In this document: positions 1 to 64,000 of the stretch, piece after piece
How the letters are laid out: every line of letters begins with the position of its first letter
Numbering within the stretch: position 1 is the first letter of the stretch
DNA from: Saccostrea cucullata
Taxonomy: Eukaryota
Reading direction: 5' to 3'
DNA: 64,000 nt
Assembly (NCBI RefSeq): GCF_032062105.1
Contig: NW_026940042.1
Location: 1 to 64,000, forward strand
Translations under genes and position numbers: made by a program
The notes under the pieces: generated by a model
Database searches by the model: none
Seen by the model: the letters and a program-made list of their open reading frames with translations, nothing else
What the model was told of the DNA's origin: nothing

Positions 1-3000
1 ATTTATTTGTTGATCATATTTATTCATCATATTTCATTTTTTAGTCATTAATTGACAAAATGGCACTTTAACTTCTTCTAAAAATTGTGTCATATTCAAT
101 TAACACAATAAATGATGTCAATTTTATTTCCGATCACTTCCCTTCAGGGTTGAGGCAGTCAAATTATCAATTTTCCCCATAGCTGTCATGCATGCATGAT
201 GGCTCACCCTAAAAGGAACATGACAACTCTTTGCTAAGAAAAAAGTTCAAATTGAAAGTTTAATGGCACAAAATTTCAATACAGGTGGTATTTAACTTTC
301 ATAATTTGCCCAAAAGTGATATTTACCATCTTGTAAGAAAATCAATCATGGGATGAAATGTTCCTGTAATTTGCCCCCAAAATGGTTGTTTAATTGGAAA
401 TGATGGTTAAACAACTACAAAAGTATGGACTGACATAAATACACAGATTTAATGGAATCTGCTTCAAGTTAAACTTCTCCTTGTTTTCTCCAAACCAATT
501 TTCCTCAACTCTATAATTTTAACAAATTAAAGTTTTTAACCACATTACTGAAATAATATAGCTCGTCTTTCTGGCATAATTACATTTCTACTGGTGGGTT
601 ACAATATCAGACTCCATATCACAATAGAAATGTCTGTAATATTAAGAGGGAAGCCGAGCAATAAATATTCTTTTACACTTTTAAAATAATGCAGCAGATA
701 CACATTTCATATGAACTGCTACTATCATTTTCGACAAAAAAAAAAAGAGAAGAAAAGTCATTCAGACATAATACCTTTCATAAAAGTTGAAGAAATTTGG
801 TTAGGGTGGGGTGAAAGAAGGGGGGGGGGGGCACGATGTGAACACTTAATGTCAAGTACACATGTACTCTATTGTATGATTCTCATATTAAACAGAAAAG
901 ACACTGTGGGCTACAAACACTGTCAATTTGAAAGAACAAAATGACTTCTTGGTTGCTGCATCTAAGTTGGACAACGGTTCCTTTCTAAAAAAAAAATTGA
1001 CAAAGCCATAATAGAATGTAACCAAGATTTAGTAAAGAGAAGAAATTTGAATTCATTTTCACTGCTTGTCCTAGGTTTAACATGATTTGTGTCTTCTGCA
1101 TTAATTAATACATATATTCTTGAGCTGTTTTCTACACAATGACAAAAAATTCTCAATGTATTGTAAACTTAGGACCTTAATTAGTGTAAATATGGAAAAA
1201 GGGAAAAAATGGAGTAGATCAGACATTTGTGCATTTTAAAGTTTGTAACATTAACAAATTTACATTAAAAAAAAAACACAATATTCTCACTTAATGAGAG
1301 CTTAGCATTATAAGTGAAGATAAACGGGGAAAATCATTGAGAATCCAAATAGTTCTGTCACACGGAATTCACTCATAATTCCCTCATATTACAGATGGAG
1401 TAAATGACTGTTTGCTTGCAATACAAATGATATACAAATAGCTCTAAACTGATAATGTACATTGCAGGTTGAAGCTAGGATGGGCTAAAAAAAAATGTTA
1501 GAACCACAATTGTTAAAAACAGCTATAACAGAGTACAAACCTAAAGATCCATTTTCTAGGGGAGAAGTCTTTAATTTTGTTTAATTTATCCCTATACTAC
1601 ATATTTTATGACACCTATTAAAGCAACAGACAATTTTCTGAAGTAGATTTTATCATTTTAAATGGCCCTTTGATGAGGTTTCACCATGCAGCTACAATGT
1701 ATGGAACAAAATGTATCATCCACATAAAGAAAAAAAGTCTCTACTTCTCTCACCCCATTACACTTAGCGGCACCCTGCCGATTCAATAAAATGCTGAATG
1801 TCAGAGGTAAAATGTGGCCTGACCTTTGGTAATAATTTGACACAATGATATATTCTTGTGTGTTAGACTAAGTATAAATCAGCCTCAAGAAATCTGAAGT
1901 TCATTCACAAGAAATGTCATTCTAACTGAACAAAGGACAAATTCTACTTCACTTAAATGTTTATTTTTAGCTTGTCTTCCTTGCACTGAGAAGGTATTTC
2001 ATTTAATCCCCCTCCTCCACCCCCCAACCACCAAAAGGAAAATATAATAATAATGTACTATTTTATTTTGCATATTTTCTCTAATTCCCATTGTACATTT
2101 TACAGCTTGCCATTTATCTCTATAAAATTCCATCATGGGTAACTCGGTTTGGAATGCTTATAGATTCTTCATTTGCATTCCCACAAAGAGTGGTGATTGA
2201 AAAGAAATCCCGGATCCCCCACCATCAATCAGCTGATACAATAGGGGCGTCCCTGTTATCTTGTTTTACTTGACAATTAATTTGTTGACATTATTTTCAG
2301 TTTCTCAGATTCTCCGTTTGCACACCTTCTCAGCAGGCTGTCAAAGCCATGCTCACCAAAAGGAAAATTGGATCTCACACACAATAGCAAGATTCCTCAT
2401 GGATCAACAAGCTTGCAATTTATTACTCTGTATCTTTTCTGCTATGATGTTTGTTTTCTTGCATGAAAGTGCATGTTACGTAACATAATTTTTTTTTGCT
2501 CACAGTAATAACTTCAGAAGAAAGGTACTCTTACAACGATAGGCCAGAAAGTGGGTCAGCATTGTTTTAGATAACCTTGAGATTTTTCGACACTTCAGAG
2601 AAATTTTTGTGTGAGAACTATACTTAGAGTTTTGATGCAATGATCGAGATAACTATATTAACATCACAGCAAGAAAATGATGCTGTGTGGAGGCATTTAC
2701 ACAGTTTGAATCATTCTTAGTAAATAAAATTAGCTCTTTTCTTGAGGTGTTGTTATTTAGTGATTTTAATCCTTGAAAATACTCAACACATACAAGAAAG
2801 AAACTTTAAGAAACTTGTGACCATTTTATGAGTCAAGTGGATAAGGATTAAATGATAAAGTGGCTTAACACAAAACCACTTGAACACAGTCTGCCCTTAA
2901 ATTAGCACAAGTACAGGAACATAAATGTCAAGTTTGTGGTCTAAGGGAAGCAACTCTTCAAAGATGAAGCATTGAATTAGCTTATGAGGTGACCACATCA

Positions 3001-6000
3001 TATAATTAATATAACACAGAAACATTGGCAAACTATTTTAAACATATGCTTATGTTGACAAACTTTGAGGTGAACATTAAGATTATTTTATATTGTTTCT
3101 AACACTGGACTTAAAATAGATCAATATTTTCCAGGCTAATCAATAGTTATGAAAAGGTTTTTTAACCATGCATCTTTGTGATATTTGTCTCAAGCTGTAT
3201 CATGACATTTTGCTACAAGAAAAAATACATCAAGAAATTTCAAATTAATACAACTAGTAATGCTCAATGTAATCCCGCTTTTTTCATTTGCTAAACAATT
3301 TTGTATCATTTTGTTATACTGGTATTTATTGAAACACATAAAAAAAAATTATTGTTATATTTTCACTTAAATGTACTTTAAAAATAATTATAAAACCATT
3401 TTTTATATACTGTGCAGAGTTTAAAAAATCTATTTGAACTTGATCCAATACATTAACAGCTACTCTGAGGATATGTACTAAAATATTCATTATTCTTGAG
3501 TGTAATTTGATATAAAAATATATAAAAGTAATGAAAAATATTTAGTTCTTTTAAACTGGACCTATCTAACATCAAAGTGAAAATCAAGTAGACACACTTA
3601 AAGCTAGTCATTGTGACAGAGCGAGAGAGAGAGAAGTTCGCGATCCCCACACTTTAAGGTTTATAAATACACATGAACCAACGTCACTAAAAGCCTTTTT
3701 GTCACAAAATCATTGAAAACCTCTGACCTCAGAAAAGTGTCTACAGCTCAAACCTAAGATTGAGATATCATCTAATTTGAAATCATTATGAAGTGTAGAA
3801 AGGTAAATTAAATGGTCATTACTCGAATCACATATGTAATGATCACAGGAAAATTAAATGTACACAAGATATTGCGAGTTCCTTGACTGAAATTTTCTTT
3901 AAAAATATTTTTTACATTAAATATTTATAAATATCAACATCTTCAAATGAAGACACATACCCGAAAGATGTGAATGCCCCCATCAAAGTTACATTTTGAA
4001 TTGTAATTAACATAAATAAAAGACAACTTTTTAAGTGTATACCTTCCTGATAGATTCATTCCATCTTAATTCTAACAGCTATATAAATAAAGCCTTTATT
4101 GAACTTTATCTATTTTCTTTATCAAGCTCTAGACTATAATCAATTTTTATCTATGAATAAAATTAATGAAAATATATTGAATAGTTAAATAAGAAGAGAA
4201 AGGTCAAGGTCACAGGAAAATCAGGTCAGAAAAATTGTACACATGCAGTGTATGCATGTACTTTTTTTTTTAAATTTGTATCTTCATATTAAGTTTGACA
4301 AAATATCTTGAATAGTTTACACTGTGGAAAATAGTGGGGTCAAGGTCAAAGTGAAGGACAATTCAGCTGAAAAAATATGACACAATCTTAAAAGTTCCCA
4401 CCTACATGTATATGTGTGAAAGTTTCAATAAAAATATTATGAACAAATTCTTGTGCTAAATACAAATTTAGTTATAGTAAGATCAAAATCATTTGGAAGG
4501 TCAAGGTCAGAACATAATGCCAAAGTTCAACAACTCTAACTAATATGTATCAGTGCTTGATTTTTTGTTATAAATATCTTGAATAGTTACTTCGACATTG
4601 GGCTTTAAACAAAATATGGAATAGTGACGTCATGGACAATAATGCTCAGCAAACTATATCAATGTATTCATATTATGGTGAAAAAATCTTTGTTTCTTTG
4701 AGGTAAATGCTATGTGTGATAGATTGAAAAACAGATGGAAGGATACTGAAGAATGAAGGGGCAGATGACATATATGACAAACACTGTTAGTACTGACTAT
4801 TTAATCATGGCAGGGAATAGATCGTAATATATATTCATACATGCATTATAATTGTTTAAAACTTTTGAGAACAATTATGAAAACAAACGCATTTGGCAGA
4901 GAAAGACAAGACAGGTTTTTTAGTATTTATGTCCTATCAGAAGATATCAAACAGCCTTTAACTGCTTAGTATCTATCAACAGTCTCTAGCTGAGCTGTTT
5001 ACAGAAACTAAAATGAACCACAGATCACAAAATACCACCAAAGAAATTGACCTGAAATGCACATTGTTAAAAAATGACTGAAGTTTGATATGTGTGGTCC
5101 ACCTTCTTACTAAATTCACAGTTTCGCAGTAATTAAATCAAATTTCCAAACCAGACAACCCTATTATTATCTATAATTGTATTTCAAAAATAAGTTTGAA
5201 TTCTTGAAAGCATTGTTCAGTGCAAGAGTCAGCCACTTGTAAACTGTGATGCCTAATTTAGTTAGTGTATTTAAATACTTCAGTTTTCCTTTATCATGAC
5301 AACAGAATTGAAATAAAAGTGTATTTTTAATGAATAAGCGAATAAGTGTTAAAAGGCTATGACAACATATGTCAACCGAACTAGGCAAGGCGAAATTGTT
5401 CACTTCTCAATCAAGGACAAAAGAAAAATTATTCTACTCAGAAGTCGAATTCCGACAATTGCAAGGGGTGGAAATAAAATAATTGATGAAATTTGCCTTT
5501 CATTATGTAGCTCTATGGCAGAGATTGTACTACACTGCGTAATGTCTTGATGTGATTATATCTGTGGGGTGATGATACCCCAAGTTGAACAAAAAACGTG
5601 GCAGTGCCTTTGTCACGTCGTCCTGGGTCGGCGGAAGAGTCACTTCTATTGAGTAGTTTTTCTATGCATTTCTCCCCATGTAATCTATCAAAATTCAATA
5701 GCTACACAAAAAAATATTAAATGAATGTAAAATGATGAAATCTAAGACACCCAGCTTATTGTGTACCCTTAAAGATTTTTATCGCTCTGTGTGTTCGAGG
5801 TATGGAATTCCAGTATCATTAAGATGGAAATATATTTTCTTTCCATTAGACATTAAATGTTGTTGTATGAATACTGATAAAGTGTCAGTCGGTTTGCAGT
5901 ATCATAATTAATCATGCATCTTCATCTAAAATTTTACTTCCCACACATCTAATTAATAAGAAACCACAGTGGTATATCATGTCAGATCTATATATGCTGG

Positions 6001-6261
6001 TGTGAATTTTAAACACGAACAATTTGAATTTTTCATTACTGAATCTCCCTCACACCGAGTGCATAAAGACAAGACATACGATTATTATAAGAAGTGTTTA
6101 ATGATTTATATAGGAAAGGAGAAACTAATTTCTTATGTTGTAAATTGTGGTAAATACACACCTATAGTCAGAGAGTACAGCATGAATTTGGCCTAGTATT
6201 CTTCTCTATGATGATATTGTAATGATTTCTGGTGGAAAACATCAGGACTTGGGAAGACATA

Positions 6262-9200
6262 TCAAAATGGCATTATGAACTTTGGGGTTTGATTATACCT
6301 GTAATAAAGAGTATGTTTATGTTAGTCAACAGGCAAACAGATGTACATGTATATATGAATAAATAATAATTCAAATACTACTGCTTTTTTATGCTCAAAA
6401 TGTTTGGGAGAATTGCGAGGAAAATTAATTATTTTATTTTATTTGTATCATCTGCTCATGCAATCTTCTTGCATCAACAATTATAGTATTTTGATATACA
6501 CCTTTACTGAGGTTAAAATTTCACACATAGGTCATTCAGAATAAGACATCTCCATACCCTTGACATTGGTTTTTACTATCAAATGAAGAATTTACCAAAA
6601 TCTCTATTGTATATTACCTTTTCAGATTTTAATCTAACTTTTATACAGCTTCCTACACAGGTAAATCAGGATAAAATTCTTTGTATTGGCATTAAAATTG
6701 GCCTTGAACTTTGACACTGAAAATGACAATAATATGGGCAACCTATTCTGATCATTACATTGCATGTATGTAGGCACATGTACATGTAAATTATGATGGG
6801 TTCAGTATTCACTTTTAAGTTTGTTTTACATTTTAAAAATATTTATTCATTACGTGAACTGCCTGACAATTATCTTCTTCCAATAGTAATTTGTAAATAA
6901 AGCACATCTGATCTTGTTGACCTTCCATGACCATCATCTTTGAATTAAGGACACAATATGTTAAATAGCACAGTGATTGTCATTGACCTAGAATTTGTAA
7001 TTGGTTCGGTTTGCAGATGCATGGATTGTGGCTCATTTCTTTGCTTAAAGTGCATATCATTAAGAACCATTTAGGATTGTCCATGATTTCATTACATAAT
7101 AATGATAATATGTTCTTTGTAATCCAGCCTCCTTGTCTTTTTAAAATTTCTTGTTTTGCTCCTTAATTCAACAAATCTGATTTGAAATTCATTTGCTCTA
7201 GAGAATGTACAGATGCATAATGTTCATTCAAAAATATAAAATTTAATTTATTAAAGCAACGGAGGAGCAAAAAACTTATAATTCAAACACATTATGGTGG
7301 AGTGATCAGAAATCAATGTTATCATGTAGAAATTAACCCCTAGAGGACATTAATCATCATATGAACCACAAAATAACACATACTGAATATCAAGGAAATT
7401 ATTTCAAATAAACTTTGACATCTTTTAATTAATCCAATATTTTTAATCATTTATCTTTTGGCAAACATTTTTAATACATAAAAAATGTCAATTTCATGAA
7501 TTAGAAGAGACCTTTAACTAATCACATGAACCAAAAGTTATTTAAAATGGGGAAGAAAAAAATCAACCAGTCATTGGTCAAACACATAAGTGGTCATTAA
7601 AATCCAAAAGTGGGTTAACAGCATTTTTCACATTTTATACTTTCAAGGGTTTGTTTTAAAAAATACTCTTTGATCAGATTTGCTTGTGATTATGACGATG
7701 CTGGATAAATGACCAAAATGATGATTTTTTGTGTTAATCATTGCCTACAAAGATGTTTTGGTTGTATTGTAAAAAACAAGTGCTTTATTACTGATGTAAA
7801 TTGTTTGTCAGCAAGTGTTTTGTTTATCTCTGGAACTTGACTTTGTCCCAATCATTTTTTATTTATATTTTTTTCCATCAGTACCGCAATAGCTAACATA
7901 CTATGTAGGTAACCTTTGAGGAAGTAAACAATATGAACCTTTGTACCCAAGTGACAATATATTTTTTACATTCTAACAATATTCTCAATGTGTTTTCAAC
8001 AAATATAATTTTTTAAAAATGAAACATATTCAAAAATTTTTTTTCACAAAATATGAGGGGGAAAAAATCGAGCAAATTTAGTATACCAGAAAGAGCAAAA
8101 TTTTAGTGAAGATGAAAACTCTACACATGAAACAGTGATTTATCAAATTTCAGAATCATATCACTTAGTAAGAAGCTATTATTCTTTAACTGTATAGTTT
8201 AGCTGATTGCTGCAGAGGGTCGTACATGGGACCGGTGATTTTACTTCGTTATAAGAGCTAATATTTTGCTATATTTGTCAAATTTACAATACATAATAAA
8301 GTCAAGGGGAATGAAAATCATTTCGCTGTAAGTGTCAATTAATTATAAGTCTGTTCACTATAACCATGTTTTACTGTACAATGTAGCTGTTCCATGAAGA
8401 GGGTCATACCTCCTTCATTCTACAGTCTAATTGCTTTAAAGGACCATACCCCCTTAACTCTTCAGTCAGATTGATTATGAGGTGGGCTAATCCTTAACTC
8501 CATAATCTGATTGCTGTAAAAAAAAAACATACTTCTTAAACTCTGTAATCTAACTTATTGCTACAAAGGGCCATTATCACAATTTTAATAGTCTGCTAGC
8601 TATAGAAGACATGATTCCTTCTTAACAGTCAGATTGATGGCTGAGTAAGTCAATTAATCCTTAATTCATAACTCAATAGTCTACGTGATTGCTGCTGAGG
8701 ACCATTCCTCCTTAACTATATAGTTTAAACTGATTGCTGCAGAGGATCATTTTTGATCCTTAACTGAACAGTCTAAACTGATTGCTGCTGAGGACCATTC
8801 CTCTTTAACTATATAGGTTACACTGATTGCTACAGAGGACAATTCCTCCTTAACTATATAGTTTACACTAATTGCTACAGAGGACCATTCCTCCTTAACT
8901 ATATAGTTTAAACTGATTGCTGCTGAGGACCATTCCTCCTTAACTATATAGTTTACACTGATTGCTACAGAGGACCATTCCTCCTTAACTATATAGTTTA
9001 CACTGATTGTTGCCAAGGACCATTCCTCCTTAACTATATACTTTAAACTGATTGCTGCCAAGGACCATTCCTACTTAACTATATACTTTAAACTGATTGC
9101 TACAGAGGACCATTCCTCCTTAACTATATAGTTTAAATTGATTGCTGCAGAGGACCAATTCCTCCTTAACTCAATAGTCTAACTGATTGCTGCTGAGGAC

Positions 9201-12112
9201 CATTCCTCCTTAACTATATAGTTTATACTGATTGCTACAGAGGACCATTCCTCCTTAACTATATAGTTTACACTGATTGTTGCCAAGGACCATTCCTCCT
9301 TAACTATATACTTTAAAATGTTACAGAGGACCATTCCTCCTTAACTATATAGTTTAAATACCATTCCATTAATTCAACAGTCTAAGTATAATCTAACTAT
9401 ATGATTGCAGCAAAGGGTCAGAGGATACATTGTGTATCACATCCTTATATAGTTTAAACTGATTGCTGCAGAGGACTATATAGTTTAAACTGATTTGCAC
9501 CTTAACTCTATATACAGTCAATCTGATAAGGACAGATTGCCTTTAACTATATTATAGTTAACAGATGAACACTAGTCCTTAATACCTTTTAGTCAGTATG
9601 AACTGCAAAGTATCACATTTTAACTGATTGAGTAGAAGGCAAAATATGTCTTTACTCTATAGTCTAATTGATGCAGAAGGGCATTTCAATGTCTTGAATA
9701 AGCCATTTGTTTCTTATTACTATATTGAAAAGAGAAGTGGATGATTTATCTGAATCCACAATGTCAAATATTTTAAACAAACTGTGAAGAATTGCTCAAA
9801 CTGTTCCTGGGATCCCTCAAAACCAAAATACCTGTTGTTTTCTGACAGGGACTGACCACCAGCTAAGAGAACCAGTGTACAGTCACCTCTCTCTCTCACC
9901 AGCCCAGATGATTCATATTCAACCTGAACACATCTTTTCTTGCACTCATATAAATCATTCCTAAAGTACAATACAGACAGTTTAGAAAATGTTAAAAATA
10001 CAAGAAAATTGAAAATATGATAAAATATCCATTGCAACATCATTGAGGGCTTCATATAAAATGCCTTCATACCAACAAATTATTTTAACATTCAGAACAT
10101 GAATTTTATTGTTCCACAAAAATTCAGAGAACTTGCATTAATGATTCACAAATATGTTTTTGCTTTCACACCTAATCTTGGGTCATAACCTTTCTCAATA
10201 TATTAAGAATGACAACCTTAAAATCCAGCATAGCAATATTTTTATGCAAATTAATCTATCAACTTTTAATCTATAATTTAAAAGAATGAACAGGACATAT
10301 AAAGGAAGGTCTTCCATCTCATTAGAAATGGACTTAAAAATGGAAATCTTAAATATGATGCATGTGTTTATAGTAACCCTGTAAAGAGATCTGAAAGATC
10401 TACTTCTCTTTATGAGCATTTGCAGCAATTAAAAGATACGATTTTGGAACTGGGTTATAATATCTACATATTTATCACCTTACCAATTTAAAACCTCTTT
10501 TATGTTACAAAACCAAAGCACTGTCTGTCCAGCACTGCTTGGTACCATTTATAAATTCAAATTCCAGACAGGCTTGGTTTTTTTTCTTTGCTAAAAAAAT
10601 CTTTTACATTACTATTAAATATTTAATAGTAAAAAATGATTTTGCAAGTTTCATTTGGAATTTTTAAAGTAAAATATTTCTCCATTTAGCAGCTTTAATC
10701 CATACAGATTTCCATCATTTCATTCTTGAAGAAAAAAAATTGTCTTAGAAACAGAGGTCAAATCTCCATACTAACTCCTTATAAGATCCATCCAAGAGAA
10801 ACAAATTTCTTTTTTATGCAAAATTATCCATACACTTTGACTATATAACCATCTTCATCAAATCCTTTAAGGTAAGAAAAGAACACCCCAATAGCAAACA
10901 AATAGCCAAACTGTTAAACTTTTCTAATCTAAATACTGTATACAGGGTTATTTTCGCCCCGTCTTTCACACTTGCAAACAATTTCCCCCCGTTTTAAATT
11001 CGCCCAGTCATAGTTTTGTTTAAGAAATTATACTGTATTCTTTGAATTCGTCCCGTTTTAAATTCGCCCAAATGTTAATAGGGCGAAAGGGGCGAAAATA
11101 AAACGGGGCGAAAATTTCCCTGTATACAGTAACTGTTTCCATAGAAAGTGACTGGATAAGAACGGTTTTATTAATTGAATTTACTGAAATTAGAATTAAA
11201 GTAAATATCATATTAGACAAGATTTTAGAATACGAAACCTCTGGACTAGACAGGTTTCACTGTTTTTCATTCATAAAAACAAAAGCTATAAGCCTGTAAC
11301 TTAATTCCCCAGTGACTCCAAAAGCAGGCTGATATTGGTCAATTAGAAACATTCAATGCACGGAAAATAATCAAGAAAATATCTATTTTTGCTGAGATTT
11401 TTTATGGCAACTAGTATTTCTATAAATAGGGTAAATTTATGATTTATTTTCCAAAGGATATACCCACATGATTTGAATTTCACTAATGCCTCAATATTTC
11501 CATTTCTAATTTTTTTCTCTCTGTGATAATTCTTTGAAAGTTAGCAGAGTTGATTTCTTGATAATTTTACCCGAATGTAAGTTAGGCAGGTCGATAGGTC
11601 AGGAGCTAAGGAGGCCCAATATGCAAGCAAATCTTGTGTGCATCTGTCTCAACATGTGTCTGACGCTAAGGAGGCCAAATATGCATGTAAATCTTGTGCG
11701 GCTGCCTTTGCGTTTGACGTCAGTGGTCGGGGACTATTATCACAATGAAATGGAAATATAGAGAATCACTCTCTAGTTAGTATAGTATGCCAGGGACATC
11801 AACGATAGTCGGAAACATGGGATAATCTGCATAACACGCAAAGCCTGTTATGCATAAATTATCCCATGTTTCCCACTATCGTTGATGTCCCTGGCATACT
11901 AAACTAACTGAACAGTGATTCCTTAAATATTTTTACCAACAGTTAGGCAAATATTTATTGTTTGGTCTGCCAACAATTTTACACACAAGACTGGCACAAA
12001 AATTAGTTGACATGGAGCAGTCATGTTTCTGTAATAATTTTTTTTTGGTTTGATATATTCATTCAGCATTTTGTAGAAGTAGGGTTTCCCCCAGAGGATG
12101 CCCTATATAAAG

Positions 12113-12148
<36 letters not shown>

Positions 12149-15055
12149 TAACTTGGGTGATGTGGTTCTTTACACGATTTCCCCTCTTGCTATACCTATC
12201 GTGCCCCCTACCCCCTCCCCTTTCATGATTTTAATAATTTGGAATCTACACTACCCCAGGATGCTTCCACATAAGTTTCAGCTTTCCTGGCCCAGTGGTT
12301 CTTGAGAAGAAGATTTTTAAAGATTTGTTCTAAACATTTCTATGTAAAACTTGGATTTCCTATTGTGGCCCCTCCCTACCCCCCGGGGGTCATGATTTTT
12401 ACAATTTAATATCTACACAACCCAAGGATGCTTCCACATAAGTTTCAGCTTTCCTGGCCCAGTGGTTCTTGAGAAGAAGATTTTTAAAAGATTTTTAAAA
12501 GATTCCCTGTGTGGCCCCGCCCTACCCCCGGGGGTCTATCTATATATTTCTATGCTTAAAACTTTCCTGGCCCAGTGGTTCTATATATTTCTATGTAAAA
12601 CTTATTGTGGCCCCGCCCTACCCCCGGGGGTCATGATTAACAATTTAATATCTACACTACCCAAGGATGCTTCCACATAAGTTTCAGCTTCCCTGGCTCA
12701 GTGGTTCTTGAGAAGAAGATTTTTTAATGACCCCACATTTTTGTCTTTTCTTGATTATCTCCCCTTGTAAGGGGGGTTGGCCCTTCATTTTAACAATTTA
12801 AACTCCCCTTCACCCAAGGATGCTTTGTACCAAGTTTGGTTAAAATTGGCCCAATGGTTCTTGAGAAGAAGTCAAAAATGAAAAATTTACAGACGAACAG
12901 ACGGACGGACGACAGACAAAATGTGATCAGAAAAGCTCACTTGAGCCTTCAGCTCAGGTGAGCTAAAAAGAAGAGAAAATTAGTATAAGAAACATTACTG
13001 TGAATTCCATCAGGAGGTTGGAGAGAAACAGCCCACTACCTCCATTTACAAAGATGGAAATGACAAATCTGGAGCCATTCCTGCAAAGGCCATCATAAGA
13101 ATTCAAGAACAAAATATTGCTGATATGCCATTGGTCTGGTGAGAAGAGGGTGGTTCTCAGAAAATGGACAGTAAACTGTCAGTGCAATCTGTCAACTGTC
13201 AGTGTACTCTGTCAACTGCTAGCTGACAGTAGGTTGATAAATTGAAATCACCCAACAGATCAGTTGGTTGATGACCGATTTTTAGTGTTCCATTGGTGTC
13301 ACTGACAGCTGATTTCTTTGGAGCCCAAAATCTTTATACAGTTGATATTTGGTAGTCAGTCATTTGGTTGTAACAATGAATTTCACAACTGGAGAAAATA
13401 TTCATGTATAATTAAAAAAAAATTCCTTCATTAATATGGTACACAATATCTCAGAAAATGCTCTTTAAAGCAGTAGATCTATAGGTATATTGCTTCAACT
13501 GGATTTACACTGAATACACCTTTAGTGCTGCTGCTATAGAAGTACTCAGTCATTTCAGACCATATAATATGACAAGGCAAATGGGTTCACAACATTAAAA
13601 AAAAACACGCAAAAATTTCAGAACACTCAAATAAACAGAAGGATTACGTAACGTCACATTACCATTTTGTCAACAGTCAATATTGTGGGAGGTAAGAGCC
13701 TGATAAAATTTAATAAATTCTACAAAAACTCGAGATTTTTTATGTTGCTATGTAACAAACAAATGCAAATCAAGCTTAAGATCTTGAAGTCTATTTTCTT
13801 AAAAACAGTCTTAATACTTTTTACTTCACAGAGTGCAATGCACACAGCACAACCATTAACCTTGAAACAAAACAAAGGTCCATAAAATGAAAATGCCTCC
13901 ATAAAAGTGTTTATGATAGTACACTCTGTACATAAATTGTCCCCAAGACATTTAGTTCATAATGAATGCACAAATCTGGGCTGTGAAACAAGCTCAGGAA
14001 AATGTTGACCCCTGTTCAGTTTTAAATAATTTATGTTCATTTAAGTAGTACCTTGAAAGTCAACACCTAATCAAATATACAAAATATGTAAATGTCCAGC
14101 CTAAAATAGACCAGTTTTGCCATGCGGAAATGAAAATCTTTCATCCGTCCTCTTATTATGGCTTTTGTGAGGTCAGCTTTGTTGAAAAAGTCTAATCAAA
14201 TATTATAATGAACATGAATTTATAATGTTTCATTTAATTGCTTTTGAGAGAAGTGTTGAATGTACTTCACATTTTTGAAATTGAAAATTCTAATTACCAA
14301 CTGCTTTTTGAAGTACCTTGCAAATGGTTGTTATTAAGATATAGGAAATGCTTATAATTGTGTCTTAATTATTCAGAACACAGTCAAGTACAACAAAGGA
14401 GTCAGCCACTTAGAGACTGCTGATAATCTACGCATCTACATTCATTCAGCATGTCTACCATATGTAGTTTTTATAAAGGAATGCATAACAGTGGGCGTTT
14501 CTGTTAAATTTTTTGCAAAATTTATGACATTTAAGTTTTATTTTGTAGTTTATCTTTTTTAACATATAATGATTAATCTTAATATTGTGAACTATAAACA
14601 AAAAAAAAATTACTAAAACCTAAATTCCATTTCATTACCAAAAAAAAATCATTTAAATATATAGTACTTAATTAACAAATCATAGGTCCTTAATAAATTA
14701 TTTTGCATTATTTTAAATCAAAGCATGCAGATTTTATGAAACAAATTGAGTCTTGATGTGAAATGTGGTGATCTAATTTGATCTTGCTAATTAATGGCAA
14801 ATTATTTTTAACTTGATCTTGCAGACTAATCATACTGGGACTGTATGGTACAAGAAATATGCACTTCACTGAGATATTCTTAAACTGTCAGTGTGTGAAA
14901 TGGTAGTGGTATTGTGTTACACATCAACATAATGACTTTCCTCACAATATTCCTAATATTTATATAAATGCCACTGCACTAAACATACTTAAGACCTTGA
15001 ACAAGAGCACTTGGCCGTGTAAAGCGCCAGACTCTTCATTGCTGGACTTATTCAT
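6262..15055 (-). CDS. Putative spliced 87-aa protein of unknown function (exons 15055-14989, 10864-10834, 9960-9832, 6298-6262)
   Basis: Four segments with GT-AG boundaries and compatible phases (1,2,2) join into MNKSSNEESGALHGQVLLFKVLRFDEDGYIVKVNDLYECKKRCVQVEYESSGLVRERGDCTLVLLAGGQSLSENNRYNQTPKFIMPF. An alternative donor exists at 9783. These could be UTR exons instead. Confidence 0.35.
8687..9360. repeat. 42-bp minisatellite, about 16 copies, with degenerate flanks (~8380-9680)
   Basis: Unit gattgctgctgaggaccattcctccttaactatatagtttaaact; explains the 14-aa periodic ORF 8747-9061. Confidence 0.95.
10936..11129. mobile_element. Tc1/mariner-type MITE
   Basis: TIRs ctgtatacagggttattttcgccccgt / acggggcgaaaatttccctgtatacag with TA on both sides. 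Confidence 0.85.
11763..11926. repeat. Long hairpin end of a non-autonomous DNA element (Crypton-like by inference)
   Basis: ~75-bp near-perfect arms around loop cgcaaagcc, ending ccttaa. Confidence 0.7.
12113..12968 (+). mobile_element. Non-autonomous Helentron/Helitron (Cg170-like core repeats)
   Basis: aacaagaggcccatgggccacatcgctcacctgag start, ~167-bp internal repeats, gacg microsatellite, terminal palindrome gctcacttgagc...gctcaggtgagctaaaaa. Confidence 0.85.
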
Positions 15056-18000
15056 CCTCACGCTTTTGTCTTAAATCTTGTCACGTACACAGTAGACATG
15101 TACGAATTAACAGTCCATATGTTTCATTTCATTTTCATGTACATATTTCATACATTCACTACAGTATTATGCATTAATTTGAACTATAAATTATACTGGA
15201 ACTGACAAAAAATAAAAAGACTTTATAAACATGTATGTTAAATTCATTCATTAAATTATGAAAAGGGAAATTGCAAGCAAACAATTCTAATTTCATCGTG
15301 CAATATTAATCTAGTTGATCGTAATCATAAATTTAAATTTCAAAACTTAGAAATTAGTATAGATCCTCCAAAGAGAATAATTATCCTCATTTGCACTGTA
15401 TCATTGAAAACTCCTTTACTTAATTTGTAGGCAGATGCAAGCAATAAACTGATTAAAGGTTAAGTTGAGCATTTAACACTTTAATAACATCAAAGACATT
15501 CAAGCTGGCATTAAGTTACTTCAGGAAAGACCCATACACCCCTGGTATCTCCCCCCAAGTGTTCTAAAGGTAATATTTCTCTTCCTTAGTAAAATACTAT
15601 AATACTCCCTCATAAAATTCTAACCCTGCCTGAGTCTGTTATTTAGGACTCAATGCCTGATCCCTATTCTACATAACATACCGTGGACCACACCCCAATG
15701 CTCACCAGCCAAATCTAGGTGGGGGGACCTGACAGGTGAATAAGGTCACAGCACTAGGAAAATCCTTAAATGTGTTAACTTGCACCCACTCAACCATCAT
15801 TGGAGGGGTGGCTTAATACTCATCCCCGTACCTAATCTATGAAGAATAAAGGACTCTTAAACTCACAAATGATTAGACAACAATCATTTCAACAAAGCAA
15901 ATCAATTTAAGGGCATTATATACATTATCACTTTTAATATACTACCAATGTAGGAAGCAAAATAAAACTTTTTGCTATATTATCTTTTCTATTAGAATTC
16001 AATTGCCAACAAATCTGCATGTGATAAAATAAATAATAAAAGTGGCTTTAAACAAGCTGAGCACACAAGACCAGAACTTTGCAGACCCCCTCATGGCTAT
16101 ATGTCTCCAATGAACATTTGCATTCAATTTCCCTTCAATATATTTGATTTCATTGTTGTGATATTTAAATGCACTTCATACAGTGCCATGAACTGCTCAT
16201 AAAATTTGACTACAACTGTTGTTAGGCAATAGCAGGTATTAACGTTCATACTAAATAACAGTGTGCATGCTAGTCCCTGGTCTGATCTAGGCACAGGGGC
16301 CTCCCAACCTACATTTAGTGACTTCTGTGTTCTGGAAGAGAAAATTCATGACAGTAATTGTACATGTTTATTGTTCCTACAAAGTTCAAGGGAGTAGAAT
16401 TGAGGTTTTAATGAAATATTGACCTATTATGGTCACTCAAAGCATAGAGATGTCAGTTACAGTTGCCATAAACTCATTACTCTGAAGCTATATTTTCTCC
16501 TACCTGGCCAATTATAGTTTGTTTACAAACTATAATTGATTTGCATCATTTAACTTCTACTGTGGCCTATCAATCTGTGCTGTGAAGCAAGAACACTATA
16601 CTTCCAAGTACCCGGTACCATTAAATTATTCTTTCTTTTTTGCCTGACATAAATTCTGAAATGATTAGAATATAATATTTTCATAAAACATAAGAATCAT
16701 AAATTAATATTTTACTTTCATTAAATAAGATGTCACTTTTAATTTAATTGAAAACAAAAAAACTTAAGCTATTATGTGGAAAATTTCTGAACTTGAACTT
16801 ATCTTTTTGGACTAAAAATCAAAAAGGATCTTATTAACTGATCATAAGGAATTGTGATATAAAATGTCATTGCAAATTCTCGAATGTTTCTTAATTAAGA
16901 TAATGCCTGCATGGATATAAAAATGTTATTTGCATGTACAACGTATAAATTTATGACCTTGACAAATATATGATCTTATTCAACCTAACTGAAAGAAACT
17001 CAAAGAAAAAGTTAAATCTGTATAAAATAATATTTGCAAGGTTTAAACTTTAAGACCTTGGCCTTTATTGTTCCTTTGACCTCAAAATCAACCATAAAGA
17101 GTTGTGCTGTGAAATTTAATTGAAAATCTCAAAGCTTCGTCAGGTTTTGAAACAAACATGTTATAAAGACAAAATGTATGAATTTATTTATTTCCTCAAG
17201 ATGTAAGGTGTGATAGACACATGGGCAGACATGCAGCCAGTCAGAGACAAACAGACAGACAGAAGCCAAGCAAAATGAACCCTAAATGTTACTCTGCTAT
17301 GTAAGTATGTCTTACTGAAATCACACCAAAACTATCAAATGAAACCCATTTTGATAGGATCTACTTCTTGAAACCATGACAACACTGTTCACTGAAAATC
17401 AACAGACAGAGTTTTGTATCAAAGTGTATTGAACTATTTTACTTGTGTATAAAGTGATGTGGAAATCAAAAACTTTAGAAGTAGCAGCTGAAAAAAAAAA
17501 TGTTAACAGACAAACAGACCATCAATTAATGATAACCTTACTATCAAATAAGCACTGACCAGTAAGACTAAAACCATGCAATCATATAAAAAAAATAATT
17601 ATCATTTCCACATGATTTTAAAAATTAATAAGTGCTTGTAAAGTATAAATTTTGATTTTAAGCTCCAAATCAGACATCATAGCTAGATAATAAAAATTAT
17701 CATTTTCTTGTTCTTACAAACAATTCAAATGTATACACATGTATTACAAGGTATAATATTTTTTTTAAATATTGCTTTAAATCATTTTAAAAGTTAACTG
17801 AATTTATTTTTCCTCAAGATTTTAATCAATATATATTAAGCATAAAAAATATGCCAGAATATGCAGTTGAGCTTGCATGCTTATGAATTTAACATTCCAG
17901 ACCTCACAATATATTAATTTACTTATGTGCCCCTGTAACATTTCATTTAAAGAACACCTTCATGATACATACATGTGATAATTGACAAAAAATATATATC

Positions 18001-18970
18001 TATTCAAAGAAGAGTAACTCCAACATTTATTTAAACAAGCTGGTAAAAACATCATTGTATATACCCCAATAATGATACTTAGAAATGTGTATTTAAAAAA
18101 AGAAATGAATGAAGGGCATATGGTATATTAAGGTAAATGACCAATCATATTATAATTTAATAAATCATTAAATATTATCATAGGAAAAATTTCTTTTCCT
18201 TTTTTTTTTTTTTACATCAATCGGGTTGTCAGACATATTTATTTGTATGAAAATACATCCAAAGTGCTAACAATCATTGATCTGGAATCAAACCTACAGG
18301 ATATGATTTTAATATTCAGGAACATGCTCAGTTTGTAAAAATTTAACACATAAAAATTTAATTCACCCTATTTTAACCAAAATTCGTAAAAAATTACAGA
18401 ATTAAAAATAACCTGTTATACAGTATGAGTAATGACACATTGGGAACTTATGTCCTTTTTATATAAAAAGCTTAATTATGAAAAAAAATTATTTCACATA
18501 ATTCACAATCACTCAATCAATCTACTTTGAATAGTTTATTGAAGCTCTGATGCTGATTTAATTCAAAGGACCTAATGAGTAATTGTGCGTGCTTCTTTTC
18601 AGTTTGGGGTGATTATCAGGTATCAGGAATATTATACATCTGTTTGGATGATTACAAAACAAAGAAAAGCTGGAGACCAACATCCTGAGGTTAAAATTGC
18701 GGAAGATTCTCACGTGTGGATACCGAAAGGATGTTTGGATGATTGCAAGAATAATATATTGCTTCTCAGAAAATCACTCATATTAGTCAAAATGCATGTA
18801 TTTTTCTGATGGATCCCATGTAAATTTGGGCTGCTGTTTCTCTCCTTTGCTTTTTGTATACATATATATGCACTAGTCTACATTATTATAAACATTTAGT
18901 TATATACATTACCTACACTGCTTTGACAAGGAAATCTAGTATGTACTCCCAAATTTCCAGCAGACCTGGA

Positions 18971-20243
18971 TTAAGGATTTTTGTCAATATTCTTCATACT
19001 TCTGAGCAGAAAAGCTTCATAGTCATACTTCTCAGGCACTCTAGCCCATGCTATAATAAAATAAATTCACATATAAATTCATATAACTATGTCAACAATG
19101 TAATACACAATACACAAAACTAATTAAAGAACTCCTAGCTCCCCCCCCCCCCTGCCCCACTGCCCCATACTAAAGTTTTCAATGTCAATATTAGTAATAC
19201 CACTGAATAAAATTGCTTCTTTCTCCTGATCTAGGCATATTTGCAATGTTAAAATAAATAAATATACAAAACAATTATATTTAAAGCAAGAAGAGAGGTA
19301 CAAAGTGCTGCTCATACTGCAAGTTCTTACATCAATCCAATGCCTTGGTGAAAACAAAATGGATAGTCTATACAATGAACATAAAACCAAAATTTTCACC
19401 AAAGTTCAACATCATCCACAACCTGTTTGTTGTTGCCCAAATTAATTTCTTGAAGAAAAAAAAAAGGATTAAAAGACTCACTCACTCACTTCAATAAAAA
19501 TTGCTCACACTGATAAAATTTACCTGATAATGGATTTGCTGATATGCAACAAACATACCATTGATGTGTCGTAAGTCTACAGACCTCATGTATTAGATCT
19601 ATAACTTTACAAATGTATCATGTGGACTGAATGGGTCGGATCTAAGTAACTAGTAATAAATACTGATATATACTCAACTTTGGCTATCCCAATTATCACA
19701 CTGTCAAACATATAATACTATACCAGAAATTTCATATTATACTGTGATTACTGATTAACATAACACTGGTTTATTAATTATAACTGATTAAAGCAGAAAT
19801 AGATTCAATGAGCTGTTTTTCCATGAACGACACAACACAAAACAATGTTAACACTAGTAGTGGACACCAGACCAAAATGTTTGGTTCCTACGACATCTTG
19901 CTGAGATAAGTGAAATTATCAGTATATTATCTGTATGTGTTTGGTAAATATGGTAAATGATGTCACTAAGAAGACTTAAAGTATAAGTAATTATTTTCAG
20001 CGAAATGGGATTTAAGATGCAGGGGAAAAAATCAGTTCCCCGGGATCCGGTGATTGGAGTACTAGTTTTACCACCTGTCAAGCCAGACTGGCCTATAGCA
20101 TAAAATGCATACAATATACTCAGTACAACAACATTTTCAACAGTGCTTACAAATATAAAGTCCCAAAAACGACTGAATATCAACATACATTTTGTAACAA
20201 TGTCAATATTTCTATTTTCTATATTTCCCTCTTCCCTTTCCAT
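18971..20243 (-). CDS. Putative spliced 44-aa small ORF/uORF (exons 20243-20189 and 19050-18971): MEREEGNIENRNIDIVTKSWARVPEKYDYEAFLLRSMKNIDKNP
   Basis: Donor T|gtatgt and acceptor tttattatag|CA are phase compatible; the second exon continues to donor gtaatg at 18912. No family recognised. Confidence 0.3.
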
Positions 20244-20249
20244 CTTCAG

Positions 20250-20375
20250 ACGACATTATCTTCCTTCACGATTGGAGAGTCATGCGCAACTTACGAATGC
20301 GCAGACGCACTGCGTATGAAGGATGCGATCGCAATTTCATAAAATTGTGGAATAAAGTAAAAAGCTAGAGTGAGT
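20250..20375. promoter_or_regulatory. Probable bidirectional promoter
   Basis: CpG-rich island in AT-rich DNA with NRF1-like motifs (catgcgca 20281, tgcgcagacgca 20298) and an inverted CCAAT (20271). It is flanked by a + strand donor gtgagt (20370) and a - strand donor gtatgt (20188). Confidence 0.6.
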
Positions 20376-21219
20376 ATTTGAAAAGTGATATAAACATATA
20401 ATCAGAGAAGCAGCGAAGGTGGACGATTCAGTTTTTTCAAGTACCTGTATATTCTATCATTGCGCTATTTTGCAACCCAAGAGTGAAGACACAGTGGAAT
20501 TTGACCCCATGGACATGGTAAAATGTACTTACAGTACTATCGACGCTTGTTACCTTCTGCAGATTTGGAGCTCGCTGGTCTGAAAAATTGGGATGGATGG
20601 CCAGAGAGCTACAGTGCCACCCATAGAAAAAAAGACTACTTATTACGTACAAAAAGATGCACTCATAATTTAAGTCTCCAAATTCTAACCTTAACTGTAC
20701 AAAAGCTCGATTTCAAAATATTCTTTTATCCCTATCAACTGTACTCTCATATTTTATATCTGCACAGCCGTGTTGAACCAAATTTTCTTACTGTCCAAAA
20801 TGGCAGTGTACATAGACAGAATTTTCGATGGTTTCCATGTCAGGTCCAGAATATAGGCTATTTACAACAATTTTAAGGAATTTTTTGTATGGAAATAGTA
20901 CAAGAATATTTTAGAAACACACGGTTATAGTTATATTTGGAGATGGTAATTGGAAAAACTCGAAGAAATAATTCGAAAAATAGCACTTTTTTGTGTGCAA
21001 TAAATATACACTTTTTTTCAGTGGGTAGCTGTCAACATATTTTTTTACGGAGAGCTATTCAGTTCTGTAGCTAGCTTATTACAAAGACTTACTTTTGTCA
21101 CTTTTATACTTTGGTCCGTTGGTACACAAACAAAAGAATTGTCTAGATTAAGATATATCTGATCACTAATAATGAATGTTAGTTTATGAATATATAGATC
21201 ATTTTAACAGAATAACATA

Positions 21220-22154
21220 TACTGAAAGGAAAAAGAAACGCAGGGTAACATAATATTCGATAAATTTTTAACCGGATGACCGAACATTACGAATATTGGT
21301 CAGATGAGAAATTTAGTTACTTTGCACCAAAATCAGTGTTCAGAATTACTCAACCGTAAAATGTATGACGTCATATAGGGAAAATGCTAAAAAGCCCAAA
21401 ACGCGTGCAATTTGATGACAATGAATTTGTCAACAAATCTTGTTGGACCATTTGATACACCTGAGATATACATATTGTTTTTCAATATTTAGAGACGATA
21501 TGAATTTCTTGCAATCTTGGTACAGTCTATGGAAGTTCAATGGGGTCTTGTTTTCGAATTGCCTAATTAATGAATAGGGAAACAATGGTTAAGTAAGCAG
21601 TTTCTTGTAAATTTTCCCCCATAAAACTTGTTACCCGTTGTCAGAGAGGGCCTGGGATGGTTTTCAATCAACCGTGACGATCACGTTAACGCGAAACAAA
21701 CTCAACGAGCGGGTTAATTACCACAAAAACCGCCATTTATACACTAGACTATCATAATCAATACATTCACACGAAAAACGAAAGAAAACAATACTGTTTT
21801 GTTCCTCTCACTATCATTTGACTAATTTTTTTCGCGTGGTTACCCATGCCCAATATAGCCAGGGTTTGAAAGATAAACACCCTGATGAATTCCATGCAAA
21901 GGAGAAATAAGGTCCTGACAGATGCGCAGGAGAGACATTGAAGATAATGAGAGATTTTGATTTTCATTTTTGGGGGGTATCGTCAAATGAGCTTCAATAA
22001 CTCATGAATTATTAGACAAAATCAAGTGGGATTTTGGTTATATCTTTTTAAAAGAAGATTTTAAAAGTTAGATAGGAATAATTAAAAAAATTATTTGAAA
22101 AATAAATTTAATTCACCTCGAAAGTGTACCCTGCGTTTCTTTTTCCTTTCAGTA
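21220..22154. mobile_element. Tc1/mariner-type non-autonomous element in the 5'UTR intron of the zinc-finger gene
   Basis: 27-bp perfect TIR tactgaaaggaaaaagaaacgcagggt with TA duplications. Confidence 0.85.
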
Positions 22155-22694
22155 TATAAAATAGTCAAGTTTTGAAACTTTTTAAACGAATCCCCCATCT
22201 AGTTTGTTGGGTATGCCAGCTAGGGACTTAAATTAATTGCAGTTTAAAATGCAGAAATATCTATCTATGGTGGGCTTCCTACCCAACAAACTTGAGGTGA
22301 TTCCTGATATTTATCATGACCTTTGTTAGCAAAGAGTTTCTGATCCACTTCTCTTCTCACAAACTTCTTTCCAAGTGTCAAGTGAAGATGTATATATTTA
22401 CATTAAAATGTAAAATAGAAATGTAAATAATAAATCAAAATGATGTCTAATAGATTGAAATAAAAACATATTCCATGTCATTTACCATAGTCCTTGTCCA
22501 CTGATATCAGATGCATCGACAGCTAGGGAAATTGACATGCATTTTGGGGACTTGACCTTTCACTTGCCAAATTTACATTTATTTGTATATATGGAGAAAT
22601 ATACTTGACTTCATAAGTTTGTGACCTTTTTTTTGTTTGCAGTAGATTATTTGGTTCATTGTAATGATGAATACAGTGCAGATGTTGAAGTAGT

Positions 22695-22867
22695 ATGGCC
22701 TTGTCCATTGGAAGAGACTCCTGTCTTCACTGTGGCAGACTTCTTTCTAACAGCCAGTCCCCCTCTCCACCCTTGATAGATTCAACAGAATGGACGGATA
22801 TATTGTTGTCAGTGTTTTCAAAAGAGAAAACCTACCACAATGCTGAGAAGGAAAGCTTCTGTGACAG
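22695..22867 (+). CDS. Zinc-finger gene coding exon 1 (MALSIGRDSCLHCG...ESFCD)
   Basis: Acceptor ttttgtttgcag at 22642, ATG at 22695, open frame to donor AG|gtaaaa; phase 2 matches the next exon. Confidence 0.75.
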
Positions 22868-25800
22868 GTAAAATTTTTTATGTTTGTCAATAAATTTCAA
22901 TTAAGTTAAACATACTGTATGTGTACTTTAAAAAGCGGGCTTCATACTTTAGCTGCTTTGGCTTAGACAACAATGCGCTAATTCATGAATACCACTAAAA
23001 AATCATTGACATATACAATACACTGAATGGACGTGTGTAGCTCTAATTTATGATTACGCCAACAACTCCATACCCATTGATTACGCTAAATTTTGAATAC
23101 GCCAAATTATGTACATGTATAGTAGTCAATTTTCAATTGTTTAATTGCCAATGAATGCATTATTGTCAGGAGTCCATTTATTATCCACTCACAACAGAAT
23201 TGGAGGGGATATAGTAATGAGTGAGTGTGTTGATTTGTCCTTGTCCTTGTGCAGAACAGAAGTGACATATTTTGCATCAGGATCATGCAATGTCAATTGC
23301 TGCATTGATTTATAGATCTGTATGCTATTTGCAACTCAGCAAGGGGATGCACTGCTTCACAGTGCCCTTGTCTTTTTTTTTGGTAAAATGATGTCATAAA
23401 TAAATTGTGTGGAAGAGTCATATGATAGAAATGATATGATGAAAAGTTTAAAATAGAAAATTACTATTGTAATGTATATATTATTTTAATATTATCAGTA
23501 TGATATTTTGTATATTAGTTTTGAAGAGTTTATAAATGTGAGATTTTCTTTCAAATTTAGGTGCACATCCTCAATTCTCCAAGTTCACAAGACTCAGGAG
23601 GAATCAGTAAATGCAATAAACAATTTGGCAGCCTTAGCGAAGACCCAGGATGTGTCCTCAAATCTCCTGTCACAGAATGTTGTGTCATCTGCTGCAGAGG
23701 TAAAGTGGAGAAACATCAGCAAGGAATATGGTTGTTGCATAGATTTCAACCAGAGTTATCTAACTCTAGAATTACAAGTTAAATATTGTAACAAAAAAAA
23801 AGTGTTCAGCTTAAGTGTATTTTAATATTATGATTCTAAATAGTTTGCATGAGAATTTTGAAAACGAATTCTTGATTCAAATGTATAACACTTAAGAAGA
23901 TATTGTTCTTTGTAAAGTCAAAATAAAAGAATTTATTGAAAATTGGTCATGATATTTTTTAGGATCCTGAGCTTGACTGGTTCTTTGTGAGCTTTAATAG
24001 CAAGGAAGGTTCACTCCTATGGAAGGGCTCCGATAAAGGCTTGAACTTCATCAACAGTAACGACTCCATTAGCCACTCCTTCTTCCAGTATTGTACAGGT
24101 ACTCACACCTCAGTTAAGTCAGTATAAAAACCTCAGACAATGCATATACCTTTACCAACATTTCTTTTTATGTTGAGGAAAAACAGAAAGTAATACATCA
24201 CTTAATAGGTGACTTGCTGCTAACATATTTTGTTTGCATTATTGTAAAAGGCAAAGATTTATTTAGGTATATTTAAGACAAATCTTTCAAAATCTTCTGA
24301 TGAAGAATAGCAAATCTATGATTGGTCATATGTAATTCAGCAAACATAGGTAGTGTGTGTCAGGTTTGTTATGTCCCCCTTCAAAGAAGGGAGGGCATAT
24401 TGCTTTGCTGCTGTCTGTGGGTCGGTCTGTCAGTCCAGCATCAGTTTCCATTCATTTTCTTATCAGAGGTTGCACATATTGAAATGAAATTTTGTAATCG
24501 GGTACATCATAAGAATGTCTAGGTCAGATCTGTTTTGGGTACGATCGTTCCATATTGGACAGAGTTATGCTCCTTTGACTTAAAAAAAATTCCAATTATT
24601 TGCAGTTTCTGTTCATTTTCTTTGCAGAGATTGCACATACATTGAAATGAAATTTGGTATAAAGATTTATTATCAGAATATCTAGGTCATGTTCTGTTTT
24701 GGGTAGGATATGGAGGAGGGGGGCATAAATGTTTTACAAACACCTCTTGTTCAGATCATGATTCTCAAGGGAAGGATGTAGCCACAATAATAAATTAATT
24801 AAAATTTAACAAGGAAATACAAGGAAAATGTAAATATGTTCTTAAAGCTGAATACTACTCGGAAAAAGGCATAGTCCGCCATATTCCCCGGTTCATCAAT
24901 GCTTTTCCCAAACAACCCCTTTATAAGCAGCTGATCTCTTAACAGTTAAATTTATTTTGATTTAGAGGTCTGACAAGTGTAGACATACATCTTACACTGC
25001 TGTGCTACTTGGTCACGATGAAATTATCAAATTGTTTGTAACATATAAAATATAAATTATTTTGTAGATATAGCCGCCAACCAGATACAAGAAGATGATG
25101 ATCAACAAGATGGAGAAGAAGAGGTACAACTGACAACAAGTGTTGCAAGTTCCCTTGATGAATCTTGTGAACATTCAGAAGGAAATCAAGACTTAATGTG
25201 GAACTGCTGTGTCTGTAATGCTAATTATAAAACTAAGAAACTGCTGCTGTATCACATCCAGAAAACCCACAGCCTCAAGGGAGAGGAGGCTCAAAATGTG
25301 GCCAAAAGAAAATTCACTTCAGACGACACGGAAGTCTTAAGGGCAAAAGTAATGAAAACGGAGGACAGAGATTACAAAGAGAGGATTGAAAATGATGAAC
25401 AAAAGCACTGGAAGTGTTTAGAATGTGGAAAAATTTACATGTACAAAAGCAATGTCAAATACCATTTGAAGAAAGAACACAATATCAGCATGGCTGAGTC
25501 CTTGGAATACATAGCAGAGGCAACTTTTGAGGAAGTTACAAAAGCATTAGAAAAGGAGAAAGAGGGTTTAATGTACAAGTGTAAGAAGTGTGACAGACTG
25601 TACAGACTCAAGTCCTCTGTAGTAAGACACCTAAAGACTTACCACCATGTAGGAATGAAAAATGTCCCCAAATTTATTGTAATAAACAATGTAGTCCCCC
25701 AAGATGATATAGAGAGTCATGAAGCTCCAAATTTAGACCAGACACCTATGATTTCTGAAGTCAGGAATAATCTTACAGCAGAATCAGAGAAAGTGAAAGC

Positions 25801-28800
25801 ATGGACATGCAAAATTTGTCAAGTTTCATTTCAAGATCAGAAATTAATTGAGGAGCATATGTCTCAAGTCCATGAAATGAGGGTCAGCAAATCCAGAGCT
25901 TATATGGAGATTCCAAAGTCTGATGATGATGATGAAGGTGAAGGTGATGAAAGTGATGAATTAGGACCACCAAATATATTCCAATGCACAAATACAGATA
26001 AAGACTATCAAGTGTGGGGTTTCAGCTCTCTCAGAACAAGAGTTAAGCAATGGGGTTGTCAAAAATGTGGAGGTCAATTTTGTCACAAAAGAGATGCTCT
26101 TAGACATCTTCGTATTAGGCATTATTTGTCAGGAGAAAAGCGTTATATATATTTGAAGAAACTTGATACTGTTGACAGTATGCCTGAGTTGGAGAAGGAA
26201 CCCTCAGCACCCAAAAATGTTAAGAATTGGCAGTGCACAAAGTGTCGCAACAAGTATGTGTACAAAGGAGATGCTGCTCGCCATATACAGCTTCACCATG
26301 GAATTGATCATAACAGAGAAGACTTCATCATGTACACTGGCTCACAAGATAAACAGGATATAGGAATAGATAAGAATGACAAACAGGAAACAGGAATGGA
26401 TAAGAATGACATCATCATCATAGAATCCAATGAAGAGGACCTGTCCCCTGAGGCAGACGACACTGTAACTGAAGCAATTGGAGAGAAATTCAAATGGGGA
26501 TGTCAAAGGTGCAAAAAGGTCTTCCTGAGAAAAAACAAGCTGGTAGAACATATGAGGAACTATCATAATTTAACTTTAACAGAGTCAGGGGAGGAAGGAA
26601 AAAATATTTTAATTCAGAGTCCACTTGGAGAGGGAATAAAATGGAAAAAGGATGTTGATGAAGAACCTGAGGTTCAGGTAGAGGTTGAAAGCACCAAGGG
26701 GAAACCTCAAAAGGAATGGTTCTGCAAATTGTGTCACAAAAGCTATTTTCGTCATTCAGATGGAGCTAGGCATTGCAGGAATGCGCATAATGTAACTTAT
26801 GATGAGGGAAAGCTTATGGTTATACATGTTTCAGAAATGTCTGGAGATGAAATGAATAATTCAGAGGAAAAAGTAAATAGAGGGGAAGAGGAAAATAAAA
26901 AGGAACAACCCTGGAAATGTATAAAATGCAACAAGCAGTTTCAAAACAAGTCAGATGTTCAGCGGCATCTGACAGATGATCATTTCATCACTGATCAGGA
27001 TCATGAGTTTTTCATTGAGAGGAATAAGAACTATACCAGAAAATGGAAGTGCTGTAAATGTGGACAAAGATTTTTTCATCGTTTTGAGGCCTCCAGACAT
27101 GTTAACTTGACACATGATATTGAGTGGGGGAAGACAAAAGACTATGTCCAGTTTCTTGATGAAGATGGTTCAAGCTTTGAAGAAGTACAGAATAAAGATG
27201 GTTCAAAACCATATGTATGTATGATTTGTCAGAAACTTTTTGGTGCAAAGAAACCCTTAATGAGTCATCTGCAGAAATTTCACAAAGCTAAGATTAATGC
27301 TGATAATTTCGGAGAGCATGTGCTAAGTTTTCACAAAATGCATGCAAGAAACTGGGATTGTGTATCAGAGGATACTGAAAGTAGAGAACATACTGTTCCT
27401 TTGTCACTTTTAGGTTCCTACTTAATGGAAGAAAGCAAAGAAGCTGGAGAAGATGGTTCAATTGATGTGAATGGCATCAACATTAAGATATTATGTGAAG
27501 AAGGCTCTTTTACAGAGGATAACTGGGCAAAGATTATTGGAACCAGTTATGATAGCACCTGTAACAAATCCACTTCATACCGACCAAAGAATGACGTGGA
27601 AAACAAGCGGTTTAGTTGCATGATTTGTAACCTTAAATACTACAAAATGAAGGAAGCTCAGAGACATCTGTATTTGAAGCATAAGATATCCTATATAGAA
27701 GCTGTTAATTATATTATTGAAAACAAAGATGTGGTTTTTAATCAGGATGCTGAAGGTCTTGGTGAAAGAACCCCCAAACGTCGAAAAATAGGGGAAGGCA
27801 AGAGCGGAGTTTTCTTCTGTACACAGTGTATGAAGTCTGCCATCCATTTTCAGTCCAGTCAGCTTCATATTGTGAAATACCACAAGGAAAAGAAGGAAAA
27901 TATCCACAAAAAGATTTGCAGATCCCAAAATGTTGAAGTGTTGAAACTAGGAAATGAAGATAAAATGAACTTTGTCTGTATGCTCTGCTTTGTAACATTT
28001 AGGAGCAGAATTGATGGTTTTAAACACATTGCTAAAGAACACTCAGTAGTGCCTGAAGATGAAATATCTGAGTTCTTGTTCACAAAGGAAGACAAGATGA
28101 AAACCTGTATAGTTAAGTTTGAAAAATTGAGTGGCCTCATCAAAATCTTCAGTGTTACAACAGAAGACATCTTGAATGATGTGAAATTTTCAGAGGAGAA
28201 CAATAAAGAAGATGGATCAGATTCGGAAGATGACAAAAAAGTCAAGATTGAAAAAGATGATGGAAAAGAAGTTCATATGGAATATGAGAATGTTGAAGAT
28301 TCTCTAGCAATCCTTTTAATGAATATGAGCAACCCAGAGAATTTTCAGAAATTTGCATACAATGAGTTTTATTACATATTCTCAATACCTGCTAAATCAC
28401 AAAAGAATGTAGCTTTAAGTGAAGTTAACCACATTCCATGTCCAAACTGCCCCAGAGAATTTATTGATCACCATGCTCTCCATAGACACTTGCTATCCTG
28501 TTGTGTACCAAGACAAAATGCTTGGGAATGTCTAAATTGCAGAAAAAGTTTTAAATCTGTTGGAGTTTTAGTGAAACATATTCAGAAGATGTATGGAATT
28601 CAGGGTTCTAATGTGTTGAATTTCATGAGATCAAGAGAAATCCTTATTGCTCCAGAAAATGGTGTGGAAATTTCAGTGGATGGCCGGAATGACCAAGGCA
28701 TTCGTTCTCTTTACCATTCAATGTCAAGTCAAGAAAATATGGCAGAAGAAGATGAAGTGGATGATGAATTTGAAGTAAGCCTTGATGAGGGGGACTCCAG

Positions 28801-30319
28801 AAAGCTGTGTTTTGTTTGTGGACATCAGTGCCCAGACAGGAAGAGATTGTTTAAGCATTGTGAGGAGGTCCATTTCATCACAGGCCACAATAACCGCTTC
28901 ACAGAATGCATGCAGTGTGTGTCTTACTTCAAATCAAGAAAAGGAATCATGGATCATCTTCAAAAGGTTCATGGGGTAAAGTGTTCAAGTCTTCATGAGA
29001 AAAATCACATCTGTGTCATCTGTGAAGAGAAGTTTAGTGACAATGTTCAACTTGCTAAACACGTCAAGACGCATGGGATCCAGTTTACTTGCAAGCACTG
29101 TAGCAAGAAGTTTGATAGTTATTCAAAAATGGCAGCTCATTTGAAAATACACTCCGAAAAATTCACAAAGAAGCCTATGAACTGCATCATTTGTACTTTA
29201 TCTGTACCAGAAGAATCCTATATTGGACATCTGATCGTTCACTATGATAGAAAATATGGGCCTTGGAAATGTCGTGTGTGTGAGAAAGACTTTTATCTGA
29301 GAAAAAATCTTAAAGAACACCTTAAAGGAGAGCATAAGATTTTTATTTGTGAGAAATGTGGCAGAACCTTCAATTGCATGTACTCATTCAGAAAACATGA
29401 GTCAGTGCACAAAAACCAAATCAAGTGCACCTTGTGTAGCAAACAGTTTGCAAATAAAATAGAACTTGCTATCCACAGGAGGGTTCACATCAAGTATTGG
29501 ATTTGTCACATCTGTGGAAGGAATCTTCCCAGTCAAACATCACTGAATAGCCACTTAAAAGCCCACAGGGAGAAAAGGATAGTGACCTCAGCTCAAAAGT
29601 CCGAAAAGTTCTGTCAGATCTGCAACAGATCTTTCAGCAACCATGAGATGTATCAGAAGCACAAGACCATTCACAAAGGTGATAGACTTCACAGTTGTCA
29701 ATACTGTGGAAAGAAGTATTCCTACATTGGTTCCTTGAAACTTCACTATCGCAACTGCCATCCTGAGCACAAGCCCTATAGATGTGTAGTCTGTGGAAAA
29801 ACCTTTTCCACTTTCCACCAGAGAGTTCTCCACATGAGAGAACATAAAGATTACAAAGATCCCATTAGACCCTTCAAATGCTCTTTCTGTTCAGGAAGAT
29901 TCAAACATAAAATGAGCCTACAGCGTCATGAAAGACTAAAGCATTTCAATGAATCACTGAATGGCTTCAGATGTGACAAATGTGACAGAGAGTTTGAAAA
30001 TGGACAGAACTTGCTAAGACATGCAATGTTTTGTGAGCCAACTCAGCATCCTCTACAAGCAACTGGAGCAGGTTCCAGTGTCATAGTGGAGAATGAAAGT
30101 GCAGAGCTAGAGGTGGTGGCAGAGGAGACAATAGCAGGCACCTCCAGTGTACAATACTCAGTGGAACCTCAGTCTATGCAGGTCCACACTATTAACATTG
30201 GGTCTGAGGTGCTGTCTGTAGCCTGCAGTGACCAGGAGGAACTGATCCTTGAGGTACCAGAAGGGATGCTTGTGGAAACAGACATTGGGTACCAAATCAT
30301 CGTGTCAAAGGGAAATTAA
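22695..30319 (+). CDS. Multi-zinc-finger protein, ~1899 aa (ZAD-like N-terminus plus ~30 C2H2/C2HC fingers); exons 22695-22867, 23561-23699, 23963-24098, 25068-30319
   Basis: The 1707-aa ORF is open upstream to an acceptor (tttgtag|at, 25068). Three upstream exons have GT-AG boundaries and compatible phases (2,0,1), totalling 5700 nt. About 30 CxxC...HxxxH/HxxxxH/HxxxC motifs were counted by eye; basic PKRRK NLS-like motif. An alternative exon-2 donor at 23777 keeps the same phase. Confidence 0.88.
23561..23699 (+). CDS. Zinc-finger gene coding exon 2 (RCTSSILQVHKTQEES...SSAAE)
   Basis: tttag|G acceptor and GAG|gtaaag donor; lies inside the 23508-23825 ORF. Confidence 0.75.
23963..24098 (+). 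CDS. Zinc-finger gene coding exon 3 (DPELDWFFVSF...FFQYCT)
   Basis: ttttttag|GAT acceptor and ACAG|gtactc donor; phase 0 in, phase 1 out, matching the 25068 exon. Confidence 0.75.
24365..24752 (-). mobile_element. Helentron-associated short element in zinc-finger intron 3
   Basis: ttatgtccccc...gagggcata hairpin, ctgt microsatellite, internal duplication, gggggcata...aaacacctcttgtt end. Confidence 0.65.
25068..30319 (+). CDS. Terminal 5.25-kb coding exon of the zinc-finger gene
   Basis: Uninterrupted ORF containing all C2H2 fingers; TAA at 30317-30319; AATAAA at 30377. Confidence 0.95.
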
Positions 30320-32192
30320 ACATTAAGCTTACATTACTGTTTGTATGGATATGCAAGTATAATCAAATTAGCACTCAATAAACTCCCTTCTTATTTTAAG
30401 CTCTAATGCACAGGTTACGTGAGCTTTTGATTTTTTCTCACAAATGTCTTTCCATCTAGCTGCCTGCTTGCATTGTTTGATTCCTCCTCTAGTATTGCTA
30501 GACCAGTTCAAACCAAATTTTCTACTGTGAATGGATTGATAGAGGGGATTCACTTGAAAATATAATGATTCCTATACTTTATTTGAATTAAAACTTGACT
30601 TCCATGATAAGGAATGGATTGGAAAATTCTTATAAAAACTTTTTGTCAAAAAAAAAACGGAGTTACATTTTTCAAGATTAATATTCAAATATATTCATGC
30701 AGCGTTGACTTTGGTTCAAAATTTGGCCGTAGAGTAAGGACTGGTCCAAAATTAGAGCCACTGTAATACTGAAAATCTAAAATGAACAAGGGAGGCTTTG
30801 TTTAATTAACCAATTAATTAATCAATACATAGCATTTTTATGTTGTATTTTTTCCACTAGTTAGATATTGTTTCCGGTGAGCAGAGTGGCCAAAGGATCT
30901 CCTTTTGGTTCATTTTAGATGCTTGTAACACAGCCAATAGATATTACCTGAGTCATTTCAAAGGAATTTTTGTTGAAGTTGATTTGTAATGAAAAAGTCA
31001 AATAGAAACATATTCTAAATGCATACAGTTATAACATAAAAATGTTAGCATTAAGTATGAAACTAATATGAAAAAGAGCATCCTATGATTCTAAATGCTG
31101 TCCACTTTCCATTCTGAATCATGTTTATAGGGCTACCTATACATTATTATTTGTGATAACCTTTCCTGCCAAAATTTGTGTAGTATTTTTGGGGGTGGGG
31201 ATGTGATAATCACATTTTGGATATTCTTTACCTTTCAAACATATGTGTTACATAAATTACAAATTTCCCTAGCATTACTGAGACCATTTTATTGTGATGT
31301 GGATTGTGTGAATAGACTCATCAATCTGACAATTATTCATGTAAAAGGAAAAACATTTTCAGGCTGTTAACCTTTGTATGGGTTTGTTAATCTGATAATC
31401 TTATGGAGCTGTTGATTTATGTGACAATTATTGAACACGATTATGCTGTGACTTTTTCAATTCAGATTGGCTGTTTTGAATTAAATGTTGATGAACGATT
31501 GAAGAATTATACCAGTGATGAAGAATCTTACCAATTTAACTTGAAAAATTATTGATTAAGAAGTTTTTTTTATTAATTGACTCTTTCAATTTCTTTTAGT
31601 AATTCAATTTGTTGGATGCCTGATTAATGCTGCAATTCATTTAGTATAATGAGTTAAGAGTATTAATCATATTTTTCAGTGAAGCTACATGAATCAATTT
31701 TAAAATAAGAAAAATGGTTGTATAGAAATCCCTTACTTTTATACTTATTTAATGACTTGTGGATGTACTTGCATTTACTTTTTCAATTTTTCTATTGCAC
31801 AACTTTATTTCAGTATACTGTAATATTTTATTCAGTGCTATTTGAATTGATAAAGTTGGGAAAAATTGCTTGTAAGTTGTCTTGCTTGCCATTAATTTGA
31901 TCAGGATATATATAGTTATATATATATTTTAGATAAATGAAACTTTTTGATGAAAAAAGAGAAAGGGTGAGAAAATGCAAAATTAATGAGTTGATGGAGT
32001 TTGAAGATGAAATATTTTGCGCTGATCATTCATTCCTTAATTCTTTTGTTAGAATGGCCTAAAAAACACTGAATAAACAAGTCTGTAGCTTGTAAGGACC
32101 CAATTCCCTCATAAGCAAATCTTTAAGACAGTAAAACAATTTTTTGCTGGCACTCGAGTCACTCAGTTGACTGATTGCTATGAAATGAAACG

Positions 32193-32680
32193 AAGTGAAG
32201 ATAACGAACAGAGATTAAATTCACAAAGAATACAAAAAATACAATCCTGTGAACAGAGAACAAACAGAGACTGACATTCTAGAGGTGGAATCAGGTGCCT
32301 GAAAGGAGTAAAGCTTCCCCTGTCGACCGGTCACACTCGCTGTGAGCATTATGTATTGATCAGGTAGACAACAGATTGTATAGTCAAAATGGGTATAAAA
32401 CAAAGGCCTAACAATTGGTATGAAACAAGTCAGCCAAAATACAATAAGTTGATTTGCTAATGAGATCATTATAGCAACCATTGAATTTATAAAATGCAAT
32501 GTACTGACTTTAAATGAGGTTGAAATCCATGCAACTTCAACTTAATTGTGAGCAGCATGTCTCAGTTTAAAAATTGATCTTACTTGTACTCGCAGGATGA
32601 TCTTGGGTACCATGAAAACTGGAAGACATAAATACCATAAAAGAATGGATGATAGTGGAATATTTCAAAAAAAAAATAAG
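32193..32680 (-). mobile_element. Degenerate Penelope-like retroelement 3' fragment
   Basis: Shares the gaagataacgaacag...aggtggaatcaggtgcc...gaccggtcacac module with 34848-35020 and 48990-49100. Confidence 0.55.
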
Positions 32681-32700
32681 AAAAGTTGATAAACATCTTG

Positions 32701-33473
32701 TTTTTAGCTCACCTGAGCTAAAGGCTCCAGTGAGTTTTTCAGATCACCCATTGTCCATCCTTCTGTCTGTCCTTCTGTAAACTTTTCACATTTACAACAT
32801 CTTCTTAGGCTACTGGGCCAATTATGACCAAATTTGATACAATGCATATTTGGCTAAAGTGGAGTTTGAATTATTAATATGGAGGGCCAGGTCCCCTTCC
32901 AAGGGGAGATAATCAAGAAAAGACAAATATAGGATGGGGTCATTAAAAAATCTTCTTGAGAACCATCTGGCCAGAAAAGCTGAAACTTATATGGAAGTAT
33001 CCTGGGGTAGTGTACATTCTAAATGTTTCAAATCATGACCCCCTGGGGTAAGGTGGGGCCACAATAGGAATTCAAGTTTTACGTACATTGAAATATTTAG
33101 GAAAAACCTTTTCAAGAACCACCGGGCCAGGAAAGCTGAAACTTGTGTGGAAGCATCCTAGGGTAGTGTAAATTCTAAATTGTTCAAATCATGACCCCAG
33201 GGGAAGGACAAGGCCAAAATAGGGAATCGTGCAAGTTTTATATTGAAATATATAGGAAAAACCTTCAAAAATCTTCTTCTCAAGAACCACTTGGGCATGA
33301 AAAGCTGAAACTTATATTTATGCATCCTTGGGTAGTGTAGATTATAAATTGTCCAAATCATGACCCCAGGGAAAGGGTGGGGGTCACAATAGGTATTACA
33401 AGGGGGTGAATCTGGTAAGGAACATCATATGGCTAAAGTTAGTCAGGTGAGTGATGTGGCCCATGGGCATCTT
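32701..33473 (-). mobile_element. Non-autonomous Helentron/Helitron, same family as 12113-12968, inverted
   Basis: ttttagctcacctgagc start, 156-169-bp repeats (aatcatgacccc), caggtgagtgatgtggcccatgggc end. Confidence 0.85.
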
Positions 33474-33838
33474 TTGACGAATAAATTCCGAATGAAACGG
33501 GCCGATGTATTGTTATGTTGTCAGGCGACGCGCAATGACCTAGGCCTAGAAGTTGTTTGGTCTTGAAAATTCGTCTCGCTCCAACATTTGAATATTAACA
33601 ATGATGTTCAGCAGTCCTGTTCAGGAATTCTTTGTTCATAATGTAAGAGCAATGATACCTACTAAGAATAATCTAACTATTTTATGAATTCTTAATATAT
33701 TTGAAGTCAGCAGTGATATCTCCTGTTTTACTCAAAGGTCAATGTCAAAATTTGAAAATATTTATATCCATGGAAAAGACTTAAGCTTGCCACACTGAAT
33801 ATACATGTATATTTGACGTATGGACAGCAAATTATTTC

Positions 33839-34123
33839 AAACAAGATGTGTTTGTGAAACACTATGCGCCCAGTGGCAACAAAGTTCGAAAGAAAAACTA
33901 TTTTTAGCATATAGGTCACAGTCAACGTCACAAGGTCATTGACCTAGTGTCATTTGAAAAAAAACTCAATTAGTGGAGAATGCATACGAAATATGAAGTC
34001 TCTATCTCTCATGGTTCAAAAGTTACGGCGAAGGTTAAAGTTGACAACAGACAGACAGACAAACAGATAAACAGACAGGACAAAAAAAAATAGACGCCGA
34101 TCTATCGATCTGGGCGCATAAAA
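33839..34123 (+). mobile_element. Helentron-associated short element
   Basis: aacaagatgtgtttgtgaaac start, acag microsatellite, terminal hairpin ending gggcgcataaaaa. Confidence 0.7.
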
Positions 34124-34847
34124 ATCTAGAAATTTTTGGCAAAATAGGGTCAAACTCCAATGTCAAGACTCAAGAGGTCAAATATTTGGTAACCAACGAA
34201 AGGCCTTGTCACATGAAATACACATATAAAATATGAAAGCCATGCCTCCAACCAATCAAATGTCAAAGCCAAGGTTAGAGTTTTTGCAGACGAACAAACA
34301 GACGGACGGAACAAGAAATTATACCCCCTGAATCTTCAATGACTGGGCCTAACACATTTAAAAGATGCACATGTTCCCCTGAAGTAAGTTAACCGTTTGC
34401 GACAATGTGCAGGTCCTGTATTTGTAGTGTTGATAATTTGGTACAGCACAGGAATACATGTACTGATTTTCTCTCCTACGTGGGCATCATTTGATTTCTT
34501 GTAAATATTTCATATTGATCACATAGTAGTTCTCATATGCAGTTCAATTCCATTGAAGAAAGAAATTAATGTCCTACATTTTACATGCTTGTAAGGCTCC
34601 TTACTTCAATTGTATTTTAAAAGAGCTGTATAATTAATCGCAGTGAAAGAGAACCGTTAAGGTAATGTTTAACAAAATATTCGAGAAGTGGTGAAAATCA
34701 GATATAGATTATTACTTTAAAACTAAACACATGCCGTGGCTTAAATTTCAGCTCGATATTTTACAAACAGAGTTTATTCCAAAATTAAACATATCGCAGA
34801 GTCTGAAACATCTGTTTCATATTTGGATATTTTACTACGAAACATAT

Positions 34848-36050
34848 GAAGATAACGAACAGTACTAGTATTCAAGAGCAAAAGTCCATAAAACAATACA
34901 AAACAGGAGCAGAGCAAACACGGATCTCCAAAACATCAGAGGTGGGATCAGGTGCCATGAAGGAGTTCAAACATCCCCTGCCGACCGGTCACACCCGCCG
35001 TGTGCTCCTTGTTATGATCGGGAAATAACCAGGGATGTCAACGAATAGTCGACTATTCGACTGTCAGTCGAAAGGACCGACTATCGAATAATGCGACCGA
35101 CTATCGACTAAATAAAATACGATAAAAAAAGGAGCGATAACTCTTGATTACAAATTTATGAAAAAGTTATAATCTGATAATTGTCAATAACAATTGCTTT
35201 TCTGATAAATTATGAATCACTATGCTGGGTTTTGTTTCTAAAATTATAATGAAAACACAGTTAATTAGACATTAAATTCCATGTATCCATAGTATTGTTA
35301 TTTTAGTAATGTTCAAAGGTTCACGTACGGTAGCCAAGACACATTTTGATAATTTGATAATTATTTTTATAAAAACACGCATACTTTGTAGTGTTGTAAG
35401 CTAGGGCATTTAACCGTTTTAAAGTTAATACGGTAATCGGTATTAACAATGTCACACGGGCCCCTGACGTGTAGATGCTGTGTTTATCATATTTTATTTA
35501 AATGAGTTTTAAAAAATACTTGCTGGTAGTTTTTGATGCATAATAAACCTAAATAAATATAATTTCAATTAAACATAATAGCTAAAAATCAAGTGCTTGT
35601 GAATATAGATCTGTCAAAAGCATACGTAATGCATACACCAAAGAAGGATAACTCTTGCATAGTCTATGCAAACGAAAGTAAAACGGAAATCAAGTTTTTA
35701 TTACGAAAAAAATGTTCCGAATAGTCGACTATCGTTCGAATAATGCAATCGAATGTTCGACTAAGGAAAATAAATATTTTGACATCCCTAGAAATAACAG
35801 AAAAATCCGTCGTCAATTCATTGTATAAATAAGGGACTATCAATTAGTTTGAAAAACGTCAGTCAGCATTTGACTCAATGAGAAATTATATTTGCTGACA
35901 AGGTCATTGTATCGACCATAGAAATTACGAAATGATGACTTTAAATAAGATTGCTGATGTTCTTGTTTTATCAACTTGTTTGTCAATAATTTGCTTCGTT
36001 TTAGAAATAGTTCATATGTAGAACATGCTCTTGCGTATTGAGTCAACTGT
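34848..36050 (-). mobile_element. Penelope-like retroelement fragment (RT C-terminus plus 3' module) interrupted by a hAT MITE
   Basis: ORF 35840-36046 QYARACSTYELFLKRSKLLTNKLIKQ...FYGRYNDLVSKYN matches the Penelope RT thumb pattern. Confidence 0.75.
35030..35790. mobile_element. hAT-type MITE
   Basis: TIR cagggatgtcaa / ttgacatcccta, perfect 8-bp TSD gaaataac, subterminal cgactat/tcgaat repeats. Confidence 0.9.
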
Positions 36051-36364
36051 AAAAAGGGTCAGCAAAGCGCAGTAGTTTTTTCAAGGGTCGCGGAATAGGA
36101 AGTCGATACCTAAACCGTGGGTTCGAATTCCACAAGTGGACAATGAGACCGGTCTTTCGTGCTGACACGAAAAAAATAAATCATCATTACACAAGAGTCG
36201 TAAGTGCCGAGTACAGATCGAAAGTTAAAGTGGCATCCTATTAAAAATTCTCGAAGGGTCATTAGAAATACTATAGTAAACAAATAAAAAAACTTGAATA
36301 ACACGTTAATGGTAACCTTTCAACAATTTTTTTTAGGATGAAGGTGCTGAATTCAACCTCCCCT

Positions 36365-36740
36365 TTTTAAACTTCCCTTATTTATTGAACAATATACCCA
36401 TATCACCAGCATATGGAGTTTGTCTCCTATTTGATTCAATATGCAAAATCTTGCTTTACGTACAGTTTCTAAAACTATGCAAGCTTATGACTAACAAGTT
36501 GATGAAACAAGGATACCAACTGTCTCCTTTTCGTCAACATTTAACTATATGGTCGATAAGTAAACAATCAAAATCGTTTTGCCATTACTTCTGAATTAAC
36601 ACACTGAATTAATGTTTACGGATTTTTCCGTTTGCCGATCATGACAAGGAGCACACGGCGGTGGGATTGGTAGATAGGAGATGCTTACACATAAGTGGCA
36701 CCTGATTCCACCTCTGCTGTTTTTGAAATCTGTGTTTGCT
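36365..36740 (+). mobile_element. Penelope-like RT fragment (frameshifted) plus 3' module
   Basis: NFP...NNIPISPAYGV...TNKLMKQGYQ, followed by gcacacggcg...ggcacctgattccacctct. Confidence 0.7.
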
Positions 36741-37559
36741 TTGCTCTCATTTGCTGTTGTTTCAAAGTACAGGTCGAAATTTTCGTGTTACTATTGAACA
36801 TGCTTACTGTTCGTGTATCTCCAAATCTTTAAGATTATTCACAAAACTGATGCCGTTTCTTAATGATTTCTCCTCTGAGGTTCACATTCAGAAAAGTAGG
36901 ATTCAGTGTATTAATGGGGATTGTCTACCGGAATATTTTTGTTGCTGGGTAAATAGATTTCAAACGGTAATTTATCGAAGATAACTGCTGTTTTATGTTT
37001 TAGGGGTAAAACTATAAGAATGAATTGAATTTTGATTTTGGTCGTGTTACAACCAATTAATCGCCTTGAATGTCGCCCATTACATTTGGTTGACAAGATT
37101 TAGACTTTTTCCTAATGATGGGGTACTTCCAACTACAGCTCAGGAAATAAAGAATACGAGAAACACACGAAGGGGTTTAATAGATACAATAAATATGGAA
37201 TAAAACCGGAAGATCATTGACTTCGAAACTTCGGTCAAAGCCAAATAATGCTAAGATGCTAAAGAATATTCCTATAAAACCGAGGTCTCCATTCCGAGAA
37301 GCAATTTCACACCCGGAGTTACAGCGGGACACGATATCAATATTTGTAGGCACAAAGAAGGCCCGACAAGGAGTTTTATACACTTCAACACCTAATTACG
37401 CCTGCACTCACTGGTTTCAAACCGTTTTAAATGCATCATAATCATCGGCGCTGGAGCAAAAATCCATCACTGTGTTTACTTTGTAATGTCCAAAAATGTC
37501 AAAATTCTTTCTCGCTGTCCTCACATGAACTTGATAAGCAATTTTTTTCAGCATTTGAC

Positions 37560-39239
37560 ATGGAAAATATCACCTCTACTGGCGTCTACGAAAATATAAC
37601 TGAACCCGAGGTATCGTCTGCAAAAAGTTCTCCATTCCATCCTGCCCGGAGTGGTTACGATTTACCTGTGTACGGTCTTGAGAATGGACAGTTTTACTCC
37701 ATACACATTCCTGCAATCACTTGTATTGTCCTTAGCTTTATTTCTGCTGTAGCCATCATAATTGCATCCTTTAGACTACAGAACATCAAGACATTTTTCT
37801 CGTGGACAAAGAGTGAACGGTTTGTTGTCTATTTGGCACTGTGTGATGGACTTTTCAATATTGCGCATAGTTTGGACCATACTCACATTGTTCTGACCAG
37901 AAACCACGTGTACCCCAAGGAACTGTGCGAGTTTTACGGCTTTATGTTGGCCGAGTTCATCACTGCTCAAAATCTTATGGTGAACGTTGTTGCGCTGAAC
38001 GTTTTCATTTTGATATATTTCACGAAAGACTTGAATTTTGGCGTCTATGATTGGCGTCTTCTTCTGTACACCTTTGGCCTTCCATGCGTCGGAGGAACTT
38101 TGGCTGCTTACTTCGATATGCTTGGACCTAATGGTACTTTGTAAGTTAACGTGACATATAAATGTACAGATCTGTATTTTATGGTTTATGTTCTTTGATT
38201 TTTTTTTCATTTAATTAAGGTATTCAATGCCTTTTCTTTGCTATACTAGTAGTCTTCCCGGCGTTTTGACGATTTTTTATTTGCATAATAAATAAAAGAG
38301 AATATGTTCAATAGAGAAATCTGTTACATTAGTCTGAAAAGGGGTCCGGAGAGCCACTGGAATGTCGCAAGGAAGTTCTGACGCGTAGTCGATATCATAA
38401 ATGAGAAGCGCTTTATTCCAATGACTTGGATTATTTCATTCATACTAAATATCAATGGCCAACACTTTTTTGAAAATATTGTTTCTATAATCGATCGATT
38501 TTTTAATCTGATTTATATAACAATCAATGAAGATTTGCAGAAACATAGACAGTCAGACAATCGCAAAAAATTGCTCATTTCAAGATTTAGCAAAATTAAA
38601 TAATCAAAAAAGCCAAAGTATTGTTTGCTCTGCTCCTATTTTGTATTGTTTTATGGACTTTTTTGCTTGGATGCTATTGGTTATCTCCAAATGTTTCGTT
38701 ACCAGGAAAATTTAATAAAAGATTATTTATATAATAATTAAGTTCCGGATAATAGAATAATACTGTATTTTTTGTTTAGCTGCTATTTTGACGGGGTTAA
38801 GGGAGAAGTTGCCAACCTGTTCTTCACCACTGTACCACTTTTAACCGTCCTTCTCATGAATATCATTGTCTACGGCCTGACATGGAAGCGGATAAGAAGC
38901 GAGTCTAAGCGTCTCCAGCACACCCTGGGTCAGGAAGCCGCCACCATCCGGGCTTCTCTCCAGGCGGCGAAGACCATGTCGCTATTTGTCACGGCCTTCT
39001 TCGCCCAGTGGTGGGCCATGGCGCTGTACGGAATCTGGCAAATGCTGGCCCCTGTTCCCCAGACTCTGTTTCAGTTCGTGACGACGTTTTCTAACATTGG
39101 CGGTATCCTTAACGGTATCGTCTATATCCTCATCAGACGACGGAGAGCCAAGGCCAAGTCCAAGAGAGCAGCGAATGTGGACAAGAAATTTCAGAATATC
39201 AATTCTGTCAGCGATAAAGTTGAAAATTCAAGTGTTTGA
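37560..39239 (+). CDS. 7TM GPCR, cAMP-receptor-like/GPR157-type, copy 1 (346 aa; exons 37560-38140, 38780-39239)
   Basis: Seven hydrophobic segments, N-terminal NxT sequons, ERFVVYLALCD in TM2, TM3 Cys, ECL2 GPNGTFC across a phase-2 intron (TT|gtaagt...tttag|C), TM7 GGILNGIVY; no DRY or NPxxY. Confidence 0.9.
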
Positions 39240-40040
39240 ATCTGCGTTTGCGTGATGTTTGGGTCAATTTAGGAATGTTAATATTAATTTGACTGAAAAA
39301 TCAATATAGAATTCACGTACTACTGATTAAACACTTGTCGACACGAGGTTGAAGGATTTTGCTAATCTAAATCAAACAAAATTTTGATAATTGAAGCACT
39401 TAAAACGTTTTAAAAAGATATAAGACTAAAATAAACCCTTGATATTTGAATATTGTAGTACATATATATGTATTTGTTGTATTTGTTCCTTATGCAGCTG
39501 CTTAAACAAAATAAATTGTAATATTTGGTTTCTTGCGATGAAAATCTCAGTCGCTAAAAATTATAATACATGCCTCTACAGCTGTTTCATTTTTATATAC
39601 TATGATTTTCTTCTACATCATGTATTTTGAATAATTCTCGAGGTAACTTCGACTTATTTTTCTAACAACCATAACACTCATCTAAAACATACTTCTATTG
39701 TGAAACAAACATAAAAGTCATGAATAAAAGTTTTAAAAATTCGCTTTATAGTTTGTCTTAATGGTTGTTATTAAGTTTTAATTTGTGTTTCTCATCAGAT
39801 ATTCATTAATTTGTGATTTTTTTTTAAAGAATAAAAGGTGTTGAAGAAATTGGTCCCCATGGCAGACGAGCATGATATAGAAGCAAAAAGTATAGAGTTT
39901 AAGGATAAAAATTACAGTGTTTAAAGTAACTTATTAATTTAAGAGTAAATAAGTTAATTCTTTTTAAAATACATTAAAAATCAAATATGCGAATGACACA
40001 ACGATTTTTTCTCTCGTCGTTATCCATGCATTAGTTTTAT

Positions 40041-41279
40041 TAGCTGCAGATCTGTAGCGTTATGGTTTTATTTATTTGTCTTCAACCACAACGCTACAGA
40101 TCTCGTTATGCAAAAAAGGTGCAAATTACGGCGCAATATTTTTGCGCTTTTTGGGGGGAAATTTCTCCACTTTCTAGCATTGGTTAATCAACTACCTTTC
40201 ATTCCCTAATTCTAGACACATTCTGTAGCCAATATGTATATTTTATCCACCTCCCAACCATTTATAGTTGTCTCTACAGGCAATAAACATAGGCGCTTTG
40301 TTTCAGGATGGTGTATTTTGTGTATTATGTGAGATCTAGCTTCAAAAATGATTGAATAACGCCTTTCAAGCGTCTGCCGATTTGAACTTGCCGTATAAAA
40401 CAAGCAGTAAACCCCAAAACGTCCTCGATACCTAGTACAGAAATCGAAAGCAACAGAAGTGCCAATTTTTACGATGAAAAAAGTAGAGGTGTTCCGGAAT
40501 TACATGGAAAATCTAGAGAGGTCAGAAACCGCGCCAAACTTGTTCTCTCTAGATTTTCCGTGTAATTCCGGGACGCCTCTAGATTTTTCATCGTTAAAAG
40601 TCGGCACTTCCGTTGCTTTCGATAAATAGGTGCAAGAATCGAGGACGTTTCGGTTCACTGCATGTTTAAAACTACATCTGTAGGTCAACAGATGATAGGA
40701 AGTAGTCATTCAATCATTTTCGAAGCTAGATCTCGCCCGACACTGGTAGGAAAAATGTAGATATAGATGAAAATTAAGTGTGAACCGAGGTACCCCCGAT
40801 TTTCAAGATGTAGAGTGACGCTCCTTTACTTTTTTTATATACAGTAAATATGACATTTTTAAAACGTGCTAATTTCAGCAAATTTTTATTTTTATTTTAA
40901 TGAGGGTATTCAGACAAACCTAGAAAAACACATAATACAAAAAATACACCATCCTGAAACCAAGCGCCTATGGCAATAAACTCGCTTGAAGTGAATTTCA
41001 GCAAACTAACAAATAATTTTAATCAAGCGAGTTTATCACTTGTAGAGACAACTATAAAGGGCTGGGAGACGGATAAAATATACAGATTAGTTAAATAATG
41101 TGTCTAGAATTAGGGAGTGAAAGGTAGTTAATTGACCGATGATGGAAAGTGGAGAAATTCTCCCCAAAAGTGCGCAAAAAATATTGCGCCGTAAATTGCA
41201 CCTTTTTTGCATTACGGGATCTGTAGCGTTATGGTCAAAGACTAATATATAAAATCATAACGCTACAGATCTGCAGCTG
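40041..41279. mobile_element. Foldback DNA element with ~290-bp TIRs and 9-bp TSD (AcademH- or MULE-like)
   Basis: tagctgcagatctgtagcgttatg...cataacgctacagatctgcagctg, flanked by tagttttat / tagttttgt; inner palindrome 40332-40733. Confidence 0.8.
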
Positions 41280-41332
41280 TAGTTTTGTTTGTTCGCATTG
41301 GAAATTAAAGTCTAAAAAATTAAGTTTTAATT

Positions 41333-41700
41333 GACCCTTTTCATATGACATATTTGGCCTAGGAGTTATTCCCCTTAGCCGCCATCTTGTAGGGCAAAGT
41401 AGTGATATTACCTCTTTGAGCAACCAAGAAATATATGGGGGAAATATTTACAATTTTATAATCATGAAACTTTAGTATACAGTGGGATATGTCATTTTTA
41501 AAATTATCAGAGGCTTACAAACGGATATTACACTAGTGTATATGAACAGAAAGGGATGAAAAAAAAAAAGAAAAATAGTGTTGTCTTTACCTCAGTAACC
41601 AGTATAACACATTGAACTTGGTTGAATGAAGAATGGTGCCCTACAATGTGGCGGCTAAGGGGAATAACTCCTAGGCAAAATATGTCATAAGAAAAGGGTC
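41333..41700. mobile_element. MITE with ~62-bp TIRs, unclassified
   Basis: gacccttttcatatgacatatttggcctaggagttattccccttagccgcca... and its reverse complement ending gaaaagggtc. Confidence 0.8.
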
Positions 41701-41889
41701 TAAGCAGTTGTTTATGATCTCAAAATATTTGATATAATATCTGTAGAGTGACTATATTTAGTGTAGAACAGTAATAAATTTTGATGCTGGTTTGTCAAAA
41801 ATAACCTTCAATAAGTTCCTATGAGTGCTCGAGGATTATAAACTTATATTATCATTATATTACTTACCCGTACATCATAAAGATGGATC

Positions 41890-42382
41890 ATCAAGGTCAC
41901 TAAGTCAAATATGAAGTCTCTATCTCCTATGGTTCAAAAGTTATGGCGAAAGTTCGAAAAAGCCCTTTTTAGTGTATAGGTCACAGTCAAGGTTACAAGA
42001 TCAAACATGAAATCTCTATCTCCTATGGTTCAAAATTAATGGCAAACGTTCGAAAAATTTATTTTTAGCATATACATGTAGGTCACAGTCAAGGTCACAA
42101 AGTCAAATATGAAGTCCCTATCTCCCATGGTTCAAAAGCGAAAATTCGAAAAAGCTATTTTTAGCGTATAGGTCACAGTTAAGGTTACAAGGTCATTGAT
42201 CTTGGTATCATTTGAAAGAGCTTAATTATTGGTGCATGCATACCAAACATCAAGTCTTTATCTCTCACGGTTCAAAAGTTATGTCGAAGGCTAAAGTTGA
42301 CAACAGACAGACAAACAGATAAACAGACAGACAGGACAAAAAAAATATACGCCCCGGATCTATAAATTCTGGCGCATGAAAA
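41890..42382 (+). mobile_element. Helentron-associated element with ~75-100-bp tandem subrepeats
   Basis: Repeated tgaagtctctatctc..atggttcaaaag / ataggtcacagtcaagg; 3' end nearly identical to 34040-34123. Confidence 0.7.
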
Positions 42383-42980
42383 GATTTCTGCTTTTGTTTA
42401 GGACCATTGTAAAATCAGCAATACTACCTTTCTTCTCTAGATAGTGGACGGCTATAGTGGTAGTATAAAAAAAAAAATAAAATGCGGAAAAAGGGATACT
42501 AATTTTTGGATTTAAAAATTTAAGATAAAAAAATGTGAGACATTGGCATCAATATTGAAAAGAAATTATTTCAATTTTCCGATAGAGAATTCCTTTGCAT
42601 TGAAAATAGGATTTCAGACATTGGTTTTAATAAAAGGCTTAAAACATGTTTAATCGATTGAAAAAAAAAAAAAAGAAATTATGTATTATCGATCTCAATC
42701 AAGCTTCTATAAGTTGAAGGCATACCCCTTCGAATGTAAATGATCAAATTCAAAAACAAAAAAAAAGGGGGCGAGCTTTTAAATTACTGAATATCTATCA
42801 AACAGTTTTTTATTAGAAGGATTTTCCTTTGTATTATGAACTTTCCACAATTTGATATCAATTTTTTACGAATCGAATATCAAAGGGAACTGAAATCTAT
42901 AAAAACGCAGGTTCATTAACTTACGTTTTAATGCTCTGTGCGAGGGGATGCTCCGCTTTGTGGTGCCCTTGTTGTTGATT

Positions 42981-43551
42981 TTTTCTATGCCCCCGGATTG
43001 AAAGATCCCGGGAGGTTTATTGTTTTTGTCCTCTCTGTTTGTCTCTCTGTCTGTTGTCAACTTTAACCTAAACCATATCTATAGAGTGGGTGGGGCTATG
43101 GGTTTCATATTTCACAGATGTATTCCTTGTGACAAGACGTTTCCATGGGTACCATCAAATTTGACCTCTTGACCTTGGAGTTTGACCTACTTTTACAAAA
43201 GAAATACCACACTTTAACCTTGGTCATAACTTTTGAAAGTTGGAGATAGAGCTTTCATCCTTCGTATGTGTATAAATTCATTGTGACAAGGCCTTTCAGC
43301 TGGTATAATTATTTTTGACCTTGACCTAAGAGTTTGACCCACTTCTTAAAAACTTTAACTTTGGTCATAACTTTTGAACAGTCAGAAATAGGGCTTTCAT
43401 ATTTCACAGGTGTATTCCATGTAACAAGAGGTACCAACGCTTTTGACCTTTTGACCATGACCTATGGAGTTTGACAAGCATCTGAGAGAATTCAACCCTC
43501 ACAATAAGCTGCCATACGAGGGCATCAATGTTTCACAAACATATCTTGGTT
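42981..43551 (-). mobile_element. Helentron-associated element
   Basis: tatgcccccgg...cccggg hairpin, ctgt microsatellite, tgaccttg core repeats, gggcatc...aaacatatcttggtt end. Confidence 0.7.
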
Positions 43552-43724
43552 ACTTTAAAAACACTTACTGTGGAATAATTTATAAATATTTTTCATCCCA
43601 TTTACAGTGCCCAAAAATGATTCTAATAAAAAACAGCAAGATAGTTGGACACACAGTACACACATATATTTTTGTTTAATTAACATAATTCTTGTTAAGA
43701 CGGTTAAATTCTAATGTTGCTGCA

Positions 43725-44850
43725 TTATATTCTTGTGTCTTCAGTTGTAAAGTTAGGATTGATAGTTCCCACTCCCGAGTCCTTAGATTTCTGATCAGGA
43801 CCATTAGGCGTTTTAGGGGTCTTATTCCGCTTTCTTCTTCTTCGGATGATGATATACACAGCTCCGTTATAAACACCGCCAAGGTTAGTAAATATGACAA
43901 TCACAGTAAAAAATTCTTGTGGCACCTTTGAAAAATTTTGCCACACACTAACTATACCGAGGGCCCACCACTGGATAAAAAAGACGGTTACAAAGAGGCT
44001 CATCAGTTTGGCTGCATTGTAAGACGCCCGTACAGTTTGGGCCTCTGTTCCAAGCATGGCTTTGATCCGCTTGGATTCCACGTGGATTTTCCACCATGTG
44101 AGGGTATAGAGCACCACGTTTATAACCAATACAGTAGTTATCGGAACAGTTACAAAAAATATGCTGGCAAGTGTCCCCTTTACGGCATCAAATGCACAAC
44201 TGAAAAAAATAACATAAATTAGCTGAAACTGACGCAGAAACTTTATAATGTAAAAACAATCACACGTTACCAAATAGGAACAAAATAGGAATACGTATTT
44301 GAAGTGCTAAATAAAATATATACTAAGATCCCGAAGGTCCATAGTATCCTAAACTGACTGCACACAGTGACATCACAAAAGGTACTCCGAATGTGTAAAG
44401 AAGAAGCTTCCAATCATATTTGCCAAGTTTGAACTGCTTCTGAAGATAAATGAGTCCAAAAGCGTTAATTGCTGCCACGTTGGTCATAAGAAGCTGCACA
44501 GCTATAATTCCGCATAGGAAGAAGGCATAAAACTCGCACAGCTCTCTGGGATACACATGTCCTTTTGTGATGACCATTTGAAGATGGTCCATGCTGTGTG
44601 TCAGATTGAAAAATGCGTCACACAAAGAAAAGTACACTACAAAACGCTCACTTCGCGTCCAGGAAAAGAACGACCGCGTCTGACTCCGGAATGACGCAAT
44701 GATGACGGCAGATGCAGTAAAAAGACTGAGAAAGATACAACACAAGGCAGGAATGTGGATAAAGAGGAACCATTGTGTGTCTAGTCCATAAACATCTAAA
44801 TCATATCCATCCTTTACAATTGTCTTCGGTCTATATGTGTTGTTTTCCAT
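43725..44850 (-). CDS. 7TM GPCR copy 2 (333 aa from ATG 44850; exons 44850-44324, 44199-43725); the ancestral start at 44892 is cut off by TAA
   Basis: Paralogous to copies 1, 3 and 4 with the same phase-2 intron (GPSGS-Y-CAFD). Confidence 0.85.
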
Positions 44851-45772
44851 TTAATTGTTTTTGGTTGAATTCAAAGCAAAAGCATTATCCATCAAAGTAA
44901 TGTTGGTGTAGTCCAGGAGTTGAAAAAAGTATCTCTATTTGCTATTTTGAAAGCATCGTAAATCCATCAAGCCAAAGTTTCGGATACCTTGTAATAAAAA
45001 TAAAATTAGGCCTTTCGTAGATACGGAATATAGTCGTAATGAAAGATAACTTTAGAAAAAATAAAAAAATTCTCAGATATCTTCGAAATGAAATGAAAAT
45101 TCTTTTTCCAGACATTCTGATCTTATGGAACATTCATTCAGGATGACTGCAATTATAGATTTCAGCGGCTTCATGGGATAAACTAATTTTACTTATTTTA
45201 AGTCCTAATAATTCGATTGCTAAATTAATCATCACATTTGAAACTCAACGCTTCACGTGGTACTTTTACGTTGCCTAATCAAAATGACTTTTAAAATCCA
45301 ATATCCCATCTCCCGAATGCATTCGAACTTACCGATGTCGTGATATTAACGCAAAACTCTCGAATGACCTTCCAAGTAAGTTCTTAATTTGCTAATGCCG
45401 ACTGTGCACTGTTTTTGCACGGATGTGACTTTGTTAATTCCCAGTGATGGTAACTGAAGTTGTCACATCAGTGTCTTCCCTGTGTCCGTTAAATGATATA
45501 GCATATCACCTAAAAGTTACCGAGTGTTTTTTTTTTTGTGGCGGTTTTGCAATTTTGTCTGGTGTAATAATTTAATTCTGATTGTAACGCTGTATTTGAT
45601 TGGATAAAAAATTTACTTCATATTGTATAAAATGGGTTGCCTACGTCACAATGACTTACGTCAAAAACGTATCAATCCGCTTGACGTTACATTCAAATTT
45701 TGTACAAATTGAAGTCATTTTATTAGAACAATCACCTTTTTTTCTTGCATCAAATGAATGAAAATTAAATTA

Positions 45773-45929
45773 TAAGCAATGAATTTAATAGCTACCCATT
45801 TTATACGGTATAAACTGGGTTGGAACAGTTTACGCTTTTTTATAAACCGCTTCGCGGTTTATAAAGCGTAAACTGCCCCAACCCAGTTTATACCGTATAA
45901 AATGGGTAGCTATTAAATTCATTCCTTAA
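45773..45929. repeat. Long near-perfect hairpin ending a non-autonomous element (Crypton-like by inference)
   Basis: ~75-bp arms around ccgc-ttc-gcgg, ending ccttaa; tgattgg motifs upstream (~45580-45603). Confidence 0.75.
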
Positions 45930-46890
45930 CTAATAAAATTAATCAGATACTATAGTACCAAAAACAAATTTAAACTTTAAATGGCTTTTTCAAATGTTGT
46001 AGGAGGTTTTCTTTTTCTTTAATGAGATCTTGTCGCATGGAGAATAAAGGAAAGCCATCTGCTTTAAATTTGATTAATATTTGATTTATTTAAGGTTATT
46101 CTTAAATATAGATGTTGAATTTTAAGAGTATCAAAATTAATTTTATTGATATGTGGTGTCGGTCAGCTCTACCTTTGATCGATATATTGCGTTGGACGGA
46201 AAACAATTAAAGATTGTCATTCTTGGATTATCTTTGAATATTGATATTAACAGGATGCCTGAATTCTTCTTCACTGGCCCCAGTACTGAGTATATGAATT
46301 TATGAAATACATCAATTGTATTCAATCTAGTGAACAAAATAAGCAACTTCTATCAAAGAAACTTATGAGTAAACTGTAATTTTTTGCCAATAAATAAATT
46401 AAAAGATATTACGCTGGATTTGCCAAACTGTTTTTTTTTTTTTTTTAGATTTAGAAATAATTTGCTACATACGTTTATATTTACATTCAGTGTAATTTTC
46501 TTTATGAAATCCATTAGAAATCCATGACTTTCAAATCTCTATAACACACGCGAATCCTTGTCACCGCACGTTAGAATACACAGTAGGAACTATATGCATT
46601 TACAATACTTTATGAACACCAAAATGTATATTGTTTGACACAATTTAATAAAAAAAAAAAATAACCCTGTTGAATTAACGTAAAAATACAACAAATGTGC
46701 ATTCAAAATTAATTTGTCACTTTTTTTCCTCGCAATGTTCGTTTGCGTTATTTAATTTTACGACGTCACAAACGTCACAAACGGCTCTTACGTCTATAAA
46801 GCACACCAGTTTTGAAGGGCATTAAATTCACATCAAAGATTACCTAAATAAACAATTATGAAGACGAATAAATTAAAAAAAATGTAAATA

Positions 46891-47005
46891 TAAGTATTGA
46901 ATTCATATTTTGGGATGTCTTCGGTCCTATAACACACCTGGCCGTGCCCACAAATTATCATACCGCGCGACCGAAGAGATCCCAAAATATGAATTCAATG
47001 CTTAA
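46891..47005. repeat. Hairpin end of a similar element
   Basis: taagtattgaattcatattttgggatgtcttcggtc...gaccgaagagatcccaaaatatgaattcaatgcttaa. Confidence 0.7.
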
Positions 47006-48984
47006 ATTGCGTTTTGGGGTTTCATATTTAAATACAACTCTAAATTCATTTAGTCCTATTGTAATACATATATAGTCATATAGTCAACACCACAATTAAG
47101 TTTATCTTAATAGAATCACGACGATTCTCACGACATTAATCTTTTCTTTGAGATGCATCTATTGCTTCTCTTTCACAAGCAGATCCTTAAGAGTTCAGAT
47201 TCTCTGTTGATTTTCTATCATTACAACGTTTAATACGTGGGTCATCTGAAAAGTGATTTTCTTTTTTTTAAGTCGTCTTTTCATGGCACGGAGGTTATAA
47301 CTTAGTTACTTGTTACACAGTCTAATTCAAACAGAAAGCCCCCCCCCTTACCTCCAGTAAAATTGTGAAACCAGACTGCGGCTCCTCTTCTTCTGTACCA
47401 GCCAAGGCAACAGGGGACTATCTTCTACAACGCATTGTACAATAGTGTAACACAATAGCAGGTACCATACAGCGACCAATAGATCTTATATACGGAACCT
47501 CCGGGTATGGAAACACGCGGTATAGATATACAAATTTGCAATGCATATAGTCTCAATTTTACAGTTCTTTCATCACCAACAATTATAATGGTTTAACAGG
47601 GCTTACTAGATTTCCATCAATGATTTCTCTCTCTATACTTATGTTAATGGAGATGTGAACCGATCGGCCAAAATAGAACCGTTTAATCTACTTAAAGGAC
47701 GTAATTTGCAATATTAAATGCATCCACTAAACCTTCATTTGATTTTCCGAATTGTCTCATTAGGATTACTTGCTGTATTATTTGCATTTCAACGAAGAAG
47801 ACAATAGTTGTGTCTTTTCATTAAAACTTCATTACCAAGGGGCCAATAGGAATGCATTTACCTGTATCTCTACAAATAAAAGCAATAATATTCCTTTTCG
47901 TCAATACACCCTACTTTATTAAGACGCAATCATTTTTTATTTGTCTTGTAGCTACATTTGCATATCAACATTCACTCCATTTGTTGCTTGAATTCTGATT
48001 ATACAGTATTTAGCAAAATATTTGATTATTGGTCCAGAAAATAGTCCCTTCCGAGTTTGTACTACCCGAGTGAGTATTAACTGTCGTATGGCTTCTTATG
48101 GAGGCAAAATTGTCAAAATGTGATAAGAAACAATTCAAGAGAGGTTTATTACATATAACACATCAACGTAACGAGAAAAATAAAAAAAAAAGTGCAAAAG
48201 CCTCATTGCTTTAAGCATTTCAGGAAAGCAATTCTACACGTATTTGATCTTACTTTAGAACTTCTGTGTTATCATAATGTGTACTTTGCTATGATTAAAA
48301 AGAAATAAAGATTGCCAATCTACCATTTAGTGTCTGTCACCGAATTGAACTATCAAAGGCTCCATCCAAAGGAATTCACTGGAGATATGACGTATACATG
48401 TAATACCGCTGTCAAATGAGGCTGGTATCCAGAACTAGAGCTCTAATATTTAAATGATTTGATATAAGGAGCAGAGTGGTCTAGTTAGTGATTTGCATAT
48501 GGTAAAATAATTCCATTTGTAAAATTGATATAATATTCCCTTTTGTTTATTTCCTTCCTTATTATTACGTTACCATAATCGAAGAATCAAGTGCGAATAG
48601 TTTCTGATCTGTTATTCCGTTTGTCTGTCTGCAAAAAATTGAATTTTGATTGATTTGAACTAAGGTTATCTTTCTTTTAATTGTGATATTGAACATACTA
48701 GTATCTTGAACTTGACAGTGGAAATCTTAATTACTGCCACGAGCTTTTGATATAACAGCTTCCCTATTTACTTTCAAATTACCGAAGCAGTGAAATGAAA
48801 ACGTGAAATTGCACAAACTACAGCATGTAGTTCTTATAAATACATGTACTCTTATCTTTAGTAATGCAAACAAGAGTCATTAAAAGATAATGGCAACAAA
48901 TAAATACATCATGCCTTTGATAAGTAGAAATATATGGAGAAAATATGTATTCCAGCTCAAAGGTCAATTCAAACAATACAAATC

Positions 48985-49240
48985 AGGAAAAGAGCAAACA
49001 TGGGCCTGTACAACATCTGAGGTAGGATCAGGTGCCATGGAATAGTGAGCATCCTTTGCCGATCGGTCACATCAGCCGTGTGCTCCTTGTCATGATCAGA
49101 AAATAACAGGAAAACCTGTTCAGTGTGAAAAATATTGACCTATCAATAATTTTAAGTGTGTAAAACGCCAGTCAACTTTTTTACTTAATGATAGACTGTA
49201 TTTGTTGATTCAAATTGAAATGGTGACTTTAAACGAGACT
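48985..49240 (-). mobile_element. Degenerate Penelope-like 3' fragment
   Basis: agagcaaaca...gaggtaggatcaggtgccatgg...atcggtcacatcagccgtgtgctcc module. Confidence 0.55.
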
Positions 49241-50323
49241 GTGATATTCTTGATTTTTTTTACAATAAAACTTAAAAATAGTTTATTGAAATTTAACAAA
49301 TCTTTTTGTTTGAATTTCTTATATCTGTTTACAATGCTATATTAATAAAGCGAATATATGTATTTTAGGAAAGAAGAAAAAAGATTACTACATCTTAATC
49401 ATATATAGGTATAGAGCATAAAACCCTTGCTTATAGAGTCCATGAGAGACATATGATATGGGTATATTTCTGCATAAGTAAGGGAAGTTGAAAAGATAGT
49501 CATTACGTTCATTATAAAGCTTTGTTGTTTGGTTGCCAATAATGTCTTTTACTAAAAAAATATAAAAATATCCAAAAATATGAAACAGGTGCGCCAGACT
49601 CTGTGGTATCTTTTATTTCATATACACATATGCACTATTTATATCATTATATTTTTATATTGTAGCATTTATAAGTATTTCAAAAATATTTTTTATGAAA
49701 TATTTTTGAAATACTTAGTAATTAAAGAGTTAAAATACATATTGGTGAGTCTTCAGTCAGAATAGGCAAAGGGAAAAGAAATTGTTTCGTACAAAGACAT
49801 TTTATACAGGGAAATATTCTAACTGGATTTGTGATGCTTAAAAATGGCAACATAATGTCAACAGAGTATAAACCGTCGTCGGGTTAAATGCAGTGTAACG
49901 GAGAGAAAACCCGTGGGTTTCGACGATGAGTATAAACAGGCTTTAATATTTCTAAAACACGTTTTACCAAGAACTTTTACTTTTATTAGTTATACATGTA
50001 CATGTAATTATAATAAAAATACATACGAAAATTGCAAGAAATTTGATTATTTTAAAGAAAAACCCCAAATGCCAAACAAAAAAAGAAGAAGTCGCAATTT
50101 TTCTGTATAAATAATTATTTACAGATGTTTATTTACTCGTTTTTCATCAAATGTTATATGGCCCTTCTTTTTTCAGAGTATTAAATTGCACAACAATGTA
50201 AGTCTAATAAAGCAAATACATACTGTATCAAAGCTAGACCACATCTGCGGAAATCAATTTAACAATTAATGTTCTATGTACGTTAACAGTAAATTTGTTT
50301 GCAAGATAATCTGAATAAACACA

Positions 50324-51543
50324 TTAAACGTTTGTGTTGACAATAGATATGGAAGTGTTACTGTTTCCTACTCCAGAATCTTGGGACATCTGACTCGAAC
50401 CCTTCACTTTAGAGCCGTAATTCTGTTTTCTTCTTTTCTTGATGATGATGTACACTACCCCATTTAACACACCACCGAGGTTTGTGAATACGACAACCAC
50501 CGTGAAGAATTCCTGTGGCACCACCGCAAAATTGAGCCACACACTGATGATTGCTAGGGCCCACCATTGGATAAAGAATGCAGCTACGAAGAGACTCATC
50601 AACTTGGCCGCCCTGTGAGACGCACGCAGCGTTTTGGCTTCGTTCCCGAGCACCGTTTTTATCTGCTTGGATTCCACGTGGATTTTCCACCACGTAAGGA
50701 CATAGAGAACCACGTTTACAGCCAGAATAGCGGTCATCGGGATGGTTATAAAGAAAACGCTGGCAAACGCTCCTTTAATGCCATCAAAGGCACAACTGTA
50801 ATGAAAAGAAAAAATATGAGTGAAAATTTTCATATTAAACATTAATGAAAGCATTTTGAAATAAATGCGTGCATGTGCTGTAAAAATAAAATCTAGAGAT
50901 AACGAACAGTATTTAAGCTCAAAAGTCCATCGAATATAAATCGGGAGCAGAACAAATGAAGAAAGTGCTATTACTAAGATCCTGAAGGCCCATAATATCC
51001 CAGATTTACAGCAATTGTTGACAACACGAATGAAAACCCAAAAGTATACAAGAGAAGCCTCCAGTCATATCTGCCGAGTTTGAACTGTTTCTTTAGATAA
51101 ATCAAGCCAAAGGCATTGAAAGCTGCCACATTGGTCATCAGAAGTTGCGCAGTGACGAATTCTCCGATGAAGAAGGCATAAAACTCGCACAACTCCCTGG
51201 GATACACGTGTTCTTTTGTGATGACCATCTGAAGATGATCCATACTATGTGACAAATTGAAAAGTGCGTCACACAAAGAAAGGTACACTACAAAACGCTC
51301 ACTTCGCGTCCAGGAGAAGAACGACCGCGTCTGACTCCGGAATGACGCAATGATGACGGCAGACGCACTAAAAAGACTGAGAAAGATACAACATAAGGCA
51401 GGAATGTGGATAAAGAGGAACCATTCTGTGTCTAGTCCATAAACATCTAAATCATATCCATCCCTGGGAATCTTTTTTTCTTGCAATGTGACGTTTTCAA
51501 CAAAACTACCTCCCATAGAACCCAAGGTTGAATTTTGATCCAT
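50324..51543 (-). CDS. 7TM GPCR copy 3 (346 aa; exons 51543-50975, 50795-50324)
   Basis: Same motifs and intron position; TA|gtaata...ttacag|T. Confidence 0.9.
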
Positions 51544-52285
51544 TAGAAAAACGTATGCTAGAGACGTACTAAAGAACCTTGAAAGAAAAACTGTAATCCT
51601 TAAAATGAATGCGTCTTTCTAGCTCGTCTGAATTTATCTGTAATGAATGCTGTTTGGCCTAGAGTAGGCAAGCATTTGTCTTCGTCAAGTGAACGCTTCT
51701 GGGTAGCTGATATTGTTCTAATTTTTAAACAAGAATTCTGAAGAGAATTCTAATAAATCATGCTTGTTTCAACATGAGAGACGCCTTTCTGACCTTACAT
51801 CCTCGTTTAATTAATTTGTCACTTCTAGAAACTCCTGGGAACTCCATGTGGAACAGGAACGATTGACGGTGCATTACTACGGTAATCCCTACTTTCTAGC
51901 AATCACTATCAAAGTGCATCATTGTTAATGCAAAGTTTTCCCTATACAGAAATCAAAATTATATTCGTCACTTTAATAAGCTATGAAATTAATCTACTAG
52001 CCCATACTCCAAGAATTTATGATTCTTGATGATTTAGGAAAAAATTATCGATTATAGGATTGAGACCAACAAAAATTCCTATTTTGTAATTCAAATCAAA
52101 AGGAAAAGGTCTAAATTTCAAGCCTTTTACATGCGTCTTTAAAAAAAAAAAAAAACGAAAACCGTCGAAAAAGCTTTGTCTAAAAAAAAGGATCTATATA
52201 TAGGAACCGGTGTCTTGTCATCTCAGTAATGAGACTAATTTAAGCTGATTTTGCTCAGCTTTATTTGATAATTCCCAGTACTTAA

Positions 52286-52950
52286 GGTAGTCCGATCCTC
52301 AGGTTTATAAAATTAGCAGTTAAGTAATCAAAGATACTCATAAAAGTTATCTCTGTATCCACAAAGTTATCCGCAGTATTTCTTTTTTAGTTAAAAATTA
52401 AAGTTAATCATATTATATAGGGGAAATTGTCAAATCTCTGATATTTTTGCAGAAAAAGCGAATTGGAATACCAGCAATGCATTTTCTAATTGCAAATTGA
52501 TCAACAAATATATTCTAGGTTAAAAAACGATAGTTATCCAGGCATTCAGAGAAATTGTCATGATTTTTATACTTATTTGGGGTTTTTTTTGTCTTTTATT
52601 TCCGTCATGTATTCTATACTACATAGTGTAAAAGGCTTTTGCTATCATTGCAAGACACCACAAATCACTTCTTATTTCATATCATGCTAATAAGCATTGA
52701 TATCTAAGGCTGGATTCAAGAAAATCTTGTTTCTCTAAAACTGTATTAATTTTTTTTCCTTTCATATAGGGAACAAATGTAAACTTTTATAAGACCTTTT
52801 TTAAGACTTCCAAAAACCTTGAATCTTATAAAGATGAATAAAATGAGAAATGCTGCATGAGAAAAATTAATTTTCAAGCATCATTTTGATGCATCTCAAA
52901 TTAAATATTATTTTTTGGAGTTATCCTTCCTGGCTGAGGATCGAATATCC
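52286..52950. mobile_element. Kolobok-type MITE
   Basis: TTAA|ggtagtccgatcctcag ... ctgaggatcgaatatcc|TTAA. Confidence 0.75.
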
Positions 52951-52995
52951 TTAATTGTTTATTCTGTTGGTTATTATTTTTTAATTATCAGTTAA

Positions 52996-54350
52996 AGGAC
53001 AAGATAGGGTAAGACTGCTTTTTAGCCTCTGGTTTGGGATGTCTTTTAGAAAGGTGCAACAGTCTATAAATTGAAAACCACTTATAACCCCTGTTACAAA
53101 ATGAGTTTTGGTTCTAAGTTATGGGATACACAGCGGTCACAGGAAGGTCAGAAAATATGTCAATTTCCGTATTTTCTAATTGTTATGCAAATTTGAATCA
53201 ATTTTACAGCATATTTTCTTTCAGAAAATATAGAACACAAGCTTGCTTATCTACCAGGTTTATATATTTCACGCATTAGTATCAGATGCATCTTTTGAGT
53301 AACAATCTCAGATAGGCAAGACTGTGCTCTATGTTTTCAGAAGTGAAAAGTTTCTCAAATATGATGAAATTCCAATAGAATTATGAATGTCAACGAATAT
53401 TCGAATATTCATTCGATGAATTGATATTCGAATATAAATTTATTATTCGAATATTCAGGTTTTAGATATACAAGCAAAAGAGGGGAGAATCTGGCAAGTT
53501 TCATTAAATAATGAATCAAGTTCGTACTGTTAATCAGCAATAAGATTTTACTTAAAACAAATTAAAATTTAAAGACACTCCTCTTGGATTATCTTAAAAG
53601 TGTGAAGAGTGTATCTAAAAGAATGAATTATTAATTAGATCATTTACTAAGTGGTATAACGGTGTCCAGTACTTACAATCAGTTTCTATTGTTGAAAGGA
53701 CACTGTTTTACAGTAAACACATGGATCCCTTGTTTATGTATGCATGTATCATTAAAAATCATTATCAGGAAATTAATTCGCTAAAAGTAATTGTTTTTAA
53801 CTTTTCTCTATTAGATAATTGTTCTGCATGGTATAAATTTGTAAGAGTTATTTAATCTGGAACAAACGAAATAATCTTTTGAATTTTCAGAAAAAAATCA
53901 TTACATTTTGGATGTAACTCTAGTCTTCATATATTAAATGCAAAAATATTTTTAAATGTAACAACTGTGCATTTACAAAACTTTACATGGAATTGTATTC
54001 TAAAATAATGACATAAAAGGTATATAGTGCTTGACAGGATAATGAAGATATATATTTTATAATGCAAGATTTATTATTTTATCGAATATTCGAATGCACT
54101 TATCGAATATTCGAATATCAATTATTGACAATTTTGACATCTCTAATTAAAAATTGAGAAAATTCGGGAAAACGTTCCTGGATCCTCTTAATTGTGGTCT
54201 CCATGTAAGCTTGGAATAGAAATTAGTGCTGGTTTTAAAACAAGTATCAATTTCAGTTCTTTTAAACTACAAACTATCACAGTTTTATCTGTATTCTGAT
54301 TTTTACATCAAATAGGGGGACCAGATTCTGTGGTTACCATACCTTGTCCT
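52996..54350. mobile_element. Kolobok-type element with a nested hAT-like MITE (~53382-54145)
   Basis: ttaa|aggacaagatagggtaa ... ttaccataccttgtcct. The inner element has atgtcaacgaatattcg ... ttgacatctcta ends resembling the 35030 MITE. Confidence 0.55.
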
Positions 54351-54569
54351 TTTGCAATTGGCAGATTGACCGATATATGCATGATTGAATTTATCCACAT
54401 TTCATGTTACTTGCAGTGGCTTAATTAGAGTATATATGTGACATAGTACATGTATCTCATTTTTGTAAAATATCAGAAATAAAACAGAAAAAGTTTAAAA
54501 TGAAAAACAGTAATCGATCTCAAAAAACCCCTCAAACTTTGGAACGCCATATTAACATATATTCAAATA

Positions 54570-54945
54570 TTTTACCTATCTTCAAATCAATTATACTTAT
54601 CTTTAGATTTATTAAAGATAGGTTTGATTCAATAATACCTGTCTTTAATTCATTTGAAGATAGGTGCAATTGATTTAAAGATAGGTATAATTGATTTGAA
54701 GATAGGTGCAATTGAATTGAACCTTTATATTTAATTATTTAGATACTGACAATATAAACTACTCCTAATAAAATTGTACAGTTCTCTCCGTGCTCAAGTT
54801 GCTGCCATGGATAGCTTTCATTATTTTCAATAACATTGAATAAATTGAATTATACCCATCTTTAATTCTTTTGTGGATATGTTTCAATTGTACCTATCTT
54901 CAAATCAATTTTACCTATTTTTAATTCAATTGTACCTATCTTCGA
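54570..54945. repeat. Direct and inverted ~21-bp repeats (tacctatcttcaaatcaatt), DNA-transposon remnant
   Basis: Motif occurs several times on both strands. Confidence 0.6.
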
Positions 54946-56359
54946 AAGAATTGGTCACACCTGCCATGAATTATATGTATTGATCAAGCAGACGGAACAT
55001 TCCGTAGTCAAATTCAGTATGAAATAAAGGATTAAGGTGGGTTAACCATGCATCGGAAACAACGTTCTGAGTCATGTTTTGAACGTCAATTGATAGGCAA
55101 AGACGAGATCACGCCCATTTACCTGCTTCGGAGAACTATAGGCAATAAACTCTCTTTCAACTTAAGAGTTCCCTGTATTTATTTGTTTCTGTCTTGAAGC
55201 TAAAGATTTAAATTTTTTAATGATACCGATTATTGATAAAAATATCCCGAGAATGGCCCTATAGTTATGTCATATTTTACATCATCAAAGGGGAATAACC
55301 AGAAATTTATGATTTTGCAATTTTCAGAGTTATCGTTCTTTAAACTCGACTTCAACGGAACGCAGACTTTGGTGAATATTGCATAAATATTGAAGAAATT
55401 TCACTTCAATGTTTGTATAATTCTTTTTAAGCTGGTTTTTATGAATTTATTTCATGTACATTGGAGCACAAATTTACCATAACACGGACACTTTCCGATG
55501 CAAAGTTAATCACGACCATTTTTATACAGCACCCTACTGACAGCTGTTTTTGTCGGAAATAGAAAATAAAAACTCTATATTTTTAGTCATAATACAATTT
55601 ATCCACATATGACGTCTAGAATCTGACTCAATTTATTTCTACAAAACAGAGTATGATAACCAATGAGAAGAAATGCGCGAATTACTGCATTACAAGCATT
55701 TTAAAGCATTTCTAAGGCAAAGTGAGGGCTGTGAGGCATTTTGAATCGTTCAACATTTGTGCAACGATATCGTCAATTAAATTTAAGTTGAGGGTTATTT
55801 CTTGGGTAAAAGGTAAAAGTATATACATATCAATGATTTTAAAGCACTGTGATAAAGTTATGATATTTTTCCAGTCCATATACCGTCTGTCCGATGCATG
55901 GTAAACAATGTCCGATCCATGGTGAATTCTGAGTTATTTTTTAAAAACTCAATTTTTGATATTTTCTCAATAAAAAGCATGTAATTGTGTCCAAAATTTA
56001 TATCTTAATCACATACTAAATGTTAAGCTCCACTTTGATAATTTTCCGTCGGTAGCGATATCACTAGAACTTGTTGAAGTACAAGGGTGTCCCATGCATG
56101 GTGAATTCACCCTAATATAACAATGGATATGAAACAAGTCAGCCTTGTTAACAAGGTTGTGGAAAGTCTTGTAACATCAACTTATCTGTCGGTAGCCTGT
56201 CTCGGTTTAAAAACTGATCGTGGCAGGCTCTGGAGTATCGAATAAGTTGGGAGATGAAAACATGAAATGAAGATGATATAGGCTAGCAGAATGTTACTAC
56301 AAAAATGAGAGAAGGTGACGATCGAAAGATTAAAGTCACTTCGTTTATCACACAATTTA

Positions 56360-56590
56360 ATCGTGAACTTCCCTTACTTAGGCAGCAATATACCTTCATC
56401 ATCTGCATACGGAGTTTATATATCTCAGTTGATTCGATACGCAAGAGCATGTTCTACGTATGAACATTTTCTAAACGAGATAAATTTCTGACAAACAAAT
56501 TTATGAAACAAGAATATCACCAGGCTCTTTTTAAGTCACCACTTCGTAAGTTCTATGATCGATACAAGGAGCACATGGCGGATGTGACCA
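56360..56590 (+). mobile_element. Penelope-like RT fragment
   Basis: Translates IVNFPYLGSNIPSSSAYGVYISQLIRYARACSTYEHFL, then frameshifts. Confidence 0.85.
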
Positions 56591-57527
56591 ACGGTTTTGT
56601 TCATTTTATGGCATTTTATCACCTCTGATGTTTTGGAGGTTCTCTGCTAACACATTGTTTTATGGACTTTTGATTTTACTGTTCATTATCTCAATATGTT
56701 TCATTAGTTTTCCCTTATTGTCAATAGTCAGTAAAACATCCCAATATGAAACAGAGCACAGTTAATGCGGAATTCAAATAAATTGTTGAAAGGAGTACAT
56801 AAATGTGAATGTTGTGAATGAAAAACTCCGGCAGCGTTTTTAATATTGACTTTAGAATTCTCAGTAGTACTTGAGTATGAATCAGAGTGGTTTTTAACAA
56901 AGAAATTTTGTGATGACCAATCACAAGATTGGAACATTTTCTACTTTCATTTTAATTGAAGAAACAGGTGTCATTGATATCAAAAATCCTAATTTAAATT
57001 TATCGTGGGGAATAGATTTTTAAAGTATAGAAAAGTCATATATATTCATGTTGCTGACTTCGGGAAAAAATGGCAGTTTTAATTTTTCTAAAAGTTCGGT
57101 AAAGTTTTGGAGAATCCACATGATTTACAGCACTTCTACATGTAATTTATATGTTGAAGCACAGTATGAATGAAGATGATTATTTCATCTTTTACTTATA
57201 CATGTATCACTTGATATGTTGTTTACTATCATTTTATTATGTAAACAATCTTTTTTCATTTTCATGGGTAAAGAAAGAATTTTTTAAAAGATGTTTTTTC
57301 ATTGTACATGTGTGATCAATTTAATTTGGTCCACTGTAGGAACTTAAATATATAAATATGACATTATGGTATTTTCATTTTATTATCCTCCTAGAACTAG
57401 CTTGTGGTGTGAATCCTTGGTTCAGAGAATACGAAAATTATTTCCATCACAGGAGGATGGAAATACCTTAAATAAAACTGATGGAGATTTCAAATTTTAA
57501 AAAATCCAAATATTGGGATGTATTTCT

Positions 57528-57795
57528 ATAAGGTTAAGGCAAAACTTTGTAATTCGAACCGTTCTGAATCAATTTGGAAATTAATGAAATGTTATGCCCT
57601 TGAACAAATCCCTCCTCATCAATGAAAGACCCTTGGTTATAGATAACTAAGTTTTTGTTCTGTGATGAAATTCTACAAAGGAATCTTCAAAAATGTAGTA
57701 ATATTTCGCCACAGGATATTATCGATAAAAAAGTGTAATTTACAAAAATAATTTCCATACTTTTGTTTCTAAAGAGAGATTTTAAATACAGGATC
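57528..57795 (-). pseudogene. Orphan paralog of the GPCR copy-4 upstream region (possible relic of a lost copy)
   Basis: Collinear matches to 63310-63570, including ttctgtgatgaaattct(a/c)caaagg, atg(c/t)ccttgaa, atttggaaa and ttaaatacag; no receptor ORF follows. Confidence 0.55.
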
Positions 57796-59411
57796 CAGGG
57801 AAGTGGCTCATAAAAGATACAATTGATTACAAGAAAATTCCCCAGATAGTCACTGTGAATAATATGTCACAAATTCATTAAATCAGACCCTTACTTGACT
57901 TAGTACTTATGTACATGCATATCAATACTGATGCAGAAAAATAGGAACCCGTTCAAATATAAAATGTAACTGTTCATCGATTTTTTAAAAATTTGATTTC
58001 ATCTCTAAGAATCTCACTCTCGTTTTCAGTAAATTTTCTCAAACCTTTTGCATTAAATGTTAATTGATTATCAATTCAATCATGAATCAACTCCAAACTA
58101 ATTCGCTTCAGTATTCAACAGTGTTGCCTTTCTTTTCTTCAGTTCGTCAGCGTTGCAAAGTGGTTAAGAGTCCCGATTTGGAATACGGAGGTATTTCTTC
58201 TGATTGAAAATTATATAGGGGCCTACCGAGGTTCCCTGACGCAGAGGGTGTTGGCAGGGACGTAAATCTGACAAGCAACCAACCAATCGGTTCTTCAAGG
58301 GGCCTGGGGTCCCATGGCAGCAACTTGACACGGGACCTCTGACGTTGTGCGGATTGATGAATGCTTGTACTACTGTATGAAAGACATAGAAAGTTCTTAC
58401 TTATGAGATAAATTGTCATTACAATTTTCTTTTGGGTTTTTGAGAATGCATATTTTATTTACACCAATGTAACATTTATAGAGCACAGTATGCAAATTCA
58501 TATTTTTTTTATCGGAACGGTATTGTATCTTCGATTATAGGTATTTTATGAAGTTTTGGAATACAGTGTAGGTAATAGTGATTTTAAAGAGATCTTATCT
58601 TTTGAAGGGGGACTGCGAGTACAAGTTTTAGCAGACGTGTAATAAAAGTCAATTTCTTCAAAATGCAGTTCTTCTACTAAGTCTTATACTGTTATACTCA
58701 GGAACAATAATGCTACAAGTCATGTCATCTATTGAAAAGGAAAGGATATTAAAAAAAAAAAGACCAGAACACTTTGTCAGAATGGATTAAATATTATATG
58801 TATATTAAAGAAGTGTACAAAATTTTTTTAAAATGCGAATAATCTATCTTTTCGATTTCACTAATTGGGAGGCGGTAAAAGAATTCATCTTTGTTTGTAA
58901 AGCTCATTAATAATTATATTTTATTTTGGAAGAACTTCGTTTCAATTCTACCTCTGGAAATCCTACACATACTTGTAGTTTACTAAGGATGAAATACTTC
59001 AAAATCACATTTCAAACTTTTAACATTCCTGTCAGACAAGGAAAGTTCGATACTGTACCTTTACTGGATGTTTAACAATCATTAAAATCCTTACAAAGAA
59101 AGATATGCCGGGTCCAGCAAATGCACTACAAAGCTATACCACTATCTTTACTCCTTATCAAAATATTAAATGTCATTAAGAGAAACCTTAGTACAGACGT
59201 ACTGTGCTGCAGCATATTCTAGAAGTGGTTTAAGCATCAATTTTTCAAGAGCCTGTAAAAATAAAAACGTACAACTTTTCTACACTTTTTACAACCACGT
59301 TAAATTAAAAAAAAAACTAGGAGACTGTTTCATCAATAGAACCAGAAGTCTCTGTCGAGACTGTAGCTCTACTGGTTTTTACTTATCAAAAACCATTGCA
59401 CTATTTTAAGT

Positions 59412-60902
59412 TTCTTTGTGTAGTCTACTTGTGTGCCAACTTATTTAATTTGAAATCAAACTAAAACTGTAGAAGGAGTAGCGTTTTAAAGGAATTTCAC
59501 GGAAAATTCTATTTCTAGTAACCATGGCAACACCATTCATTGAAATCAAAAACTTATGCACTGTTCTTTGTATCTTAGTGTAGTCTACTTGTGTGCCAAG
59601 TTATATTGAAATCAGCTAGACCAAAACTGTAGAAGGAGTAGCATTTCAAAGGAATTTCACAGAAAATTCTATTTTTAGTAACCATGGCAACACCGTTCAT
59701 CGAAATCAAAAACCGATGCACTATTCTATTTATCTTACGTTAGTCTACTTGTGTGCCAAGTTAAATTGAAATCAGACCAAAACTGTAGCAAAAGGAGTAG
59801 CATTTCAAAGGAATTTCACAGAAAATTCTATTTTTAGTAACCATGGCAACACCGTTCATTGAAATCAAAAACCGAGCATGCACTATTCTATTTATCTTAG
59901 TGTAGTCTACTTGTGTGCCAAGTTAAATTGAAATCATACCAAAACTGTAGAAGGAGTAGCGTTTTAAAGGAATTTCACAGAAAATTCTATTTTTAGTAAC
60001 CATGGCAACACCGTTCACCAAAATCAAAACCGATGCACTATTCTATGTATCTTAGTGTAGTCTACTTGTGTGCCAAGTTATATTGAAATCAGACCAAAAC
60101 TGTAGAAGGAGTAGCGTTTTAAAGGAATTTCACAGAAAATTCTATTTTTAGTAACCATGGCAACACCGTTCATTGAAATAAAAAACTGATGCACTATTCT
60201 ATGTATCTTACTGTAGTCTACTTGTGTGCCAAGTTTAATTGAAATCAGACCAAAACTGTAGAAGGAGTAGCGTTTTAAAGGAATTTCACAGAAAATTCTA
60301 TTTTTAATAACCATGGCAACACCGTTCACCGAAATCAAAAACCGATGCACTATTCTATGTATCTTAGTGTAGTTTTCTACTTGTGTGCCAAGTTATATTG
60401 AAATCAGACCAAAACTGTAGAAGGAGTAGCGTTTTAAAGGAATTTCACAGAAAATTCTATTTTTAGTAACCATGGCAACACCGTTCATTGAAATCAAAAA
60501 CTGATGCACTATTCTATGTATCTTACTGTAGTCTACTTGTGTGCCAAGTTATATTGAAATCAGACCAAAACTGTAGAAGGAGTAGCGTTTTAAAGGAATT
60601 TCACAGAAAATTCTATATATTTAGTAACCATGGCAACACCATTCATCGAAATCAAAAACCGATGCACTATTCTATGTATCTTTGTGCAGTCTACTTGTGT
60701 GCCAAGTTATATTGAAATCAGACCAAAACTGTAGAAGGAGTAGCGTTTTTAAGGAATTTCACAAAAAATTCTATTTTTAGTAACCATGGCAACACCGTTC
60801 ACCGAAATCAAAAATCGATGCACTATTCCTTGTATCTTAATGTAGTCTACTAGTGTGCCAAGTTATATTGAAATCAGACTAAAATTGTAGGAGGAGTAGC
60901 AT
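59412..60902. repeat. 156-bp satellite array (~9.5 copies) inside a Helentron-like shell (~59316-61000)
   Basis: Unit gtagtctacttgtgtgccaag...ccatggcaacacc repeats every 156 bp (60057 to 60213); acag microsatellite follows. Confidence 0.92.
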
Positions 60903-62070
60903 CTCGTTTTTGAAATATTGTTTACAGACAGACAGACGTGAAGTTGATTTATACATCAAAGACAGACATCTGACGGACGTTAACGTTGCAGGGCGGGGGT
61001 GGAGGCTTCCCTATTATTTTCTTAAACATAACTATATATATATGGTAATTTGGTTATATATAACATAGACTTTTACGTTGATATTTTCAAAGTTTTTGTC
61101 TGTGAACGAAGAACATTTGAGACCATTTTTTCAAAGAAATACTACATAGGGATAATTGCTTATGGGCACTTACTGTGCTCACTTTAGTTTGCATTAGCTG
61201 TACATATATTGTTTTTATATTCTAAGAAGCAGGATTGATTTAGATTTAAGTGTGTTCAAATATTGTTAAAACAGATTTTTTCTAAATGTTAAAGACAATT
61301 TTATAACTAAAAAAACTTGCTACACGACACCGTTATACTCGAGCACGTTTCCGTTTTCTCTCTAGAAGGACAAGTTAAATTTCAAATGCAAAAAAAAATA
61401 AATAAAAACGTTATTAGTAAATAATAACGAGATATCGATTAACAATAGTATTTTCATTTATACATCGATTCGTTTTTTCCAAGTGAAATTGGTTTTAAAG
61501 ACACTAAAGAGTTGGCCTATTTTTGAAAACGTTAACTTTGACTATAACTTTCAATCAGATTTATACTAGTATTTCAAATCTTGACCTTGACTTTTGTGAT
61601 TAACTTGCATTTGAGAAATTTTACCTTCGTAAGCTGACATACGTGGTGTTTCACAAACACATCATGTTTATCCTTTAAAAAATGATTTGTTTTCATTGTC
61701 AACTATGCACTTACATCATCAAGAATGATGTGTATAACAGAAATAAAGATAAAAGAAAAGGAAACACAAATAAAACTAGAGATAATTTTGTGAATATGAC
61801 ATATTCAAGTTCTTAAATTGTTCGTACGTGGATGCAATATATTAAACAATATCTGTGGGAAAAGCGGAATGCAAGATTCCTCGCGACGTAAGCCGCTCGT
61901 ACAATGAGGGTAATAAAAAAGAGAGACGAAAATGATAGAACAGTGCTTCATCTCATGAATCCTTTAGAAATGTAAGGTTTGAACAGAGCAAAAACATGAG
62001 GAAGCATCAGTAAATATGAAAGAAACAAACTCCATTTTATGCAACAAAAAAAGATACATTTATTGTTTAA

Positions 62071-63233
62071 TTACATTGCTGTGTCTACAGTCGAAATGTT
62101 AGTGCATGAATTTCCCATGCCAGAGTCCAGAGACATCTGACTACAATTCTTTTTGACCTTAGAGACTTTAGAGTTATAATTCTGATTTCTTCTATTTTTA
62201 ATGATGATGTACACTACCCCATTTAACACACCACCGAGGTTTGTGAACACGACAACCACCGTGAAGAATTCCTGTGGCACCACCGCAAAATTGTGCCACA
62301 CACTGATGATTGCTAGGGCCCACCATTGGATAAAGAAAGCAGCAACAAAGAGACTCATCAGCTTGGCCGCCCTGTGAGACGCACGCACCGTCTGAGCCTC
62401 TTTTCCTAGCATGGTCTTGAGCCTTTTGGATTCCGTGTTGATTTTCCACCATGTTAAGATATAGAGCACCACATTTACCACAAGGATGAGGGTTATTGGA
62501 ACAGTTACAAAGAAAACGCTAGCAAGTGCTCCTTTCACGCCATCAAATAGGCAACTGTAAAAAAAAAATCAAAGAATTTATAAGGAGCGATTCATATAAA
62601 AGTATTAATATGATTTAGAGGAAATAAGTTAATTGATATAAGTATGCATAGTTAAAAATAAAATTACTAAGATCCTGAGGGGCCATAATATCCTAAATTC
62701 ACGGCACACATTGACATTACAAAAGGTACTCCGAATGTGTAAAGAAGAAGCCTCCAGTCATATCTGCCAAGTTTGAACTCTTTATGAAGGTAAATGAGTG
62801 CGAAAGCGTTGATAGCTGCCACATTAGTCATCAGAAGTTGTGCAGATACAAATTCACCAAGGAAGAATGAATAAAACTCACACAGTTCTCTGGGATACAC
62901 GTGTTCCTTAGTGATGACCATCTGAAGATGGTCCATGCTGTGTGTCACATTAAAGAGCGCGTCACACAGAGACAAGTACACTACAAAACGCTCACTTCGC
63001 GTCCAGGAAAAGAACGGCCGCGTCCGACTCCGGAATGACGCAATGATAACGGCAGATGCACTAAAAAGACTGAGAAAGATACAACATAAGGCAGGAATGT
63101 GGATAAAGAGGAACCATTGTGTGTCTAGTCCATAAACATCTAAATCATATCCATCCCGGAGGACCTTATCTCTCTGTGTGCTGTTCTGTGCCGAATTATT
63201 CCTCGACAGATTAGAGAAAGAAACTTGATCCAT
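62071..63233 (-). CDS. 7TM GPCR copy 4 (349 aa; exons 63233-62668, 62554-62071)
   Basis: Same motifs and intron position; the MDQ start aligns with copy 3. Confidence 0.9.
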
Positions 63234-64000
63234 TTGAATACAGAGAAAATATTCCAAGGAATAAAGGAGAATTCAGAGAAATGCAAAGACTGAGAGTCTA
63301 CTGAGTATTTAAGGATAAGACGCCTTTGTTAACCGTTTTGAACTCATTTGGAAACAAATGACGCATGTCCTTGAATAAATACATGCCATCCCCTGATCAT
63401 CAACCAAACGCTCTAATTCAGATACTAATTCTGTGATGAAATTCTCCAAAGGTGTGTTTTAAAACTATGGTAACTAATATTGTGCCACTAGAGACTACCA
63501 TTTGTTTAAAGAGTGCAATTAGTAAAATGCCTTTCCATTAGATTGTTTCTACAGGGAAATTTAAATACAGAGGGCAAAGAGGAGGAAGCTTATTGGTAGC
63601 TCATTATTTACTTTCCAAGATTTCAAATAAAAAATATTGTTCGAGCACAGTTTTTCCGTTTAATATTGATTACAGAAAACCACAACTAAAATTTGTCTTA
63701 ACATATGTCGCACATTCGCCCCCTTAGAAAAGTCAAATTTCTTGAATTTTGACTTACTCTATAGTTGGTTTATGAGCATTGGATCTTCGTTATATGTGCT
63801 AAGGAATCAAAGGTACCCCCTTGCTGAATTGTATGAAAGAAAACCATTTATTAAAATAGCATCGGGCATTGCTCGATAAATCATTTGTATTCATTCTTAA
63901 CGAACATGTCATATTTTAAAAGCAAGGTCTCAGGTCAAGGTCATTTTTCATTGACGTTAATTAAAAAAAATGCTGTTGTCAATCATGTGGTGCGTACTTT

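What the first reader, a model, noticed from the sequence alone, without database searches (positions are those of the whole stretch)
22695..23699. Hidden ZAD-like (zf-AD) C4 domain on a ~30-finger protein in a probable mollusc
Seen: splicing exons 1 and 2 yields CLHC, about 42 residues, then FCDRC followed by an amphipathic helix (TSSILQVHKTQEESVNAINNL); the second Cys pair is split by the intron. Known: the ZAD dimerisation domain has this CxxC-x40-CxxC-helix layout; ZAD-ZNFs are expanded in insects and include Drosophila architectural/insulator proteins. Inference: this may be a lophotrochozoan ZAD-ZNF with an unusually large finger array. Models starting at the long ORF would miss the domain.
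Basis: partly seen in the sequence, partly recalled or inferred. Interest (0 to 1): 0.7.

Follow-up and report, generated by a model that had tools for sequence, protein, structure and literature searches.

The report
Hidden ZAD-like domain in oyster regulator
An oyster gene encodes a 30-zinc-finger protein whose spliced front end, unrecognised by the domain library searched, is predicted to fold and pair up like the ZAD domain of insect gene regulators, which would extend this kind of regulator to molluscs.

Summary
Observation confirmed. The window is oyster DNA; four coding exons give an 1899-aa protein identical to a Saccostrea cucullata RefSeq protein. RNA contigs of a relative join 22867 to 23561 in 3 of 4 runs. 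CxxC-x42-CxxC is kept in 5 of 5 oyster species. The domain fails the Pfam zf-AD cut-off (best 15.4 of 28 bits). But solved Drosophila ZADs rank first in two fold searches (Z only 4-5), the ESM Atlas top hit is zf-AD, and a ZAD-style antiparallel homodimer is predicted (0.59 vs control 0.01). It works like a ZAD; descent from insect ZAD or ZNF276 is unproven. Corrections: RefSeq already includes the exons; no relative was found outside oysters; only 12 of 30 fingers are tightly clustered. Side result: 36 of 59 zf-AD matches in this genome sit upstream of DUF6589 in AcademH-like transposons, and none heads a finger array within the up to 9 kb read. A transposon origin of the host domain got only weak, unstable support. 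The scan had not reported this protein on other DNA.

The parts
20303..20369 (+). Non-coding first exon (start approximate), head-to-head with a minus-strand gene
   Evidence: One RNA contig joins 20369 to 22646, GT..AG, 67 letters on the short side; 1 of 4 runs
22664..22693 (+). 9-codon upstream ORF ending one base before the main ATG
   Evidence: Sequence; function untested
22695..22867 (+). Coding exon 1: residues 1-57, with Cys10 (22722), Cys13 (22731), short helix 30-40, Cys56 (22860)
22868..23560 (+). 693-base GT-AG intron inside the Arg codon of C-D-R-C
   Evidence: RNA joint in 3 of 4 runs; the same break point is seen in records P0018, P0058, P0059 of other oysters
23561..23699 (+). 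Coding exon 2: Cys59 (23562) and the long helix predicted to form the dimer interface (residues 58-85)
23963..24098 (+). Coding exon 3: conserved 45-residue aromatic-rich element of unknown kind (residues 105-150)
   Evidence: Joint 23699/23963 in 4 of 4 runs; 59-83% identity across species; no Atlas hit; model pLDDT under 50
25068..30319 (+). Coding exon 4: acidic linker, all C2H2 fingers, acidic tail, stop
25205..28972 (+). 18 mostly isolated C2H2-like fingers (residues 196-1451); most carry a shared hydrophobic extension after the last His and many a Trp before the first Cys
   Evidence: Gaps of 22-132 residues for 15 of 17 gaps; of 17 tallied, 15 have I/L/V/M two after the last ligand, 10 a later aromatic-aliphatic pair, 10 Trp at -2
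29012..30034 (+). Cluster of 12 C2H2 fingers (residues 1465-1805), the likely DNA-reading part
   Evidence: Gaps 4-15 residues, 74-91% identity, all four base-contact positions invariant in 5 of 12 fingers versus 2 of 18 isolated ones; 0 TGEKP linkers
30050..30316 (+). Conserved acidic C-terminal tail (residues 1811-1899)
   Evidence: 70-92% identity; no Pfam family over cut-off
30320..31826 (+). 3' untranslated region (end approximate)
   Evidence: RNA contigs run to 31538-31826; contigs cannot show a true end

Best explanation
This transcribed, single-copy oyster gene encodes a 30-finger C2H2 protein whose conserved N-terminal four-cysteine domain is predicted to bind one zinc and to homodimerise like a ZAD, which would likely make the protein a two-armed DNA-binding regulator. 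Shown: gene structure, splicing, conservation of the four Cys, finger layout. Predicted: zinc knuckle plus short helix plus long helix; antiparallel pairing of the long helices with each tip packing on the partner's zinc knuckle. Inferred from Drosophila ZAD proteins: the dimer stabilises binding of the C-terminal 12-finger cluster at paired or weak sites and may bridge distant sites, while the isolated extended fingers more likely bind proteins or RNA than read a continuous DNA motif.
For: Cys and core residues invariant in 5 of 5 species. AlphaFold2 model of residues 1-104: pLDDT 77.7, helices 30-40 and 57-102, matching the short alpha1 and long alpha2 of CG2712 ZAD (PMC7913770 section 16). 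Among 48,161 chains, Drosophila ZADs take ranks 1, 2, 4, 9, 10 for this model (best Z 5.0, rmsd 3.3, 73 aligned) and ranks 1-5 for the M. gigas ortholog (best Z 4.7, rmsd 3.1, 73 aligned; ZNF276 ZAD rank 14). ESM Atlas top hit is a zf-AD cluster, 0.90, 184 of 256 features, and 10 of the 10 best named hits share its family or clan. The S. echinata ortholog aligns to zf-AD positions 1-67 of 75 at E 0.023. Homodimer score 0.59, best of 3 controls 0.01, runs agree in at least 89% of contacts, partner pLDDT at least 73; that mark was reached by 21 of 30 solved pairs and 0 of 23 single chains in microbes, and 17 of 29 pairs and 0 of 30 singles in eukaryotes. The predicted contacts include all 7 helix offsets that CG2712 uses (taking its last Cys as C69, my inference) and the Cys1+2 and +4 positions.
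Against: Pfam zf-AD: 1 of 5 orthologs hits at all, 15.4 bits against a cut-off of 28; the window's own domain has no hit. Foldseek finds nothing at E 0.001 or better for either model and no ZAD shows in the PDB sequence search. Z 4-5 lies in the range the tool calls a common arrangement, and unrelated helical proteins tie (augmin 4.7, bHLH 4.5). Only 2 of 5 AlphaFold models scored above 70. The dimer pass may be memory of solved ZADs: only 1 of 7 eukaryotic pairs without an older solved relative passed. Shuffled proteins reach 0.9 in the Atlas 4-10 times in 100. Interface residues are only marginally more conserved (8 of 20 vs 11 of 56, P 0.07), and 13 of 19 helix positions in the compared span are contacts, so the offset match is modest evidence. 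No DNA binding or nuclear role was tested.
Confidence: 0.68

Rival explanations
1. The domain is ZAD-like because an oyster ancestor captured the N-terminal zinc module of an AcademH-like transposase and fused it to a finger gene, independently of insect ZAD-ZNFs and ZNF276. It would still dimerise.
For: 36 of 59 zf-AD matches in this genome have DUF6589-like sequence downstream on the same strand and 24 a convergent helicase; 10 of the 12 over the cut-off have DUF6589 downstream. One of 5 elements examined has terminal inverted repeats and a perfect 10-base target duplication, a second has 93-base repeats; AcademH makes 9-10 base duplications (PMC10045372). The gene is found only in oysters. 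A 12-sequence profile of the element domains scored the host domain 25.6 bits, 0 of 200 Cys-fixed shuffles reaching it.
Against: With 19 sequences the score fell to 16.4 bits (3 of 500 shuffles) and the three non-Saccostrea orthologs were weak (155, 112, 20 of 500); hhalign probability fell from 54% to 16%; the reverse search beat all shuffles for 0 of 19. That is no better than the insect-based Pfam profile. The host domain has an intron, whereas the element copies match in one frame. No DUF6589 or helicase remnant in the window. No insect or ZNF276 sequences were on hand for a tree.
Confidence: 0.2
2. It is a different four-Cys zinc module followed by a generic coiled-coil helix (A20/Rabex-5 or RAG1 ZFa type), not a ZAD homolog; it would bind another partner such as ubiquitin or a cofactor rather than itself.
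For: Rabex-5 1-74 aligns at Z 4.1, rmsd 2.2, 56 residues, tied with ZADs; zf_UBZ is the best weak Pfam hit of the S. echinata ortholog (E 0.012, 12 residues); ZAD and RAG1 ZFa share a local framework without shared dimerisation (10.64898/2026.01.24.700457).
Against: Cys spacing of 40-44 and the middle helix fit ZAD; ZADs lead both fold searches over 66-76 aligned residues; homodimer passes with controls near zero; N-terminal place on a C2H2 protein.
Confidence: 0.15
3. The exons are a weakly constrained or optional leader and the Cys pattern is incidental.
For: NCBI predicts isoforms without the domain in O. edulis (P0018) and C. virginica (P0045); the domain is less conserved than the fingers.
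Against: 23 of 80 residues invariant in 5 species versus 1 of 42 in the linker; 12 of 16 listed substitutions silent; junction in 3 studies.
Confidence: 0.04

Closest known systems
Arthropod ZAD-C2H2 proteins (Pfam zf-AD PF07776; M1BP, Grauzone, CG2712, Serendipity-delta, Pita)
   Same: N-terminal CxxC...CxxC, short and long helix, predicted homodimer in which the long helix meets the partner's zinc module, C-terminal finger cluster
   Different: Below the Pfam cut-off, 10-19% identity in structural alignments; single copy rather than an expanded family; 1899 aa with 30 fingers, 18 mostly isolated, versus 10 clustered in Pita; extra conserved exon-3 element; no function shown
Vertebrate ZNF276/ZFP276 ZAD-like domain
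   Same: A lone ZAD-like C2H2 protein outside arthropods (PMC7913770, PMC12649048); its solved domain aligns at Z 3.5, rmsd 2.9, 56 residues
   Different: No ZNF276 among the hits; it is not listed in the top 50 for the window's own model; ZNF276 has far fewer fingers (recalled)
N-terminal zf-AD-positive module of AcademH-like DNA transposons in the same genome (DUF6589 plus convergent RecQ-like helicase)
   Same: Same C4 layout, spacing mostly 39-47 (one 52), long following helix
   Different: Mobile, multi-copy, intronless module, several over the Pfam cut-off; sequence link to the host domain weak and unstable
RAG1 NZD / Chapaev Chapa domain
   Same: ZFa is described as locally similar to ZAD and transposon-borne (10.64898/2026.01.24.700457)
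   Different: Two zinc sites there; here only four clustered invariant Cys plus scattered His12, His48, Cys148
ZNF521 / Xfin (the automatic NCBI names)
   Same: About 30 C2H2 fingers
   Different: Names come from finger content; no ZNF521 or Xfin protein among the 15 hits, whose non-oyster hits cover only 13-25% of the query

Membership tests
ZAD (zf-AD) C2H2 proteins | Four invariant Cys as two CxxC pairs | tested here: met
   C10, C13, C56, C59; 5 of 5 species, spacer 40-44
ZAD (zf-AD) C2H2 proteins | Domain at the N-terminus of a protein with a C2H2 cluster | tested here: met
   Residues 8-87 of 1899; 12-finger cluster at 1465-1805
ZAD (zf-AD) C2H2 proteins | Pfam PF07776 score at or over 28 bits | tested here: not met
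   No hit for the window's domain; 1 of 5 orthologs 15.4 bits
ZAD (zf-AD) C2H2 proteins | Short alpha1 between the Cys pairs and long alpha2 starting at the second pair | tested here: met
   In prediction only: helices 30-40 and 57-102, pLDDT 89-94 over 31-80; same in the M. gigas model
ZAD (zf-AD) C2H2 proteins | Significant structural superposition on solved ZADs | tested here: inconclusive
   ZADs rank first but Z 4.0-5.0, tied with unrelated helical chains; Foldseek blank
ZAD (zf-AD) C2H2 proteins | Homodimer geometry: long helix against the partner's helix and zinc module | tested here: met
   In prediction only: 0.59 vs best control 0.01; contacts 12-14, 40, 58-85; may be from memory of solved ZADs
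ZAD (zf-AD) C2H2 proteins | Measured zinc binding, self-association and chromatin function | not testable with these tools
   Needs bench work
ZAD (zf-AD) C2H2 proteins | Common descent with arthropod ZAD | not testable with these tools
   No arthropod or ZNF276 sequences could be obtained for a tree
ZNF276 orthologs | Sequence orthology over the finger region | tested here: inconclusive
   No ZNF276 hit in word-limited and length-limited searches or the profile search of the N-terminus
AcademH-like transposon (for the gene in the window) | DUF6589 transposase, convergent helicase, multi-copy | tested here: not met
   No tblastn hit in the window; single copy
AcademH-like transposon (for the zf-AD loci elsewhere in the genome) | DUF6589 gene, helicase, terminal inverted repeats, 9-10 base target duplication | tested here: met
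   All met for G000:C14040:98858-107425; repeats without clear duplication for C13435; 3 of 5 elements showed no convincing enclosing repeats. DUF6589 = AcademH transposase is recalled and agrees with earlier notes; the defining paper was not held
RAG1 NZD / Chapa domain | Two interdigitated zinc sites | tested here: inconclusive
   Only three further invariant Cys/His, scattered; a second site is unlikely but was not modelled

The most novel reading that the evidence does not exclude
ZAD-like dimerisation modules travel on AcademH-like DNA transposons, and host finger genes have captured them more than once. This oyster protein would be an independent, mollusc-born ZAD-ZNF, and the patchy range of ZAD (insects, one vertebrate gene, oysters) would reflect repeated domestication rather than loss, with many more intron-split ZAD-like heads hidden below library thresholds.
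Probability: 0.17. Interest if true: 0.8.

Novelty: new variant of a known kind. Interest (0 to 1): 0.52.

Why it matters
The papers read describe ZAD-C2H2 proteins as abundant in insects, few in crustaceans and single in vertebrates, and one asks why ZADs spread in insects only. A conserved oyster ZAD-like finger protein that the library misses suggests the range is under-counted, and gives a third lineage in which to test whether ZAD-type dimers are a general route to architectural or cooperative DNA binding; the Pita domain-swap assay makes this directly testable. The presence of recognisable zf-AD modules on oyster helicase-carrying transposons offers a concrete candidate source for the domain, echoing the reported ZAD link to RAG1 and Chapaev.

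Tried and rejected
Pfam on single exons: no family. PDB sequence search with the 5-species profile: 13 chance hits, none ZAD. Foldseek against PDB and viral models: nothing at E 0.001. Relatives outside oysters: none (word- and length-limited) or in 1.84 billion representatives (4 hits = the protein itself, two single-exon read-throughs matching the C. virginica ortholog, and one repetitive protein, P0060, rejected as a repeat artefact). These blanks do not prove absence. Exon-3 element: no Atlas hit, unreliable model. Transposon affinity: the first profile result did not hold up with more sequences, so it is not used as support for the best reading. Two of the 59 zf-AD genome matches are plain C2H2 arrays and two more look like noise; these four were dropped before building the 19-sequence profile, as were matches without both Cys pairs (41 kept, 19 after removing near-duplicates). 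The zf-AD genome scan missed this very gene because of its intron, so it cannot exclude other split ZAD-like genes. One reference (L013) was mis-addressed and its result ignored. Literature: no paper held all of ZAD + zinc finger-associated domain + mollusc or zf-AD + oyster; the listed rows showed no co-occurrence of ZAD or zf-AD with mollusc terms, and searches listed no paper on ZAD in Academ elements. Only top rows were seen, subscription papers are not covered, Kojima 2020 on AcademH was not held, Chung 2007 and Jauch 2003 were not read, and no supplements were opened; any of these, or automatic UniProt ZAD labels on mollusc proteins (recalled, untested), may already record mollusc or transposon ZADs.

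Full report
Observation. With exons 23963-24098 and 25068-30319 the product is identical to P0001, an 1899-aa RefSeq protein of Saccostrea cucullata named 'Xfin-like', whose precomputed Pfam list holds only C2H2 families. So the annotation already has the exons; what is missing is the domain label. RNA contigs from a relative about 4% diverged skip this intron in 3 of 4 runs (3 studies), the next intron in 4 of 4, and one 7047-base contig spans a non-coding first exon to the 3' UTR. Twelve of 16 listed differences in coding exons 1-3 are silent (one search hid 66 rows).

Conservation and range. Full-length orthologs were found in S. echinata, Ostrea edulis, Magallana gigas and Crassostrea virginica. 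All four Cys, His12, Trp33, Tyr47-His48, Phe55, Arg58 and the helix residues Ile63, Leu64, Gln70, Ser73, Leu80-Ala84 are invariant. Residues 8-87 keep 23 of 80 positions invariant, the linker 1 of 42. Nothing outside oysters was found with the long ORF, the N-terminus, the middle region or a profile over 1.84 billion representatives; these searches miss distant relatives. The gene is single copy in this assembly.

Is it a ZAD? By library, no: the window's domain has no zf-AD hit and 1 of 5 orthologs scores 15.4 of 28 bits, although over profile positions 1-67 of 75. By prediction, it looks like one. The model of residues 1-104 (pLDDT 77.7; 2 of 5 models above 70) has a short helix 30-40 and a long helix from 57, the layout described for CG2712 and Grauzone (PMC7913770, passages and section 16 read). 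Against 48,161 solved chains, M1BP (Z 5.0, rmsd 3.3, 73 aligned) and Grauzone (4.9, 3.2, 68) rank first, with three more ZADs in the top ten among tied helical proteins. For the M. gigas ortholog the top five are all Drosophila ZADs (Z 4.0-4.7) and ZNF276 is 14th. Z values this low are not significant alone, and Foldseek found nothing. The ESM Atlas gives a zf-AD cluster first (0.90, 184 of 256 features; shuffles reach 0.9 in 4-10 of 100). Two copies with zinc fold as an antiparallel dimer scoring 0.59 against a best control of 0.01, runs agreeing in at least 89% of contacts, pLDDT at least 73; the mark was reached by 21 of 30 solved pairs and 0 of 23 single chains in microbes, by 17 of 29 pairs and 0 of 30 singles in eukaryotes, but by only 1 of 7 without an older solved relative, so the pass may show likeness to solved ZADs rather than binding. 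Leu80 and Leu83 pack on the partner's His12, as ZAD alpha2 helices meet the partner's zinc module. Interface positions are only marginally more conserved than others (P 0.07). No single line is decisive; they agree, though the model-based ones are not independent of known ZAD structures.

The rest of the protein. There are 30 finger motifs. The last 12 are clustered (gaps 4-15), best conserved (74-91%) and keep all four base-contact positions in 5 of 12; none has a TGEKP linker. The first 18 are mostly isolated, and most share a hydrophobic extension after the last His and often a Trp before the first Cys, which suggests internal duplication of an extended finger. Single fingers with extra elements can mediate protein pairing (10.1101/2025.09.04.674178, abstract only); that role here is inference. 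A conserved 45-residue exon-3 element after the long helix has no identified family.

Mechanism. Most likely a dimeric nuclear regulator: the N-terminal zinc module pairs two chains, each carrying a C-terminal DNA-reading cluster, stabilising binding and possibly bridging sites, as ZAD does for Pita (PMC12649048, passages). ZAD proteins have many other roles (PMC12947871, passages), so an insulator role is only one option. NCBI isoform models lacking the domain in two species hint at a monomer/dimer switch; untested.

Where could it come from? A zf-AD scan of this genome gave 59 matches, 12 over the cut-off, and missed this gene. All 59 neighbourhoods were read, up to about 9 kb downstream (less at contig ends): 36 have DUF6589-like sequence on the same strand, 24 a convergent helicase, several others are near-copies or fragments of the same families, 2 are plain C2H2 arrays, and none is an intact C4 module followed by a finger array. 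One element (G000:C14040:98858-107425) has terminal inverted repeats and a perfect 10-base target duplication, the length given for AcademH (PMC10045372, passage; PMC10799480, passages). The defining AcademH paper was not held. A profile of 12 element domains scored the host domain 25.6 bits (0 of 200 Cys-fixed shuffles), but with 19 it fell to 16.4 (3 of 500), three orthologs were weak, and the reverse search beat all shuffles in 0 of 19. Capture from a transposon is therefore possible but not shown; the conserved intron argues against a recent event. A preprint already links ZAD to the RAG1 and Chapaev N-terminal zinc modules (10.64898/2026.01.24.700457, passages).

Novelty. The papers read place ZAD-C2H2 proteins in insects, a few in crustaceans and one in vertebrates; one calls the domain largely insect-specific (PMC4351887, passages); PMC10547256 (passages) mentions ZAD only for flies in what was shown; PMC8887482 was seen as a listing only. 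Searches pairing ZAD or zf-AD with mollusc or oyster terms found no paper or none in the listed rows. This does not cover subscription journals, supplements or database auto-labels. Earlier scan notes had no match to this sequence; one describes a different mollusc-annelid finger head domain and two agree on DUF6589 and AcademH. Verdict: a real, conserved, ZAD-like variant in oysters; works like a ZAD with about two-thirds confidence; formal membership and ancestry open.

Noticed in passing
G000:C14040:98858-107425 (L017 with L031, L032) and 35 further loci among L015-L083: AcademH-like transposons whose first ORF starts with a zf-AD-positive module; one has inverted repeats and a 10-base target duplication. 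They account for most recognisable zf-AD matches in this genome.
   Followed up: partly
window 23963-24098: Exon 3 encodes a conserved aromatic-rich 45-residue element (59-83% identity) with no family found; a low-confidence model suggests three strands and a helix.
   Followed up: partly
window 25205-28972: Isolated C2H2 fingers share a Trp at -2 and a hydrophobic C-terminal extension: a repeated extended-finger module.
   Followed up: partly
window 30050-30316: Acidic, strand-like C-terminal tail conserved at 70-92% across oysters, no known family.
   Followed up: no
window 22664-22693: A 9-codon upstream ORF stops one base before the main start codon; possible translational control.
   Followed up: no
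P0018 (O. edulis X3), P0045 (C. virginica X2): Predicted isoforms lacking the four-Cys domain; P0018 joins another first exon to the same acceptor.
   Followed up: no
window 18909-20245, minus strand: A spliced head-to-head neighbour starts about 60 bases from this gene's first exon (joint 19050/20189 in 3 of 4 runs). Its joined frame meets a stop after 44 codons in this assembly, next to a cluster of differences from the RNA contigs.
   Followed up: partly
window 37431-39239 (+), 43725-44850, 50324-51618, 62071-63272 (-): Four paralogous two-part seven-transmembrane receptor genes (Pfam Git3 E 2e-7 and 7tm_1 E 3e-6 on the first copy).
   Followed up: no
window 25062-25074 and 22640-22646: Closely spaced alternative AG acceptors that keep the frame at the last exon (25068 used by RefSeq; 25074 would drop two residues) and at the first coding exon.
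   Followed up: no
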